Shown: positions 1 to 25,458 of the stretch, piece after piece | Layout: each line of letters begins with the position of its first letter | Position numbering within the stretch: the first letter of the stretch is position 1 | Virus record (IMG/VR): IMGVR_UViG_2778261385_000001 | Strand: one strand, 5' to 3' | DNA: 25,458 nt | From: a virus | Taxonomy: Duplodnaviria > Heunggongvirae > Uroviricota > Caudoviricetes | Translations under genes and position numbers: made by a program | Notes under the pieces: model-generated | What the model was told of the DNA's origin: nothing | Seen by the model: the letters and a program-made list of their open reading frames with translations, nothing else | Databases searched by the model: none

Positions 1-2612
1 GCACTCTGGTCTTCCAGTTTCTTATTGACGGTCTGCGTGATTTCATTGCTGACATCCGTAATGGACGTCCTGATTTCAGCCAGGTCAGGCGCAAGCTGAC
101 CGTTATCAATCTGCGTCCACAACTCCTGAGCCAGATGGGTTTTCCCTATCTCTCCTTTGAAAAAATCCAGATAGCCGGATGCATCATCACTCGGCTGGCC
201 AACAGCCTCCACAAATGCCGATTTGCCAACGGTGTTCACACTGCGAATGTAAAAATAATAATCATGGCCCGGTTTGATATTGATACTGGCGGCTATCCAG
301 TACAGCGCCGTACCAAGATAACGCGCGCTGGCTTCAACCTGCCTGATATCCGCAATCCGCTTTTCCGAGAACCAGAACTCAAACTGTACCGTCGGATCAT
401 AAACGGCAAGATGCGGCGTTGCGGTTATCTGAAAATAGCCCGGCGTCAGCTCAATCCGCGATGGCGCTGCCGGTGCGGCAATCCGGAACGATACCGACGC
501 CGGATCCCCCTGCTGCCCCCACGCATTTACCGCCCGGACTGTCAGCCTGTAGTTCCCCAGCGCCAGTTGCCTGAAGCGGTATGTGGTTTCCGTCGTCCTG
601 GCCGTGCTGACCAGCCGCTCACTGCCGTCATCCGCTGCCACGGTCAGGCGAAGCATAAAGCTCACCCCCTTCACCACCTTCGGTGTGTCCCATCGCGCCA
701 GCACCTGATATTCCCCGCTGTCTGCGGTGACTTCTGCGGTCAGGTGCTGCACCGCGGGCGGCGTGACACCATTCACCGTGCCACTCTGTTCGCCGTCAAA
801 GTGCGCCCCGTTATCCACGATGGTCTCTTTTTCCGGCACATGCTGCACGGCGGTGATGGCATACGTGCCGTCGTCGTTTTCACGGATACTCACGCAGCGG
901 AACAGTCGCTGGCGCAGCGTCGGCAGCTTCAGCCCCCATACGCTGTATTCAGCAACACCGTCAGGAACACGGCTCACTTTCACCTTCACGCCGTCGGTGA
1001 CGGACTGAACCTCCACGCTGACCGGATTGCCACTTCCGTCAACCAGGCTTATCAGCGTGGTACCGGAGGATGGCAGCGTGATTTCACGGTCGAGCGTCAG
1101 CGTCCGGGTCTGGCTGTTCACCGCCAGCACACGACCACCGGTGCTGATACCGGCATAGTCATCATCGCAGATTTCAATGACATCCCCCGGTACATGGCGA
1201 AGCCCTTCAGCACCCACGCTGAAGTCCACGGTCTGCGTTTCCAGCAGCTCCGTTTTAATCAGCCACAGCCCGGCGCGGTGTGCCTGCCCCCGGCTGGTAC
1301 AGCCAAAGGCATCCATCTTCGTGACGTTACGGCCGTAACGGGCAATGGCCTGCGTATCCTCCACGAGCTCTGTCGCCGTCTCCCAGCCGTTATCCGGGTC
1401 AATCCAGTTCACCTCAACGGCATTATGGCGGTCCTTCAGGGCGCTGAAGCTGTAGCGGAACGGCGCGCCATCATCCGGCATCACCACATTACTGCGGTTA
1501 TAGGTCCACACCTTATCTGATGGTCGGTCCTGCACGAACGTCAGCGTCTGCCCGTTCCATACCGGCATACAGCGCATCGCCGAGCAGAAATCACTGAGCA
1601 CATCCCACGCCTTGCGCTGTGTGGTCAGGTACGCATTACAGGTAATGCGCGGCTCCGTGCCGCCAAAGCCGTCCGGCACCGACTGGTCGCAGTACTGGCC
1701 GATGACATACAGCGCCCATTTATCCACATCCGCCGCACCAAGACGTTTCCCCATGCCGTAGCGCGGATGGGTCAGCATATCCCACAGACACCAGGCCATG
1801 TTGTTGCTGTATGCCGGTTTTAACGTTCCGTCCCAGATACCGCTGTATTGCCGCGTCTGCGGGTTATAGTTCGACGGCACCTGCAGAATGCGCCCGCGAA
1901 GATGATAATTACGGCTCACCTGCTGGCTGCCGAACTGCTCCGAGTCCACCTGCACGCCAACCAGTGCCGTGTTCGGGTAGCACTGTTTCACATCGATGAT
2001 TTCGGTGTATGACGACCAGAGCGTTTTGTTCAGCAGCTGGTCTGTGGTGCTGTCCGGCGTCATCCTGCGCATCCGGATATTAAACGGGCGCGGCGGCAGG
2101 TTATCCACCACCACCGAGGCCAGATACTGCGAGGTGGTTTTGCCCTTAATGGTGATGTCTTTTTCCGTCACCCAGCCACCGTTACGCTGTATCTGAACCA
2201 GCAGGCGAACTTCCGACGGATTCCTGTCTCCCTTTGAGGTGGTTTCCACCAGTGCCTGTACACCGAAGGTAAAGCGCAGACGGTCGATGTTTGCCGACGT
2301 GATGGTCCGGGTGATCGGCGTGTCATATTTCACTTCCGTACCCAGCACCGTCTCGGAGCCGGAGGATTCAAATCCCTCCGGCGGTGACTGCTCCTGCTCA
2401 CCGGCCCGGAACACCACCGTGACGCCGGATATATTGGTATTCCCCTCACTGTCCAGCACCGGCGTACTGTTCAGCAGCACGCTTTTTAATCCATCCACCG
2501 GACCTTCAACCGGCCCTTCGCTGATGGCATCGATCACACTCAGCAGCTGCGTGGACTTCAGGTTGTCCTTCGCTTCGCGCGGGGTATGCCCCTTACTGCT
2601 GCCTTTACCCAT
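1..2612 (-). CDS. J: Central tail fibre / host-specificity protein J, 5' ~870 codons; the 3' end lies beyond the window start
   Basis: Minus-strand frame is open from the ATG at 2612 ([19 protein letters not shown]...) to position 1 with no stop, which is why it is absent from the ORF track. Product recognisable as lambda gpJ; follows I as in lambda. Confidence 0.9.
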
Positions 2613-2672
2613 TCGTCATGCTCCATAAACGATAAAACCGCCCGGAGGCGGTTTCACATAAAACGTTTTTCA

Positions 2673-3314
2673 TCAGCGACCAATCACCACAACCTGACCA
2701 CCATCACCTTCATCTGCTGTGCTGATCTCCTGAGATACCACACGTGATCCCACGCGCATTTCACCGTACAGAACGGGCAGAACATTGCCCTGGGCAACCA
2801 TATTATCCAGTGAAGAAAAATAGGTGTTCTGTTTGCCGTTATCCGTTGTCTGTGTGCGGGGGGTTCTGGGTTTAGGGGCCAGCATCTGTGCAACACCGCC
2901 AAGCGTCATACTGGCACCGAGAGAAAACAGCAGATTACTCGCCATAATTCCTACCCCCGGCATCCATATAGCAACCGCCATAACAGCCGCCCCCAGCACA
3001 GCCTGAAACACACCGCCACTTTTGGCTCCTGCCAGACGCGGCACGATATGGATCACAGCACCATTTGCCAGCGGTTCATTAAGACGGGCTGATAATTCCG
3101 TTTCACCTGTATCACGCCCGGCAATCCGTACCTGATACCAGCCGTCGCTCAGTTTCTGACGAAACGCCGGGAGCTGTGTGGCCAGCGCCCGGATGGCTTC
3201 AGCCCCCGTTTTCACACGAAGGTCGATGCGGCGGCCAAATCGTTGTAAATCCCCGTAAAGGCAGATGCGCGCCATGCCCGGTGACGCCAGAGGGAGTGTG
3301 TGCGTCGCTGCCAT
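2673..3314 (-). CDS. I: Tail tip assembly protein I
   Basis: 213-aa ORF (MAATHTLPLASPGMARICLYGDLQRFGRR...VVVIGR) matching lambda gpI at both ends; overlaps the 3' end of K by ~100 nt as in lambda. Confidence 0.9.
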   Translation of the reverse strand: MAATHTLPLASPGMARICLYGDLQRFGRRIDLRVKTGAEAIRALATQLPAFRQKLSDGWYQVRIAGRDTGETELSARLNEPLANGAVIHIVPRLAGAKSGGVFQAVLGAAVMAVAIWMPGVGIMASNLLFSLGASMTLGGVAQMLAPKPRTPRTQTTDNGKQNTYFSSLDNMVAQGNVLPVLYGEMRVGSRVVSQEISTADEGDGGQVVVIGR

Positions 3315-3955
3315 TTGTCGGTATACCTCTCTCGTTTGCTCAGTTGTTCAGGAATATGGTGCAGCAGCTCGCCATCACCACAGTAAATGGCGGCATGATT
3401 CGGCACCGATGAACCAAAACAGCACAGCAGCACATCGCCCGGTTGTGCTGATGACAACGGCACCTGATACAGCCCTGTGGCCTCCAGATTATCCAGATAG
3501 AGATTCTGACCGTGACGCCACCAGTCATCCCCGCGATGAAAATCCGGCATCTCAATCCCCGCCAGATGATAAGCATCCCGGAACAGCGTGTAACAGTCCG
3601 TCACCCCGTGCTCAAAGCACCGCCCGGTAAGATGCGGCACACAGCGGAATTTATGAATCTCACCCCGGCAGACCAGCCACCACGGCAAATCGCTCTGCAC
3701 CTGCAGCCGCCTGTCAGCCTCACTCAGCCAGGGCAGACCACCGGGGTGGCTGTGGACCAGCGCCACAATCTCACCCTGCATCTCTGCCCGCAGCCAGTCC
3801 TCCGGCGACATCCGGAAATACGCCTCCGGCTCACCGGAGATATTCACGCAGGGAAAATATCTTTCCCCCTTCGGCGTTCTCACCACGAAGCCACACGACT
3901 CCGCTGGCGCACATCGCCGGGCGTGCGCCAGAATCGCTGATTCTGTCTGTGTCAT
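3212..3955 (-). CDS. K: Tail tip assembly protein K (MPN/JAMM plus NlpC/P60-like domains); alternative shorter start at 3811
   Basis: ORF matches lambda gpK; JAMM signature HSHPGGLPWLSEAD (H-x-H-x7-S-x2-D) and upstream ESCGFVV glutamate. Start taken at ATG 3955 (MTQTESAIL), 4 nt after the L stop; the internal ATG at 3811 (MSPEDW) has a GGAGG upstream. Confidence 0.85.
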   Translation of the reverse strand: MTQTESAILAHARRCAPAESCGFVVRTPKGERYFPCVNISGEPEAYFRMSPEDWLRAEMQGEIVALVHSHPGGLPWLSEADRRLQVQSDLPWWLVCRGEIHKFRCVPHLTGRCFEHGVTDCYTLFRDAYHLAGIEMPDFHRGDDWWRHGQNLYLDNLEATGLYQVPLSSAQPGDVLLCCFGSSVPNHAAIYCGDGELLHHIPEQLSKRERYTDKWQRRTHSLWRHRAWRASAFTGIYNDLAAASTFV

Positions 3956-3959
3956 GGGA

Positions 3960-4658
3960 TTACTGCGAAAGTTTGTTAATGGAAAGGAAGCCGCCAAAGT
4001 TGCCGACGTTATTGCGGAACTTACAACCGCTCAGGCATTTGCTGCATTTATCCTTCGTGATATCGGACGTTGGCTGGTCATATTCATCCGCGACAGCCGG
4101 ACCGCTATAACCGCACTCGTCACCGCGATAGGTCCAGGTGCAGGTGTTGGCCAGCATGATACGTCCCGGAAAAACAGCGCCATCCGTTTCCGTCGGCGTG
4201 GACAGTACAAAGGAGGCACTCACCGCGCTCAGTTCGCTGCACTGCTCAATGCGCCAGCGGCTGATCACCTCCTGCTCCGGATCGGCATAACTGTTTCCGT
4301 TGACGAAGTTCACCGCATCCAGAAAACGGGCGTAAACCTTACGCCGGACCACCGTTCCGCCGACCAGACTCTGCAGATCTTCCGCCATCCCGGTGACCAT
4401 ACCGTACAGGTTAGAAACCGTCAGCGTGGGGCGCGTACTGGTGCCTTTGCCATTCAGTTCAAAACCGCTCCCCTGAATGGGATACGGCTGATACTGTCGC
4501 CCCTGCCAGGTGACCGGCTCACCTTTTTCGTTCTGCTCATTACAGAAAAAATAACGTTCTCCACCGACCTCTGTCAGGTCGATTTCCCAGAGCACCACGC
4601 TGGCCGACTGCTCCGCACGGGTGCATTCATTCAGTGTTTCCTGCCGGATATCCTGCAT
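3960..4658 (-). CDS. L: Tail tip protein L
   Basis: 232-aa ORF (MQDIRQETLNECTRAEQSASVVLWEIDL...) recognisable as lambda gpL; start overlaps the M stop. Confidence 0.95.
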   Translation of the reverse strand: MQDIRQETLNECTRAEQSASVVLWEIDLTEVGGERYFFCNEQNEKGEPVTWQGRQYQPYPIQGSGFELNGKGTSTRPTLTVSNLYGMVTGMAEDLQSLVGGTVVRRKVYARFLDAVNFVNGNSYADPEQEVISRWRIEQCSELSAVSASFVLSTPTETDGAVFPGRIMLANTCTWTYRGDECGYSGPAVADEYDQPTSDITKDKCSKCLSGCKFRNNVGNFGGFLSINKLSQ

Positions 4659-4987
4659 CAGTTCACCACCTGTTCAAACTCTGCGCTGAACTCAACACGC
4701 AGCATACTGACCCGCGACGACCATTTTGCGCAGGTCACCTTTATCTGCTGCCACTCATAAGGCGGCGTCCACAGAAAGGATTTCCAGCCCCCGTGCTCTT
4801 CCAGAAACGACTCCAGTACCGTGGCCTCCTCACGGGGGACAGAAAGCGTCACGCTGTACGTTTTCAGGTTGGCATTCAGCCCGGCAGGCGCTCGCTGAGA
4901 ATAGCCATCACCAAAGCGCACCTTTCTTACAGAAGGGACCGAAGCCACATCCATACCGGGTTTCACTTTCCAGCGGAAGGTCTTCAT
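4658..4987 (-). CDS. M: Tail tip protein M
   Basis: 109-aa ORF (MKTFRWKVKPGMDVASVPSVRKVRFGDGY...) recognisable as lambda gpM; ATGA overlap with the H stop. Confidence 0.95.
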   Translation of the reverse strand: MKTFRWKVKPGMDVASVPSVRKVRFGDGYSQRAPAGLNANLKTYSVTLSVPREEATVLESFLEEHGGWKSFLWTPPYEWQQIKVTCAKWSSRVSMLRVEFSAEFEQVVN

Positions 4988-7545
4988 CGTCCACCTCCGG
5001 AGAACAGGCCACCATCACGCATCTGTGTCTGAATTTCATCACGGGCACCCTTGCGGGCCATGTCATACACCGCCTTCAGAGCAGCCGGACCTATCTGCCC
5101 GTTCGTGCCGTCGTTGTTAATCACCACATGGTTATTCTGCTCAAACGTCCCGGACGCCTGCGACCGGCTGTCTGCCATGCTGCCCGGTGTACCGACATAA
5201 CCGCCGGTGGCATAGCCGCGCATCAGCCGGTAAAGATTCCCCACGCCAATCCGGCTGGTTGCCTCCTTCGTGAAGACAAACTCACCACGGTGAACAATCC
5301 CCGCTGGCTCATATTTGCCGCCGGTTCCCGTAAATCCTCCGGTTGCAAAATGGAATTTCGCCGCAGCGGCCTGAATGGCTGTACCGCCTGACGCGGATGC
5401 GCCGCCACCAACAGCCCCGCCAATGGCGCTGCCGATACTCCCGACAATCCCCACCATTGCCTGCTTAAGCAGAATTTCTGTCATCATGGACAGCACGGAA
5501 CGGGTGAAGCTGCGCCAGTTCTGCTCACTGCCGGTCAGCATCGCCGCCATATTCTGTGCAATACCATCAAAGGTCTGCGTGGCTGCACTTTTTACCTGCG
5601 ACATACTGTCCGTGGCGCTCTCTTCCCACTCACTCCAGCCGGACTTCAGGCCTGCCATCCAGTTCCCGCGAAGCTGGTCTTCAGCCGCCCAGGTCTTTTT
5701 CTGCTCTGACATGACGTTATTCAGCGCCAGCGGATTATCGCCATACTGTTCCTTCAGGCGCTGTTCCGTGGCTTCCCGTTCTGCCTGCCGGTCAGTCAGC
5801 CCCCGGCTTTTCGCATCAATGGCGGCCCGTTTTGCCCGTTGCTGCTGTGCGAATTTATCCGCCTGCTGCGCCAGCGCGTTCAGGCGCTCCTGATACGTAA
5901 CCTTGTCGCCAAGTGCAGCCAGCTGGCGTTTGTACTCCAGCGTCTCATCTTTATGCGCCAGCAGGGATTTCTCCTGTACAGACAGCTGGCGACGTTGCGC
6001 CGCCTCCTCCAGTACCGCGAACTGACTCTCCGCCTTCCACAAATCCCGGCGCTGCTGGCTGATTTTCTCATTTGCTCCGGCATGCTTCTCCAGCGTCCGG
6101 AGTTCAGCCTGAAGCGTCAGCAGGGCAGCATGAGCACTGTCTTCCTGACGATCGCCCGCAGACACCTTCACGCCGGACTGCTTCGGCTTTTTCAGTGTCG
6201 TTTCATAGTCCTTTTTCGCTGCCGCCATCAGCGTGTTGTAATCTGCCTGCAGGATTTTTCCGTCTTTCAGGGCCTTATTCAGTTCTTCCTGACGGGCGGC
6301 ATATTTCTCCAGCGGCGTCTGCAGCCGTTCGTAAGCCTTCTGCGCCTCTTCGGTATATTTCAGCCGTGACGCTTCGGTATCGCTCTGCTGCTGCGCATTT
6401 TTGTCCTGTTGACTCTGCTGTTCAGCCTTCTTTCGGGCGGCTTCAAGCGCAAGACGGGCCTTTTCACGATCATCCCAGTAACGCGCCCGCGCTTCATCGT
6501 TAACAAAATAATCATCCTTGCGCAGATTCCAGATGTCGTCTGCTTTCTTAAACGCAGCCTCTGCCTTAATCAGCATCTCCTGCGCGGTATCAGGACGACC
6601 AATATCCAGCACCGCATCCCACATGGATTTGAATGCCCGCGCAGTCCTGTCTGCCCAGGTCTCCAGCGTGCCCATGTTCTCTTTCAGGCGGCGGGTCTGG
6701 TCATCAAACCCTTTCGTTGCGGCCTCGTTCGCCGCCTGCAATGCCCCGGCTTCATCGCCGGAACGCTGCAACTGAGCAACATACGCAATCTGCTCCGCCG
6801 TCACGTTATGGAACTGGCGTGCCATCGCCGTCAGCCCCGACGTCGGGTCTGTGGTCAGCTTCCCGAAGGCTTCAGCGACCTTGTCCACCTCCACGCCGGA
6901 TGCAGAGGAGAAACGCGCCACACTCTGGCTGATGGACGCAATCTGAGCCTCACCGCTTACCCCCGCCTTAACCAGTGCGCTGAGTGACTCGCTGGTCTGG
7001 TTAAACGTCAGCCCTGCCGCCTGCCCGGCTCTGGACAGGACCAGCATACGATCTGCCGTCAGACCCGCCTGATTGCCGGAAAGGACCAGCGTTTTGTTGA
7101 AATCGGACAGGGTTGAGTTGCCCTGATACCAGGCATACGCCAGCGCACCGGTCGCCACCGCCAGCGAGGTGGCCCCCACCATCGGCAGGGTGATCGCACC
7201 GGCAAGCCCCCTGAACATGGGGATCATCCCGCCGAAGGAGTCCTTCACCTGCCCCCCCTGTTGCAGCAGGATCAGCCACGGACTTTGCCCGCCTGCAAGC
7301 TGCGTGGCCACGTCGGTGAACTGTGCAGGCAGCATACGCATGGCGGCTTTATACTGCCCGACGGAAATCCCCGCTTTCTGTGCAGCCAGCGCCTGTCGGC
7401 TCAGCGACTGTTCAACGACTGCCGCTGTTTTTTTCGCATCACTTTCCGTACCGGAAAAATGACGCCTGACTCTGGCCATCTGCTCGTCAAATCTGGCCGC
7501 ATCCAGACTCAAATCAACGACCAGATCGCCTACCGGTTCAGCCAT
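4984..7545 (-). CDS. H: Tail tape measure protein H
   Basis: 853-aa ORF (MAEPVGDLVVDLSLDAARFDEQMARVRRHF...), same length as lambda gpH; coiled-coil-rich centre, Gly-rich C-terminal region. Confidence 0.95.
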   Translation of the reverse strand: MAEPVGDLVVDLSLDAARFDEQMARVRRHFSGTESDAKKTAAVVEQSLSRQALAAQKAGISVGQYKAAMRMLPAQFTDVATQLAGGQSPWLILLQQGGQVKDSFGGMIPMFRGLAGAITLPMVGATSLAVATGALAYAWYQGNSTLSDFNKTLVLSGNQAGLTADRMLVLSRAGQAAGLTFNQTSESLSALVKAGVSGEAQIASISQSVARFSSASGVEVDKVAEAFGKLTTDPTSGLTAMARQFHNVTAEQIAYVAQLQRSGDEAGALQAANEAATKGFDDQTRRLKENMGTLETWADRTARAFKSMWDAVLDIGRPDTAQEMLIKAEAAFKKADDIWNLRKDDYFVNDEARARYWDDREKARLALEAARKKAEQQSQQDKNAQQQSDTEASRLKYTEEAQKAYERLQTPLEKYAARQEELNKALKDGKILQADYNTLMAAAKKDYETTLKKPKQSGVKVSAGDRQEDSAHAALLTLQAELRTLEKHAGANEKISQQRRDLWKAESQFAVLEEAAQRRQLSVQEKSLLAHKDETLEYKRQLAALGDKVTYQERLNALAQQADKFAQQQRAKRAAIDAKSRGLTDRQAEREATEQRLKEQYGDNPLALNNVMSEQKKTWAAEDQLRGNWMAGLKSGWSEWEESATDSMSQVKSAATQTFDGIAQNMAAMLTGSEQNWRSFTRSVLSMMTEILLKQAMVGIVGSIGSAIGGAVGGGASASGGTAIQAAAAKFHFATGGFTGTGGKYEPAGIVHRGEFVFTKEATSRIGVGNLYRLMRGYATGGYVGTPGSMADSRSQASGTFEQNNHVVINNDGTNGQIGPAALKAVYDMARKGARDEIQTQMRDGGLFSGGGR

Positions 7546-7972
7546 ACCGGACTCCTCCTGCGATCCCTTCTGATACTGTCATCAGCATTACGTCATCCTC
7601 CGTCATGTCCGCCACATCCGGGGAAGCGGGGATAACTTCATTCCCGTCCGGGCCAAAGCGGACACCTCCGGCAAGCCCTGCCGCTTTCTGCATCAGCACA
7701 TCATCTTCAGGCTCTTCGTCAGCCTCGCGCCGGTTCAGCAGACTGAAATCCAGCGGATGCATATCCGGATCGCTGAAAAACAGGCTGAGCACGGTGTACG
7801 TCAGCCCGGAAAAGTGCATATCCAGCAGAACATCATGAAAATAATGGGTACTGTAAAAGCGGTGCCAGTCGGCATACTCCGTGGATGACATCCCGGCAAG
7901 CATGGCACGCCAGTCGGGTCGCCCCATCTCACGCGCCAGTTTCAGGGCAAAACTCAGCTCACCGTCGAACAC
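7538..7972 (-). CDS. T: T segment of tail assembly chaperone G-T, expressed by -1 frameshift from G
   Basis: ORF in the -1 frame relative to G, beginning at the slippery heptamer; matches lambda gpT; overlaps the H start. Confidence 0.85.
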   Translation of the reverse strand: MFDGELSFALKLAREMGRPDWRAMLAGMSSTEYADWHRFYSTHYFHDVLLDMHFSGLTYTVLSLFFSDPDMHPLDFSLLNRREADEEPEDDVLMQKAAGLAGGVRFGPDGNEVIPASPDVADMTEDDVMLMTVSEGIAGGVRYG

Positions 7973-8376
7973 TTTCCCGCAGAAACAGGCTCTGCAGGCC
8001 CGGCGTCCTCTGCCTGTTCGGGGGCATTATTCACCACAAACTCATACATACCGGACAGCCGGTACACCACGTTTTCAGCATGAGAAATTGCCTCTGTGGG
8101 CCAGGTGGTAAGCACTTCCTGCTCAATCTGTTTAACGGCTTCATTCATGGACGGCATCTGCGTCTTCTTCGGATGGTTATGCCACAGGGACATCGCCACC
8201 AGAAACGCGCCGGTTCTGATGACGTCTTCCACAGTAACCTGCCGGTTGCTGTCGGATCCCGCCGGTTCTGCCTGCCGTTTCATCAGGGCAAGATGCTCAA
8301 TACGCTGCAGGGCTGACAGTTCAGAAAGCGTGACGGTCACGCCGTTATATTCAAATGATTCGGTTTTCAGGAACAT
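7954..8376 (-). CDS. G: Tail assembly chaperone G
   Basis: 140-aa ORF (MFLKTESFEYNGVTVTLSELSALQRIEHLALMKRQAE...SAGKCSTVS) recognisable as lambda gpG. Confidence 0.95.
   Translation of the reverse strand: MFLKTESFEYNGVTVTLSELSALQRIEHLALMKRQAEPAGSDSNRQVTVEDVIRTGAFLVAMSLWHNHPKKTQMPSMNEAVKQIEQEVLTTWPTEAISHAENVVYRLSGMYEFVVNNAPEQAEDAGPAEPVSAGKCSTVS
7972..7978 (-). other. Programmed -1 ribosomal frameshift slippery heptamer G GGA AAG (G to G-T)
   Basis: Minus strand reads GCG GGA AAG TGT in the G frame (A-G-K-C); the T ORF continues in the -1 frame from this point. Confidence 0.85.
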
Positions 8377-8391
8377 CGCTGACTCTCCGGA

Positions 8392-9132
8392 TTAACTGGC
8401 GGTGACGGTGATTTCTGCAACCGCAGCAAACTCACCATTACCGGATACAACCGGAATGTTGACCTTGCCTGCAGCAACGCCGTTCACGGTGATGGTCATA
8501 CCGCTGACCGACACGGTGGCTTTTGTTTTATCCGCAGACACCGCACGGAAGCTCTTGTCGGTTGCGCCCTCCGGCTGGAATGCCACGGTCAGCGTAGTGC
8601 TCTGCCCTTTCACTACGGAAGCACTGGCGGGTGTCACCGTCATGCCGGTTGTCGCCGTCACCGTGCTGCGATCTTCTGCCATCGACGGACGTCCCACGTT
8701 GGTGACTTTCACCGTGCGGGTGATCACTTCCTTCGCCGTCACCGCCTTACCGATACTGCTGACCCAGCCGCGGAACACATCGACCGTGCCGTTCGGGAAG
8801 CGGATTTTATAGGCACGGGTATCCCCTTCATTAAACCACGCCAGCAGCGCCTGCTGCCCCTGCTCTCCGGGCATCCACGCCAGCGTGAAGCTGGTATCTC
8901 CGGCAGATTTCTGCCCCTGCCCGGTCGCAGTCCAGTCCGCATCTTCATCATCGAGATAGCTGTCGTCATAGGACTCAGCGCTCAGTTCGCCGGGCGTCAG
9001 GTCTTTAACTTTAGCCAGACGCGACCAGTCAACGTCTGAAAGCGGGTTCGCATAAGGGTCACCGTTCCCCTTATAAACCCACAGGGTGGTCCCGGCCCCT
9101 TTCACCGGCATTACTGGATTTGGTACAGGCAT
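8392..9132 (-). CDS. V: Major tail tube protein V
   Basis: ORF matches lambda gpV; start set at the internal ATG ([22 protein letters not shown]), 246 aa; the track ORF begins 10 codons upstream. Confidence 0.95.
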
Positions 9133-9139
9133 ATCGTCC

Positions 9140-9535
9140 TCACATTTCATAGGTAATGACATAAGTCAGATCGGCTGAACTCCACAGGCCCGCATCATCG
9201 TCGCGCCGGTAGTCATAGCCACTGGCCACCATACTGGTGATCAAATCTGACAGTGCCGGGACATCGCTCATCACCGGATAAATCCGGGACTCCATCCACG
9301 AATCCAGCTCTGAATCCGGCACCTGAGCAGGCAGGAAAACTTCAATATGCAGCTCCGCCTGCCAGGTATCGCTGTCCAGCTCTTCGCCCGTGTATTCAGC
9401 GCCGGTGAGATAAACGGCAACTGCCGGAAAATCCTCCTCATCAAAAACAGCGGGGCGACCATCAAAAAGCGTCGCCCCGGTGTCATGTTTTTCCAGTGCA
9501 TCCAGTACGGCTGCACGGAGTTCTGTATGTTTCAT
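9140..9535 (-). CDS. U: Tail tube terminator protein U
   Basis: 131-aa ORF ([36 protein letters not shown]...) recognisable as lambda gpU. Confidence 0.95.
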
Positions 9536-10110
9536 CGCTTTATTACCATCCTCAGTTGATGCTGCAGCGCATAGCCCAGCTCTTTCGGAAGACGTTCACG
9601 CCGTATCCGCTCAATATTCTGTTTAAACGCCGTGGTCAGCGGCACTGCCATCGGGATTTTCACCACATCAATGGGGTAACGGTTTTTCCCGGCCACACGC
9701 TGCATGACATGCCATCGGCCATTTTTCAGTTGCTGAATAAACGCGCCGGGAATACGACGGTTTCCCACCACAAGCACGCTGTCGCCACCTTTCAGGGATG
9801 AACGCTGCCCCTTTTTACGACGCCTGCGTCGGGACAGGACAACCCGCGCGTTACCCAGCCTGATTACGGGCAAATCCCCCCGGTTAACCTTGATTCTGGC
9901 CTGCGGATTTTTGACCGTGGCCCTTTTCAGCCTGGCCCTTTCCTTTACCAGTTTCCGGCGTACCTTTGTCTCACGGGCAACCTGTGACGCCGACTGCGAT
10001 ATCGCGGATGAAGCAACGCGGTTAATGGCCATTGCGGCGGCACCGGGCACCGCCGTTCTGCTGATACGGCTGAGGTTTTCAACGGCCTGCTCAAGACCTT
10101 TTATGGCCAT
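9532..10110 (-). CDS. Z: Tail completion protein Z
   Basis: 192-aa ORF (MAIKGLEQAVENLSRISRTAVPGAAAMAINRV...) recognisable as lambda gpZ; overlaps the U start. Confidence 0.95.
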   Translation of the reverse strand: MAIKGLEQAVENLSRISRTAVPGAAAMAINRVASSAISQSASQVARETKVRRKLVKERARLKRATVKNPQARIKVNRGDLPVIRLGNARVVLSRRRRRKKGQRSSLKGGDSVLVVGNRRIPGAFIQQLKNGRWHVMQRVAGKNRYPIDVVKIPMAVPLTTAFKQNIERIRRERLPKELGYALQHQLRMVIKR

Positions 10111-10121
10111 ACATCCCCCCT

Positions 10122-10475
10122 TCAGCGACGACGGTTAACGGCAGGCGGCACGCCACGCCCAAGCCAGAGATGACAGCTTCCGCCATCATCCGTCGAAATC
10201 CGGTCTATCCAGAAGTTTTCCTCACCGATGGTCAGCGTGTCGCCGCGCCGCAGCTGCCGCACATCATCAGTCCGGACAAACAGGGACGGGCTGGAGCCTT
10301 CAACGCGCACGCCCTGTCCGGCATAGCTGATATTTTCAGGGTCATCAAAAACACCACGTATTACTGCGCCGGACTGCTCACCGGATGTCATGGTGGCTGA
10401 CGTTCCCATGTACCCGCGTATCGTTTCATCGGCGCGGACAATGGCAGCATCGAACAGGTTATCGAAATCAGCCAC
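10122..10475 (-). CDS. FII: Head-tail joining protein FII
   Basis: 117-aa ORF (MADFDNLFDAAIVRADETIRGYMGTSATMTSGEQ...) recognisable as lambda gpFII; start codon is GTG. Confidence 0.93.
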   Translation of the reverse strand: MADFDNLFDAAIVRADETIRGYMGTSATMTSGEQSGAVIRGVFDDPENISYAGQGVRVEGSSPSLFVRTDDVRQLRRGDTLTIGEENFWIDRISTDDGGSCHLWLGRGVPPAVNRRR

Positions 10476-10486
10476 AGCGCCTCCCG

Positions 10487-25458: not shown

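Follow-up and report, generated by a model that had tools for sequence, protein, structure and literature searches.

Tail Operon Containing Gene K

The stretch of DNA considered here, a window of 25,458 nucleotides, includes a lambda/phage-21-type prophage tail operon in its first 8 kb, on the minus strand. The genes of this tail-tip assembly operon, that of an E. coli lambda/phage-21-type prophage, appear in the order H-M-L-K-I-J, with all six being oriented on the minus strand. Gene H is found at positions 4984-7545, gene M at 4658-4987, gene L at 3960-4658 (337 bits to PF05100), gene K at 3212-3955 and gene I at 2673-3314 (213 aa; 86.7 bits to PF06805, a ubiquitin-like family), while gene J extends from 2612 downward. 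The full-length product of K, the tail tip assembly protein, comprises 247 aa and combines a JAB/JAMM domain with an NlpC/P60 domain. Being flanked by L (PF05100) and I (PF06805) and lying upstream of J, K occupies the neighborhood that characterizes lambda gpK and TAPK. K moreover matches PHROG 30 and PHROG 2635, both of which are tail families. The DNA surrounding the gene is 96-99.9% identical to that of many lambdoid phages, including Perceval, 21, 434, cdtI and mEp460.

Examination of the junction between L and K (3956-3962, minus strand), a presumed site of translational coupling, revealed the L stop codon (TAA, 3962-3960) to be followed by a 4-nt spacer (3959-3956, tccc on the minus strand) and then by an ATG (3955-3953). 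As originally predicted, the K frame is open from this ATG, and remains so down to a TGA at 3214-3212, yielding the 247-aa product. A second in-frame ATG (3811-3809), also noted in that prediction, corresponds to codon 49, i.e., 48 codons downstream of the long start, and is the start of the 199-aa short K annotated in the lambda reference and by some gene callers. The disputed segment thus consists of the 48 N-terminal codons at 3812-3955. At the other end of the gene, codons 214-247 of K overlap the start of I in a different frame (3212-3314, minus strand). The K frame is open still further upstream, to a TTG at 3997 within L. Use of this TTG, which would yield the longest ORF, was considered and rejected, as it lies inside L, and as homologues begin at M1 and use none of the additional stretch.

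The Disputed N-Terminus Completes the JAB/JAMM Domain

To determine which start gives a complete domain, K was compared with the Prok-JAB (MPN+/JAMM) and NlpC/P60 profiles. With the 247-aa protein, PF14464 aligned to residues 3-105 (3641-3949, minus strand), covering profile positions 3-113 of 114 with a score of 52.9 bits, relative to a Pfam cut-off of 25. When K was instead begun at 3811, only profile positions 63-113 were matched and the score fell to 23.8 bits, below the cut-off. The match is accordingly not confined to the portion of K past residue 63, and the argument from domain completeness that had been put forward in favor of the long form is borne out. The NlpC/P60 (C40) papain-like peptidase domain, assigned to residues 114-224 (3284-3616, minus strand; PF00877, 46.7 bits, cut-off 23), is kept with either start.

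The full JAMM motif, E-x(n)-H-S/T-H-x7-S-x2-D, is present in K as E19, H68-S69-H70, S78 and D81. The zinc-ligand part of the motif (H68, H70, S78, D81) falls within HSHPGGLPWLSEAD, corresponding to residues 68-81 (3713-3754, minus strand), and begins 19 residues after Met49, in agreement with the earlier estimate of about 20. The general-base glutamate, Glu19, is encoded by a GAG at 3899-3901 (minus strand) and is part of ESCGFVV (residues 19-25), which lies upstream of Met49, as had been claimed. Across an alignment of 97 sequences (described below), the motif is retained nearly throughout (E19 in 96, H68 in 97, S69 in 91, H70 in 97, S78 in 90 and D81 in 97), and each member of the NlpC/P60 triad, namely C121, H187 and H199, is retained in 96 of the 97.

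An AlphaFold2 model of the 247-aa protein, generated using the same alignment, was predicted with a mean pLDDT of 97.1 and a pTM of 0.91. Residues 1-50 were modeled at a pLDDT of 97-98 and contribute to the MPN fold a helix (residues 3-15) and two strands (residues 21-27 and 30-36), with E19 being positioned just before the first strand. When the N-terminal half of this predicted model was compared with the PDB using Foldseek, PfJAMM1, AMSH, CSN5, Rpn11 and 2kks were matched with a probability of 1.00; the C-terminal half matched MepS, Spr, LytE and other NlpC/P60 enzymes. At the sequence level, 2kks is the sole PDB relative of the N-terminal half of K, aligning with residues 7-109 and sharing an 'E.CG' element, the glutamate of which is aligned with E19. 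According to an earlier report, the JAMM glutamate activates the zinc-bound water (PMC300881). Because residues 1-48 contain the catalytic glutamate along with helix 1 and the first two strands of the core, a protein started at Met49 would, given the established mechanism of the family, be unable to form an active JAMM site. These findings support the main reading of the original prediction, namely that K starts at the long start.

Conservation and Selection Across the First 48 Codons

An open run of 48 codons is, in itself, weak evidence for translation, given an estimated probability of about 10% at random. It is because of the domain match, together with conservation and codon statistics, that the open frame seen here is far beyond chance. 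An exhaustive HMMER search with K returned 2775 relatives at E ≤ 0.001, 273 of these at E ≤ 1e-30, and a family alignment was assembled from the window K and 96 full-length representatives sharing 31-58% identity with it. Within residues 1-48, G22 and N38 are found in all 97 sequences, E19 in 96, F47 in 95, C21 in 92 and P17 in 88; further along, H68, H70 and D81 are invariant. The N-termini of 78 of the 96 homologues fall 0-3 residues from M1 of the window protein. At position 49, by comparison, Ile occurs in 63 of the 97 sequences, Met in 13, Leu in 13 and Val in 6. Across the aligned sequences, therefore, the long N-terminus appears as a feature of the family, whereas the internal Met49 does not.

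Closer relatives were considered at the DNA level using 92 loci containing K, 80 of which came from IMG/VR and the remainder from several phage records and from metagenome contigs. An ATG and an intact 247-codon frame were found at the long start in 88 of these, the four exceptions being the lambda reference, two loci with nonsense mutations and one spurious motif match. Calculated in the K frame from 75 distinct sequences, pN/pS was 0.21 for codons 1-48, 0.15 for codons 49-105 and 0.07 for codons 106-213. The value of 0.21 indicates that codons 1-48 are translated in the K frame and are under purifying selection.

Initiation Signals at the Two Candidate Starts

The original prediction had also assigned the better Shine-Dalgarno sequence to the short start, and here too the sequence is in agreement. 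A GGAGG motif (3823-3827, minus strand) in codons P43-E44-A45 precedes the internal ATG at 3811 with a spacer of 10-11 nt and forms a duplex of -9.5 kcal/mol with the 3' end of 16S rRNA. At the long start (ATG 3955), no Shine-Dalgarno sequence was found, the best anti-Shine-Dalgarno duplex being +0.7 kcal/mol; the corresponding duplexes of H, M, L and I all fall between -7 and -11 kcal/mol. In nearly all of 89 close relatives, L stop and K are likewise separated by a spacer of 4-5 nt that offers no Shine-Dalgarno sequence. Since ATG 3955 is without such a sequence and the L stop lies 4 nt upstream, K is most likely translated from ATG 3955 by termination-reinitiation coupled to L. Such coupling would suit an enzyme that is no part of the tail structure and is required only at low levels, gpK being absent from virions (PMC10721106).

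The strength of the GGAGG motif explains why some gene callers choose the short start, and raises the possibility that both products are made, that is, the coupled 247-aa enzyme and a 199-aa isoform initiated at Met49 via GGAGG. Such an isoform would contain a working NlpC/P60 domain and a dead JAB remnant, and could serve a separate or regulatory role. Nested gene pairs are found elsewhere in lambda, as exemplified by C/Nu3 and S105/S107. In addition to the stability and placement of the duplex, initiation at Met49 would be in line with the retention of GGAGG and of ATG49, each in 87 of the 89 close relatives, with E44 always being encoded by GAG while E52 varies between GAG and GAA, and with the Met49 start having been repeatedly taken by gene callers and hand annotators alike despite the open long frame. 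However, 82 of the 97 divergent homologues have Ile, Leu or Val at position 49, such that an internal start is no feature of the family. Moreover, GGAGG falls within codons for conserved residues, so that coding constraint can account for the motif, and about 5% of all ATGs on the minus strand are preceded by a match of similar strength (duplex ≤ -8 kcal/mol), with K containing several in-frame ATGs. Finally, a spacer of 11 nt is above the optimal length, and half of an MPN domain would probably be unfolded. Synthesis of both forms is thus considered unlikely. The same degree of doubt applies to a fuller version of this proposal, in which members of the lambda clade would produce little of the full enzyme from the coupled ATG, which has no Shine-Dalgarno sequence, and more of a 199-aa isoform offering NlpC/P60 only from the strong internal Shine-Dalgarno sequence at Met49, with the ratio between the two timing gpI processing.

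A Base Missing From the Lambda Reference Probably Accounts for the Short Form

In the lambda reference (J02459/NC_001416), K is annotated at 14276-14875 as a protein of 199 aa (AAA96551; UniProt TIPK_LAMBD/P03729). Upstream of this position, the reference nonetheless contains the 45 N-terminal codons (MTQTESAILAHARRCAPAESCGF...), beginning from an ATG at approximately 14133 and read in another frame. The two frames are separated by a single G that is absent from J02459, in which GGAGGC-TATTTCC appears in place of GGAGGCGTATTTCC, about 10 nt before the ATG at 14276. As such, the 199-aa protein exists in the reference annotation because Met49 is the first ATG after this one-base gap. The possibility that the two reference frames are joined by a programmed -1 frameshift was considered and rejected, as GCT ATT TCC does not constitute a slippery heptamer and as resequenced genomes contain the missing base.

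Among the matches listed, only J02459, NC_001416, an engineered strain labeled 'UNVERIFIED' and an 'isolate' from a cloacal swab bearing the reference coordinates, four phage records in all, match the 76-nt junction of the reference at 100% identity. Every other lambda or lambda-derived genome among those matches, including LC730321, PV340536, KT232076, DE3, lambda imm21, imm434, h434 imm21 and HK629/630, contains 77 nt across the junction. Translation of four of these (LC730321, PV340536, DE3 and lambda imm21) yielded an uninterrupted 247-aa K in each case. A search of 5426 complete E. coli genomes gave 7232 matching places, none of them with the gap form of the reference, and a scan of IMG/VR for the exact 25-mer of the lambda reference returned no match. 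It is therefore highly probable that the lambda K of 199 aa reflects truncation in the annotation, caused by a base missing from the 1982 sequence or at most by a variant specific to one stock.

LC730321 also differs from NC_001416 in being without a G at approximately position 138. Commercial lambda DNA, according to a supplier's note, reportedly differs from the GenBank sequence at precisely these two single bases, 138 and 14266, and the records are in agreement with both differences. Eight positions at which a laboratory strain differs from NC_001416 are mentioned, without being listed, in a preprint on the lambda mutation rate. A literature search returned no published statement that the reference lambda K is truncated.

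These observations also bear on whether only the 199-aa protein is functional, with the upstream 48 codons being untranslated or a decaying remnant. Such a reading could draw on the classical annotation, in place since 1982, on the better Shine-Dalgarno sequence and on the existence of 199-aa clusters whose members in databases run into the thousands. The short lambda annotation, however, depends on a one-base gap confined, among the matches listed, to J02459/NC_001416 and two further records, while codons 1-48 present purifying selection and invariant residues, and the short protein lacks the catalytic glutamate and scores below the JAB cut-off. A functional K of 199 aa alone is accordingly deemed extremely improbable. 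Instead, K is very probably translated from ATG 3955 to give a 247-aa assembly enzyme that is non-structural and contains two peptidase domains, the short K being a legacy of annotation.

Treatment of K in Databases

K is reported as a gene of 744 nt encoding 247 aa in RefSeq/PGAP annotation of E. coli (WP_000194779), in phage 21 and in lambda PV340536. In DE3 and in lambda imm21, the latter with an annotated RBS, K is annotated as 199 aa despite the open frame; KT232076 presents a 211-aa version, and metagenome gene calls give a 199-aa K on contigs with an intact long frame. The window's 247-aa K recurs, residue for residue, on at least 1000 contigs. Most annotations therefore already give the long form, and the gene belongs, as an ordinary and previously annotated representative, to a known family. 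RefSeq holds the 247-aa form, and the joining of a JAB domain to NlpC/P60 was described in 2006 (PMC1779556).

With the start of K already being correct in RefSeq, only a single start codon is fixed here. Still, gene callers are split between K proteins of 247, 211 and 199 aa, with the short versions silently dropping the catalytic glutamate of a deubiquitinase-like domain. Furthermore, the model-phage reference NC_001416 and UniProt P03729 carry a truncated K on account of one base; if this is true, then any experiment in which 'K' was cloned according to the reference coordinates relied on a protein without the catalytic glutamate. What is worth passing on is that the faulty annotations are those of K in the lambda reference and, as described below, of I in RefSeq.

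Comparison With Known Systems

The 247-aa K of lambda (LC730321, PV340536, EU078592 and OM418625) is 96% identical (238/247) to the window protein. Lambda and the window are alike in the L-K-I-J gene order, in the overlap between K and I and in the presence of both peptidase domains; they differ in the spacer between the L stop and K, which is 4 nt in the window and 5 nt in lambda. In the J02459/NC_001416 reference, codons 1-45 are out of frame and K begins from Met49, whereas the K frame of the window is intact. The TAPK family, consisting of tail assembly peptidases that combine JAB and NlpC/P60 domains and whose genes in lambdoid and T1-like phages lie beside that of the ubiquitin-like TAPI, was described by Iyer, Burroughs and Aravind in 2006 (PMC1779556). 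Domain architecture and gene neighborhood match those of the window K, with no essential difference; start codons and the truncated lambda reference protein are not discussed in that report.

The N-terminal half of K shares its fold and the E...HxH...S..D motif with minimal archaeal JAMM isopeptidases, such as AfJAMM and PfJAMM1 (5ld9; 5lda with SAMP2). In the Foldseek comparison, the K model aligned with PfJAMM1 (5ld9/5lda) at a TM score of 0.67-0.69, normalized to the target, and an rmsd of 2.5 Å over 107-109 columns. The archaeal enzymes act on a ubiquitin-like, β-grasp substrate ending in Gly-Gly, and the same would hold for K. Identity is limited to 22-24%, however, and K carries, in addition, a fused NlpC/P60 domain. 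Furthermore, the presumed substrate of K is gpI, a linear fusion of a ubiquitin-like domain and a structural protein, as opposed to the isopeptide conjugate processed by the archaeal JAMMs. In its C-terminal half, K has in common with E. coli MepS/Spr (PDB 2k1g, 8xup) and B. subtilis LytE the papain-like fold and a Cys-His-His triad. Unlike these proteins, K contains neither a signal peptide nor a cell-wall-binding domain.

Predicted Role of K in gpI Processing

In lambda, gpK is needed for tail assembly yet is absent from the virion (PMC10721106, PMC12617516). Because gpK is cytoplasmic and absent from virions (PMC10721106), a role for K in acting on peptidoglycan at infection is unlikely. 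On the basis of the assignments described above, K is predicted to contain a minimal JAMM/MPN+ zinc isopeptidase in residues 3-105 and a papain-like NlpC/P60 peptidase in residues 114-224. According to the prediction of Iyer et al., TAPK uses its JAB domain to free the N-terminal ubiquitin-like domain of TAPI, cleaving at the C-terminal glycine of that domain (PMC1779556). More recently, cleavage of gpI by gpK was, according to a meeting summary, presented as demonstrated by Davidson in a plenary talk of 2025 (PMC12908700). Consistent with such processing, gpI becomes visible in cryo-EM maps from residue 101 only (PMC11101478), and the window gpI reads ...IVPRLAGAKSGG(100-101)VFQ..., with the ubiquitin-like domain ending in ...AKSGG (G100-G101). 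The JAB domain of K would remove the N-terminal ubiquitin-like domain from gpI by cleaving after the Gly-Gly at about residues 100-101, an event proposed to follow placement of gpI in the tail tip. Such N-terminal cleavage of gpI is, by this analysis, the most likely task of the JAB domain. Were K to cleave gpI as presumed, a complete and active JAMM site would be expected, which argues for the long K.

Start of Gene I and Its Overlap With K

The gene that K overlaps presents the mirror-image problem, with the start at fault being that in RefSeq rather than that in the lambda reference. In the window, I can begin at ATG 3314 (M1), with a further Met, Met14, being found at 3275, and PF06805 covers residues 14-97 of the product. 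By contrast, RefSeq and several gene callers give a 190-aa I that begins at a GTG overlapping the K stop; the equivalent start in the window is at 3215 and would yield 180 aa. Because the GTG start cuts into the ubiquitin-like domain, of which the first 25 profile positions would be dropped, M1, as in the lambda reference, or M14 is a better start for I than is the GTG of RefSeq. Within the overlap, codons 14-34 of I show a pN/pS of 0.03 in the I frame, while the same DNA read in the K frame (codons 227-247 of K) gives 6.8. Further upstream, where codons 1-13 of I coincide with codons 214-226 of K, hardly any variation was seen in either frame.

Gene K of the lambda reference

In the window, the lambda-type tail assembly gene K (3212..3955, minus strand) is open for 247 aa from ATG 3955. 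Alignment revealed that a single G is absent from the lambda reference (J02459/NC_001416), which here reads GGAGGC-TATTTCC (L002:1260-1276, corresponding to about 14259-14275 of NC_001416 and to 3812-3830 of the window), breaking K into two frames. The same G is present in all other lambda resequencings among the matches listed and in all E. coli prophages. Upon translation of four of these resequenced lambdas (LC730321, PV340536, DE3 and lambda imm21), a K of 247 aa was obtained in each case. The canonical 199-aa K (UniProt TIPK_LAMBD) results from the splitting of the reference frame by the missing base.

Two natural copies of the K locus contain in-frame stops, namely, IMGVR_UViG_2537561603_000004, at codon 61 (CAG to TAG), and ERZ28660271 scaffold_37003, at codon 46 (TAT to TAG); both are probably decaying prophage copies. 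In the latter, the stop causes the gene caller to revert to Met49, encoded by the internal ATG at 3811 in the window. A third annotated start, probably the GTG of codon 37, is in circulation; it yields a K of 211 aa in KT232076.1 (13201-13836), and a 211-aa JGI cluster (P0040) also has this form.

Junctions with genes L and I

At the junction with the upstream gene L (window 3956-3962 and counterparts in 89 relatives), two forms are common, namely, TAA+ATCCC+ATG in 52 loci, lambda among them, where the spacer is 5 nt, and TAA+TCCC+ATG in 24 loci, among them the window, where it is 4 nt. Neither form contains a Shine-Dalgarno sequence.

At the other end of K, close relatives give a pN/pS of 6.8 for codons 227-247 (window 3212-3274, the final 21 codons), and divergent homologues are only about 6% identical here. 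The overlapping frame of gene I seems to dictate the sequence of this stretch, and despite such variability, residues 230-243 form a confident helix in the AlphaFold2 model.

For the start of gene I (window 3212-3314), RefSeq/PGAP and several gene callers choose a GTG overlapping the K stop (product 190 aa; in the window, GTG 3215, minus strand, 180 aa). This start omits 21 codons with a pN/pS of 0.03 in the I frame and deprives the ubiquitin-like domain (PF06805) of its first 25 positions. Most likely, the true start is either ATG 3314 (minus strand), preceded by a strong Shine-Dalgarno sequence (-9.3 kcal/mol), or Met14 (3275, minus strand).

A second discrepancy in the lambda reference

Besides the K site, NC_001416 and LC730321 differ by a second single base at position about 138, near cos and upstream of nu1, where the former reads GCGAGGC and the resequenced genome GCGAGC (L097/L096). 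Together, the two sites match single-base differences reportedly listed by a supplier of commercial lambda DNA.
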